The notes below the pieces were generated by a model. The model was not told the DNA's origin and searched no databases. It saw only the letters and a program-made list of their open reading frames with translations. From Leucoraja erinacea (Eukaryota): a stretch of 64,000 nucleotides of DNA. The position numbers and the translations under genes are program-made. Shown in pieces: positions 1 through 64,000 of this stretch. The DNA lies in contig NW_026576597.1 in NCBI RefSeq assembly GCF_028641065.1, positions 496,001 through 560,000 of the forward strand, in the 5' to 3' direction. Within the stretch, counting starts at the first letter, position 1. Each line of letters begins with the position of its first letter.

Positions 1-660
1 CCCCCCTCATTCTTCTAAACTCCAGCGAGTACAGGCCCAATGCCAACAAACGCTCATCATAGATTAACCTACTCCTTCCTGGGATCATTCTTGTAAACTT
101 CCTCTGGACCCTCTCCAGAGCCAGCCCATCCTTCCTTACATATGGTGCCCAAATTGCTCACATTATTCCAGATGCGGCCTCACCATCGCCTTAGAGAGCC
201 TCAGCGTTACATCCCTAGAAGACATGTGTTATTGACGAGGAGTTGCTGAAGGTACTATCGTGTTCGAAGGTAGACAAATCTCCAGGGCCTGATCAGATAT
301 ATCCGAGGACGTTGTGGAAAGCCCTGGTTCAAATTCACAAGGCGTCTTTAAATACAGGAGAGTTTCCGGAAGACTGAAAGGTGGCAAATGTGCCTCAATT
401 CAAGAAGGGCTGAAGGGAAAATGCTGTGAACTATAGGCCAGTGAGCTTAACGTCTGCAGAAAGTTATTAGAGAATATTCTGAGGGATAGGATATACATGC
501 ATTTAGTTGGACAAGGGCTGATTAGGGATAGTCAACATGGTTTTGTACGTGGGAGGTTGTATCTCACAAATCTAATTGAGTTATTTGAAGACGTAACCAA
601 AAAGGTTGATGAGGGCAGAGCTGTAGATGCTCTATATATGGACTTCAGCAAAGCAACCAT
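1..660. mobile_element. CR1 LINE fragments (minus 1-215, plus 216-660)
   Basis: Decayed RT motifs QHGF..GR..LTNLIE and YMDFSKA. Confidence 0.8.
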
Positions 661-1369
661 TTTAAGCATGATATTTCAGTTAGGACATTTTACACATTTT
701 ACACGGGCCTTGCAAGTATAACCTCAACCTTTCCTCTCCCTATCGCGGCTAGGCAATGGCTGGAGGCCCTGCAGCAGCCTGGGGCTCGCCTTGTTCGGGA
801 GCCACTCCAAAAGACTTAGTGTGCGGACCAAACTCTGGAAATGGAGCAAAATTTAGCAACTATCACCTAGACAACATGATTTAGGAAAGAGCAATTTTTA
901 TTCAGCAACAATAGAACAAACTGAGAGGTCTCCTCGATTGTCCAAGTAACAAACAAACTGTCAGACCCTCTGGTGAGGTGGGCCCATGTTCCAGCTGATA
1001 TCAGTGGTGATGAATGCAGCACACGCTATTAGGAGTTGTACAGCAGTCAGACAGGCCGTTTGGCCCATTGAGACAGTTTCCATCATCACATTTACACAAA
1101 TCTTATGTTGATCTATTTTTACTCTCCCCACATTCCATAAATCTCCCCCTTCTAGTGTTTGACGTCCACCCTGGGAGAAAAGTTCTGACTGTTTGTTTTA
1201 TGCATGCATCTCATCATTTTATATACTTCTATCAGGCCTCCCATCAGTATTCTGGAGAAAACCATGCAAGTTTTTTCAACCACTGCCTATTGCTAATAAC
1301 CCTGCACTCCAGGCAGCATTCTACTTATAACCCTGCACTCCAGGCAGCATTCTACTTGACAGAGAGCAA

Positions 1370-1590
1370 CTCCTGATGTTATTGGAGACAGGCATCAAGT
1401 GGTGCTGAAAGACCATCTGACGGTGAAAGACTCTCATTGGCCTGCTTGATACTTGGTTTCCCAGCACAGCAAGTAGTCCAGCAGGGAATGTTGCCAATTG
1501 GCCCATTCCAGACTGCAGGACTGCATGCTGATGGATGCACTGAAGCTTGGTGCAGACAACACCAAGGCTCTTGGGGAGGATCACAGTCTA
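1370..1590 (+). mobile_element. L1-Tx1-like LINE 3' fragment
   Basis: ECCQLAHSRLQD..L.DALKLG resembles the Tx1-group ORF2 C-terminus. Confidence 0.55.
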
Positions 1591-1603
1591 GAGCTTTGTT
1601 TAT

Positions 1604-3240
1604 TGTATAAGCACACGGACTCCCACGGCTATCTAGATGACAAGTCTTCCCACCCCGCTTCCTGTATTCGGCTACGCTACATCTGCACCCAGGATGAAGT
1701 GTACCATATCAGGATATTGCAGATGTCCTTATTCTTTAGGCAATGGGGGTTCCCCTCTCCAATCATAGTTGAGGCCCTCACTAGGGTCTCGATATCCCGC
1801 AGCTCTGCACTTGCTCCCCCTCTCCTTGGTCATCACAGGGACAGAGTCCACCTATTGCTCACCTTCCACCCCATCAGCACATGATCCGCCAACATTTTCC
1901 CCACCTCCAACGGGATCCCACCACCAGGCACATTTTCCCATCTCCGCTATCCGCAGAGATCGTTTCCACCACAATTCCTGATCGACTCATCCCTTCCCAC
2001 CCAAACCATCCCCTCCCCAGGTACTTTCCCCCGCAACCATAGGAGATGCAACACCTGTCCCTATACCTCCCCCTTTGACTCCATCCAAGGAGCCTGACAG
2101 TCTTTTCAGGTGAGGCAAAGGTTCACTTCCACCTCCTCCATCCTCATCTCCTGTATCCGCTGTTCCAGGCGTGGACTCCTATATATTGCAGAGACCAAGC
2201 GCAGGCTCGGCTATCGTTTCTCTGGCACCTCCTATCAGTCCGGCTAAACCTACCCGATCTCCTTGTTGCTAAATACTTTAACTTCCCCCTCCCATTCCCA
2301 CATGGACCTTTTTGTCCTGCACCTCCTCTTTATAATTCAACGTTAAATTTACTGTACGGAATCCTCCAGCACTAGTTTTTCACACAGGGTTGTACCATGT
2401 ATGGAACTGGTGACAATAAACCCCTTGAATCTTGAATCCATTGTCAGACTGGGGCCCAGAGCAAATTGGAGGAACAGCACCTCATATTTTGCTTGGGTAG
2501 CTTACACCCCAGTGGTATGAACATTGACTCCTCTAACTTCAAGCAACCCTTGCTTTCCCTCTCTCTCCATCCTTTCCCCAACCCAGTTCTCCAACAAGTC
2601 TTACTGTCTCCACCTACATATTATCTCTGGTTACACAAAAAAGCTGGAGAAACTCAGCGGGTGCAGCAGCATCTATGGAGCGAAGGAAATACGCTCCATA
2701 GATGCTGCTGCACCCGCTGAGTTTCTCCAGCTTTTTTGTGTAACCTTCGATTCTCCAGCATCTGCAGTTCCCTCTTAAATACATATTATCTCTATTTGCT
2801 TTGTTGTTACCTTCTCCCAGCTAACATAGAAACATTCAAAGTAGGTGCAGGAGTTGGCCATTAAGCCCTTCAAAGCCAACACCACCATTCAATATGATCA
2901 TGGCTGATCATCCAGAATCGGCACCCCGTTCCTACTTTTTCCTCATATCCCTTTATTCCATTAGCCCTAAGAGCTATATCTAACTCTCTCTTGTAATACA
3001 TCAAATAACAATGATCTATTCTTCATTTTTCTTGATCTCCATTCCCTTTGTCATATTTTCACAGCTGACAATTCCTTATCTATGTATCTCCCACTTCCCT
3101 GGCATCAGTCTGAAGAAGGGTCTCGATCCAAAACGTCACCCATTCCTTCTCTCCAGAGATGCTGCCAGTCCCACCGTGTTTCTCCAGCATTTTGTGTCTA
3201 TCTTCGGTTTAAATCAGCATCTGAAGTTCCTTCCTACATA
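1604..3240 (+). mobile_element. Penelope-like element (GIY-YIG) fragments with tail repeats
   Basis: YLD..SSHP.SC, LTFHP and C.RCGLLYI.ETKR motifs, plus the family tail. Interrupted by other fragments. Confidence 0.8.
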
Positions 3241-4519
3241 TTTGTTTATTAATTTGTTGTCACATATGCTGAGGTGCAGTGAAAAGCTTTTTTATTTTGT
3301 GCTGTCTAATCAAAGGAAATACTATACATGATTACAATCGACATATACATGATAAAGGAAATAGCGTTTAGTGCAACATAAAGTCCAGTAAAGTCCGAAT
3401 GAAGATCTCTGGTGAGATAGATGGGTCTCTGAGGTAGAAAGGTCTCTGATGCGGTAGACAGCGGCAGATAGCAGATATATGTAGAATGTATTGACTAATA
3501 TGGACTGTAAATGTTTGTATTGTGTTTCCTGTTTATATGTTTAATAATTAGATTTGAAATAAAATAAATGTGTGTGCAGACAGGCCAAACTCAATGATTT
3601 AGTCTCAAGGGGCTACAGATGCTGATTTCCAAATAAAGACACAATGTGCTGGAGTAATTCAGTGGGTCAGTCAGCATTTGTGGAGAACGTGGATAGGAGA
3701 TGTTTTTGGGACCGGACAATTCTTCAAGCTGATAGTAGGAGGGTGAAGACAACTGGAAGAGAGGTAGGGGCAGGACAAAGCTTGGCAATTGATAGTTGGT
3801 GCAGACAAAATATGTACGAAGGAAGTTCAGATGCTGGTCTACACTGAAGATAGACAAAAAATGCTGGAATAACTCAGCGGCTCAGTCATCTCTGGAGAAA
3901 AGGAACAGGTGACGTCTCGGCTTGTTTGTCTGCTGAATTACTTTTCTCCAGCGATGCTGTCTGACCCGCTGAGTTACCCTAGCATTTTGTGTCTGTCTGA
4001 TTGGTAGGTGAATACAGGTGAGGGTTATTTTGATTGTCAGGTGGTTGGACAAAGGCAAGAGACAAGAATACAAAAAGTCTGAGAAGAATATAAGGGTAGA
4101 AGAGGCATGAAATGTGAAGCCAGAGGAAAGAACAAAAGTGGGCCAAACTCAACAATATTAGACTGACATTGACCCACTTTAGCCGGCAACTGATGACGAC
4201 TCTCTGTTCCCTCGTCTCACTGGGTGAGGGTGGGAATAGGGCGGAGTCAATGTTGTGCAAATCAGTAGATTGTTTTGTTCGAACAAATACGGAACTGCAG
4301 ATGCCTGTTTACCAAAGAAAGATACACAGGGCTGGAGTAACGCAGTGGGTCAGGCTGCATCCGTGGAGAACGTGGACATGTGATGTTTCGGGTCGGGATC
4401 GTTCTCCAGACTGATTACGGGGGCGGGGGGGGGGGGGGGGGGGGGGGGGGGGAGGGGGAAGGAAGCTGGAGTTGAATTATTTTGTTAAACCAGTTTCTAA
4501 CAGGGTTGAACCTCATCCT

Positions 4520-4542
4520 GGGACTTTCCCGTTTTCACTTCC
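4520..4542. promoter_or_regulatory. Candidate upstream enhancer: NF-kB site plus ETS-IRF composite element
   Basis: GGGACTTTCC (4520-4529) lies 3 bp from TTTCACTTCC (4533-4542; reverse complement GGAAGTGAAA). Confidence 0.45.
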
Positions 4543-4725
4543 TTGCTTCTATTTAAAGGTTCTCTCACCAGCATAATGTATATTGCTGTTTGGGCCAATA
4601 GTACGCTTGGTTTGTGCACGGAAGGTGCCTTCATTTGATGCTTCCCAACCTTTAACCAGTAGACAGGGAGTAGCTAAAGACATGTCAGCTATTTCCCACA
4701 CCTCTTGTTCTCTCATCCCCACACC

Positions 4726-4943
4726 NNNNNNNNNNNNNNNNNNNNNNNNNNNNNNNNNNNNNNNNNNNNNNNNNNNNNNNNNNNNNNNNNNNNNNNNNNN
4801 NNNNNNNNNNNNNNNNNNNNNNNNNNNNNNNNNNNNNNNNNNNNNNNNNNNNNNNNNNNNNNNNNNNNNNNNNNNNNNNNNNNNNNNNNNNNNNNNNNNN
4901 NNNNNNNNNNNNNNNNNNNNNNNNNNNNNNNNNNNNNNNNNNN
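4726..4943. other. Assembly gap
   Basis: Run of N. Confidence 1.
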
Positions 4944-5242
4944 ACTCAGGATACTTCTCCTAGCCCATGCCTTCCATTCCGCCAGTCTCCACCTACACAC
5001 ATCATCCTTCACAATTTTCACCAGCTCCCACAAGATTCCTCCATCAGACACAACTTCCCATTTCCTCTGCCTTCGGAAATTCAATGGGATCATTCACCAC
5101 CACTCCCTGCTCCATCCTTCCATCCACTAACCACTCCGTGTTTTATAGCAGTTCCCATACAAATGCAGGGATCCTTTCACCTCTTCCCTCCCCACCGCCC
5201 AGATACCAGCAGTGATTGACTAGCACTTATCATTATGGAGAG

Positions 5243-5490
5243 ATACAGCACAGAAACAGGCCCTTCGGCCCACCAAGCCCACAATGACCTGTTTTCACAT
5301 TCAATTATTAACTAGGAGCAAGTTACAGTGTATAATTAACCCACATTATTGAGGATGTGGGAGGAAAGAAGAGCCACCAGAGGAACCCACACAGTCCCAG
5401 GGACAACGTGTAAACTCTCCACGGATATTTGAGGTCAGGATGGAACCAAGGTCGCCGGCTCTGGGCAGCATCTACTGGGCGGCACTATTG
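5243..5490 (-). mobile_element. HE1-like V-SINE (degenerate)
   Basis: Reverse complement of the V-domain core and CR1-like tail seen at 36608-36895. Confidence 0.6.
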
Positions 5491-6245
5491 GCCACATCTC
5501 ATTGAGTTATCTCATTATTCCAATCTAGCGAACTCCATTAATGTTCACAGTGTGGTCTATTCTATAGTGGACAAGACAAACAGATTGGTAAATGGCTTGG
5601 CAGAAAACCTGTGTTTAGTCCTTGGATTTTGAGCTCCGTGTTGCTTGTTGCTTCAATTCCCCACCCCACCCTGACCGTTCTGTCTGTGTGTGTCTACACT
5701 GTTACAGCCAGGCCCAACACACGCATCAATGCCTCATCTTCTGTCTGGGCAATTACAGACTTCTGGACTCAATATTGAATTCTTCCACTTGAGGTATCTC
5801 ATTCTTTACTTCTGTGATTCTGGCTGTGTGTTTCTCTCTCCATTAATGTTGACTGACATCAGGTCAGTAAAGTGTTCATGAGCCTGAGACCCGTGAGCTC
5901 CAGGTTCAAGAGCACCTTCTGCGTAACAATAATCAGGCTCTTGAACCACACTGCACAACACTGACCACAATTAACCATTCTTGACTCTCCTGAAACTGTT
6001 TATTTCTCTATAGATGCTGTCCGACCTGTTGAACAAACACATTGAACCTGGTTCTCGCTCACAACTCAGCGACTGGAGAGGGAAGTGAATCTAAACGCGT
6101 AAACTATTCAGTTCAACGCCAGTCAACAAATATCTTCTCCTCGAATCATCTCGACTGACAGCAGCGCCTCCTCTCGCCACAATCCTGCCTCCATGCGGCA
6201 AGTTCAAGGCTTGGTGAAATTTAGAGCAAGTTTGTGTGTAGTTCA

Positions 6246-6289
6246 CCTGGAAACTGCTGTCGCGTACGAATCCCAGCTGGTGATTGGCT
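6246..6289 (+). promoter_or_regulatory. MHC class II promoter X1/X2-Y module
   Basis: CCTGGAAACTGCTG (6246-6259) resembles mammalian X1 CCTAGCAACAGATG. GTGATTGGCT (6280-6289) is a Y box (inverted CCAAT). The spacer is 20 bp, the canonical X-Y distance, about 160 bp upstream of the ATG. No clear S box was found. Confidence 0.85.
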
Positions 6290-6451
6290 CACCGGCCCTC
6301 AGTCGCATGTCAGTTATAGACAGATCTATCAGAAAGTGAGTGAGATAGAAACTTGGCTTCAGAGAGAAACCGGCGCCACATTGAGCGGAGCTGGTGCTGG
6401 TGCTGGTGTTAGCGAGGAGACGTCGCGATTGTGGGACAAGGGAGATCGAAC

Positions 6452-6515
6452 ATGGGAGCTGTTTACTTGTCTATGTTAGCGATGGCTATAATATGCGGAG
6501 CCCGGGCTGGAGACT
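6452..6515 (+). CDS. DAA: MHC class II alpha chain, exon 1 (signal peptide MGAVYLSMLAMAIICGARAGD)
   Basis: Strong Kozak context aacATGG, hydrophobic leader, and GTAAGT donor at 6516. Phase 1 joins exon 2 in frame (T+AC=Tyr). Confidence 0.88.
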
Positions 6516-6730
6516 GTAAGTAATTCAATTGTAACATTTAACAGATATTGACGTCGGAACTCTCGGGATTAGCTGGTGTTATAATGAGTACACAAGAATA
6601 ATTCTGATCTCACTTGGGTCTATTGTAAATGCAGAAAGATACAACATATTGGAGAAACTCAGTCTGAAGAAGAGTCCCGGCCCGAAATGTCACCTGTTGA
6701 TGTTCTCCAGTGACCCTGTCTGATTCGCTA

Positions 6731-7116
6731 AACATAGAAACATAGAAATTAGGTGCAGGAGTAGGCCATTCGGCCTTCGAGCCTGCACCGCCATTTAATA
6801 TGATCATGGCTGATCATCCAACTCAGTATCCCGTACCTGCCTTTTCTCCATACCCTCTGATCCCCTTGGCCACAAGGGCCACATCTAACTCCCTCTTAAA
6901 TATAGCCAATGAACTGGCCTCAACTACCCTCTGTGGCAGAGAGTTCCAGAGATTCACCACTCTCTGTGTGAAAAAAGTTCTCCTCATCTCTGTTTTAAAG
7001 GATTTCCCCCTTATCCTTAAGCTGTGACCCCTTGTCCTGGACTTCCCCAACATCGGAAACAATCTTCCTGCATCTAGCCTGTCCAACCCCTTAAGAATTT
7101 TGTAAGTTTCTATAAG
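6731..7116 (-). mobile_element. CR1 LINE 3' end (young)
   Basis: ETYKILKG...TRGHSLR...FFTQRVVNLWNSLP followed by a (TTTCTATG)n tail. Confidence 0.92.
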
Positions 7117-7856
7117 AAACGATTCTATCATGTTGTGTTCTTTGGTGAACCAGCTTGTGCAGTTCCTTCATTCTCTATTATAACTGGGGTCTGTCTTGGT
7201 CTCAGGATCTCTTATTTTCACAACGCTGAAGTAACCCTCACCTCGCTGATGTCTCTCGGGGAGTACAGTCCGGGTCACACGATCCTCACGGTCTCTAGAA
7301 TCCCGAGCTCACTCTCTTTATATGGAAACGTTGCTGGTCTGAGTTTGTACTGGATTGATCCAGGGAATTTGAGACGTCTGTTCCGAGTGAAGGAACAGTC
7401 TGTGACCGGATGGGAGTGGGGACGGGGAGAAAGCCGGGGAGTGACGGGGAGGCAGCGAGGGTCGGTGAAGATCTCTTCCGCCCGATAAACCCTGGGAGTG
7501 GTGGGAGTGAATTGAAGAGGAGACTGTGGTGTGTGTGTGTGTGTGTGCGTGTCGGTTGGGGAGAGGTCGGGGTAGGGGGTTACATTGACTGCCAGAAACT
7601 GGCTGGCCGGTTTTTAGGGTGAATAGTAAGTAGGATGCAATGGATCTGAGGGTGATATTTTTCCACCCGGAGAGTCGTTGGCATCTCGCCCTGTCCCGGT
7701 CTAACATCTGCAAGTTATTGGTGACAGAGTTTATCTTCATGTGGAAAGGCAGGTTGAATAGGAATAGTCGTCATAGGTTTGATCATGGGAAATCCTGCCT
7801 CACTAGTTCGTATGAGCCCCATTGTTCAGCTCTTTGCTCCCCCTAGATATAGAATA

Positions 7857-8700
7857 CCTGAAGAAGGGTTTCGGCCCGAAACGTTGCCTATTTCCTTCGC
7901 TCCATAAATGCTGCTGCACCCGCTGAGTTTCTCCAGCACTTTTGTGTACCTTCGATTTTCCAGCATCTGCAGTTCTTTCTTAAACACAAATATAGAGTTC
8001 CCCGGGACCACGCCTTTCATGCCACTGGCTCCACATCCAACAAATCATTCTCCAACATTCCCACTGCCTTCAACATGATCCAATGCCCAGTCACATATTC
8101 CGATCGCCACCCATTTCTGCTTTCTACCGAGACCGCTCCCTCGGCAACTCCTTGGATCACTCATTCCTTCCCACCCACTCTCCAGGATAAGTCATCATCC
8201 CCATTTACCGCCGGATAAGGATCACTTAGCCCTCTAACTCCACCCAGGGTCCACAGCAGCCCTTCCAGTTGAGACAGAGGTTGACGAGCACCTCTTCAAA
8301 CCGCGTCTATTACAATCAGTGCTCCCGGTGTGACCTCCTTTGCTTCGGCAAAGCCGAGCATAGACCAGGCAACCATTTTGCTGAACACTTGCACTCGATC
8401 TGCCACGGCCGGCAGGAACTCCCAGTTGCTAACCATTTTGACTCCCATTCCCGAATCACCAATTTTCTTTTTATCCCTGTTTCTCTTCCCCCTAACCCCA
8501 TTCCACTCATATCCCGCCCTCTGGCTTTACATTTCACTCCTCTCCTCTGACATATGTTTTACTCCTTCATTCATATGGCAACCACCCCCTGCACCTGTAT
8601 CCACCGATCACTTTGACAGGTTTTGTCCTGCCCCACCCGTTTTTCAGCTTTCTCCCTCCACTACAATCAGTCTGAAGACTGGTTTTAGAATTGTTCAACA
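7857..8700 (+). mobile_element. Penelope-like element fragments
   Basis: Family tail with hammerhead core at ~7858-7885 and a decayed GIY-YIG region. Confidence 0.75.
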
Positions 8701-10434
8701 TTAGGATCATAGTTTAATATCTGTGTATATATTTTAAAGTCAATATTTATTCTGTTTAATATTTGGGTTGATCAGTTCAATGTTGCAGTTTATTCATGTT
8801 CAATATCAGTGTGTGTGTGTGTCTTTACTCCACACTGATCTCACTGTCCTACATTTCCTTCACCTTGGAGAAAATTGATGCAAAGTACTCATTTATTACC
8901 TCTCCTACATCCCCAGACTCCAAGCACAAATGCTGGAGTAACTCAGCGGGCCAGGCAATGGGTGACGTTTCGGGTCGAGACCCTTCCTCAGACTGATGTC
9001 AGGGGAGTGGGCGGGACAGATATATAATGTAGTCGGAGACAGTAAGACTGGTGGGAGAAATGAGAAGGGGAGGGGGGAAGTAAGGGCTATTTGAAGTTAG
9101 AGAAGTCAATGTTCTTACCACTGGGGGTGTAAGCTACTCAAGCAAAATATGAAATGCTGTTCCTCCAATTTGCGCTGGGCCTCACTCTGACAATGGAGGA
9201 TGCCCAGGACACCAGGAGTTTGTAGTTTGTAGTTTGCCTTTCTCCAGTTTACTACATTCCACAAGGTCCACCCCTCTCCCTATTCAAAACAATCTCAAAA
9301 CTTATGAATAGACACAAAATTCTTAGTAACTCGGCAGGTCAGGCAGTATCTTTGGTGAAAGTGTATAGATAATGTTTTGGGTTGGGCCTGAAACATCATT
9401 TATCCATTTTCTCCAGAGGTGCTGCCTGTCCCGCTGAGTTACTCCAGCACTTTGTGTCTAACCAGCATCTGCAGTTCCTTTGATTAAAACTGGCACTGGA
9501 GAGGCAACACACCACCCTTAAGTCCTGTTTATTGCCACTGAATCTCCTGTCCGTACCCCTAACTAACGAGTCTCCTATCATGATGGATCTGCCTGTTCCC
9601 TTCCCTGCCTCAGAGCCAGGCCTGACACTGCAGACCAGACCACAGCTGCTGCTCCCCCACACCAGTGGTGACGGGGAATGGCCATCTCTGCCTACTCCCT
9701 TACCTGGTGGTCACCCATCAGGTGAAACCCAGTTAAGGGATTCATTTTTTTTTACTATTCTGCGTTTAATATTGTGGAACTTGGGTTAACGAGGTACAAT
9801 CCCATGATGGCGGAACTGACATATTCACTAGAATTATAGAGGATGAGAGGATATCTTACAGAAACATATACAATTCTTAAGGGATTGCACAGGCTAGATA
9901 CAGGAAAATGTATCTGATGTTGGGGGAGTCCAGAAATGAGCTTTCAAGCTTATTTCTAGGAAAGGGAAGATGTCTGCAAATATTTTTTAAATTTTCACCT
10001 ATTTACATTTAAACGATGAACTAAATAATTGCAAACAGGTTGACTCTAAACTGTTGGGAGTTCTAACTGAAGTATATATTTAGAGAGTGATGATACTGGA
10101 AAACGTACAATGAATTTCACACCAAAACAGGACCTTCAGCCTTTTAATTTGTACCGTTGATGGTTTCAGAGGCAAAGCGCAGGTAGCGACGACATATGTA
10201 AATTTCAGAGATTTTACAGCAATGATATGTGGTGTACTGCATCAATAATGGGGAGAAGGCAGACACGGGTTACTGATTGGGGATGATCTGCCATGATCAC
10301 AATGAATGGTGGTGTTGGCTCGAAGAGCCGAATGGCCTCCTCCTGCACCTATTTTCTATGTTTCTAAAAAAAAAAACCAGGGGTCACCATTTAAGAATAA
10401 TGGGTAGGCCTACTCCTACACATATTTTCTATTT

Positions 10435-13400
10435 TTCTATCTCCTCCGCTTCCCTCCCCATCACCCCTTCCCTCCTCCATCTCCTCCCCCTCTCTCACCT
10501 CTCTGTGCTTCCTCTTCACCCCCATCTCCCTTTCACTCCTGTTCCCCGCTCCCTCTCTCCCCTCCCTCCCTCCTGCTTCCGTCCCATCTCTCTCCCTCCA
10601 CCACCCCCCCATCCCTCCCCATCACCCCCTTCCCCCCACTGTCCTCCCACTCCTCCCTACTGTCCCCCCTCCCATCATCTGCTTCCCCCCCCCTCCCTCT
10701 CCACACCTCGTTCCCTCTCCCTCTCCCCACCCCCCCCCCCTCCATCTCCATCTCCACCTCCGTCCCTCCCCGTCTTCCCCCTCTACTCCCCTCCCTCTCC
10801 CCTTCCCTCCCTCTGCCACCTTCCCCCACCCCCTTCCCTCCCTCCCCATCTGCTCCCCTCCCTCCCTCTGTCCTCATACACTCCCCACTCACCACCCTTC
10901 CTCTCTCCCTCCCCATCCATCCCTCCCACCCCCTCCCTCCTTTCCCCCCCCCTCCTTCTCTCATCCTCCCCACCCCACCTTCTCCCCCCCCCCCTCCCTT
11001 CCCCTCCCCCTCCTTCCTCCCCCCCCCCTCTCCTCCCCTCCCTCCATCTCCCCACCCTCTACCCCTCACTCTCCTCCATCTCTCTCACCCCCCCCTCCCT
11101 CTTCCCTCTCCCCCTCAATATCCACCCTCTCCAGCCCTCCATCTGTTTTCTCCTTCCTCCCCCATCCCCATCCCTCCCTCTCCAATCTCTTATGCCTACA
11201 TCTCCCTCCCACACTCCCTACCTCCATCTCCCCCTCTTGCCCTGCTCCATCCCAGTACCTCCCTATCCTCCCCTCCTCCTTCCTTCCCTTCTTCCACCTT
11301 CTTCCCTCTCCCTCCCTCACCACCCCTTCCTGCTCCACCCTTCCATCTACTCCCACCATGCCTCCCACACTCCCCCTCACTTCCTCTTTCCTCCCCCCCC
11401 TCCCTCCATTCCCCCCTCACCTCCCCCCCCCTCTCTCCATCCATTTTCCCCCCCCCTCCCTCCTCCACCACCTTCCTCCCTCCCCTCCTTTCCCTCCAGC
11501 CTCCCCCTCCCCCCCTTCCACCTTCACTCTCCCCTCCCTCCTCCCTCTCCCCTTCTTCTCCCCCCTCCCTCTCCCTCCGTTCCCCTCCCATTGCGAATGG
11601 TATGTTAGCTTTCATTGCAAAAGGATTTGAGTATAGGAGCAGAGAGGTTCTACTGCAGTTGTACAGGGTCTTGGTGAGACCACACCTGGAGTATTGCGTA
11701 CAGTTTTGGTCTCCAAATCTGAGGAAGGACATTATTGCCATAGAGGGAGTGCAGAGACGGTTCGCCAGACTGATTCCTGGGATGTCAGGACTGTCTTATG
11801 AAGAAAGACTGGATAGACTTTGTTTATACTCTCTAGAATTTAGGAGATTGAGAGGGGATCTTATAGAAACTTACAAAATTATTAAGGGGTTGGACAGGCT
11901 AGATGCAGGAAGATTGTTCAATATGTTAGGGAAGTCCAGGACAAGGGGTCACAGCTTAAGGATAAGGGGGAAATCCTTTAAAACCGAGACGAGAAGAACT
12001 TTTTTCACACAGAGAGTGGTGAATCTCTGGAACTCTCTGCCACAGAGGGTAGTTGAGGCCAGTTCATTGGCTATATTTAAGAGGGAGTTAGATGTGGCCC
12101 TTGTGGCTAAGGGGATCAGGGGGTATGGAGAGGAGGCAGGTACGGGATACTGAGTTGGATGATCAGCCATGATCATATTGAATGGCGGTGCAGGCTCGAA
12201 GGGCCGAATGGCCTACTCCTGCACATAATTTCTATGTTTCTATCATCTCCCCCCTGCCTCCCTCTCTCCCTCCTCATCCCTTCCCTCTTCCACCCCTGCC
12301 TCCCTCTTCCCTGCCCCCTTTCCCCCTCCCTCACTCCGCTCCTCTCTCGCCCTCCCTCCCTCTCCCACTCACACCGTTACTCACTCCCTCTATCCCCCCC
12401 CCTCCTATTCTGTCCTCTCCCCCTTTCCTCCCCCTTTTTCCCTTCCCCCCCTATTCACCTCCCTCTCTCACTACCCCTCCCCCCTACCCCTCTCTTCTCC
12501 CCTCCCTCTCCTCTCACTACAGCTCACTCTTTTCTCCTCCCACCCACCCCACTACCCTCCCTCCTCCCCAACACCCTTACCCCGCTCTCCCCCTCCCTCC
12601 CTCCTCCCCCAATCTCTCCCTCTTTTCTATCACTTCTTTTCGCCTCCCACACCCCCCTTTCCTTCTTCCTATCTCTTCCCTCCCCTTCCCCCTCTCTCTT
12701 CCCTCTCCCTCTCCCCTTCCATCCCCCTCCATTCCCTTTCTCCCCCTCCTACCCTCATTCCCTCCCCTCTATCTACCCCCTCCCCCCCTCCTCCTCCCTC
12801 TCCTTTTACCCTCCTCCCTCTCTCGTGCCTCTCTCCCCCCTGCCTCTCCCCACCAATCTCCCCTCCACCCCATCCCTCTCCCACCCCCTCCCCCCCCTCT
12901 CCCCTAGGCCTCCCAAACTCCCCCCTCTCCCTCTCCCCCCCCCCCTTTCTTCCACTCTCTCTCTCCCTCCCAATCTCCCCAACTTCCCTCCTCCCTATCC
13001 CCCCCCCTTCTTCCCTCTCCTTCCTCCCTCTCTCTCTACCCCACTCCCCTCCTTATTTGCTCCCACCCTTCCTTCCCCTCTCTTCCTCTCTCCTCCTCCC
13101 TCCTTCCCTTTCCTCTCTCCTTCCTTTCTACCCTCCTCTCTCCGTCTGTACACCTCCATTTCCTCCCACCAACTCCAACGCCTCCAACTTATTTCCCTCC
13201 ATCCTTCCTCCTCTTCCTCCCATTAGTCTCTTCTCTCCCTATCCCCCCTCTCCTACCCTCACCCCCTCCCACCCTCCTCTTCCTCTCTCCCTGTCCTCCT
13301 CCTCCCTCTCCTCCCTCTAGACCTTCCTCCCTCCCTCCTGCCTCCCTCTCTCCTCCCCCTCTCTCTTTCCCCCCTCCTTCTCCCTCTCCCCATCACGCCT

Positions 13401-15590
13401 CTTACTCTCCCCTCTATTTCCCTTCCTCCCTCCATCCTCCCCTTTCTCTCTCTCCCCCCCCCCTCCCCCTCAACCTTCCTCCCCCTCCTTCCTCCAATTC
13501 CTCCACCTCCATCCCCCTCTCCCATTCTTCCCCTACCCTTCCTCCTCCCCCCCCCCCCTCTCTCCTCTCTCCTCCCTCTCCACTCTCCTCCACCTCAGTG
13601 CCTCTGGCCACCCTCTCACCCTTTCCTTTCTCTCTCCTTCCCCCCCCCCCCTCCCTTTCACCCTTCTCCCTCCTCTTCACCTCCTGCTCTACCCTTCTTC
13701 CCCCCCCCCCCCTCCCAATCCCCCTCCTCCTCCCCCCCCTCTCCCCCCCCCCCCCCCCCCCATCTCCTCCCTCCAACTCCCCCTCCCCATTCTTGCCCTC
13801 AATCCATCCTTCCTCCACCTCCCTCTCCCTTCTTTGTTCTCCCTTCCTTTCCTCCCTCTCCCCCCCTTCCCCCCCCTCCCTCTCCCTTCTCTCCCCTTCC
13901 TCTTTTTCCTTCTCATTCCCTCATACCCTTTCCTCCCTCCCTCCCTCCCCCTCCCTCCCTTTCACCCGCTGACCCCCTCTCTCTGAAATTCCTTCGCTCC
14001 CTCTCCACCTTCTCACCCCCCCCCTACATCTCCTCCCTCCCTTCTCCCCCTCCCCATCACTCCCCCTTCCTCCTCCTCCCTCTCTCCCCCTATCTCTTCC
14101 CCCTCCCTCCCCTATCCATCCCTCTCCTTTCTCCATCCCCCTTCGGCTCCCTCCACTTCCTCCCCTCTCTCTCCCCCTTCTTCCATTACCCCACACCCCT
14201 CCCCCTTTACCCTCTCCATCCCTGCCCTCTCCTCCCTTTTCCCCTCCCCCCTCTCCTAATCCCTCTTCTCTCCCCTCCCTTCCCACTCTCCCTCCCCCTC
14301 ATTCCCTCTCCCTCTCCTCCCACTCCCTTTCCCCCCTCCCTCTCTCTCCTCTTCCCCTCCCTCCCTCCTCCCTTTTTCCCCATTCCCCCATTCCTCTCTC
14401 CCCTCACTCTCTCCACCCTCCCTCTCTGACCATTACATCTCCCCTCCTCCCCCCCCTCTCCCCTTTCCCCCCACCCCCCCCTTTCTCTCCTCTTCTTTAA
14501 TCTCCCTACCTCCCTCTCTCCCTTCCCCCCCCCCTCATCCCCCCATCCTCCCTCTTTTCCTCCCCCCTTATCCCTCTCCACCCCCTTCTCCCCCTCATTC
14601 CTCCCCCTCTCTTTCTATTCTTCCCCACCCCCTATCTCCCTCCCTCTTCCCACTCCCTCCTTCCTCTCTCCCTCCCTCCATACCATTCCTCCCCCTCCCC
14701 TCTCTCCCCCCACCCTTCCTTCTCCCCCACTACCCCCTCCTCCCCCGCTCCCCTCAACCTCCCTGCCACCCTCACTTTCTTTTCATTCTTCATTCATCCC
14801 ACCCCTTCTCTCCTCTCCCTGTCCTGCCTTCCCCTCTCCCCTCTGCCTCCCCCAAATCCCTTTCCTTCCTTCTCTCCACTTCCATTTCCTACTCTTCCCC
14901 TATCCCCTCCACTTTCCCCACCCTCCTATCCACTTTCTCCCCTCCCTCCCTATCCCCCTCTCCCACTTCCCTCCCTCCCTCTCTCGCCCCCCCTCCCTTC
15001 TTCCCCCTTCCATTGTATCTGCCCATCCCCTTCTATCTTCTCCCTCCAACACCCCCCTTCTCCCACGTCCTCTTCACCCCTCTCCCTCTCCTCCTCCTTC
15101 CCCCTCCCCCCTCCCCTCTTCCCCCCATCCCTCTCCCTCTACTCTTTTCCCTCCCTCTCCTTCCCCCTACCCGCCCTCTCCCTCGTCTCCCTTCCACTCT
15201 GCCCCCTCACCCCCCGCCCCTTATCCTCCCCTCCCCCTCCCACCGCTCTCTTCCCTCCCTCCCCCTTCATTTTCCAGCTCCCGCTCCCCTCCTCCCACTC
15301 CCCCTGCCTTGCTCCCACCATTCCCCATCCCTCCCTTTCCCCCGTCTCTCCCTCCCTCCCTCTCCCCCCCTTCCATCTGTACCGCCTCCATGCCTTCCCC
15401 CTCTCCCCCCCCCCCTTCCCTGCCACTTCCACCTCCCTCCATGTCCCCCTCCCTCACTCCCCTACGTTCCTCTCCCCCATCCCTTCCTCACTCTATCCCA
15501 CTCCTTCCCCCCCTCCATCTCCCCCTCCCCCCTCAATCGTCTCTCTCTCTCTGCCCCCTCCCCTTCATTTCCTCCCTCTCACCACCTGCT
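10435..15590 (+). repeat. Polypyrimidine (C/T) low-complexity tract interrupted by a CR1
   Basis: About 4.5 kb almost devoid of G, ending at the exon 2 acceptor. Confidence 0.95.
11595..12242 (+). mobile_element. CR1 LINE 3' end (young)
   Basis: ORF 11602-12153 with LVRPHLEYCVQFWSP...NLWNSLP and a TTTCTATG tail. Confidence 0.93.
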
Positions 15591-15604
15591 TTTCTCACAC
15601 ACAG

Positions 15605-15853
15605 ACCAACACGACAATCTCCAGGTCTACTTGGTCCAGGACGGCAGCCCCGACAAGCAGTTTGACATGTTGGTGGATGACGATGAGGTTTTCTACATGG
15701 ACTTCAAGCTGAAGAAGGAGGTGGCGCGGATCCCCGCGTTCCAGCACCTCGCGATGCAGGGAGGAGAGGCGGCGATCTCGTCTAACATCGCCGTCGCTAA
15801 ACAGAATTTAAATGTTTGGAAGAACCTGTCGCACTGGAGCCCGGAGCCCAAAG
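15605..15853 (+). CDS. DAA: MHC class II alpha chain, exon 2 (alpha1 peptide-binding domain)
   Basis: acacag acceptor, GTGAGC donor, 249 nt. Encodes YQHDNLQVYLVQDGSPDKQFDMLVDDDEVFYMDFKLKKEVARIPAFQHLAMQGGEAAISSNIAVAKQNLNVWKNLSHWSPEPK, with the DxDExFYxD motif, N62/N69 equivalents and an NLS sequon. Confidence 0.95.
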
Positions 15854-15859
15854 GTGAGC

Positions 15860-16200
15860 GCGGGGGCCGGGGTTAGGGCCGGGTAACCCGGGCTGTCCGC
15901 AACAGGGTGCCGCTACCCATCCCTGACCGATCCCTACTGTGGAACTGCTCCAGCTCCAGGGGCCCCAGAAGCGACTTCAGTCTAATCGCCTCCTCGCTCC
16001 CGCTCCCGTGGGGAGGGGCGGGGCAAGGGCTCGACGTCACGCCCGCGCGCATGCGCCCCACCCCGCCCCTCTCGGGCAATGCGCTTGCGCCGATCGCCGC
16101 ACTAGGTCCCGCCCCCCGGGTTGGAGCCCGTTCCGCGCACGTGAGGCGCCGCCAACGGCCGGGAGCGGGAACGATGCGGCCATTAGGTGTGACGTTGTGT
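15860..16200. promoter_or_regulatory. Intronic CpG island with promoter-type motifs
   Basis: CpG-dense. GC boxes at 16015-16023 and 16061-16069, CRE-like GACGTCA 16033-16039, NRF1-like GCGCATGCGC 16047-16056 and TGCGCTTGCGC 16080-16090, E-box CACGTG 16138-16143. Confidence 0.5.
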
Positions 16201-16267
16201 TTAGTGAAGACCAGAATAAGTGGGGGCCTAATCCTGTCGTGTTAGGTCGAGGCGAGGGGATTAGTCG

Positions 16268-18166
16268 AGGTGTAGGTGAGGGGAAGTGGGTGTAGGTGAG
16301 GTGAGGGGAAGTGGGTGTAGGCGAGGGGAAGTGGGTGTAGGCGAGGGGCAGTGGGTGTAGGCGAGGGGCAGTGGGTGTAGGCGAGGGGCAGTGGGTGTAG
16401 GCGAGGGGAAGTGGGTGTAGGCGAGGGGCAGTGGGTGTAGGCGAGGGGAAGTGGGTGTAGGCGAGGGGAAGTGGGTGTAGGTGAGGGGGAGTGGGTGTAG
16501 GTGTGGTGAGGGGAAGTGGGTGTAGGCGAGGGGCAGTGGGTGTAGGCGAGGGGCAGTGGGTGTAGGCGAGGGGAAGTGGGTGGTAGGCGAGGGGAAGTGG
16601 GTGTAGGCGAGGGGCAGTGGGTGTAGGCGAGGGGCAGTGGGTGTAGGCGAGGGGCAGTGGGTGTAGGCGAGGGGCAGTGGGTGTAGGCGAGGGGCAGTGG
16701 GTGTAGGCGAGGGGAAGTGGGTGTAGGCGAGGGGCAGTGGGTGTAGGCGAGGGGCAGTGGGTGTAGGCGAGGGGCAGTGGGTGTAGGCGAGGGGCAGTGG
16801 GTGTAGGCGAGGGGCAGTGGGTGTAGGCGAGGGGAAGTGGGTGTAGGCGAGGGGCAGTGGGTGTAGGTGAGGTGAGGGGGAAGTGGGGTAGGCGAGGGGA
16901 AGTGGGTGTAGGCGAGGGGCAGTGGGTGTAGGCGAGGGGCAGTGGGTGTAGGCGAGGGGCAGTGGGTGTAGGCGAGGGGCAGTGGGTGTAGGCGAGGGGC
17001 AGTGGGTGTAGGCGAGGGGCAGTGGGTGTAGGCGAGGGGCAGTGGGTGTAGGCGAGGGGTGCAGTGGGTGTAGGCGAGGGGCGGGGTGTAGGCGAGGGGC
17101 AGTGGGTGTAGGCGAGGGGCAGTGGGTGTAGGCGAGGGGCAGTGGGTGTAGGCGAGGGGCAGTGGGTGTAGGCGAGGGGCAGTGGGTGTAGGCGAGGGGG
17201 CAGTGGGTGTAGGCGAGGGGCAGTGGGTGTAGGCGAGGGGCAGTGGGTGTAGGCGAGGGGCAGTGGGTTGTAGGCGAGGGGCAGTGGGTGTAGGCGAGGG
17301 GCAGTGGGTGTAGGCGAGGGGCAGTGGGTGTAGGCGAGGGGCAGTGGGGGTGTAGGCGAGGGGCAGTGGGTGTAGGCGAGGGGCAGTGGGTGTAGGCGAG
17401 GGGCAGTGGGTGTAGGCGAGGGGCAGTGGGTGTAGGCGAGGGGCAGTGGGTGTAGGCGAGGGGCAGTGGGTGTAGGCGAGGGGCAGTGGGTGTAGGCGAG
17501 GGGCAGTGGGTGTAGGCGAGGGGCAGTGGGTGTAGGCGAGGGGCAGTGGGTGTAGGCGAGGGGCAGTGGGTGTAGGCGAGGGGCAGTGGGTGTAGGCGAG
17601 GGGCAGTGGGTGTAGGCGAGGGGCAGTGGGTGTAGGCGAGGGGCAGGTGGGTGTAGGCGAGGGGGCAGTGGGTGTAGGCGAGGGGCAGTGGGTGTAGGCG
17701 AGGGGCAGTGGGTGTAGGCGAGGGGCAGTGGGTGTAGGCGAGGGGCAGTGGGTGTAGGCGAGGGGCAGTGGGTGTAGGCGAGGGGCAGTGGGTGTAGGCG
17801 AGGGGCAGTGGGTGTAGGGCGAGGGGCAGTGGGTGTAGGCGAGGGGCAGTGGGTGTAGGCGAGGGGCAGTGGGTGTAGGCGAGGGAGGCAGTGGGTGTAG
17901 GCGAGGGGCAGTGGGTGTAGGCGAGGGGCAGTGGGTGTAGGCGAGGGGCAGTGGGTGTAGGCGAGGGGCAGTGGGTGTAGGCGAGGGGCAGTGGGTGTAG
18001 GCGAGGGGCAGTGGGTGTAGGCGAGGGGCAGTGGGTGTAGGCGAGGGGCAGTGGGTGTAGGCGAGGGGCAGTGGGTGTAGGTGAGGGGCAGTGAGTGTAG
18101 GTGAGGGGCAGTGGGTGTAGGTGAGGGGAGGGGAAGTGAGCGTAGGTGAGGTGAGGGGAAGTGGGT
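16268..18166 (+). repeat. 20-bp G-rich minisatellite (GGCGAGGGGCAGTGGGTGTA)n, ~95 copies
   Basis: Directly visible, highly homogeneous tandem array in intron 2. Confidence 0.98.
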
Positions 18167-18289
18167 GTCTGAGCTCAGGAAGGGGAGGCCAAGGTGATGC
18201 TGAATGAAACGAGAGCGACAACTACCTTCTGTAGCAGAGAATTACACAAATTCACAACTGTGGGTGAAAACGTGTTTTCTCATCTCAGT

Positions 18290-19310
18290 GCGAGGCAAAG
18301 AGACATTTCAGGTAACATAGTTTTTGTAAAGATTTTTAGCAATGTTACAAAATTTTGAGATTTAAAAATCAAGTCTGCAATTTATCCCATCAGATAAAAA
18401 AGTATTAAAAAGGTTATGGCCATTTTCATACTCGGAAATTAGCATCTTGTTCCCTATTGATTTCCCATTGACTTAACACAAAAGCTGTGATCGAGGACAG
18501 TCAAAAGCCCATAACTTTATTAAAAATTAAGAGAACTGAAAGAAATTTTCAGATATTATAGATTGAAGCATTCTGAAACAAATATTAAACAATCTTACTT
18601 GGATGACCTGAAATTAAAGCATATAATTAGTTAGTTACCCAATTGTAGCTAATTCTAAAATTCAATTACTAGATTTAAACATCTATCCATTTCTTAAGGA
18701 AAGATTAACATTTTAAAATAGCATAAGTGTCCAAAGAACATTCAGACAATAATTCACAATAAAACATGATTTTAAAATCTCATTGACATTAATTTATAGG
18801 CCAAATGGAAGGAATTTAGTGTTCAATTGCTGTAAATTAATGGCCATTTAAGTGGGAACTCTGTGGAACGCGATGGTTTGGAACGTTCCCATTGCGGTGG
18901 ATTTGTACCCCATATGCCCAGAAAAATACTGCAGGATTTAATGGGCCCCCAAATCAGCTATTCACAGCATAAAATGTTGTATAAAGGGATCTTAAGAAGC
19001 GCTTTTTAATGTAAAAATAAACAACCTACATTCCGTTGTCCCCTGCATGAGATCCACCCCGTTGTCGGCGGTCGCCGGTTTAGAGGATGACTGTTAACCT
19101 ACTATAACAAATGATGTTAACCAATTTAGTTTAAAAATAGCTGCAGCGAACGAACCTTGCAGTGATTTTTCATCAGCAACTAAGTAGGCTGAACAACCTC
19201 GATTTGAATAGCCTAGAGAAAATCGCGTTTTAAACCTGCCCCCCTCTCAAAGGCGCCAAAATCGCGCACACGGGCAGCGCCGCTGAAGGTAGGTTTTGCA
19301 ACATACCTAG
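18290..19310. mobile_element. Unclassified AT-rich non-autonomous DNA-transposon-like insertion
   Basis: Abrupt compositional block between CR1 fragments, ending ...TTTGCAACATACCTA. No partner terminus was found. Confidence 0.35.
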
Positions 19311-19419
19311 TATGAGGCCATTTATTGAAACGTAAGATTATTAAAGGTTTGGACATGCTTGAGGCAGGAAGCTTGTTTCCATTACTGGGAGAGTCCAGAA
19401 CCAGGGGCCACCTCCATCG

Positions 19420-19900
19420 CAGGTGATCGACTACTGACCGACATCCACTGACTCCCATGGCTATTTGGACTATACTTCTTCCCACCCTACTTCCTGTATG
19501 CACTCCATCCCCTACTCCCAATTCCTCTGCCTGCACTGCATCTGCACCCAGGATGAGGTGTTCCAAACTAGGGCATTGGAGATGTCCTCATTCTTCAGGG
19601 AATGGGGGTTCCCCTCTTCTATAGATGAGGCTCTCACCAGGGACTCTTCTATACCCCGTGACGCTGCTCTCCCTCCCCCTCCCCCCCCCCCCCACTTGTA
19701 ACAAGATGTAGAGTCCCCCATGTCCTCACCTACCACCCTACCAGCTGTTGCATACAACAAATAATCCTCTGACATTTTTGCCACCTCCAACGTGATCCCA
19801 CCACTTCATTTACATCTTCCCATCTCCTCCCCTGTCTGCTTTCCGCAGAGACCGCTCCCTCCGTAACTCCCTGGTCAATTTGTCATAATTCATCATATTT
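19420..19900 (+). mobile_element. Penelope-like element fragment
   Basis: DYTSSHPTSC..SIPYSQFL motif. Confidence 0.8.
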
Positions 19901-19997
19901 CGCTTGGGCAGAAGGCCATTTCTCTGGAGGTTATCAAGAGAGAGATAGAGCTCTTAAAGATTGCGCAGTCAAGAGATATGGGGAGATAGCAAGAACG

Positions 19998-20705
19998 GGG
20001 CACTGACAGGTCAGTAAAACCACTCACAGTTTAGTAGACATGTGTTCAGTGTTATTCACAGCTCAGCCTGAGAATTGGGATCTTTCGCCTCCCCCATCTT
20101 GCAGAGAACTGAGGCACCTCCACACTTCTGGGTTTTATAGTCCCTCCAGAAGGGGCTTGGCCTTCAGGAGAGAAAATCTCAACATTTTTTTAAACGCTAA
20201 TTACTCTTTTAGTTTTCATCGATGAGAAAAATCCTCGGCACCTGATGAGCGGAGGGGGACTGAGTAAGATGGCCAAAAATCGCAGCCGTACGTGGTAGCG
20301 TTCTTTCTAAAATCAAGATTAGACTTTTAATTATATAGAAGGCAAGGCAGCTCTAATTAGGCAAGGCAGCTCTAATTAGGCAAGGCAGCTTTTGTACTTT
20401 CAAAACCGAAGGCAACACGGCTTGCTGTGGCACTTTCAAAACCAAAGGCAAGGCAGCTTGTTTTAGCACTTTCAAAACCAAAGGCAATACAGCTTTAGCA
20501 CTTTCAATCCAAAACACACTTTTGCACTTTCAAAATAAATTTTCAAACCACATTAAGGGCACTGATAGGTCAGTAAAACCACTCACGCGGAGGGGGGCTC
20601 TGAGTACGATGACCAACAATCACGGCCATAAGTGGCAGCGTTTTTTCTAAAATCAATATACAGAACAACAGGAAGTGGTCAAGATCAGACTTTTAGTAAT
20701 ATAGA
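19998..20705 (-). mobile_element. Two adjacent Helitron 5' fragments
   Basis: Minus-strand termini TCTATATAATTAAAAGTC (20339) and TCTATATTACTAAAAGTC (20705). Internal blocks are shared between the two copies, with short internal tandem repeats. Confidence 0.65.
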
Positions 20706-21177
20706 TAAGATTATTATAACTAATTTAAAACACTATTAACATTTTATGACAGAAATTAAAATTTGTGGTGATCTAGCATGGGACAACCCCATTTGAAGAA
20801 GATAACAGTGGTTACCCAGACCTTGTTGCTGGTTGTGAAGGGGCCCTCATAACAGTTCAATCTTCAGGCCCCCAAAAATGTAGGACCGCCACTAGGCCCA
20901 CAGTAACTCGCATCCTCCCCGCAGCCTGCGGACTGGGCTGGTGCCGGTGATGATGGACTAGATGCCCTGAAATGAGGAGCCCGTGATGGACTGGACTGTT
21001 CACCACTCTCTGCGGGGACAGGCGGTCGAACACTTGCAATACCAGGCTGACATGCATCCCGTCAGAATATTTTCCCCACCACAACCGTAGAAGTTTCACA
21101 CAATCCTTGTTAACATGCTGATGAGTCTTCTCAGAATGGCTACGTAAATTTACTGCTAAACTTCCTGAAAGGAATCC

Positions 21178-21880
21178 ATCCCCTACTCCCAATTCCTCCG
21201 TTTACGCTGCATCTGCACCCAGGATGAGGTGTTCCAAACCAGGGCATCAGAGATGTTCTCTACAGAATGAGGACATCTCCGATGCCTTGGTTTGGAACAC
21301 CTCTAATTCTATAGATGAGGCTCTCACCAGTGTCTATTCTATACCCCGTAACCCTGCTCTCACCTACCCCCCCCTCCCCCATTCGTAACAAGGGCAGAGT
21401 CTCCCTTGTCCTCACCTTCCACCCTACCAGCCGTCACATACAACGGATAATCCTACGACATTTCCGCCACCTCCAATGGGATCCCACCACTGGCCATATC
21501 TTCCCATTTCCTCCCCTTTCGGCTTTCCGCAGAGACTGTTCCCTCCATAACTCCCTGGTCAATGCATCCCTTCCCACCCAAACCACCCCCTCTCCTGGTA
21601 TTTTCCGTCGCAACCGCAGGAAATGCTACACGTGTCGCTTCACCTACCCCCTTGACTCCATCCAAGGATCCAAGCAGTCTTTTCAGGTGCGACAGAGGTT
21701 CACCTGCATCTCCTCCAACCTCATCTATTGCATCCACTGCTCTAGGTGTTTGCTGCTCTACATCGGTGAGACCAAGCCTAGACTTGCCGATCGCTTCACC
21801 CAACACTGGTTTGCAATAACCAACCTGATCTACCAGTGGCTCAGCACTTCAACTCCCCCTCCCATTCCGAATCCGACTTT
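21178..21880 (+). mobile_element. Penelope-like element fragment (GIY-YIG)
   Basis: FTCISSNLIYCIHCSRCLLLYIGETK. Confidence 0.88.
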
Positions 21881-22289
21881 TTGTAAGGCACTATATCCCA
21901 CGTACAAAACCATGCTGGTCTATCCTTAATTAGGCACAGTCCATCTACATCTTATCCCTCAGAATCCTCTCCAGTAACTTGCCTACCTCAGACATTAGCC
22001 TCACTGATCTATAGTTCCCAGGCTTTTCCTTGCAGCCCTTCTTAAATTGAGGCACAACATTAGCCACCTTCCAGTCTTCTGGAACTTCACCCATGTCTAA
22101 CGATAATTCATAAATCTCAGCCAGGGCTCCTGTAATTTATTCTCCAGCTTCCTGCAGTGTCCTTGTATATATCCAGTCAGGCCTGGGAGATTTATCTACA
22201 TACGCTTTTGGATGTGTAGCACCTATTGCCATAGTTTGCAAGAATGGTTGGAAGACGTGATCAGAAAGTAGTCTCAGTACCTTATTTCT

Positions 22290-24336
22290 CAGATCATCCA
22301 ATTTTTGACTGAACCAGCCAGAGGGCTTGCCTGTTCACAGAGTCTGTGGTGAGGCCCATGAAGGCCCTGTATAGGGACTGTATCTGCTCTTTACAGTTGT
22401 CTTGTTGCTGTTGGGCCCTGAAAATCAGGTCTGTTGTGCCTCTGGCTGGGCATAAGCTGCAGTGGAATTGGGGCAGGATTTCTTCAGGCAGTGGGAAGAG
22501 TTGGTTGGAGAGAACCACAGCCGATTATCTTTCCAATAATGAACAGGTTAGATGCCCCTATAGCTTCCACACTCTGTCCTGTCCCCCTTTTTATGTACGA
22601 TGACAATCCGGGAATCTAGGAAATCATTGGGTAGAATTTTTATTCTGCCAGATTTTTACCATCAGTGTCCATATTCTTGTTGTTGCTCTTCTTCAGGATG
22701 GCATCTGCTGACTTCCTGTAAGCTTGGAGGATCTTCCGTATTCTCCCTCATGGGGCTCTGGGCGATGCATGATACTATACGATAGAACTTTATTGACCTC
22801 AGGAGGGAAATTGATCTACCAACAGTCATTAAACACAAAATACATGAAATATGAAATGAATGTGATGAGTGGAAAGGATTGGGGATGTGCAAAGATTGGG
22901 GAGGGAGGGGAAGTCAATCTACCCCACAATAGAATGGGGAGGAGTTGTACTGTTTGATAGCCACAGGAAAGACAGATCTCTTGTGGTCTTGTGAGGGGAG
23001 GATGCTCCACAGTTTGAGGAGCATCCTCCTCTCCAAGACCACCTCCCATGAATCCAACTCCGCCCCAGGATGGAGCCAGCCTTCCTGATGAGTTTGTTAA
23101 TCTATTGGCGTCCGCGCCCTGCTGCCCCAGCACACGACAGCAAAGAAGTTGGCACTCGCTACCTCCTCGGGGAGCCATGTCTCCGTGAAAACACATCACA
23201 CTGCTCTCACGGTGTTCCCTCTGGGTCCTCACTAGTGCAGCTAGCTCATCAATCTTGTTAGCCAATGGATTGTGCTGGAAGGCAAGTATGGATTGTTCCT
23301 CCTTTTCTGCGCATGTTATTTTACTCCCGGCCGGCATCCCCTGTATTTCATCCTCTGTTCCGTGGGGATTTCTGATGTAACTCTGGTGAAGTCAGCTGGT
23401 CAGGGTGGTCAAAGCTCCAGCAGTTGATCCCTGGTGTAGACAACAAACAGACCAGCTCCTCGATGTTGCAGTGATTGTTCAGAGATACACTGAAATAGTA
23501 TTCCTCAACGAGGAGATAAAAAGTTTCCCCACCTCAACATGGTGAAAAAAAAATGAACTAACTAAAAAACACAAAATAAATAGGAATTAAATAAGTAAAA
23601 ATGAAGGAAAAGATGATCGACTGTTGCCTGGGTGCCGTGTACACAGCGCTGGAAACCAGAAGCAAAAAAAGGTGGATAACCTCCATGTCAACAGTTATTT
23701 CCCGGTTAATCAGCTCTTCAAAGTGTTCTCACCATTCATAAATGATTGTTCATTCCCCTTCAGAATAAGTTTGTCCATCTTTTGCACACAGATGGTTGTG
23801 CCCATGCTGGATGGGGCCATAGATGGCCTTGGTGGCATTGAAGAGAGCCTGGTGTCACTGAGTCAACAAGATGCTGGATCTCAAGATTTTATTGGTCCAC
23901 CATTTGATTTTCAGTTCCCTCATTCAGCACTGGACAATAGCCATGGCTCTGGAATGTAGTTCCCTTTTGCCCTGGCATTTGATGTGATTCTGCCAGGAAC
24001 AAAACGTTTTCTCATTCAATGTCAGTGTCATTGTCGTCACGCCAGTCCTGATGTTTTTGGTGCCAATGATGTTGCTGTTGGCATCAAGAATGATTGTCTT
24101 TATCATATCCTAATGTGTCTCAATTTAATTGGGATATTCTACAGGTAGATTCTTATTGAGGGCAGCTTGGGAAAGTTGCTGTATCTTAATATCTTCGTGG
24201 CTCTCAATATTTTAGGATCGCCCACCCTGGTTAGACAGAACCAGCCACACTCACTCTGCGAGCAGGACACATTCACTGGTCTAGAACCCCACGGTACACG
24301 GTGGTACCCAGCACTCCACCTGCGTAGCTGGAACAG
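22290..24336 (-). mobile_element. Decayed RTE-clade LINE interrupted by a Rex1-like fragment (~22780-23600)
   Basis: EILP...RGTTDLIF...DSVNRQALW (RT) at 22294-22518 and endonuclease-like remnants near 23700-24110. Confidence 0.6.
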
Positions 24337-24603
24337 CAATATCGGACAGCTCCGTTTCTTCTGCACCTTTTTGTACAGTTCGTCACCATACATTATGAAG
24401 GATGTGATTAGACTCTAGGAAGTGCAAAGGAGATTCACGGGATTTATGTTGCCTGGATTTATGGAGATAGTGAGTTACAGTGGGAGTCATGGTGATCGGT
24501 GATTGGGGAGTTTATAATGGCGAGCATCATTGTGATAGGGATGATATGATGGTGGGTTTACAGTGATGCAACAGATTATGGTTTTGAGAGAGATTACGGT
24601 GAT

Positions 24604-27079
24604 TGGGCTGTGGGCCGAGCATCAAAAATGTGTCTAGAAATCGGTTTCGTGACCCAGGTCACAGAACTACATGAAATTTTCCACAGATTTAGATGAAATA
24701 CTAGACGAAGTGCAGACCCGTTGGGTCCTGTTTCCCCAATGCGCGTTTGCGGGGGGGAAGGGGGGGGGGCTGCTGCTGCGGCCTCACACAAACCACACCC
24801 CCCAAACACACAAGCGGGGGGGGGGGAGACGTGAGGTAGAGGTGAGGTAGAGGGAGACGGGGGTGGGAGAGGGGGAGGGGGAGGGGGGGGAAACAGGAGA
24901 GCGGGGTAGGCGGAGAGAACGGGGAAGGGGAGGGGGAGGAAGTGGGGAGTGGTTGAAGAGCGGGAGGGCAGGAAGAGGGGGAGGGGGAGAAGGGTAGGGG
25001 GGTGAGAGCTGTAGTGTGGGGGGAGGGGGAAGAGTGTGGAGGGAGGGGAGAGAGAGGGGGGGAAGAGTGGGGAGAGAGAGAGGGAAGGGGGTGGGGAGAG
25101 AGAAGGAAGGGTGGGGAGAGAGAAGGAAGGGAGGGGGGCAGAGGGAGGGGTGTGGGGAGATAAGTGGAAGAATGGGGGGGAGAGGTGTGGAGGCAAAAAG
25201 AGGGGAAGGGAGGGAGGGATGGGAAGGGAGGGGGAAGTTGTGGAGGGGGGGGGGAGGGATATGGGGTAGGGGACGGAGGGGGAATAGTGTGGAGGGAGGG
25301 GTGGGGGAGAGTGAGAAGGGGGGTGGGGGAGAAAGGGAAGGGGTGGGGGAGGAAAGGGAAGGGGTGGGGGGGGGAGAGGGAAGGGGGGGGTGGGGGAGGA
25401 GAGGAGGTGGGGGGGGGATAGAGGTGTGGGGGAGGGAGGAGAGGGGGAGGGGGGGGAGATGGAGAGGGGGAAAGAGATAGGGAGGAGGAGAGGGGAGAGG
25501 TGTGGGGAGGGAGAGGAGGATGTGAGATGGGGGGTAGGGTGGAGGGGAAGAGGGTGTGGCGGGGAGGGGAGAGGGGAAAGAGTTTAGGGGGAGGGAGAGT
25601 GGGAGGGGAGGGGGAGGGGTAGGGACAGTCCATCTATTCCCCATTCCCTATCACCCCCAATCTTCTTTCTCTATTCCCCCACGTGATCACGCGCTTCGAC
25701 ACAGGCTGCGTGGGTGGGGGGCTGGGGCTGGTGCAAAGGCATATGTAAATGAGATCTATTATATTGAGCATTGGGCATTGTGTCATCACACGATGGAACG
25801 TTCACCAACATTCTATGGGCGAGAGCTGTTTTTTTTTAACATCTTGAAAATTTTTTTGGGGGGGGGGGAGGATTTTATTTAAAATGTGTACTTAAACACG
25901 ACAAAATTTAATGAGGAGCGGATTAGCGAATGTAAAAGTGAAATCTCTACCGAAATTGAAAAAATCTCGGCGTTTCAGCGTGCGGTATTGGCGGACCAAG
26001 GAATCAAAGGCCAAAAATCTAATCTGAAAATGGAGTCTGACACATGTACACGCGCACACACACACGCACACACACAGCACACACACAGTTTTAATATAGA
26101 CCAGATCAAGTGCAGACCCGTTGGGTCTGTTTCCCCAATGAGCGTTTGCGGGGGGGACGGATGACGACGACTGCGGCATAACGCTCACACTAACCACACC
26201 CCCCCCAAACACTCAGGCGGGGGGAGAGGAGAGCAGGGTGGGGTAGAGGGAGGGGGAGGACAGTGGGGAGTGGGAATAGAGCAGGGAGGACAGGATGGGG
26301 GGGGAGAGGGTAGGAGACGGGGGGAGGGGGAGAGAGAGGGAGGGGGGAAGAGAGAGGTGGGAAGAGTGGGGAGTAAGGGGGAGAGGGGGGGTAGCGGTGG
26401 AAGAGAGAGGGGAAAGGGGGTGGAGGGGAGATGGGGGTGAAGACGGGTGGGAAAAGGGGGGAGAGGGGTTGGGAGGATGGAGGGGTGAGGAGAGTTGGAA
26501 GGGAGGGGTGTGAGAGGAGGGGGAAGAGAGGGAGGAAGGAGGGGGAAGAGTGTGGAGGGAAGGGGAGAGTGGTAGGGGGGAGGGGAAGAGGGGAACAGTG
26601 GTGATGGAGGGTAAGAGTTGGAGAGGGGTAGGGGGAGTGGTGGAAGAGGCAGAGATGGGTAGGGGAGAGGAGTGGCGGTTGGGGGTGGGAGGGGAGAGGG
26701 GTGAGGAGAGAAGGAGAGGGGCGAAAGGGAGGAGGAGAGGGGGTGGGAGGAGGAGGATAGGGGGAGGGAGGAGCGGAAGAGTGTGGAGGGAGGTGGAGAG
26801 AGGGAAGAGTGGGGAGGGAGAGTGGGGGGAGGGAGATGGGGAGGGTGGAGGGAGATAAGTGGAAGAATGGGGAGCGAGGGGGAGTGGTGGAAGTGGGAGG
26901 GGGAGTTGTGGAAGTGGGAGAGGGGGAGGGTAAGGGAGTGGGGAGGGAGGGGGAGATAGGGTGGGGGAGGGAGTGAGAGGGGTGGGGGAAGGAGGGAGAG
27001 AAGTGGAAGAGTGGGGTGTTCATGTAGTTCTGTGACTTGGGTCACGAAAGTAGAATAAAGCTCCTCGGCCCACAGCCTA
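24604..27079. mobile_element. Non-autonomous TIR DNA transposon (Academ-like) carrying nested Helitrons
   Basis: 16-bp terminal IR T(G/A)GGCTGTGGGCCGAG, a 31-bp subterminal IR with one mismatch, and a 3-bp GAT duplication at 24601-24603 and 27080-27082. Confidence 0.75.
24701..27018 (-). mobile_element. Two head-to-tail non-autonomous Helitrons (24701-26100 complete; 26101-27018 5'-truncated)
   Basis: 3' hairpin CAGACCCAACGGGTCTG plus CTAG/CTGG. The minus-strand junction reads CTGG|TCTATATTAAAA at 26100/26101. Confidence 0.82.
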
Positions 27080-27439
27080 GATTGCGGGTTATTTTATTGG
27101 TTTGTGTGGGTTGACGATGATATCACAACCAAAGTTCCTGCCCCAGCCCACACCTCCAGCTCCAGGTGACCCGTTCACATCCCGTCCACTCTCCCCAGGG
27201 TTTACTGATGGAACTCACTGCCGGTGAAGACCACAGGGCAGGTGCTGGGGCACAAATAAACCAACCATTTATCAGCTTCCACTGTTGATTGTAAATCTGC
27301 AATTGCATTTCTGCTCTGCCTGTTAGTTGTGAACTAGACCTGGTCTCTGCTCCTTACATTCCCCACCCACACTCATTGCATTCTGGTTTTCAGTGTCCTG
27401 TCACCTTGGTTAACCTGTTCTCACCCTGTCTGCCCACAG

Positions 27440-27721
27440 TGCCCCCTCAGGCTGCCATGTACCCCGAGGATCCCGTGGAGTGGGGTAAGCCCAACACCTT
27501 GATCTGTCTGGCTGACGGATTCGCACCTCCGCGCATCAACATGAAGTGGAAACGGAACGATGAGCCTGTGAGCAAGGGAATCAACACCACGGAGTATTAC
27601 ATAAAGAGAGATTACACCTTCCAGAGGTTCACCTACCTGAGCTTCGTCCCGAGCCCGGGAGACATGTACTCCTGCCACGTGGAGCACGAGGGTCTGGAGA
27701 GGCCAACCACTGTCTTCTGGG
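27440..27721 (+). CDS. DAA: MHC class II alpha chain, exon 3 (alpha2 C1-set Ig domain)
   Basis: cccacag acceptor, GTCAGT donor, 282 nt (the canonical size). Encodes VPPQAAMYPEDPVEWGKPNTLIC...WKRN...FTYLSFVPSPGDMYSCHVEHEGLERPTTVFW. Confidence 0.97.
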
Positions 27722-28659
27722 GTCAGTATGGACCAGGTTAACGGGGCTGATCTCTATGCGGGGTTGGGACTGGTTGGTGGTAGGTCCCGCATTCACCTGG
27801 TCCAGTAGCAAGGTCTCAGCTTTCTGTTCCAGCTACAAGTAGGTGGAGTGCTGGGTACCACCATGTACCGTGGGGTTCAAGACCAGTGAATGTGTCCTGC
27901 TCGCGGAGTGAGGGTTGCTGGTGCTGTCTAACCAGGGTGGGCGATTGTAAAACCAGTCTAGACGCTGACAAATGGCAAATAGAGCTGTCATTGTCCATGT
28001 TGTCCACACAGTAATGAGGAGAGCACTGTGTCTCTGCCATGATTGGATTCCCAGTCAGTAATGAAACAGGCTTGGTTGTCAGAAACCACAGATGAGGACG
28101 AGGCTCACATTCCCGGCCATATCCTGGGGCAATGTTCAGGACCTATTCTGACTGCACGTTGTGGATGTTCTGATTAGATTGTTCCCCGGGCAGTTGTCCA
28201 TCTTGAGTGTCTCCAGACCATTTCAGTCCTGGGATTTTAGTGTATTCTGACAGAGTGCCCACAATAATGAATCTTTCCTGCTGGGAGATTTACTCTGAGC
28301 TGCTGCAAATTGGGATACGGCATCCAACACAGCAAAGTCTTCACTGGTAATGCACATTCAGTGATTGAGCTAAATCAGTGAGTTTACATCATTGATACTC
28401 TTTCTCCTTACAACTAAAGGGCGATCGCACTCTCCAATTAGTCTGTTAACTAATCTAATAATAATAATAATAATATATTTTATTGTCATTGCACGTAAGT
28501 GCAACAAGATTTAGTATGCAGCTCCACGATGTACAAGAAAAGTAAAATAAATAAATAAGCAAGCTGAGTGACTTGACCATCCGAGGGAGACTGTCCAGCG
28601 GGGGTGGGTGGGGGGGGGGGGGGGCACTCAGCAGGGCCGGATCTCACCCCGGATTCTAT

Positions 28660-28865
28660 CCCTCACCCACACTTTGGATCAATTTACAGCAGTCATTAAA
28701 CCTGCCAACCCACATGTTTTTGAGATGTTCGGGGAAACAGCACCCAGTGAATACCCGCGCAGTCACAGGGAGAAAGTGCAAACTCCACACATACAATGTT
28801 ACGATTGAACCCAGGTTCTTGGAGTTGTGAGGCTTTGGTCTTACCCACTGCACCACTTTGTCACC
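28660..28865 (-). mobile_element. HE1-like V-SINE
   Basis: Reverse complement of GTGTGGAGTTTGCAC..TCTCCCTGTGACTGCGCGGG V-core with a tRNA-like head. Confidence 0.65.
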
Positions 28866-29339
28866 CAAAGTTAATCCCCTTGGTTTATCAGCGGATAAAA
28901 TTGCTTCTATTGGCTTTTGACAGCCTACAACAGAGAGAATGGGCAGCTAAAAACAAAATGGGAATTAAGGACTAAACAGAAATGAACAGAGAGAAATTCT
29001 GTCTTTTCATCACCTCTTCTTTTGCTGCCCATTCTCTCTGATGTACAATGAAAATGTTGCTTGCACCAGACTCATAAGATATGTGTTCTTTCACATGGGT
29101 ATAAAAGCGTTAATAAACTGGAGGGCATAGACATATATGACAAACAAATCAAATTATATATAAAAATAAATTATACATAAATTACACTAAAAATTAAGCA
29201 AGGCTGCGCAAAAAATCAAGATAGTGCAAAACGCAATTAGTCTGTCTCGTTGCTCTTTGTCTCAGCCATTCCCCTTCTCCATCTATCACTCCTGCCCCAC
29301 TCATACTTGTCTGTTTTCCCTTTCTCTCTGCTCCCCAGC

Positions 29340-30395
29340 TCCATCTCTCGCCTCCTTTCACTCATCCTCGGCACCAAATCCCCCCACAACCCCCCCCTCT
29401 CCCATATCAACTCCTGTTTGTCAGCTATAAAAACCTGGATGCAACATAATTTCCTCAAACTCAACAGCGATAAGACAGAATTCCTCCTCATAGGCTCCAA
29501 AGCCACACTCAGCAAAATCAATAACCCCACTCTCACCATCGACGGCACCACTATCTCCCCATCTCCCCAGGCCCGCAACCTTGGCGTGATCTTTGATTCC
29601 ACCCTCTCCCTTGAGCCTCACATCCGCCATGTCATTAACACTTCCTCCTTTCATCTCCGCCACATCGCCAAACTCAGACCCTCTCTCACACCTCCCGCTG
29701 CTGAAAGACTCATCCATGCCTTCATCTCCTCCCGACTGGACTACTGCAACTCACTTCTCCTTGGCATCAGCTCCACCTACATCAACCGACTCCAACTGGT
29801 CCAGAACGCAGCCGCCCGACTCATCACCCACACCAAATCCTGGCATCACATCACTCCAGTCCTCAAACAACTTCACTGGCTTCCCATCTCCCACCGGATC
29901 ACCTACAAAATCCTGATCCTCACCTACAAAGCCCTCTACCATCTGGCCCCCCCATATCTCACTGACCTCCTCTCCCCCTACCAACCCTCACGGTCCCTCA
30001 GATCCACATCAGCCGGTCTCCTCTCCATCCACAAGTCCAACCTCCACAGTTTTGGGGACAGCCTTCTCCAGGGCAGCTCCCAGGCTCTGGAACTTCCTCC
30101 CCCAACTGATCCGCAATTCTGTGTTCCTCACCATCTTCCAGTCCCGCCTCAAGACCCATCTCTTCACCTCTGCCTATCCTTAGCCCCACGTCCCCCTCCC
30201 TTTTCATCTCTGCATTAATTGCCTCATATTGTGTTTTGTATTGAATTCTGTCTTTACTTTGTGTACTAGTCATGTATCTACTATTTATTTAATTCCCCTT
30301 ACATGTTTTTCCTCTACTTGCTACATTTTTGTAAGGTGTCCTTGAGACTCTTGAAAGGCGCCCATAAATAAAATTTATTATTATTATTATTATTA
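29340..30395 (+). mobile_element. L2 LINE 3' half
   Basis: LKLNSDKTEFLLIG, SRLDYCNSLL, LQLVQNAAAR and LHWLP motifs with a (TTA)n tail. Confidence 0.92.
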
Positions 30396-30719
30396 TCCTC
30401 TCTCCTTCTCTCAACCCTTTCCTTCTCTGCACAATTTATTGTTGTCCTCATAACATCACACCTGTAGAGTCAGCAAAGATCCTCTTCCTCGCCTGTTCTT
30501 TCCCCGTCTTTAAATGCATTGCCTACCTTTTGAGTAAGTAACATACAGAAACCTGATTCAAGCATAATGGGATTAGAAACAATATGAAGAAACCATTACA
30601 TCAAAGGGAGAAAACAGAGGGATCTGATGAGTGGAAAAGACAAATACAGGCAACCTGGAAATCTGAAATACTGGATTCAGTCAACAGGAGATAGAGGGAC
30701 AGATATAAAGGCATTTACC

Positions 30720-32480
30720 AGAGCTATATGTTAAAATGGTGTAATGATACTAGGAGATTTCATCCTTGGGAAGTTAAAGGACACCATTTTTGAGGTTTGT
30801 CCAGGAGAGTTTTTTGACATAGTATATAGTAGACCAATGAGGGAAGGAGCAGCACTGGATCTCAGGGAATGTAACCGGTCAAGTGGAGGAGCATTTTGGA
30901 GATAGTGATGGGAACTAATGACACAGAGCCTGTCAAGAGTATAAAGAGTGTCAGGAGGAGCTTGAAACAGAAATTGGAAAGGAAAAGAGGGGTCATGAGA
31001 AAACACTGGCTGACAGGACTAAGTTAAGTTGGAAAGTCTATTGTAAGTACATTAAGAATAAAAGAAACAGGGAAAGGGCAGAGCCCATTATGGACATCAG
31101 GGGCAATTCATGAGTAGAACCAGAAGATGGAGGTGAGGTCCTAATTACACACTTGGTATCAATATTGCCAAATGAATGGAGGGTTATGGTATGAGTGCAG
31201 GCAGGTGGGACTAAGGGAAAAAAGTTGTTCGGCACGGACTTGTAGGGCCGAGATGGCCTGTTTCCGTGCTGTAATTGTTATATGTTATATGTTATAAACA
31301 GACTTAGTAGTTGGAGGATTCAGCAAAAAAGTCGGGGAGGTTCATGCAAGTCTCCATAAATAAAAATGGATGCATAGAATGCCTTAATGACTTGGATCCC
31401 ATGTGATGTGTAGGTTCCAAGGAGTGATAGGTGAATAAATAGAAAATTGGCTTAATAGAAGAGAGCAGAGGGTGATGGTGGAAGGTTGTTCTTTGGACTG
31501 GAGACCCGTGGACTAGTGGTGTGCCTCAGAGTTCAGTGGTGGGCCCATTGCTGTTTGTCATCTATATCAATCATTTGGATGAGATTGTACATAGCATTAT
31601 TAGCAAGTTTGCAGATGACACTAAAATGGGTGGTATTGCGGATAGTGACGATAGTTGTCAAAAATTGCAGCAGGACCTTGATCGGCTGGCCAGGTGGGCT
31701 GAGGAATAGTTGATGAAAGTTAAAACATAGTGTTGCATTTTAAGTGTTGCATTTTATCCAGGGCAGGACCTACAAAGTGAATGTTAGGGCTCTGGGAATG
31801 GTTAGAGCAGATGGATCTAGGAGTGCAGCTACATAGTTGCCCGTAAGAAACATCACTGATAGGGTGACAAAGGGTGGTTAAGAAGGCTTTTAGCACATTG
31901 GCTTTCATAAGTCAGAGTACTGATTATGGAAGTTGGAAGTCCATGTTACAGTTGTACAATACATTGGCAAAGCCACATTTAGAGCATTCTGTTCAATTTC
32001 GCACTATGTTCTAGGAAAAATGTTGTCAAGCTGGAAAAGGTGCAGAGAAGATATTGGCAGGACTCTAGGGGCTGAGCTATAGAGAGTAGTTGAGCAGGCT
32101 AGGACTGCTCTTTGGAGCACAGGAGAAAGTGGGGTGATCTAATGCAGGTGTATAAGATAAGGAGATGGATATATAGGGTAAGTGCATGGTTTTTAACCCA
32201 AAATAGGAGAATCAAGAACCAGAGGGCATAAGGGGAAAATATTTAGTAACTTGAGGGGCATTTTTTTTTTTTTTACACAAGGGGTAACAGGTATATGGTA
32301 TGTGCTGCCAGAGGAGGTAGTTGTGGCAGGTACAAGTGCAATGTTCAAAAAATATTAGACAGGTACATGGATAGGATAGGTTTAGAGCGATATGGGCCAA
32401 ATGCGGGCAGGTGGGACTAGTGTAGGTTGGTTGGCATGGGCAAATTGGACCGAAGGGCCTGTTTCCACGCTATCTCACTC
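30720..32480 (+). mobile_element. Old CR1 LINE, decayed
   Basis: PQ.SV.GPLLF.IYIN...SKFADDTK motif and a CR1 tail. Confidence 0.8.
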
Positions 32481-32512
32481 TGGCTTAAAGTTGAATAAAT
32501 CTCTAAAATAGT

Positions 32513-34045
32513 GTAGAATAGTAAGATTAAACGAGAACTTACCAGTTTGAGCTTTATTTTATGAGGAGTTACGTTGGTGATTGCGTGAAGAAGACCCGCC
32601 AGTGCGCATGCACGTCAATCTTCAAAACAAATGCAATCACAGATAACAGAATAGTTGAAGTAACATAGTAAGATCAGCAACATGAGAACGACCATATGAT
32701 CTTTATGAGAGAGAGGGTTGGGCGTGGTGGGCACGTAATCAACGCAACTCCTCATAAAATAAAGATCAAACTTCTAACTGGTAAGTTCTCGTTTAATCTT
32801 ACTGTTTTACTTCGGAGTCACGTGAGTGATTCCGTGAAGAGTTTAAAGCTCTGTGATTTCATGCCGCAGATTCAAATCCCGGCGTCTCACTGCATCGATT
32901 GACTCAGAATGAGTGAATAATCAATAATGAATTAAGCATAACATTGATTCAAATGTATTAATGGCTTATGTGAATAAAGCAATCAATAGCAACCCCTCTA
33001 TGTCAAGAGAGGCTAAAGTGAACGCAAAACAGAATGGGCAAAACAGCCCTGGTCGGCAATCAGCCTATGGTAAAAAAAAAATTTGAAATGTATTCACTGG
33101 ACCATCCTGCGGTCACGAGGATATGGATGATGAGAACATCCATTGTCCTGGCCGCTGACGTTGATGCCGTCCTGATGGAATGAGATGTAAAATCGTCAGT
33201 GTTTATACGTGCATAAAACCAGAACCTGCTTCAGCCACATTGAAATAGTCTGATTATCCCTTGTGTGACTGTTTGTGACTAAACCCAATGCTGAGTGGCC
33301 TCGATATAATATAGAAAACATGCCCTCACACATAGACGTGAGTCCGTGGGGTATGTCGCAATACGATCTTAAATTCTGCCACCCTTGGTCTGCTCTGCTT
33401 GTGTAGATCAGAATGTAAAACGTAATGGCATTTGCAGCCATTTCCATCCTATCTAGACGCAGCTTCTGCAATGTCTGCCTCGCTGTGCTGATCCTAGTGT
33501 CATGACTAAAGGATGTAGCTGGCTCTGGTGAAAATTGTTAACCCAATGTCAATGTCCCATACTACGTATACGTATACTGGGAGAAATTTGTGTTAGAGAC
33601 ATCGCTTGCAACTCGATATCCGGGGTTGAAAAAACCCAACTGGAAAACGTCAGTAATCTGTACCATGTTAAATGTAACATTAACATGAAACAAACCCCTT
33701 TCCAATATCCTGAATAGGAATGTACTGCTTTTTTGGTGCTCTCCCTGCAATCTGCAGTGAGCACCTGCATGTGCATTCAGAATGTGTAAATCACTAATAT
33801 ACAGAGGCTGGTTTCCTAACTCACTGTTTGAACCAGCAAAGTTTTTGTTTTTTAAAGTAACCTTATATGGTTGTATTATCATACTATCTCTCACCCCTGT
33901 TACCACATATTTCTGCAATCAATGAAAAGCATGAACCATATTTTATAAAATACTTTGGGATTCAACACTATTCTGCGTTGTCCTGAATCGGAACTTGATG
34001 ATACACCTGTGGCAAGGAATTAGGTAAATATTACCGGATATACTC
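32513..34045 (-). mobile_element. DIRS1-like tyrosine-recombinase retrotransposon, 3' part (decayed)
   Basis: Minus-strand TISMWLKQVL...FTSHSIRTASTSAA...ILVTAGWSS...FY(H) tyrosine-recombinase motifs. Inverted repeat 32513-32587 / 32732-32810 fits terminal repeat plus internal complementary region. Confidence 0.82.
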
Positions 34046-35000
34046 GGTATCCTGTACCTGCCTTCTCTCCATACCCCCGATCCCTTTAGCCACAAGGGCC
34101 ACATCTAACGCCCTCGTAAATATAGCCAATGAACTGGCCTCAACTACCCTCTGTGGCAGAGATCCACAGATCCACCACTCTCTTCTTTCTATATGCATGT
34201 CCTTTTATTCTGTGGCTGTGCCCTCTGTTCCTAGACTTTCCCATGAGTGGAAACATCCTCTCCACATCCACTCTATCCAGGCCTTTCACTATTGGGTAAG
34301 TTTCACTTGTCAAGGAGGAGACCAGTATGTGCAGCATTCCCCAGCAGATATAGTCAGGATCCCTCGTGAAATAAACCCCAGGGCTCAATCTGCCCGCAAT
34401 GCAGCTTCATTAACCTCTGTTAGCACGTTTAATGAATGAATGAATGAATAAGTTTATTGGCCAAGTATTCACATACAAGGAATTTGCTTTGGTGCTCCGG
34501 CCGCAAGTGACAAGTGACAACAACATACAGTGACAGGAATGACACTTTAAACATTAATAATAAAACATTATCGATTAAACTTGTGAATTAAATAAAATAC
34601 CAGAGCAAAAGGAGGCAACAGATTTTTGGTTATTGAGTAGAACCACTACTCGTGGATAAAAACTGTTTTTATGTCTGGCTGTGGCAGCTTTGACAGTTCA
34701 GAGTCACCTTCCAGAGGGAAGTGATTCAAAGAGTTTGTGGCCAGGATGAGAGGGGTCAGAGATGATCTTACCCGCTCACCTCCTGGCCCTTGCAGTGTAC
34801 AGTTCATCAATGGAGGGAAGGTTGCAGCCAATAACCTTCTTAATGATCAATGATTTCAACCCTGACTGTTCTCTCCACCACCTGCATTCCAGTTAGATTC
34901 TTATCTTTGTTTTCTTCACACTAAAATGCACCAAAACTCTCATGGTTACACTATTTGGGAGTGCAAACTTAATACCACGTTTCCATTGCTTTGTAACAAC

Positions 35001-35145
35001 CCCAGACCAATTCCATTCCCCACATTCTCCCCCTGATCATTCCCAAACTAATCCCATTGCCCAGACTCTCCACCTGATCATTCCTAGACCAATCCCATTG
35101 TCCACACACTCCCCACTTGATCAGTCCCAGACCATTCCCACTGCT
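35001..35145 (+). repeat. Degenerate ~41-bp tandem repeat, ~3.5 copies
   Basis: CCCAGACCAAT...CTGATCATT units. Confidence 0.7.
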
Positions 35146-35927
35146 CTGCTCTCCACATAGCTCCAGTTCAGTCTGAAGTGAATCCTACAGGTGTGCACAT
35201 TTCCTGCACTTGTAACAAGGTAGATCTCATCCCTCCCTCTCCTTAGATCCTGCGATCTGCTTCTATTTCACCGATTTGTCCAAACTTTACTTAATGTTCC
35301 AGGGGCTCTAGTACAACAATTGCCGTGACCTCAGACAGCTTCTCCCTGTGTATATGCTCCGATGGTGCCCATCTTACATTGCCGACCCTCCATCACTCTC
35401 ATGTGGGGTGTGGACAAGTTGGATGTGTCTCTGAAGCAGAGAAGATTGGACAGGTATATGTGGTGAGGTCTTGATCATGAAGGGTTCTCACACAGCAGAC
35501 AGGTGAAGTTGTTTCTGCTGCCATGGGTCAGGAACCAGACGAGATGGATATAAGACGTGAGATTTTTAAGCAGCAATCTCCTGTGATCTGGAATTCCGTG
35601 TTGAATCTGGAAATAAGTTGAATAATTATACTAGATAACGGGATAAAGAGCTGAAGGAAATGCCATGTAGTTGCAGGGCAGGTTGGATGCTGCTTTCACA
35701 TCGCTGGTACCTTGAGAATGTTAAACGTTAGCTGTTTGATATTGTGAGTATTTCACACAGATCGGGGAATTACTGATGTGTGGGGCCAGGGTTTGCTGAC
35801 GTAAGTGTGTATTTGGGGTGGGACTGGCTCCCCTCCACCCAGGTGGGCTTGGTCTCACAGCTCTCTGCTCTATGTGTTCATCCCGGGCTCTCTGTTGGAT
35901 CCTCACCCTTCCCTCGTCTCTCCCCAG

Positions 35928-36073
35928 AGCCCGAGGTACCTGAGGAAGTGTCCGGCCCTGGAACTGTGATCTGTGCTCTGGGAATCACTCTGGGAATCAT
36001 CAGCGCCGTGGTGGGAGTCATCTTACTGATCAAAGAGAGGCAGCGGCTGCAGGCTCAGCAGCAGGGCATCTAA
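35928..36073 (+). CDS. DAA: MHC class II alpha chain, exon 4 (connecting peptide, TM, cytoplasmic tail, stop)
   Basis: ctccccag acceptor. Encodes EPEVPEEVSGPGTVICALGITLGIISAVVGVILLIKERQRLQAQQQGI* with the CxxGxxxG class II alpha TM motif. A GTGAGT donor lies 2 nt after the stop. Spliced CDS is 64+249+282+146=741 nt. Confidence 0.95.
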
Positions 36074-36607
36074 CGGTGAGTGTGGGGCATGTGATGATCA
36101 CAGTCTGCCCAGTCCCATCACTGAGAGAGATTCTCCATCAGAAACTCCCAAGGCTGCTCCTTGTCACCCCTCTGGTACCAGGGCTCCACCGTTCACCCTC
36201 TGACCAGACACATTATCCAAACCTTCAGTGAAAATGGAAATCCAGGGAGGTTTAAATCTTGAACGGCCAATTTCATTCAATAAGGGAAAACCTGACAGAG
36301 GTAGAGACACAAGAGACTGCAGATGCTGGAATCTGGAGCAACACACAAGCTGCTGGGGAAACTCAGGCTGACACAGGGTTTCAAGCTGAGATGTCAACAT
36401 CACATTCTCCTCATGATACTGCTCAACACGTTGGTTTGTTGCTCCTGGCACAGGTGAATCGAGAGCATCTACTTGCAGTAAGTCTACATCTACACAGTGG
36501 GATGGGAAGCATTCAAAGGAGAAATAACGAGAATTAGCCCAATCAATCCCCATCATTGACTTCATCAATGATTGTACTCCACCGTTGACTCCACCACTGA
36601 CATGACG

Positions 36608-36895
36608 GCGACACAGTGACAAAGTGGCAGAGTTGCTGCCTTACAATGCCATATACCCGAGTTCAATCCTGACTACAGAGTTTACATATTCTCCCTGTGT
36701 CTGCGTGGGTTTTCTCTGGTGCTCCAGTTTGTACCCACACTCCAACGACATACAAGTTTGTAGGTTCATTTGGCTTCTGTCAATTGTAATTTGTTCCTAG
36801 TGTGCAGGATAGTGCTAGTATACAGTTACTGCTGTTTGGCGCAGACTCTGTTGGTCGAAGAGCCTGTTACCATGCTGTATATTCTAATGTCTAAA
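36608..36895 (+). mobile_element. HE1-like V-SINE
   Basis: tRNA-derived head (B-box-like GAGTTCAATCC), V-domain core and CR1-derived tail. Confidence 0.78.
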
Positions 36896-37599
36896 ATAAA
36901 GTAAAGCCACACTATGCTGCCTCAAAAAAGCAGCAAATATAATCTGAAGAAGGGTCTCAACTCGAAATACCATCTATTCCTTTTCTCCAGTGTTGCTGTC
37001 TGACCCGCAGAGTTACTCCAGCTTAGAATCAAAGACTTGTCCTACCCTGGTCATTCTTTTTTTCTCCCTGCTCCTATCCAAAAGAAGGTACAGAAGTTTT
37101 AAATCGCTGCACCAGTCTCAGGAACTGCTTCTTCCCCTCTGTTATCAGGCTACTGAACGGTCTTTCCATAAGCTAAGTAGTGTCCAATTCACCTCTACCT
37201 CATTAAGACAACGGACTTTGTTTATAACACTATTACACTATAAGCTCTTAGAGCTAAAGGAATCAAGGGATATGGGGAAAAAGCAGGAACGGGGTACTGA
37301 TTTTAGTTGATCAGCCATGATCAGATTGAATGGCGGTGCTGATTAGAAAGGCCGAATGGCCAACTACTGCACCTATGTTTCTAGGTTTCCAATGGTGAGA
37401 ACTCTATTCTGCACTCTGTATCTTCCCCTTTTCTCCATCTATTGTACTTATTATTGGCAGAATTGTATTTATTTGTGGCATATTTCATCTGATTAGATAG
37501 CATGCAAAGCAAATTGAATAATTGAATTGAATCATTAAAGTACTGTACCTCAGTACACGTGATTATAATAAACCTAACCTAAACCGAAACTTAAACATG

Positions 37600-38340
37600 T
37601 GCCAGTGAGGGGAAAAACAGAGGTGACAAGTACAGAGAAGCTGGATTTAGAGGGCCATTGAGGGTTAGATTAAGAGTGCAAAGATGGCATGTGACAGTTA
37701 TAGGGGACTATAAATATAGGAGATGCTTCAAATGGACAAACTGAGTCCAAAATTAGCAGCAATCAGAGAAAGAGTGGTGGTAGAGAATTGTTTCTATTAG
37801 TGGTGTTAGAGTACGTGTTCCACAGGGATTGGTGCTGCTTTCCGGGCTTGTAATATATGTCAATGACTTGGATGTGGGTGTAATGTTCGGTAAATTCGTG
37901 GATGAGATGAAGATTGATAGAGCAATTTGGTAGTGTGGAAGATAGTCAGGTGGCAGAGAGATGCCAGGGTGTTGGTTATATGGGCTGATAAATGGCAGAT
38001 AGTGTTTAATTCAGACAAATGTGAGGTGATATTTTGTAAGTATTAATGAGGCTAGGGCATTGTCCATGAAGGTGTACGGTAGTATTGAGGAACAGAGGGG
38101 CCTTGCAGTACGTCCATAGATCCCAGACATAACATTACACGTAGTTAACATGGTTAGGAAGCCCTATGCTGTACTATTAGTCTGGGCACTGAATACAGAT
38201 ATCAGGTAGTTATGCTCTAACACTGCTAGGGCAGTGCATGCAGTTCTGATCATCTTGCTGTACGAATAATCTGATAGCACTGGAGAAGATGGAAAGGAGA
38301 TTCACCAGGAGTTTGCCTGAGATGGAGAAGGTCAGTTATC
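37600..38340 (+). mobile_element. Highly decayed CR1
   Basis: Remnants of VPQG.VL, KFVDE.K and FNSDKCEV. Confidence 0.65.
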
Positions 38341-38582
38341 AGGATCATAAAATATAAAGCAATGCAGTACAGGGACAGGCCCTTTGGATCATGAAGTTGA
38401 TGTCAAATTAAACTAATCCCTTCTGCCTGCACATGATGCATATCCTCCATTCCCTGCATATCCATGTGCTCATCTAAAAGCTCTTAAATGTCACTATTGT
38501 ATCTACTTCCACCACCACTCCCAGCAGAACGTTCCATGGACCCACCAATCTGTGTGTAAAAAAAAACGTACATCTATATCTG

Positions 38583-38774
38583 NNNNNNNNNNNNNNNNNN
38601 NNNNNNNNNNNNNNNNNNNNNNNNNNNNNNNNNNNNNNNNNNNNNNNNNNNNNNNNNNNNNNNNNNNNNNNNNNNNNNNNNNNNNNNNNNNNNNNNNNNN
38701 NNNNNNNNNNNNNNNNNNNNNNNNNNNNNNNNNNNNNNNNNNNNNNNNNNNNNNNNNNNNNNNNNNNNNNNNNN
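38583..38774. other. Assembly gap
   Basis: Run of N. Confidence 1.
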
Positions 38775-41700
38775 CTGCCGCCTGACGTCCGTCCGGCTGC
38801 CTTTCTGCCTTTTGATTCGTTGACGGCTGCTCCTTCCTATCAGCTTCCAACACAATTCAAAACAAAGTTGCAAGACAGGAACACTCTGCACTTTTCACTG
38901 CTGCAGCAGGCAGGGGAGGTGCAATTGGAGTTTTTTTTTAATCCACTGCTGAGGGAGGCAGGGGAGTGCTGGAATCTTACATTTGGGAACGGCTTCAGTT
39001 CCGTTGGAGGAGACGGGTGCATGGTGGAATATTGGGTTGGGGGAGCAGACCCAACGGGTCTGCACTTGGTCTAGTATAATATTAAAAGTGTGTGTGTGTG
39101 CGTGCACGTGTGTGTGTGTGTGTGTGTTTCTGCCTGACTTGTGGGTGCCAACCTTTGATTCGTTGCTACGGCAACGCCAGAAACTGAAACGCCGAGATTT
39201 TTTCCATTTGTTGAGATTTCACTTTTCATTCCAAGTATCCACTCCCGATTAAATTTTGTAGTGTTTATATACACATTTTTAATAAAATCCTTCTTTCTCC
39301 CCCCCCCCCCCCCCCCCCCCCCCCACTCACTAATTTTTGTCGCCTCCCCTGCTGGCCAGCGACCAGAAACGCTGTTGGCGCCCGCCTCTCGCCTCAAAGA
39401 CGCCATTTAAAAACAGCCGCACTGCTGAGTGCCTGGAATCTTATGTTAGGGAACGGCTTCAGTTGGAGGGTCTAGTATACTTTTTAAAACTGTGTGTGTG
39501 GTGTGTGTGTGACTATATCTATACACTTTCCCCCTCCCCCACTACCTCCCCCTCCCCCCCCTCTCCCCGTACTCGGGGTCTAAAGCACGTTCGGGACGTG
39601 TGTGTGTGTGTGCCTTTGCCTTTGCCATGTATCTCCTCGAAAACCAGACACTGAAACGGGGGTTTTTTACATATTTCAGTAGAGATTTTCCTTGTCATTT
39701 TAGAAATCCAACCCTCTGTGCATTTGGTACATTATTTTCCCAACTCTTTTATTAAATTTGTTGACCAATCTGATCTTTTTTAACCCACCTGCTGACGTTA
39801 CAATAACAGTGACATTTTTACAACTTCTGATAGAAATCGTCCCTATCCAGCTGCTGACCTCACAATGCCTTTCCTCGTAGTCCCACCCCCAGAGGTACGT
39901 AAGCCCACCTCCTCGTTCTTCAGGACGCGCAGAAAGATCGAGCGTTTTACAGATCCAGTGGTTTCAGCTGCTCCCTCACAGCCGCTCGCTCGAGGCATCG
40001 CTCGCAGCCACTCGCTAGAGGCGTCGCTCACAGCCACTCACTCACAGCCGGAGGCCACTGGTTTCTGAATCCTCTCCGTCTCCCCCGTCCGATCGTAGAA
40101 CATGGCGGCGGCGGCCGTTTTCGTCGCGCGGGGCATGCGATGAGAAGGTGGCCTTGCCGGCCATTACTCCCTCTGGGGAAACTGCAATTCCTCCGTTGAT
40201 CGCAGGGACTCGGGGAATCGTGACGCGAATGCTGTCGAGGTTCTCCACGCCGCCCGAGGTCCAGAGAGCTGCCGATGCTCGCTGCCCTTTCGCAGTCGGC
40301 CCCGTCCGAGCCGCCCGCTCGCCAAGTTCAAGTCCGCCCTCTCCCCCATCCTCTCCCCATCCACCTCCCCACTGGCCCCCCTTTTCCCCCCTCCTCCCTC
40401 CCCATTCCCCAAAGGGAAGTCCCCCCCCCCCCTTCCTCTCCCTCCCTCTTACTCTCCCCAATTCATCCCTACTTTCGTCGCTTCCCTCCCCGTATCCCTT
40501 TCCTTCGGAAGGGGGGGCCCTGTAGTTGGGGAAAGTGGTAGTCCTCTCCCTCCTCCTTTCCCCCCACAAATCCCTCATCTCCCGCCCCTCCCTTCACCCG
40601 TCCCGCTCCCCCTCCCTCTCCCTAACTCTCCCCACTATTTCCCCCTCTCTCCTCTCTCTTCCTCTCCCACCCCTCTCCCCCCTCCTTCCCCACTTTTCCC
40701 CTCCCTCCCTCCCTCCCCCTCCCCCTATCTCCCCTTCTCCCTCTCCATCTCCCCGTCTCTATCCCTCCCTCCCATCCCTCCAACCTACCCCCCCCCCCTT
40801 CCCCTTCCCGCGCTCTCCCCCTCTCTCCTCCCCCGCCCTTCCTCTTCTTCTCCCCGCTCACCCCCCCCCGCTCTCTCCCTCTTCTCCTCCCCTCTCTCCC
40901 CCCCTCTCTCTCCCCTTCCCCCTCTCTCTCTCGCCTCCTCTCTCTCTCCCTCTCTCTCTCCCCCCCTCTCTCTTCTCTCACACTCTCTCTACACACACAC
41001 TCAAAACTCTCTCATACACACAGTATATGTTGAGGGCATGGAGAGAAAATTAGAGAGAGAGGGAGAGGGAAGTGAAAGCACGGACATTTCTTGAAAACAT
41101 CGAACTTTCTCCCTCATCCTCCCCCCCCCCCCCCCTCCCCCCCCCACCCCCCCTCCTCCCCCCCCCCAGCTGCGCCTGGGAGTTGGGGGCTATGCGTCAG
41201 TGGATAGGGCAGTTATGGGGTAAAAGGAGCAAATGGATAATATTAATATCAAGGGTGGTTGTGCGCGGGGGTAGTTAGTGTGCATGATGCCGCATGCTGC
41301 CCCCTAAACTGCCCTCCCCCCGCTCTCGCAACTGCACGTTGGGGGACCAGACCCAACGGGTCTGCACTTGGTCTAGTACTTATTAAAACTGCGTGTGTGT
41401 CATTTTGCCTTCAAAACGTACCTCCTTGAAAACCAGACGCCAAAACGGGGAAATGTTTACATATTTCAGTAGCGATTTACCTTTTGATTGTTGAAATCCA
41501 CTCCTCTGTACATTTGGTCAATTAGTTCCCGAGATTTTCACTAAAATTATTCACGAAACTGACTTTTATTCAATTATCGCTACTTGCCAGCTGCTGACGT
41601 CACAATGCCCTTGCTCGAGGCCCACCTGCCTCCTGGCCCCGCCCCTAGCAGTGGATTAAAGCATTGTTTATTTATTTTTTTTCATAACATTGAATTTTAT

Positions 41701-44190
41701 TGTTTCTCATTTAACTGCACTAATTATTGTCGATTCCATTGTTTTCCATTGAATTGAATTTAATTATTTCTCACTTAACATCACTAATTCTTAACAATAA
41801 CTTTTACGTTCAAAGACAACTTTAAAAAATAAATTTGCTGTCTCTTCATTGACAGCTTAGATTAGAAGGGACCCGCTGTTTGTGGGGGCGGTGGTTAGTT
41901 TGTGAGATGTGACCGGCTCCTCACCCCGAATTCTATACAGTTGCCGAAAGCTTTCGTGCATGAGACGAGCACGCTTCATTTCCAGAACATTCTGAACGCT
42001 TCAGCGGTTGACGCACGCTTGTATTTTGCTCTCTCTGCCTCTGTCCTTCCCTGTTCCACCCCCCCGCCCCCGGCTCGGCTCTGGATTAAACATCTGCTGT
42101 TTAGCACGAGTTAAGTCCCCGTTGCTAACCGTACGCGCTGCTAGTTGCGTCGCTCCAAGGCCTTTGATAAAAAACACGCTGTCTTCTTGCAGTGAGGGAG
42201 CAAGTAATTATTGCGTTCAAGAACCAGCCCTCAGCTCTAACGATGCGCCCCCACAACCCCTCAAACTCCCCCCTCCCTATCCCCCACTACCCCTATGCCC
42301 CGCTCACCATCCATCCTTCTCTCTCCCTCCACTCCCCATTTCCACTCCCCACAACCTACCTCCTCTCCCACAAATCCTTTCCCCCCTCTTTCTCTCCAAA
42401 CCTACCCCTCTCTCCCTCCTCCCTCTCGCCCTCCCAACCCTTCCAACCACTCCCCTCCCAACTCCCCCTCCCCCTACCCCTCTCCCCTAATACTCTCTCC
42501 CCTCCCTCCCAACTCTTCTCCCACTCCTCCCCTCTCCTCCCCTCCTCCTCCCCTAAATACTACCCCTATCTCCCTGCCCCTCTCCCCCCCTAGCCTTTCC
42601 CCCTCCTTCCCCCCCTAACCCTACCCTCTCCACCCAACCCCTCCTCACTCTCTTCTCTCCCCTTCCCCTCTCCGTTTTCCCTCCCATCCCCCCTCTCCGT
42701 TTTCTCCTTCCCCATCCCCCTCCCCATCCCCCTCTCTCCCCTTCCCCCTCCCCCAATTCCCATTCTCCCCTCCTTTCCACCTCGCTCCCCCTCTCTCTCC
42801 CCCTCCTCTCTCCCCTCCACCCCCCATCCCCCACTCCACTCACCGCCACCTCCCTCCCCCTCCCTTTCCCTCCCACTCCCCACTCACATCCGCCTCTCTC
42901 TCCCGCCTACCCCCTCTCTCCCCTGGTCCCTACACCCTCCTCCTCCCCCACTCTCTCCCTCCTCTCCCCTCACCCACTCCCGTCTCCCCCTTCTCATCCT
43001 CCTCCCCCCCCCCCATGTGTGTGGGGTGGTGTAGTTTATGTGTGACACCGCAGCGCCCCACCCCCCCCCCCACCTTCAAACCGTGCGTTGAGGGAACGGG
43101 ACCAACGGGTCTCCTTAGGTCTAGTATACTTATGAAACTCACCTTGTCCTTGTCTGGTTTGCGTTGTTTTTCAATTTGCGAAAAAATGGAACCCGTTAAC
43201 GCTACGATGTTTTTCCACCTTTCACGCCATTCTCTGCGCTGCAAGTGCAACAAGTTTTCTTCCAATTGCTGACATAGTACAAAAGATATGAATGTTTAAA
43301 AATCGTAAAAAACTGCCCGATCCAGCACCCGCTGTCAATCACCGGTGGCAAGGAAGAATAAAGCTGAGTGTATTTAATAAAGCTGGGGGACGGGACGACT
43401 GCAGGCAGAGGCCAGTGGTGGGGGGGGGGGGGGGGGGGGGCATCCTCCGGCGAGGGAGGGGGCTGTTGGGGTCTGGGGTGGAGGGTCCTACAGCAGTCGG
43501 CCATGGCAGAGCTGCCACCACCAGCCCCTGACAGGCTCTTCCTGAAGCTGTCCCCCTTCCCTGGGTGCAGGACGCTCCTCCCTCCCCCCACCGGCCCCCG
43601 ACAGCCCCACCTGAAGAATGCAACAAGAGAAGCAACACATACACACCTCCCTTCCCCCCCACACCCCGTCGCTACACCACCCCCACCCCCCACACCATGT
43701 GCTCCCCCCCCCACCTCCAACCCCCTGCCCACTCCCCTCCTCCCCTCCCACTGCAGACCCGTCTCCCCTCCCACACTTGAAGAGGAAGGGGGGAGTGCTG
43801 GGGATGAGGGGAAATGAGCCACGTCTGCGCAGTTAGGGGTTATGGGCGAATGGTGGAATATTGCTTTGGGGGAACGGGTTACGTTGAGGGAGCAGGTGAG
43901 TGGTGGAATATTGCTTTGGGGAATGGGTTGCGTTCGAGGGACCAGGCCTCCTGTGTGAGTGGGACCCAATGGGCCCCACTTAGTCTAGTCCATATACTAA
44001 AAGTCCTGTGTTTTGTATGTATGTTTTGTATCTTCCTCAAAGCGTTATGCACTAGCTCTTAAATTTTTACATATTCTTACACATTTTTCCTCTCCACGCT
44101 GTAATCGGGTTCAATTAGGATTTCATCTTATATTTCACGTTATTCATGATTAAAGTTTTTTTTAAAAGGTAAAAACAGCTTCTCACATTT
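38775..44190 (+). mobile_element. Chain of at least six non-autonomous Helitron units
   Basis: CTAG 3' ends at 39071, 39472, 41373, 43121 and 43985, four of them preceded by a GACCCAACGGGTC-type hairpin. Each is followed by an AT-rich Helitron-type 5' end. Confidence 0.82.
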
Positions 44191-44239
44191 TTGCTATTGA
44201 GGGAGTGCAGCGTAGGTTTACAAGGTTAATTCCCGGGAA

Positions 44240-47047
44240 GGTTAATTCATTTATTGAAACTGAAAACCCTGATATCCTTATCGGGTCTGAATCTTGGCTG
44301 GACCCATCAATCAAATCTGCTGAGATTTTTCTTCCTCACCTCCAAATTTTTAGGGGCAGAAACACGCATGGAGGCGGGTCTTCATCGGAGTTAACAATAC
44401 CATTCCTTGTTTTGAAAGAACAGACATGGACAGCGACTCTGAGCAAATCTGGTGTCAAGCTCCACTTGAGGGTCAGTCGTTACAGATCGGAAGCTTTTAC
44501 CGACCACCTGACATGAAAACGGAGCCTCTTTTAGATCTTGGATCAAACATCTCCAAAATTAACGCCTCGTCATGGTCTCCACTTATCATCCTGGGGGGCG
44601 TTTTCAATGTCCCGGGTGTAGATTGGACTGACGGCATACAAAGCGATCCAAAGGGGGCGCTCCAGGAAGCACTAGCTGACCTAACTCTGGAAAATCACTT
44701 GTCCCAAGAAGTCTCTTTCCCTACCAGACAAGTGGCACCGCAAATACTTTAGATTTACTGTTCATTTCACACCCAGATTTAATTTCGGAAGTTTCATCGT
44801 GTGCTGGAATTAGCGATCATTATATTATCCAAGCAAAACTGCACATAAAGCTTAAAGTTCCTTCAAAACCACCGCGTAAAATTTCCCTCTGGGAAAAAGT
44901 GAACAGCGAGGAATTTAAAGTCTTAGCAAAAAAACTGGGAAAAGATTTCTTCAACCTGCAACCAGACAAAAGATCTGTAAATGACAACTGGGTGTGGCTG
45001 AGAAACTCCTTAAATAATATTGTTACAAATCATGTTCCTCAAATACTAATTAAGGGCCGTGTGCGTCCTCCTTGGTTTTCGGCAAAACTGAAACGTCTCT
45101 GCAGTAAGAAAGAGAAGTTTTATATCCGTGCCAATAAAAGGGGTACAAAACTGGACTGGGACAGTTTTACTAGAGTGCGAAAGCAAGTCGATCATTCAAT
45201 TAGGGGTGCTCATAGACAACATGGTTCCTCTATTCTTGGGGGAGAGCAACCCAAGGCTTTTTGGAGATATGTGAAATCCAGACGGACAGACAACACTGGT
45301 GTCCAGATGCTTAAAGTGAACAACTGTTTGATCATTGAGGACCAGGCGAAAGCAGAAGCTCTTGCAAACCAATTTCAACACGTTTTCACCCGGGAAGATG
45401 TGGAGCCTTCATCATTCCCAGTCCTACTGCCCAGCCCGTATGCTGATATGCCTGCTATTAAAATTGAGCTTGAAGGTGTCAAGAAGTTATTGCTCAACAT
45501 CAATACCACAAAAGCAATTGGACCAGATCAGATACAGAATCAAGCCCTCAAGATCGCAGCCGAAGAACTGGCTCCAGTTTTGCAGTTCATTTTTCAAGTA
45601 TCGCTTGACTCGAGTGATGTTCCGCTGGATTGGAGGAAGGCCAACATCACTCCTCTCTTTAAGAAGGGTTCAACCACCAACCCAGCGAATTATCGTCCTG
45701 TTTCATTAACAAGTACTTGCTGCAAATTGCTGGAGCCTATCATTGATAGTAATCTGATGCGACACGTGAGCAAACATAATATTCTTGCTGACAACCAACA
45801 TGCATTTAGGAGGCATAGATCATGTGAGTCTCAGTTTATCCTGATGACAAATGACCTGGCCAAGCACCTTGATAGTAACGTCATCATGGATTTAGTTGTG
45901 CTGGACTTTTCTAAAGCATTTGATGTCATCCCACACCAGAGACTGCCTCGGAAGCTTGACTTCTATGGTATTCGTTCCAACACGAAACGATGGATTTCCA
46001 GTTTCCTGATAAAACATCTTCAGCCTGTATGTGTGAATGGAAAGAGCTCCAATTGGCATCCAGTGTTGAGTGGTACACCCCAGGGCACAGTACTTGGCCC
46101 ACACCTATTTTTGCTTTACATAAATGACATCCATGAAAAAGTCGCAAGTACGACCAGACTATTCGCCGATGATTGTTTGCTGTACCGTCCAATTAAGTCA
46201 TCTGATGATGAAGATGCTCTCCAAAAGGATCTTGATACTATGGTTGAGTAGTCACAACAATGGGGCATGCAGTTCAACCCTTCCAAATGTGAAACCATGC
46301 ATGTCACCAGAAAGAGGAATCCAAGCGAAACATCTTACAACATACTTGGTGTCATCCTTGAAGAATCCAAACAAACCAAGTATCTTGGCATCAAATTGCA
46401 GAATGATCTGCGTTGGAATGGTCAGACTCATCATGCAACGGTGAAAGTAACAGGTGTCCTAAACTTTCTGAGGTGCAACTTTCATCATTGTTCAACTTCT
46501 GTCAAGGAGAAGCTATACTTCACCCTCGTTAGACCTCATTTGGACTACGCAGTTGCAGCATGGGACCCATACACAAATACAAACATTTCATCCATCGAAC
46601 GTGTCCAAGGACAGGCAGCTTGATTTGTTACTAACACCTATGGGAGAGAAGTGACTGTCACCCAACTTCTGAATTCTCTGGGGTGGAACCCTCTCCAAGG
46701 CAGACGTGAAATTCACCGTTTGACCTGTTTTTACAAAATGTTAAATGGTCAGCTCAACATAGACTACAAGGCCTACACCAAACCCAAACCAATTAGGAGC
46801 AGACGAGGGCATTCGATCCAATTTGTGATCCCAGCTACAAAGACAGATGTGTACAGCAATTCGTTCTTCCCCCGCACACACAATTAAAGCATGGAATAAT
46901 CTCCACCCAACTATAGTTACCCAACCAGATGCAACTCAATTTAAAGTAGCTCTTTCTTCCCAATAACCCTTTCTGGCTTAATCCCTTCCTTCACCACCTC
47001 CCGTTTAAATTCTATTTGGAATATTTTGGAGGACCAAGAACCAAGAA
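44240..47047 (+). mobile_element. CR1-group LINE of a distinct, invertebrate-like family, nested in a canonical CR1
   Basis: APE motifs (GSESWL, GSFYRPP, GISDH) and a 450-aa RT ORF (GPD, NYRPVSLTS, DFSKAFD, PQGTVLGP, FADD). Also WDPY...IERVQ and FFPRT motifs and a (CCAAGAA)2 tail. Confidence 0.88.
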
Positions 47048-47510
47048 GGCGGGACTGTCATATGCTGTGAGAATGGAGCGGCTGGGCTTGTACACTCTGG
47101 AGTTTAGAAGGATGAGAGGAGATTTCATTGAAACATATAAGATTGTTAAGGGCTTGGACACACTAGAGGCAGGAAACATGTTCCCGATGTTGGGGGAGTC
47201 CAGAACCAGGGGCCACAGTTTAAGGATAAGGAGTAAGCCATTTAGAATGGAGACGAGGAAACACTTTTTCTCACAGAGCGTGGTGAGTCTGTGGAATTCT
47301 CTGCCTCAGAGGGCGGTGGAGGCCGGTTCTCTGGATGCTTTCAAGAGAGAGCTAGATAGGGCTCTTAAAGATAGCGGAGTCAGGGGATACGGGGAGAAGG
47401 CAGGAATGGGGTACTGATTGGGGATGATCAGCCATGATCACATTGAATTGCGGTGCTGGCTCGAAGGGCCAAATGGCCTACTCCTGCACCTATTGTCTAT
47501 TGTCTATTAT
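47048..47510 (+). mobile_element. CR1 3' end (continuation of 44195-44239)
   Basis: GLSY..RMERLGLYTLEFRRMRGD...SLWNSLP with a (TATTGTC)n tail. Confidence 0.9.
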
Positions 47511-47914
47511 CCCTTCTTAAACTTTCTGTCCGATTAGTTCTTCTGGAGACTTCAGTAACCTCTTGTGCATTCTCCTTCCCCTTTAAATTCATCCATACAT
47601 TTCCAATTTGGTGAACCCACCCTCCCACTGTTTAAGTTTAAAGCCCTATCAACGGCGGTTCGTCAGGACCCTGGTCCCAGCAGGGTTCATGTGGACTCTG
47701 TTCCATCAGAACAGCTGCCTCCTTCCCCAATACCGATGCCAATGTCCCATGAATTCAAACCCACTTCTTCCAATGCAATCTTTGAGCCATGTGTTCAACT
47801 CTTTAATCTTCTCGACCCTACGCCAATTTACTCATGGCTCAGGTAGCAATCCAGAGATTATTACTGGTACTATGGCAATGTGTCGAGGGATTATTGCAGT
47901 ATTCTAGGGTAGAA

Positions 47915-48380
47915 CTTCATTTATCCCAGGAGGGAAATTGATCTGCAACAGTCATAAAACGCAAGAGACATGAAACATGGGGTGGGGGAAGAAGGGAGTC
48001 AGTCTACCCCACAACAGAAGGGGGAGGAATTGTACAGTTCGGCAGCCACAGGGAAGTGGGATCTCCTGTGGTGTTCTGTACTGCATCTTGGTGAAACCAA
48101 GCTGCTGCTGAAGATACCCCTCAGGATGACCGGTGTGTCATGGAGGGGGTGAGCTGTATTGTCCAGGATGCTCCTCAGTTTGAGGAGCATCCTCCCCTCC
48201 AAGACCACCTCCCATGAATCCAACACCCCCAAGATGGAACCAGCCTTCCTGATAAGCTTGTTAAATCTTGTTGGCATCTGTGGCCTTTGCCCTGCTGCCC
48301 CAGCACACGATAGTGAAGAACATGGCACTGGCTACCACTGATTGGTAGAACAACTGCAGCATCTTACTACAGTACTGTGG
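47915..48380 (-). mobile_element. Rex1/Babar-like LINE 3' fragment
   Basis: FYQSVVASAMFF..VCWG...KLIRKAGSILG...ILDNTAHPLH. Confidence 0.75.
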
Positions 48381-48848
48381 AAGAGAGGAATAACTTGAGG
48401 GTGTGGAGTGAAACGCTGGGGAAAAGGTGCAGAGAGGGAGGGAGTCAAGCAATAGGGTATCAGAAGGGGAAGGAAGGAGGGAGTTGAGAGGAAGGGTTCT
48501 AAGTTGGGAAGGAGAACTGGAAATGTGCGTTTATGTAGGACGTCCAGGTATGACGTTGTGTATGGAACGGATGTTCAGCAGCTGTGCCTGGGCCTGTTCA
48601 CCATCACAAGGCAAAACTAAGTGGGTTGCAGACACCCTGGGGACAGGAGGGATCACAGGGACTGGGAAACCAGGGGAGGGATCTTCAGGGATGTTAAGTT
48701 ACATTGTGGCACCAATAATGATTTGTTCAACGTGCCAGGCGGTGTGGTGTCCCTGTTGCCCAGTGAGCTACCTCCAGTTGTTCAGTTGCCCTAAGCAGAT
48801 GCCCCTCCTCCCCGGTTGAACCTCACTAACCTCCTTTTCTTTCTCCAG

Positions 48849-48990
48849 ACATTTCCTTGCCGATGTCCCCGGTGTCTCTGCCTCCAGACGCTGCGTCTCC
48901 ACCGGGGGATCTGTACTTGTTACACAGACCACGGCTACATACTCCGTGATTGGATCCTGTACCAATAAACCCGCAAATTAACCCACCAGC
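48849..48990 (+). other. DAA: Probable non-coding terminal exon 5 (3' UTR) of the class II alpha gene
   Basis: Branch point CACTAAC (~48824-48830), pyrimidine tract, AG at 48847-48848, AATAAA at 48964-48969 and a downstream GT-rich element. Exon 4 has a donor after the stop and so needs such an exon. The link crosses an assembly gap. Confidence 0.65.
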
Positions 48991-49217
48991 CGCCATCTCT
49001 GTCTGTTTATTGTTGGTTAATCATAGCCGTAATTATGTACAACACATAAACAGGCCCTTTGGCCAAACTCATCCATGTCAACCAAGGTGTCTTCCTGACC
49101 TAGTCTATTTACCTACGTTTGGCCCATAGACATGTACCATTCTATCCATGTACCTGTCCAAATGTCCTCTAAATATTGTTGCTATACCTGCCTCAACAAC
49201 CTCTACTGGCAGTGTTT

Positions 49218-49750
49218 AAGAGGGTACGACAGAGGTTTACCTGCATCTCTTCCAACCTCATCTATTGCGTCCGCTGCTCTAGATGTCAGCAGATCTATAT
49301 CGGTGAGACCAAGCGGAGGTTGGGCGATCGTTTCGCCGAACACCTCCGCTCGGTCCGCAATAACCAAGCTGACCTCCCGGTGGCTCAGCACTTCAACTCC
49401 CCCTCCCACTCCGCCTCCGACCTCTCTGTCCTGGGTCTCCTCCATGGCCACAGCGAGCAGCACCGGAAATTGGAGGAACAGCACCTCATATTCCGTTTGG
49501 GGAGTCTGCACCCCGGGGGCATGAACATCGAATTCTCCCAATTTTGTTAGTCCTTGCTGTCTCCTCCCCTTCCTCAGTCCCCCTGCTGTCTCCTCCCATC
49601 CCCCAGCCTTCGGGCTCCTCCTCCTTTTCCCTTTCTTGTCCCCGCCCCCGATCAGTCTGAAGAAGGGTTTCGGCCCGAAACGTTGCCTATTTCCTTCGCT
49701 CCATAGATGCTGCTGCACCTGCTGAGTTTCTCCAGCTTTTTTGTGTAACC
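49218..49750 (+). mobile_element. Young Penelope-like element 3' part (GIY-YIG plus tail)
   Basis: FTCISSNLIYCVRCSRCQQIYIGETKRRLGDRFAEH...EQHLIFRLGSLHPGGMN, uninterrupted. Confidence 0.92.
49654..49688 (+). ncRNA. Minimal type I hammerhead ribozyme motif in the Penelope-like element tail
   Basis: CTGAAGA(A), then GGGT-TTCG-GCCC stem II, then GAAA, then palindromic ACGT stem III and a GTT cleavage triplet. Stem I is weak. Confidence 0.65.
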
Positions 49751-50576
49751 AACCTCTACTGGCAGCTTGTTCCATATACACCATCCTCTGTGTGAAAATA
49801 GTTCCTCCTTGGATCCTCTCAGAATCCCCTCCTATAACTCTGCCAACAGTAAGGTTAGACTCACTGTCAGTGGTTCCCTGATGTGTCTTACTTAAATAAC
49901 GGTACTATATTCACTGCTGTCCAGTGGTGTGGTACCTCACCCCTGGATAAAAGATTATAAATATCCCTAAAGGACACAAAGTGCTGGAGTAACTCAACGT
50001 CACTGGAGAGCAGATAGATGACATTTCGAGTCTGAACCCTTCTTCAGACTGACAGGGGGGGAGCAGGGGGAGAGGAAGGGTCTCGACCCCAAACTATCCA
50101 TGTTCTCCAGGAATTCTACCATTGAGTTACTCTAGCACTTTGTGTCCTTTTGTGTATTAACCAGCATCTGCAGTTCTTTTTGTTCCAAACCTTCCCACAA
50201 TGTCTGAGATACACTTGTCAGGCCCCAGGGATTTACGTGCCTCAAGACTCCTTTGTAAGGTGGATGCATTTCAGGACATCACGATTCTCATGACTGAATT
50301 GCCTCATTTCCATGACGTTCATCATCTTCAAATGCAGAGAATTACACAGATTCATTACCTTTTTGGAGAAGAGTCACTCTTCACTCTTTTAAATGGCCAA
50401 ACTCTTTGTCTGAGAAGGTTCTTCCTGGATCCTAGATTCCTCAACAGGAGAAAAATATCTCATTGTGTGGAAGAACTTAAAACATTTTTAGTGAGTCCTC
50501 CCATCATCCTACGAACCACTGGAGGATATAGTCCCAGTTTACTGAGTCACTCTTCAGACCAACCCATCATTCGGTT

Positions 50577-53500
50577 CACCGTGTCTCCCTGTCCCAGACT
50601 AACCCATCATCCATGGATGACGGATTAGTCCCCGTCTCCATGTCCCCCCCTGTCCTCACTTCACCATGTCCTCCTGTCCCCACATCACTGCGTCCCCACG
50701 TGACTCCCTGTCCTCACGTAACTTTGCTCCGCTGTCGCCATGTAAGCGTGTCCCCCTGTCTCCCTGTCCCCACTTCACCATTTCCCCCGTCCCCACGTCA
50801 CCGTCTCCTGTCCCGATTTCACCGTGTCCCCCTGTCCCCACATCACTGTGTCCTCACTTCACCATGTCCTCCTGTCCCCACATCACTGTGTCCCCACATC
50901 ACCGTGTCCCCCTGTCCCCACATCACCGTGTCCCCCTGTCCCCACATCACCGTGTCCCCCTGTCCCCACATCACCGTGTCCCCCTGTCCCCACATCACTG
51001 TGTCCCCACATCACCGTGTCCCCCTGTCCCCCACATCACCGTGTCCCCCTGTCCCCACATCACCGTGTGTCCCCCTGTCCCCACATCACCGTGTCCCCCT
51101 GTCCCCACATCACTGTGTCCCCCTGTCCCCACATCACCGTGTCCCCACATCACTGTGTCCCCCTGTCCCCACATCACTGTGTCCCCCTGTCCCCACATCA
51201 CCGTGTCCCCACATCACTGTGTCCCCCCTGTCCCCCACATCACTGTGTCCCCCTGTCCCCACATCACCGTGTCCCCCTGTCCCCACATCACCGTGTCCCC
51301 ACATCACCGTGTCCCCCTGTCCCCACATCACTGTGTCCCCACATCACTGTGTCCCCCTGTCCCCACATCACCGTGTCCCCCTGTCCCCACATCACCGTGT
51401 CCCCCTGTCCCCACATCACTGTGTCCCCCTGTCCCCACATCACCGTGTCCCCCTGTCCCCACATCACCGTGTCCCCCTGTCCCCACATCACCGTGTCCCC
51501 ACATCACTGTGTCCCCCTGTCCCCACATCACTGTGTCCCCCTGTCCCCACATCACCGTGTCCCCCCTGTCCCCACATCACCGTGTCCCCACATCACCGTG
51601 TCCCCCTGTCCCCACATCACTGTGTCCCCACATCACTGTGTCCCCACATCACCGTGTCCCCCTGTCCCCACATCACTGTGTCCCCACATCACTGTGTCCC
51701 CCTGTCCCCACATCACCGTGTCCCCCTGTCCCCCCATCACCGTGTCCCCCTGTCCCCACATCACTGTGTCCCCCTGTCCCCACATCACCGTGTCCCCCTG
51801 TCCCCACATCACCGTGTCCCCCTGTCCCCACATCACCGTGTCCCCACATCACCGTGTCCCCCTGTCCCCACATCACTGTGTCCCCACATCACCGTGTCCC
51901 CACATCACCGTGTCCCCCTGTCCCCACATCACCGTGTCCCCCTGTCCCCACATCACCGTGTCCCCCTGTCCCCACATCACCGTGTCCCCCTGTCCCCACA
52001 TCACCGTGTCCCCCTGTCCCCACATCACCGTGTCCCCCTGTCCCCACATCACCGTGTCCCCCTGTCCCCACATCACCGTGTCCCCACATCACCGTGTCCC
52101 CCCACATCACCCGTGTCCCCCCTGTCCCCCACATCACTGTGTCCCCCTGTCCCCACATCACCCCTGTCCCCCTGTCCCCACATCACCGTGTCCCCCTGTC
52201 CCCACATCACCCTGTCCCCCTGTCCCCACATCACCGTGTCCCCCTGTCCCCACATCACCGTGTCCCCCTGTCCCCACATCACTGTGTCCCCCTGTCCCCA
52301 CATCACTGTGTCCCCCTGTCCCCACATCACCGTGTCCCCCTGTTCCCCCATCACCGTGTCCCCACATCACCGTGTCCCCACATCACCGTGTCCCCACATC
52401 ACCCTGTCCCCCCTGTCCCCACATCACCGTGTCCCCCCCTGTCCCCACATCACCGTGTCCCCCCTGTCCCCACATCACCGTGTCCCCCTGTCCCCACATC
52501 ACTGTGTCCCCCTGTCCCCACATCACCGTGTCCCCACATCACCGTGTCCCCCTGTCCCCACATCACCGTGTCCCCTGTCCCCACATCACCGTGTCCCCAC
52601 ATCACCGTGTCCCCCTGTCCCCACATCACCGTGTCCCCCTGTCCCCACATCACCGTGTCCCCACATCACCGTGTCCCCCTGTCCCCCCACATCACCGTGT
52701 CCCCCTGTCCCCAACATCACTGTGTCCCCCTGTCCCCACATCACCGTGTCCCCACATCACTGTGTCCCCCTGTCCCCACATCACCGTGTCCCCCTGTCCC
52801 CACATCACTGTGTCCCCCTGTCCCCACATCACCCTGTCCCCCTGTCCCCACATCACCGTGTCCCCCTGTCCCCACATCACCGTGTCCCCACATCACCGTG
52901 TCCCCACATCACCCTGTCCCCCTGTCCCCACATCACCGTGTCCCCACATCACCGTGTCCCCCTGTCCCCACATCACCGTGTCCCCACATCACCGTGTCCC
53001 CCCTGTCCCCACATCACCGTGTCCCCCTGTCCCCACATCACCGTGTCCCCCTGTCCCCACATCACTGTGTCCCCCTGTCCCCACATCACCCTGTCCCCCT
53101 GTCCCCACATCACCGTGTCCCCCTGTCCCCACATCACTGTGTCCCCCTGTCCCCACATCACCGTGTCCCCACATCACTGTGTCCCCCTGTCCCCACATCA
53201 CCGTGTCCCCACATCACTGTGTCCCCCTTGTCCCCACATCACCGTGTCCCCCTGTCCCCACATCACTGTGTCCCCCTGTCCCCACATCACCGTGTCCCCC
53301 TGTCCCCACATCACCGTGTCCCCACATCACCGTGTCCCCCTGTCCCCACATCACTGTGTCCCCCTGTCCCCACATCACCCTGTCCCCCTGTCCCCACATC
53401 ACCGTGTCCCCACATCACCGTGTCCCCACATCACCGTGTCCCCCTGTCCCCACATCACCGTGTCCCCACATCACCGTGTCCCCCTGTCCCCACACATCAC

Positions 53501-55215
53501 CGTGTCCCCCTGTCCCACACATCACCGTGTCCCCACATCACTGTGTCCCCCTGTCCCCACATCACCGTGTCCCCCCTGTCCCCACATCACTGTGTCCCCC
53601 TGTCCCCACATCACCGTGTCCCCACATCACCGTGTCCCCACATCACCCTGTCCCCCTGTCCCCACATCACCCTGTCCCCCTGTCCCCACATCACCGTGTC
53701 CCCCCTGTCCCCACATCACCGTGTCCCCACATCACCGTGTCCCCCTGTCCCCACATCACCGTGTCCCCACATCACCGTGTCCCCCTGTCCCCACATCACC
53801 GTGTCCCCTGTCCCCACATCACCGTGTCCCCCCTGTCCCCACATCACCGTGTCCCCACATCACCGTGTCCCCCTGTCCCCACATCACTGTGTCCCCCTGT
53901 CCCCACATCACCCTGTCCCCCTGTCCCCACATCACCCTGTCCCCCTGTCCCCACATCACCGTGTCCCCACATCACCGTGTCCCCACATCACCCTGTCCCC
54001 CTGTCCCCACATCACCGTGTCCCCACATCACCGTGTCCCCTGTCCCCACATCACCCTGTCCCCCTGTCCCCACATCACCCTGTCCCCCCTGTCCCCACAT
54101 CACTGTGTCCCCCTGTCCCCACATCACCGTGTCCCCCTGTCCCCACATCACCGTGTCCCCACATCACCGTGTCCCCCTGTCCCCACATCACCGTGTCCCC
54201 ACATCACTGTGTCCCCCTGTCCCCCACATCACCGTGTCCCCCTGTCCCCACATCACCGTGTCCCCCTGTCCCCACATCACCGTGTCCCCCTGTCCCCACA
54301 TCACTGTGTCCCCACATCACCGTGTCCCCCTGTCCCCACATCACCGTGTCCCTCCTGTCCCCACATCACTGTGTCCCCACATCACCGTGTCCCCACATCA
54401 CTGTGTCCCCCTGTCCCCACATCACCGTGTCCCCCTGTCCCCACATCCCCCCTGTCCCCACATCACCGTGTCCCCACATCACCGTGTCCCCCTGTCCCCA
54501 CATCACCCTGTCCCCCTGTCCCCACATCACCGTGTCCCCACATCACCGTGTCCCCACATCACCGTGTCCCCCTGTCCCAACATCACTGTGTCCCCACATC
54601 ACCGTGTCCCCCTGTCCCCACATCACCGTGTCCCCACATCACCGTGTCCCCACATCACCGTGTCCCCCTGTCCCCACATCACTGTGTCCCCACATCACCG
54701 TGTCCCCCTGTCCCCACATCACCGTGTCCCCCTGTCCCCACATCACCCGTGTCCCCACATCACCGTGTCCCCCTGTCCCACACATCCCCGTGTCCCCCTG
54801 TCCCCACATCACCGTGTCCCCCACATCACCGTGTCCCCCTGTCCCCACATCACCGTGTCCCCTGTCCCCACATCACCGTGTCCCCACATCACCGTGTCCC
54901 CCTGTCACATCATCACCGTGTCCCCTGTCCCCACATCACCGTCCCCACATCACCGTGTCCCCCTGTCCCCACATCACCGTGTCCCCCTGTCCCCACATCA
55001 CTGTGTCCCCACATCACCGTGTCCCCCTGTCCCCACATCACCGTGTCCCCACATCACCGTGTCCCCACATCACCGTGTCCCCACATCACCGTGTCCCCAC
55101 ATCACCGTGTCCCCACATCACCGTGTCCCCACATCACCCTGTCCCCCTGTCCCCACATCACCGTGTCCCCACATCACCGTGTCCCCCTGTCATCATGTCC
55201 CCCTGTCACTGTGTC
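50577..55215 (+). repeat. Composite minisatellite of 24-bp (ACATCACCGTGTCCCCCTGTCCCC) and 16-bp (ACATCACCGTGTCCCC) units
   Basis: Directly visible ~4.6-kb array with degenerate edges. Confidence 0.98.
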
Positions 55216-55461
55216 CTCACTTCACCTTCACCAATCGAAACATCAGACATGAGGACACTGGGTGACATCCACGTGCCCGTGTCACCATCACCATGTCACC
55301 TTCACTTTCACCAGACATCAGACGGAGGGACACAGTGGACATCCACGTGCCCGTCCAGACCATACCAAACTCGTCCAGACAAACATATCCAGACGAAGCC
55401 AAATCTGTCCAGTCCTAACTAGCCTGACCCGCCGAGTTCCTCAAGCATCTTATCTCATTTA

Positions 55462-55990
55462 TTGGGATGTAATGCTGATGCCCTTTAAGGCGCAGGTGGC
55501 CGCATACTGATCAAATACGGGGCCCATATCTGAGGAAGGATGTGCTGGCTCTGGAGAGGTTTACAAGAATTATTCCAGTAATGAGTGAGTTAGCATATGA
55601 TGAGCGTTTGACAGCACGGTGCCTCTACTCGCTGGAGTTTAGAAGGTTGAGGGGGGACCTCATTGAAACTGACATAATAATGAAAGGCATAACTAGAGTG
55701 GATGTGGAGAGGATATTTCCACTGGTGGGTGAGTCTAGGACCAGAGCTCTGAGCCTCAGAATTAAAGGGCGTTTCTTCAGAAAGGAGGTGAGGAGAAACT
55801 TCTTTAGTCAGCAAGTAGTTAATCTGTGAAATATTTAAGGCAGGGATAGACAGATTATTGATTAGAACGGGTCTCAAGGGTTCTGGGGAGAAGGCAGGAA
55901 ATTGGATTAGGAGGCAGAGATCAGCCAATGATTGAATGACGGAGTGGACTCGATGGGCCGAATGGTCTAACTCTACTCCTATCATTTGTG
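55462..55990 (+). mobile_element. CR1 3' end abutting the second promoter
   Basis: LYSLEFRRLRGDLIET...FFSQQVVNL and the CR1 3' UTR. Confidence 0.88.
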
Positions 55991-56006
55991 AACCTGCCCA
56001 CCACCG

Positions 56007-56122
56007 CCCGGCTGTGATTGGCCCCTCTCTACCCAGCTGTGATTGGCCCACCTCTGCCCAGCTGTGATTGGCCCCTCTCTACCCGGCTGTGATTGGTTTG
56101 TGCTGCTGGGTCGGTATATAAA
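56007..56122 (+). promoter_or_regulatory. Promoter of second gene: four CCAAT/Y boxes in a 25-bp tandem repeat plus TATA box
   Basis: ATTGG at 56017, 56042, 56067 and 56092. TATATAAA at 56115-56122. CpG-rich sequence follows. Confidence 0.75.
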
Positions 56123-56198
56123 GCGGGTGTGGTCTTGTCGCTGCTGTTTAGCTCCAGGCTGTGGGATCTTTACTTTAGTTGGTGCCCAGTGAGCGGTG

Positions 56199-56295
56199 AT
56201 GAAGGACGGCGCCGCCCAGCTCCGCTCCCTGTGGCTCAGGGTTGCGCTCTTGTTCTGCTCCCTGCTGCTCCCTGGACAGCACGATGTTGGAGTCG
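56199..56295 (+). CDS. First coding exon (signal peptide) of an unidentified secreted or membrane protein; MHC class II beta is one candidate
   Basis: MKDGAAQLRSLWLRVALLFCSLLLPGQHDVGV plus 1 nt (97 nt, phase 1) with a GTGAGT donor at 56296. It begins ~77 bp after TATA. No later exon was recognised in the window. Confidence 0.6.
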
Positions 56296-56749
56296 GTGAG
56301 TAGCGACTGTAACTTCTGTGATGGATCTGTCCCGATCTGGCATCTTGCCGGGTCTCAGCGCTCACTCGCGGCTCCGAGTGTTTCCGCGGCCACGGAGCTG
56401 GTAGTGGAAGGACACGGGTGATGTAGGGATGCTGTCCACACTAGTAATGGAAGTGGGACAAGTGTCTCCAATTTGCCTCTGATCTTGGGCACCATCTCCC
56501 TGCACGATTCCGTATTCCTTGTTTTCTCGCTGCCCTGAAACACACCGTTCTCGTTTTGCATTGTCGCGACTTCCGCAACCGTCCTGAGTACCTCTAACCA
56601 AGTTCAATAACCTCTAAGTGAAGAATTCCGCGGGAAATTTTCATTTTACTCCCGTTATTACCTCTTTAATATTTGGTAATTGTAATAATTGTAATAACGG
56701 CGCAATAATGGCAGACAGTGAAGAAAGCTCCTAATTGGACATCCTTGCT

Positions 56750-58172
56750 GTTCAGGCAGTGCACCTTAGGTTCATGAGGTTAATCCCTGGGATTTCGGGA
56801 CTGTCATATGAGGAGAGATTGGAAAGACTTGGCTGTATTCACTGGAGTTTAAAAGGATGAGGGGGATCTTATAGAAACGATTAAAATTATAAAAGGACTG
56901 GACAAGCTAGATGCACGAAACATGTTCCCAATGTTGGGCGAGTCCAGAACCAGGGGCCACAGTCTTAGAATAAAGAGGAGGCCATTTAAGACTGAGGTGA
57001 GAAAAAACTTTTTCAACCAGAGAGTTGTGAATTTATGGAATTCCCTGCCACAGAGGGCAGTGGAGGCCAAATCACTGGATGGATTTAAGAGAGTGATAGA
57101 TAGAGCTCTAGGGGCTAGTGGAGTCAAGGGATATGGGGAGAAGGCAGGCACGGGTTATTGATTATGGATGATCAGCCAATGAATGGCAGTGCTGACTCGA
57201 AGGGCCGAATGGCCAACTCCACCTATTTTCTATGTAACTCTTAAACCATCCCGAGACACGCCCCTGTCATCCAGCCGGTCTTGCTCCGTAACATTTTTTT
57301 ACGTTTTAATGTCAATTCTACCATTGTTCAGATGCATCAGGCTAATTAGTTGGTTGTCAGTTTGTTAAACATTAGTATCACATTTGCTGTCCCAACTCAG
57401 AACCTATGATATTTTGGGGGATGACAATGAGTGTATCCATATTCTACATCCACCCTTTAAAACACAAGGGCAGAATATGGGTCCTTGGCATATGTACCTC
57501 GCAGCATGTGTGATGTGAGGTGTGTTACTTTTTGTAAGAAGGCTTCGTCTGAATGAGAATGTAGCGCTGAGATGAAGTTGGGATGTAATGTTATAATTGT
57601 ACAAGGCATTGGTGAGGCCAAATCTGGAGTATGGTGTACAATTTTGGTCGCCTAATTATAGGAAGGATGTCAACAAAATAGAGAGAGTACAGAGGAGATT
57701 TATTAGAATGTTGCCTGGGTTTCAGCAACTAAGTTACAGAGAAAGGTTGAACAAGTTAGGGCTTTATTCTTTGGAGCGCAGAAGGTTAAGGGGGGACTTG
57801 ATAGAGGTCTTTAAAATGATGAGAGGGATAGACAGAGTTGACGTGGAAAAGCTTTTCCCACTGAGAGTAGGGAAGATTCAAACAAGGGAACATGACTTGA
57901 GAATTAAGGGACTGAAGTTTCGGGGTAACATGAGGGGGAACTTCTTTACTCAGAGAGTGGTGGCTGTGTGGAATGAGCTTCCAGTGAAGGTGGTGGAGGC
58001 AGGTTCGTTTTTATCATTTAAAAATAAATTGGATAGTTATATGGACGGGAAGGAAATGGAGGGTTATGGTCTGAGCGCAGGTATATGGGACTAGGGGAGA
58101 TTATGTGTTTGGCACGGACTAGAAGGGTCGAGATGGCCTGTTTCCGTGCTGTAATTGTTATATGGTTATATG
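56750..58172 (+). mobile_element. Two CR1 3' ends of different subfamilies (56750-57235; 57570-58172)
   Basis: ORFs 56922-57161 and 57597-58094. Confidence 0.9.
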
Positions 58173-58354
58173 AAGAGGGATAGGGATGTCCTGTGCAAAA
58201 GTTGTCACAAGCAATTTTTTGGGTACAACATTTAATTAGGAAATCTACACTTGCTCATTACTGAGGAAATTGAATACAAATGTAGGCAGGTTGTCCTCGT
58301 GATATTTGTCTTGGACAGTCTGTTGGTGTTAAGATAGACACAACATGCTGGAGC

Positions 58355-61010
58355 AAGCTTCTCCTGTGGGGCCTGGGCCTCACAGAGTGGAGGAAGCCCA
58401 GGACAAAAAGGTCAGTGTGGGAATGGGAGTTAAAGTGTTTAGCAACTGGGAGTTCGCGTAGGCCTAGGCAGACTGAGCGGAGGTGTTCAGTGAAAGAATC
58501 GCCGAGCCTGCGCTTGGTCTCGCCAGTATATAGGAGTCCACACCTGGAACAGCGGATATAGTAGATGAGGTTGCAGGAGATGCAGTGAACCTCCGCCTCA
58601 CCTGAAAGTTCTGTTGGGGTCATTAAACTGAGTCGAGGGGGAGGTAAAGGGTCAGGTGTTGCATCTCCTGCAGTTGCAGGGGAAAGTACCTGGGGAGGGG
58701 ATGGTTTGGGTGGGATGTGATGAGTTAACCAGGGAGTGGTGGAGGGAACGGTCTCTACGGAAAGGGGGTGATGATGGGAAGATGCGGCTAGTGATGGGAT
58801 CCCATTGGAGGTGGTGACAATATCGGAGGATTATGTGCTGTATGCAACAGCTGATGGGGTGAAAGGTGAAGACTAGCGGGAGGGGGAGCAAGGGCGGAGC
58901 TGTGGGGTACTGAGGAGATTTGCATGAGGGCCTCACTCATAATGGAAGAGGGGGGACCCCCGTTCCCATAAGAACGAGAACATCTGGGATGTCGTGGTAT
59001 GGAACACGTTGTTTTGGGGAAGATGTAGTGTAGATGGAGGAATCGAGAGTGGGGGATAGTCTTTTCAAGAGGCAGGATGGGAAGAAGTGTAGTCCAGATA
59101 GATGTCAGTCGATAGTCTGTCTTCAAATTCCTGGGCGTGCACATCTCTGAAGATCTTTCCTGGTCCGAGAACACTAATGCCATTATCAAGAAAGCTCATC
59201 AGCGCCTCTACTTCCTGAGAAGATTACGGAGAGTCGGTTTGTCAAGGAAGACTCTCTCTAACTTCTACAGGTGCACAGTAGAGAGCATGCGGACCGGTTG
59301 CATCATGGCTTGGTTCGGTAACTTGAGCGCCCTGGAGAGGAAAAGACTACAAAAAGTAGTAAACACTGCCCAGTCCATCATCGGCTCTGACCTTCATTCC
59401 ATCGAGGGGATCTATCGCAGTCGCTGCCTCAAAAAGGCTGGCAGTATCATCAAAGACCCACACCATCCTGGCAACACACTCATCTCCCTGCTACCTTCAG
59501 GTAGATGGTACAGGAGCCTGAAGACTGCAACGTCCAGGTTCAGGAATAGCTACTTCCCCACAGCCATCAGGCTATTAAACCTGGCTCAGACAAAACTCTG
59601 AACATTAATAACCCATTATCCGTTATTTGTACTTGATCAGTTCATTTATTCATGTGTGTATATATTTATATCATGGTATATGGACACACTGATCTGTTCT
59701 GTATTCATGCCTGCTATGTTCTGTGTGTTGAAGCAAAGTAAGAATTTCATTGTCCTATCAGGGACACATGACAATAAACTCACTTGAACTTGAACGTGAT
59801 GGAGACGGTGAGATCCAGAAACGGATGGTCCAAGTGAATTTGAGTGCAGGAGGTAGCCCCGATACAGTCGTCAATGTAACGGAGATGGAGGTTGGGGATA
59901 AGGCCAGTGTACACCTGGAACAGGGATTGTTCAACATACCCTACAAGAAGGCAGGCTTAGCTGGGGCCCATGTGAGTGCCCATAGCTACACCTTGGATTT
60001 GGAGGAAATGGGAGGAGTGAAAGTTGTTGAGAGTAAGGACCAGCTTCGCTAGGCGGAGGAGAGTGGAGGGATATTGGTTAGTTCTGTGGTCGAGGAAGAA
60101 ATGAAGGGCTTTAAGGCCTTCCTGGTGGGAGATGTAGAGTGACTGAACATCCACAGTGACGATGAGGGAGTGGGGGGGGCTGGAAAATGGATGTCATTGA
60201 AGCAACAAAGGGGATTTGAGGTGTCTTGGACATGAGTCGGGGGGGGGGGGGGGGATTTAAGATGGAGTTGAGATATGTGGAAATGAATTCAGTGGGACAG
60301 GAGCAGGCAGGAACAATGGGTACGCAAGGCCAGTTGTGTTTATGGGTTTTGGGGAGGAGGTTAAACAGGGCCGTGCGGGGCTGGGAAATGACAAGGTTGG
60401 AGGCTGCAGAGGGCAGACGGCCAAAAGTAATAAAATCAGAAATACTCCAGTTATGGGTTGTTGGTCGTCTGTGGTCCAAGGGCAAGTCGAGTGTCTGAGA
60501 GCTGGTGTCTGGTGTCACTAGAGAGGTCAGCTCACCAGTCTATCACGGCACCTCCCATGACAGTAGGTTTGATATAATGTTGGGGTTGATGCAGAGTGAG
60601 CGGAGGCCTGTACGTTCAGATGGGGGAGAGGTTGGAGTAGGTGAGGTGAGTGAACAAGTTGATGTCACACCAATAGTTACAACTAAAGATCTAAAGAGGG
60701 TAGACGGCTGCCTGGGAGAGTGTAGAGTAGTGGGACCCGTGGGGAAGGAGTCATCACTGAGTGGTGAGGACTCCTTCCTGTAGAGTGAGGAGTAGAGGTA
60801 ATGGAAGAAAAGCTCTGTCCTGGGGCAGAACATTGATGTGGGGCAGAGGGGAGCGAAGGTGAGGCCTCTGAGGACAGACTGGCATGGTCCAGCTGCGGGT
60901 GGTTGAGTCATGGAGTGTTCGTGGGGGGGACCAGTCTGGAGGCAGGCAAAGCTAGTGCTCCTTAGTGGAGTCTGTGGTGAGGAACTGGTTGTTGAAGGAT
61001 TGGACCTGGC
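58355..61010 (-). mobile_element. Penelope-like element (RT plus GIY-YIG remnants) split by a Rex1 insertion
   Basis: LPKTHK...PIV, DVQSLY, GVAMGTHMGPS and LLYTGETKRRLGD motifs. Confidence 0.85.
59120..59793 (+). mobile_element. Rex1/Babar-like LINE 3' end
   Basis: KFLGVHISEDLSW...KKAHQRLYFLRRLR...DPHHPG...SYFPTAIRLLN and a (CTTGAA)n tail. Confidence 0.88.
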
Positions 61011-63167
61011 GTAGAATGTTGTGAGAGGCATAGATAGTAGACATTCAGAATTTATCCCCAGGGTGGACATGTCCAACAATAGAGAGTTAAGGTGAGAGGA
61101 AGAAAGTTTTATGGAGATGTGCAAGGCAAGTTTTTGTTGAATGGTAGTGGAGGCCTGGAGCACGTTGCCAGTGGTGGTGGTGAGGACAGACACGATGGTG
61201 GTGACAACAGATACAATGGTGACATTTAGGAGGCTTTTGGATGGACACATGGAAGTGCAGAGGATAGAGGGATATGGATCATGTGCAGGCAGATACGATC
61301 TGTTTATGTTTAGGGCAAACATTGTGGGCTGAAGGGCCATTCATGTGCAGTACTGTCCTAGACTAAACTGAAATGGTTATGTGGCCTTTTAAAGCTGAGC
61401 TTGACCTGCTGGAATTCAAGTTAACAGTGGATTGAATCAAGTTCCAGATGGATGAGGAGGATAGTTTCTCTGTTGGGAGAATCCAGACCGCTGTTTAACA
61501 TAGCTCGGGCAATTTATTTAATTGTTATTTATTACTCTGGTCATGTGAGCACAGTGTTGGAACAAATGAGTAGATTATTTGAAGAGCAAGTGTGTGAAAG
61601 GTTAGCCAGACTAGAGGGAAATATTGAACTAGGGTTAGTTGGATCAACTATTGTCTTGTTATTGACAGAGGGGCTGAGTGGCCTAATTTGCATATTTTTC
61701 CCTTCACTCTCCCTGCAAGTAAATGCTAAATCACCCAATGTCCTTCTCTTCTGGAGTGAGCCAGTCGGTTCCATTCATTGAATTGAATAATCAAATACAT
61801 TTGATTCACCAAGTATGTACACATACAAGGAATTTGCCTTGGTGCTTTGCTCACAAGTAACATTGGCTTTTCCACTGCTGTTTTCCTTGTTTATCTGACT
61901 ATTTTGGAAGGCACATGCAGCTGGCATTCATTGCTTTCAGGCAAGAAATTCCAGATTGTAACTGTTTGATCACTAAATCTGTGACCCCTGGAGCTGGTTT
62001 CCCAAACAGGAATAATCATAACTTGGTATCCAACAGAGTTATAACACGAGTTATAACACCTTAACTCTTAAACACGAGTTAAGTTCTTATAACACCTTAA
62101 AGAACTCTTAAACACGAGTTATAACTCCTCTTGCCTCCCCAAACCAAATCACCAATGGGAGGAGAAGCCATTCAGATTTCAGGGCATGCATGGTGCCATC
62201 CACTGCTAGTTAGTTGTAAATTGGTTGTTGGTTTATCTTGAGTAACCACTGATTGTCACAATGTGTGTAACCGGAACATGTCAAATGTCTATACAATGGT
62301 TTGTGCTTCCTTTACAGCCCCAACAATGTCCCACCATGTCTGTTAGAAATGTTGCCAGGTTATAATTTGAATCTCTTGGTTGTGATCGGTGTCACAGGAT
62401 CCATCTAATGTTGACACTTCCAGTTTGCCCTTGGCTCATGGCTGCAGCAGAGAAACAGCTGTATTGTCCCATTAAACCTGTACCAGGCAGCAGCCACTTA
62501 TTTGCATTGATTCCACTTTTTAATTCTTTCCATATCCTCAAACTTCCAGAAGCTTCTACCCCTTACCCACACACTATGGGGCAGCTTGCAGCAGCCATGG
62601 GTGGAAATCCTGGGAGGGGGGGGAAAGCGAGCAGGCCCATGCTTTGAGAGGTGTGTGACAATAATCCCCATGTTTTGAAATCTGGACCTTTATCAGACTG
62701 GCAGTTCACTTACGGTTGGTGGGCTGGCAGTGCAGTCACTCACGCCTTGTACGCTGGCAGTTCACTCACTCACCCCTACTTCCTTCACCCCCCCCTTGCC
62801 ATTACCTTCCCCCTCCTCCCCCGCACGCATTCAGTCCATCTCCCCACAACCTCCCCCATGCACTCTTAGTGGCTCCCACAGAGCAGCCATTCCTGCCTAA
62901 TAGGTTCCCATAGTGATGAAGAACACGCAGATATGAAAAGTGGAAAAAGGATTTATTAAAGTTTAAAATGTGGATGACTCTTAAAATATGAGAACAATTT
63001 ACATGTTAAAGATGCGAATTATTAAGTTTTTTCTCGTTGTGTCTCATGTTGCTGTTCATTGCATCTTTGTCTCTGCTGTTGATAAAAATATATAATTTAA
63101 GTATAGAGAGATTGAGCGGTCAAATTTTATCAAAGAAAATCTGAGAATTTAACTCGGAAGTCATCAT

Positions 63168-63580
63168 TCAACAAAGCACGCTTTTAATGACAACATTCTT
63201 GGTCGATGTTCCATTCTTCAGGAAAACGTTGACATTTCCCTTCATCTTTCCTCAGCTAAGAGCCACATACAGTTGTACATGCTGAAATACCAGTTTGTCG
63301 CGGTAGATCAACACCTTCTGCATTGTTTGTCCATGTACTTTATGGATCGTCATAGCAAAACTTGATTGAATGGGGAATTGTGTCTGCTGAAGGGGAATGT
63401 CTTCACCTGCTGTTAAATTGAGTGCACACACATCTCTCTGCTCAGCATTCAGCAGAGACCCATTCTCCTCAACAAATTACTGTTCAGTTCTATCGTATTG
63501 CAATCCCTGCAGCAAATCTAGATTGTCATCATCAAGGTGCATCCTTCCATTTCTTGGTTGTGGCAAATTAAAGAATTCTG
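63168..63580 (-). pseudogene. Helitron RepHel PIF1-type helicase remnant
   Basis: QFPIQSSFAMTIHKVHGQTMQKVLIY...VFQHVQLYVALS*...TKNVVIKSVL, plus an upstream LNAEQR. Internally deleted. Confidence 0.85.
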
Positions 63581-63584
63581 TTGT

Positions 63585-64000
63585 TGTAATTTTGGTTCCG
63601 TCTTCACTAAGGAAGACATAAATAATCTGCTGGAAATAACAGGGGACCGGGGGTCAAAGGAGTTGGAGGAACTGAGTGAAATCCAGGTTAGCCGGGAAGT
63701 GGTGTTGGGTAAATTGAATGGATTAAAGGCCGATAAATCCCCAGGGCCAGATAGGCTGCATCCCAGAGTACTTAAGGAAGTAGCCCCAGAAATAGTGGAT
63801 GCATTAGTGATAATTTTTCAAAACTCTTTAGATTCTGGAGTAGTTCCTGAGGATTGGAGGGTAGCTAATGTAACCACACTTTTTAAAAAGGGAGGGAGAG
63901 AGAAAACGGGGAATTACAGACCAGTTAGTCTAACATCGGTAGTGGGGAAACTGCTAGAGTCGGTTATTAAAGATGGGATAGCAGCACATTTGGAAAGTGG
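63585..64000 (+). mobile_element. CR1 ORF2 fragment running off the window
   Basis: KSPGPDRLHPRVLKE...VPEDWRVANVTTLFKKG...NYRPVSLTS. Confidence 0.92.

Follow-up and report, generated by a model that had tools for sequence, protein, structure and literature searches.

Background

Among the closest described counterparts of the promoter analysed here are those of the mammalian MHC class II genes, in which a W/S-X1-X2-Y module is bound by RFX, CREB, NF-Y and CIITA (PMC7866136, PMC2278383). The order W/S-X-X2-Y is fixed in class II promoters (PMC7866136), the distance between X and Y is 20-22 bp (PMC4374748), and recruitment of CIITA in mammals strictly needs RFX at the promoter-near X box (PMC2278383). 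Human class II genes are TATA-less, the choice of their start site being ascribed to nucleosome eviction by the enhanceosome, and mammals are also described as having a distal enhancer, S'-Y', to which RFX and CIITA bind (PMC2677874). Human RFX5, together with NF-Y, also occupies double CCAAT boxes that are spaced at 24-28 bp, have GC or E boxes in the interval and lack the RFX motif (PMC4889920).

In elasmobranchs, the class II genes and their linkage have been described (PMC8010645, PMC10751288, PMC9992475), and conserved promoter elements are mentioned for teleosts (PMC6523485). The word "promoter" is absent from the main texts of PMC8010645, PMC10751288, PMC9992475 and PMC4219347. In the literature searched, we found no description of an X-less elasmobranch class II beta promoter, or of elasmobranch class II promoters at all, which does not establish their absence from print.

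Identity of the gene

The window is a stretch of 64,000 bases, positions 496001-560000 of contig C1416 in a skate genome assembly of 2.19 Gb; coordinates are those of the window unless given as contig positions. Towards its end lies the first exon of a gene with the following parts:

56145-56198 (start approximate), plus strand: 5' UTR of exon 1, from a transcript contig that begins at 56145 and a read depth that climbs from about 56130
56199-56295, plus strand: coding part of exon 1, the 32-residue signal peptide of MHC class II beta, from reading frame, RNA reads and protein matches
56296-64000, running on to the contig end, plus strand: intron 1, repeat-rich, in which no exon 2 was found

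The ATG at 56199 is followed, after 32 codons and one base, by a GT donor at 56296, which places the junction in phase 1. The use of this donor is visible in sequencing runs that are 95-99% alike to the window and represent other alleles or close species, not the sequenced individual. In run X21, which is RNA-seq on record and of which about 6% was read, 23 of the 33 raw reads placed on the window have a loose end at 56296, and the transcript-like contigs from runs X1 and X6, taken as RNA by guess only, break at the same base. Beyond it, the loose ends continue in frame as three variants of one decapeptide in three runs, and these variants match, by alignment, the beta-1 N-termini of proteins P0001, P0024 and P0025. 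The gene is thus transcribed and spliced in the RNA of relatives. The X6 contig carries 19 unrelated letters before position 56175, beside a possible acceptor AG at 56177-56178; these letters have no match in the window and may represent an upstream exon or an artefact.

Searching the 32-residue peptide against 1.84 billion sequences returned three proteins at E <= 0.001. The best match and sole credible one was P0001 (273 aa), 91% identical over residues 1-32; the other two were repeats. Five further sequences are 94-100% identical to the signal peptide and variable in beta-1. Overall, six close sequences are 91-100% identical to the window peptide and differ among themselves in beta-1, as expected from alleles of a classical gene. 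P0001 consists of a beta-1 domain, a C1-set beta-2 domain, a transmembrane segment and a short tail, and is closest to class II beta; this architecture is that of P0001, 91% identical in exon 1, rather than of this assembly's own exons. Among the 33 homologs of P0001 listed, all named elasmobranch proteins are class II beta, and HLA-DR and DQ beta chains lead its PDB matches. Of the named relatives, a skate sequence is closest, with 63% identity in the signal peptide and 73% to P0001.

Exon 1 is single-copy in the genome, with reading frame and donor intact, and the class II alpha gene lies upstream of it on the same strand. We conclude that the gene codes for a classical, polymorphic MHC class II beta chain and that 56199-56295 is its signal exon. 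It shares with the beta genes of Rhinoraja, Heterodontus, Scyliorhinus and Chiloscyllium the signal exon, the phase-1 intron and the polymorphic start of beta-1, and its position in tandem behind alpha, with a class I-like gene on the same contig, is likewise that of elasmobranch class II (PMC8010645, PMC10751288, PMC9992475). The partner class II beta gene had been one identity offered by the original prediction, with RNA mapping as the check. Reads splicing from 56296 into beta-1, together with P0001, its named homologs and the PDB matches, bear this identity out, and they rule out a non-MHC gene with an ordinary multi-CCAAT promoter. A W-category or class I identity was also rejected, the other C1-set exons of the genome being only 25-47% identical to P0001. 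C1-set exons on C984 and C604, unlinked to C1416, presumably belong to W-category MHC alpha and beta genes.

The downstream part of the gene is absent from the assembly: neither exon 2 nor any other beta exon was found in the window, in the last 7 kb of the contig (which ends 6,988 bases past the window) or in the rest of the assembly. A search for exon 2 with Pfam PF00969 was blank and uninformative, since this family also misses P0001 and the other elasmobranch beta chains listed. G/C-skewed minisatellites occupy 50532-55210, upstream of beta (24/40-bp units, 4.4 kb), and 16269-18128, in an alpha intron (20-bp units, 92 copies); C1416 breaks in sequence of this type, and its end is low-complexity.

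Four Y boxes and a TATA box

The promoter in front of this exon contains two elements:

55997-56096, plus strand: array of four 25-bp units (a doubled 50-mer), each ending in GTGATTGG (Y box, inverted CCAAT), from motif layout and TRF
56115-56122, plus strand: consensus TATA box TATATAAA, with TATATAA at 56115, about 30 bases before the RNA 5' end

The four ATTGG motifs start at 56017, 56042, 56067 and 56092. Their exact 25-bp period, the TATATAA and the phase-1 signal exon all agree with the layout initially read from the sequence. TRF describes the array both as 56007-56096 with period 25 (3.6 copies, 87% matches) and as 55996-56096 with period 50 (2.0 copies, 92%). The units are identical to one another at 19-24 of 25 positions, and are pairwise alike (22/25 for units 1 and 3, 24/25 for units 2 and 4), so the four boxes go back to one tandem duplication and do not count as independent sites. 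Units 2 and 3 contain CAGCTG, which we take to be an E-box, and unit 1 contains CCGCCC, which we take to be a GC box.

The repeat unit had been thought to match nearly the Y-box context of the alpha promoter. This holds for units 2 and 3, the only ones with CCCAGCTG, and not for units 1 and 4, which have CCCGGCTG. Within 470,988 bases of the contig, the alpha 17-mer (6272-6288) recurs within one edit only at 56032 and 56057. The general sequence optimum of NF-Y accounts for part of this likeness between beta and alpha.

With its start at 56145, the contig from run X1 begins 30 bases downstream of the first T in the TATA box, a distance that fits the use of this box without proving it. The sequence around the beta start is unique from 55997 to 56735; as this island begins at 55997, the working proximal promoter probably measures about 150 bp. 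Antisense-oriented RNA reads were seen over the array (56070-56135, run X21), at a depth of about two, too few to call a divergent transcript. A search for an orthologous promoter gave 0 matches in metagenome contigs.

Pairs of TGATTGG at a 25-bp period occur 206 times genome-wide, against 167 for a control pattern, and the first 100 pairs listed include tandem arrays on C6, C7, C9, C10 and C13, indicating that such arrays arise at other genome sites too. These other arrays lie at C6:12006695, C7:6951364, C9:69542918, C10:12451242 and C13:51642483. Meanwhile, the beta promoter array is the only regular 25-bp array in 471 kb of C1416. Its most probable origin is the tandem duplication of one part, spacer plus Y, of an MHC-type module. 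Short tandem duplications in the proximal promoter are also known from cetacean class II genes, where, in the promoters described, S, X and Y stay in place and Y is not multiplied (PMC6155461).

A DNA run of organism B covers 56042-56508. Its 55-letter contig over 56042-56096 has a depth of 66.6, against 20.9 for the adjoining 477-letter contig, and we infer from this 3.2-fold ratio a collapsed array in a relative. These data bear on whether the array and the missing X box could stem from a mis-assembled or orphan copy, that is, an assembly artefact or a dead duplicate exon. The absence of downstream exons from the assembly and the low-complexity end of the contig would be in line with such an origin. 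We consider it extremely improbable, given the single-copy exon with its intact frame and donor, the spliced reads 95-99% alike to it, and the coverage of the array, collapsed at 3.2x, by the organism B run.

Absence of an X box at beta

The comparison with the upstream part of the locus involves three further features:

6452-36070, plus strand: class II alpha gene, with exon 1 at 6452-6515, alpha-1 at about 15607-15852, alpha-2 at about 27441-27722 and the TM/tail exon at 35951-36070
6240-6289, plus strand: X1-X2-20 bp-Y module of the alpha promoter, a candidate shared element, from the consensus and our own X model
4176-4199, plus strand: X1-X2 site that lacks a Y box and lies 2.1 kb upstream of the alpha X box

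A first scan employed an X1 consensus. At the 20-bp spacing, it matched the alpha promoter at 11 of 14 positions, the top score among the 135 CCAAT sites of the window, and the four beta boxes at 7-8 of 14 at best. We then built an X model from the genome itself, using four distal modules of C1416 (described below) and leaving alpha out. Over 540,920 positions, this model placed the site at 4176 (22.8 bits, rank 5) and alpha (21.8 bits, rank 6) directly after the four modules themselves, with all other positions at 14.5 bits or less; the beta positions scored between -1.4 and 0.9 bits. The agreement of the own-genome model makes the absence of X independent of the mammalian consensus. From the 3' end of alpha to the end of the contig, the unique island 55997-56735 included, the model found no X site above background. 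The beta proximal promoter is therefore without an X box, and its Y box is present in four copies; the original prediction was right that none lies 20 bp upstream of the first Y, as both the 7-8/14 matches and the scores of at most 0.9 bits attest.

Compared with the mammalian module, the beta gene thus keeps a Y box with MHC-type context upstream of the start and lacks X1 and X2, with four Y boxes at 25 bp and a consensus TATA box where human class II genes are TATA-less (PMC2677874). Meanwhile, the skate alpha promoter and the four distal modules retain X-X2-20 bp-Y. The array also resembles the promoters with double or multiple CCAAT boxes at 24-28 bp, in its 25-bp spacing and in the E-box and GC box between (PMC4889920); it differs from them in having been made by tandem duplication, and in standing before a class II gene, a class usually restricted to certain cell types.

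This likeness raises the idea that RFX and CIITA are held through protein contacts on the 25-bp NF-Y array itself, neither an X box nor distal modules being needed. It would be consistent with RFX5 residing without its own motif on double CCAAT boxes 24-28 bp apart (PMC4889920), as the beta array offers such a spacing along with two E-boxes and one GC box. We regard this local tethering as decidedly unlikely: what PMC4889920 describes is occupancy by RFX5 and not CIITA-dependent activation, and known CIITA targets carry an X box (PMC2278383).

The LINE next to the array

Immediately upstream of the array lies a transposable element:

55466-55996, plus strand: LINE, 5'-truncated and decayed, from dispersed copies, an ORF2 remnant and the 3' tail

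We take this element to be CR1-like, judging by the ORF2 remnant and the tail rather than by a match in a repeat library. Its copies are dispersed and 5'-truncated, with the C-terminus of the reverse transcriptase and a short tandem 3' tail; scoring covered 40 of 9,629 candidates, and the 39 copies other than this one show 74-83% identity. Upstream, the unique sequence is bounded by the LINE, the last base of whose 3' tail directly precedes unit 1. The tail covers the expected place of X1 (about 55980-55993), the junction with the array lying within 3 bases of the expected X1 end; the place further upstream where an S box would lie is LINE sequence as well. The organism B run is without coverage of 55970-56041, so this junction is described from the present assembly alone.

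Such a position suggests a history in which an ancestral X box of this lineage was destroyed or pushed aside by the insertion of the LINE, with a compensatory expansion of the Y array afterwards. Besides the tail ending at 55996, within 3 bases of the expected X1 end, this history is favoured by the apparent age of the array units (19-24 of 25 identical), which does not exceed that of the LINE (best copies 74-83%). An ATTGG at 55461 that adjoins the 5' end of the LINE in 25-bp register with unit 1 also speaks for it; however, two of its five letters may be LINE. Against an X box hidden behind the element, the own X model found none in the 5' flank at the right distance. That flank is another repeat remnant, scoring -6 bits or less at the expected X spacings, and no target-site duplication beyond 5 bases was found at the LINE. 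LINE 3' cores occur once per 6 kb in the region. Together with the 74-83% identity of the copies, these observations do not support the proposed displacement of the X box by the LINE, which is probably not the cause of the loss; we consider the insertion history very unlikely. It would be compatible with any of the regulatory mechanisms proposed here, and is a separate question from them.

X-Y modules elsewhere in the locus

Scanning 271 kb of the contig with its 631 CCAAT sites revealed four X1-X2-20 bp-Y modules, better than that of alpha, at contig positions 455183, 459641, 464752 and 469630. They lie ahead of the window start by 26-41 kb, of alpha by 33-47 kb and of beta by 82-97 kb. These modules are near-perfect, share the same orientation and are spaced 4.5-5 kb apart (C1416:455140-469640). 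They form two diverged pairs, with 96% identity within the first pair and about 77% between pairs. Between contig positions 416 and 496 kb, 300 ORFs were left after filtering; in the longest 120 of them, all domains detected by Pfam were those of retroelements, so that no host gene was found near the modules by this search, which short exons and non-coding genes could escape. The four modules are a candidate class II locus control region. As X-Y modules upstream of alpha, with no host gene among the ORFs scanned, they resemble the HLA-DRA distal S'-Y' enhancer, or class II locus control region (PMC2677874), the distance of which is matched by the skate X-X2 site 2.1 kb upstream of alpha. The skate differs from HLA-DRA in having four duplicated modules of the same orientation at 33-47 kb, and in that one partner gene has no proximal X.

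Genome-wide, an exact X1X2 pattern occurs 13 times, against 3 for a control: five times on C1416, twice on C1112 and six times elsewhere. Seven of the 13 have ATTGG at the Y position (20 bp), and all of these are in the class II locus or in its collinear copy on C1112. The C1112 copy is 94-99% collinear with the module region, carries three modules and likely represents the second haplotype; the haplotypes may differ in how many modules they have or in how these are spaced.

A class I-like gene on C1416 (C1-set exon at contig 222988-223197) has two stacked X-X2-Y modules upstream, at contig 229674 on the minus strand. In its Y context, the second of these is similar to units 1 and 4 of beta. 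C1416 has two further X-X2-Y-like modules, at contig 192682 and 197698. RFXAP is present in the genome. Searches for the RFX5 C-terminal family and the CD74 trimer family gave no match, and their controls gave none either, which makes these blanks uninformative. Based on the distal modules, the modules of the class I-like gene and RFXAP, the RFX system appears to be in use at this locus.

Outside the locus, an X1-X2 site at C11:23382834 (minus strand) is followed by a CCAAT that faces the other way, and another X-like site lies about 10 kb from it. On C911, about 5 kb from a beta-2-microglobulin-like exon, an X1-X2-like site (17.3 bits) occurs with weak Y-like sequences and an ATG, making it a candidate B2M promoter.

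How beta may be controlled

The original prediction had suggested that beta may have been rewired out of RFX/CIITA control. With four distal modules, the X-X2 site at 4176 and the alpha module in the locus, and with human RFX5 present on double CCAAT boxes that lack its motif (PMC4889920), this is not supported. The combination of X-Y modules elsewhere in the locus and an X-less beta suggests that beta likely borrows CIITA from a distance. Based on these motifs, we postulate that the beta promoter, with its NF-Y sites and TATA box, might act as a landing pad that receives its drive from distal RFX/CIITA modules, a proposal on which our own judgement is evenly divided. NF-Y on the four Y boxes would hold the start open, the 25-bp spacing fitting paired binding of NF-Y, and TBP on the TATA box would set the start site. 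RFX, CREB, NF-Y and CIITA on the distal cluster and the alpha module would then loop to the NF-Y platform of beta, and this looping would switch alpha and beta on together.

Several points weigh against control by the distal modules. CIITA in mammals needs RFX at the promoter-near X (PMC2278383), and there the distal modules supplement the proximal module and do not replace it. The cluster is separated from the distant beta gene by alpha, which may be the only gene that it serves. Moreover, multiple CCAAT boxes with a TATA box are self-sufficient in many ordinary promoters.

The main rival is a CIITA-independent beta, in which the four NF-Y sites and the TATA box drive broad constitutive expression, and surface class II is limited by a CIITA-regulated alpha. 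The lack of an X box in 55997-56735 and from the 3' end of alpha to the contig end, and the consensus TATA box 30 bases before the start, would agree with it, as would the class II transcripts reported in many shark tissues (PMC8010645, PMC9992475). Nevertheless, PMC8010645 puts this broad signal down, without proof, to blood cells that have infiltrated the tissues. In addition, the class II locus is where strong X-Y modules cluster, and the beta Y context is common to the alpha and class I modules. We therefore consider an independent beta unlikely, and retain the distally driven landing pad as our working proposal.

Implications

The feature is real, the gene is ordinary and its promoter is unusual. 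According to reviews, the order and spacing of S, X, X2 and Y are fixed in class II promoters, and CIITA needs RFX at X. The beta gene described here, transcribed and polymorphic, has no proximal X and stands beside an alpha that bears one, which makes it a naturally occurring exception in the oldest lineage to possess adaptive immunity. It raises the questions of whether distal or NF-Y-tethered RFX/CIITA can replace the proximal X box, and whether one chain alone can gate class II output.

We tentatively propose, while thinking it somewhat on the improbable side, that skates, and perhaps elasmobranchs widely, split the control of class II. In such a system RFX and CIITA would switch on alpha only, and beta would depend on an X-less NF-Y minisatellite and a TATA box, being either CIITA-independent or wholly dependent on distal elements. 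If this is true, a fixed proximal S-X-Y in every class II gene would not be a universal rule of jawed vertebrates, and the copy number of the Y box could tune the expression of beta.
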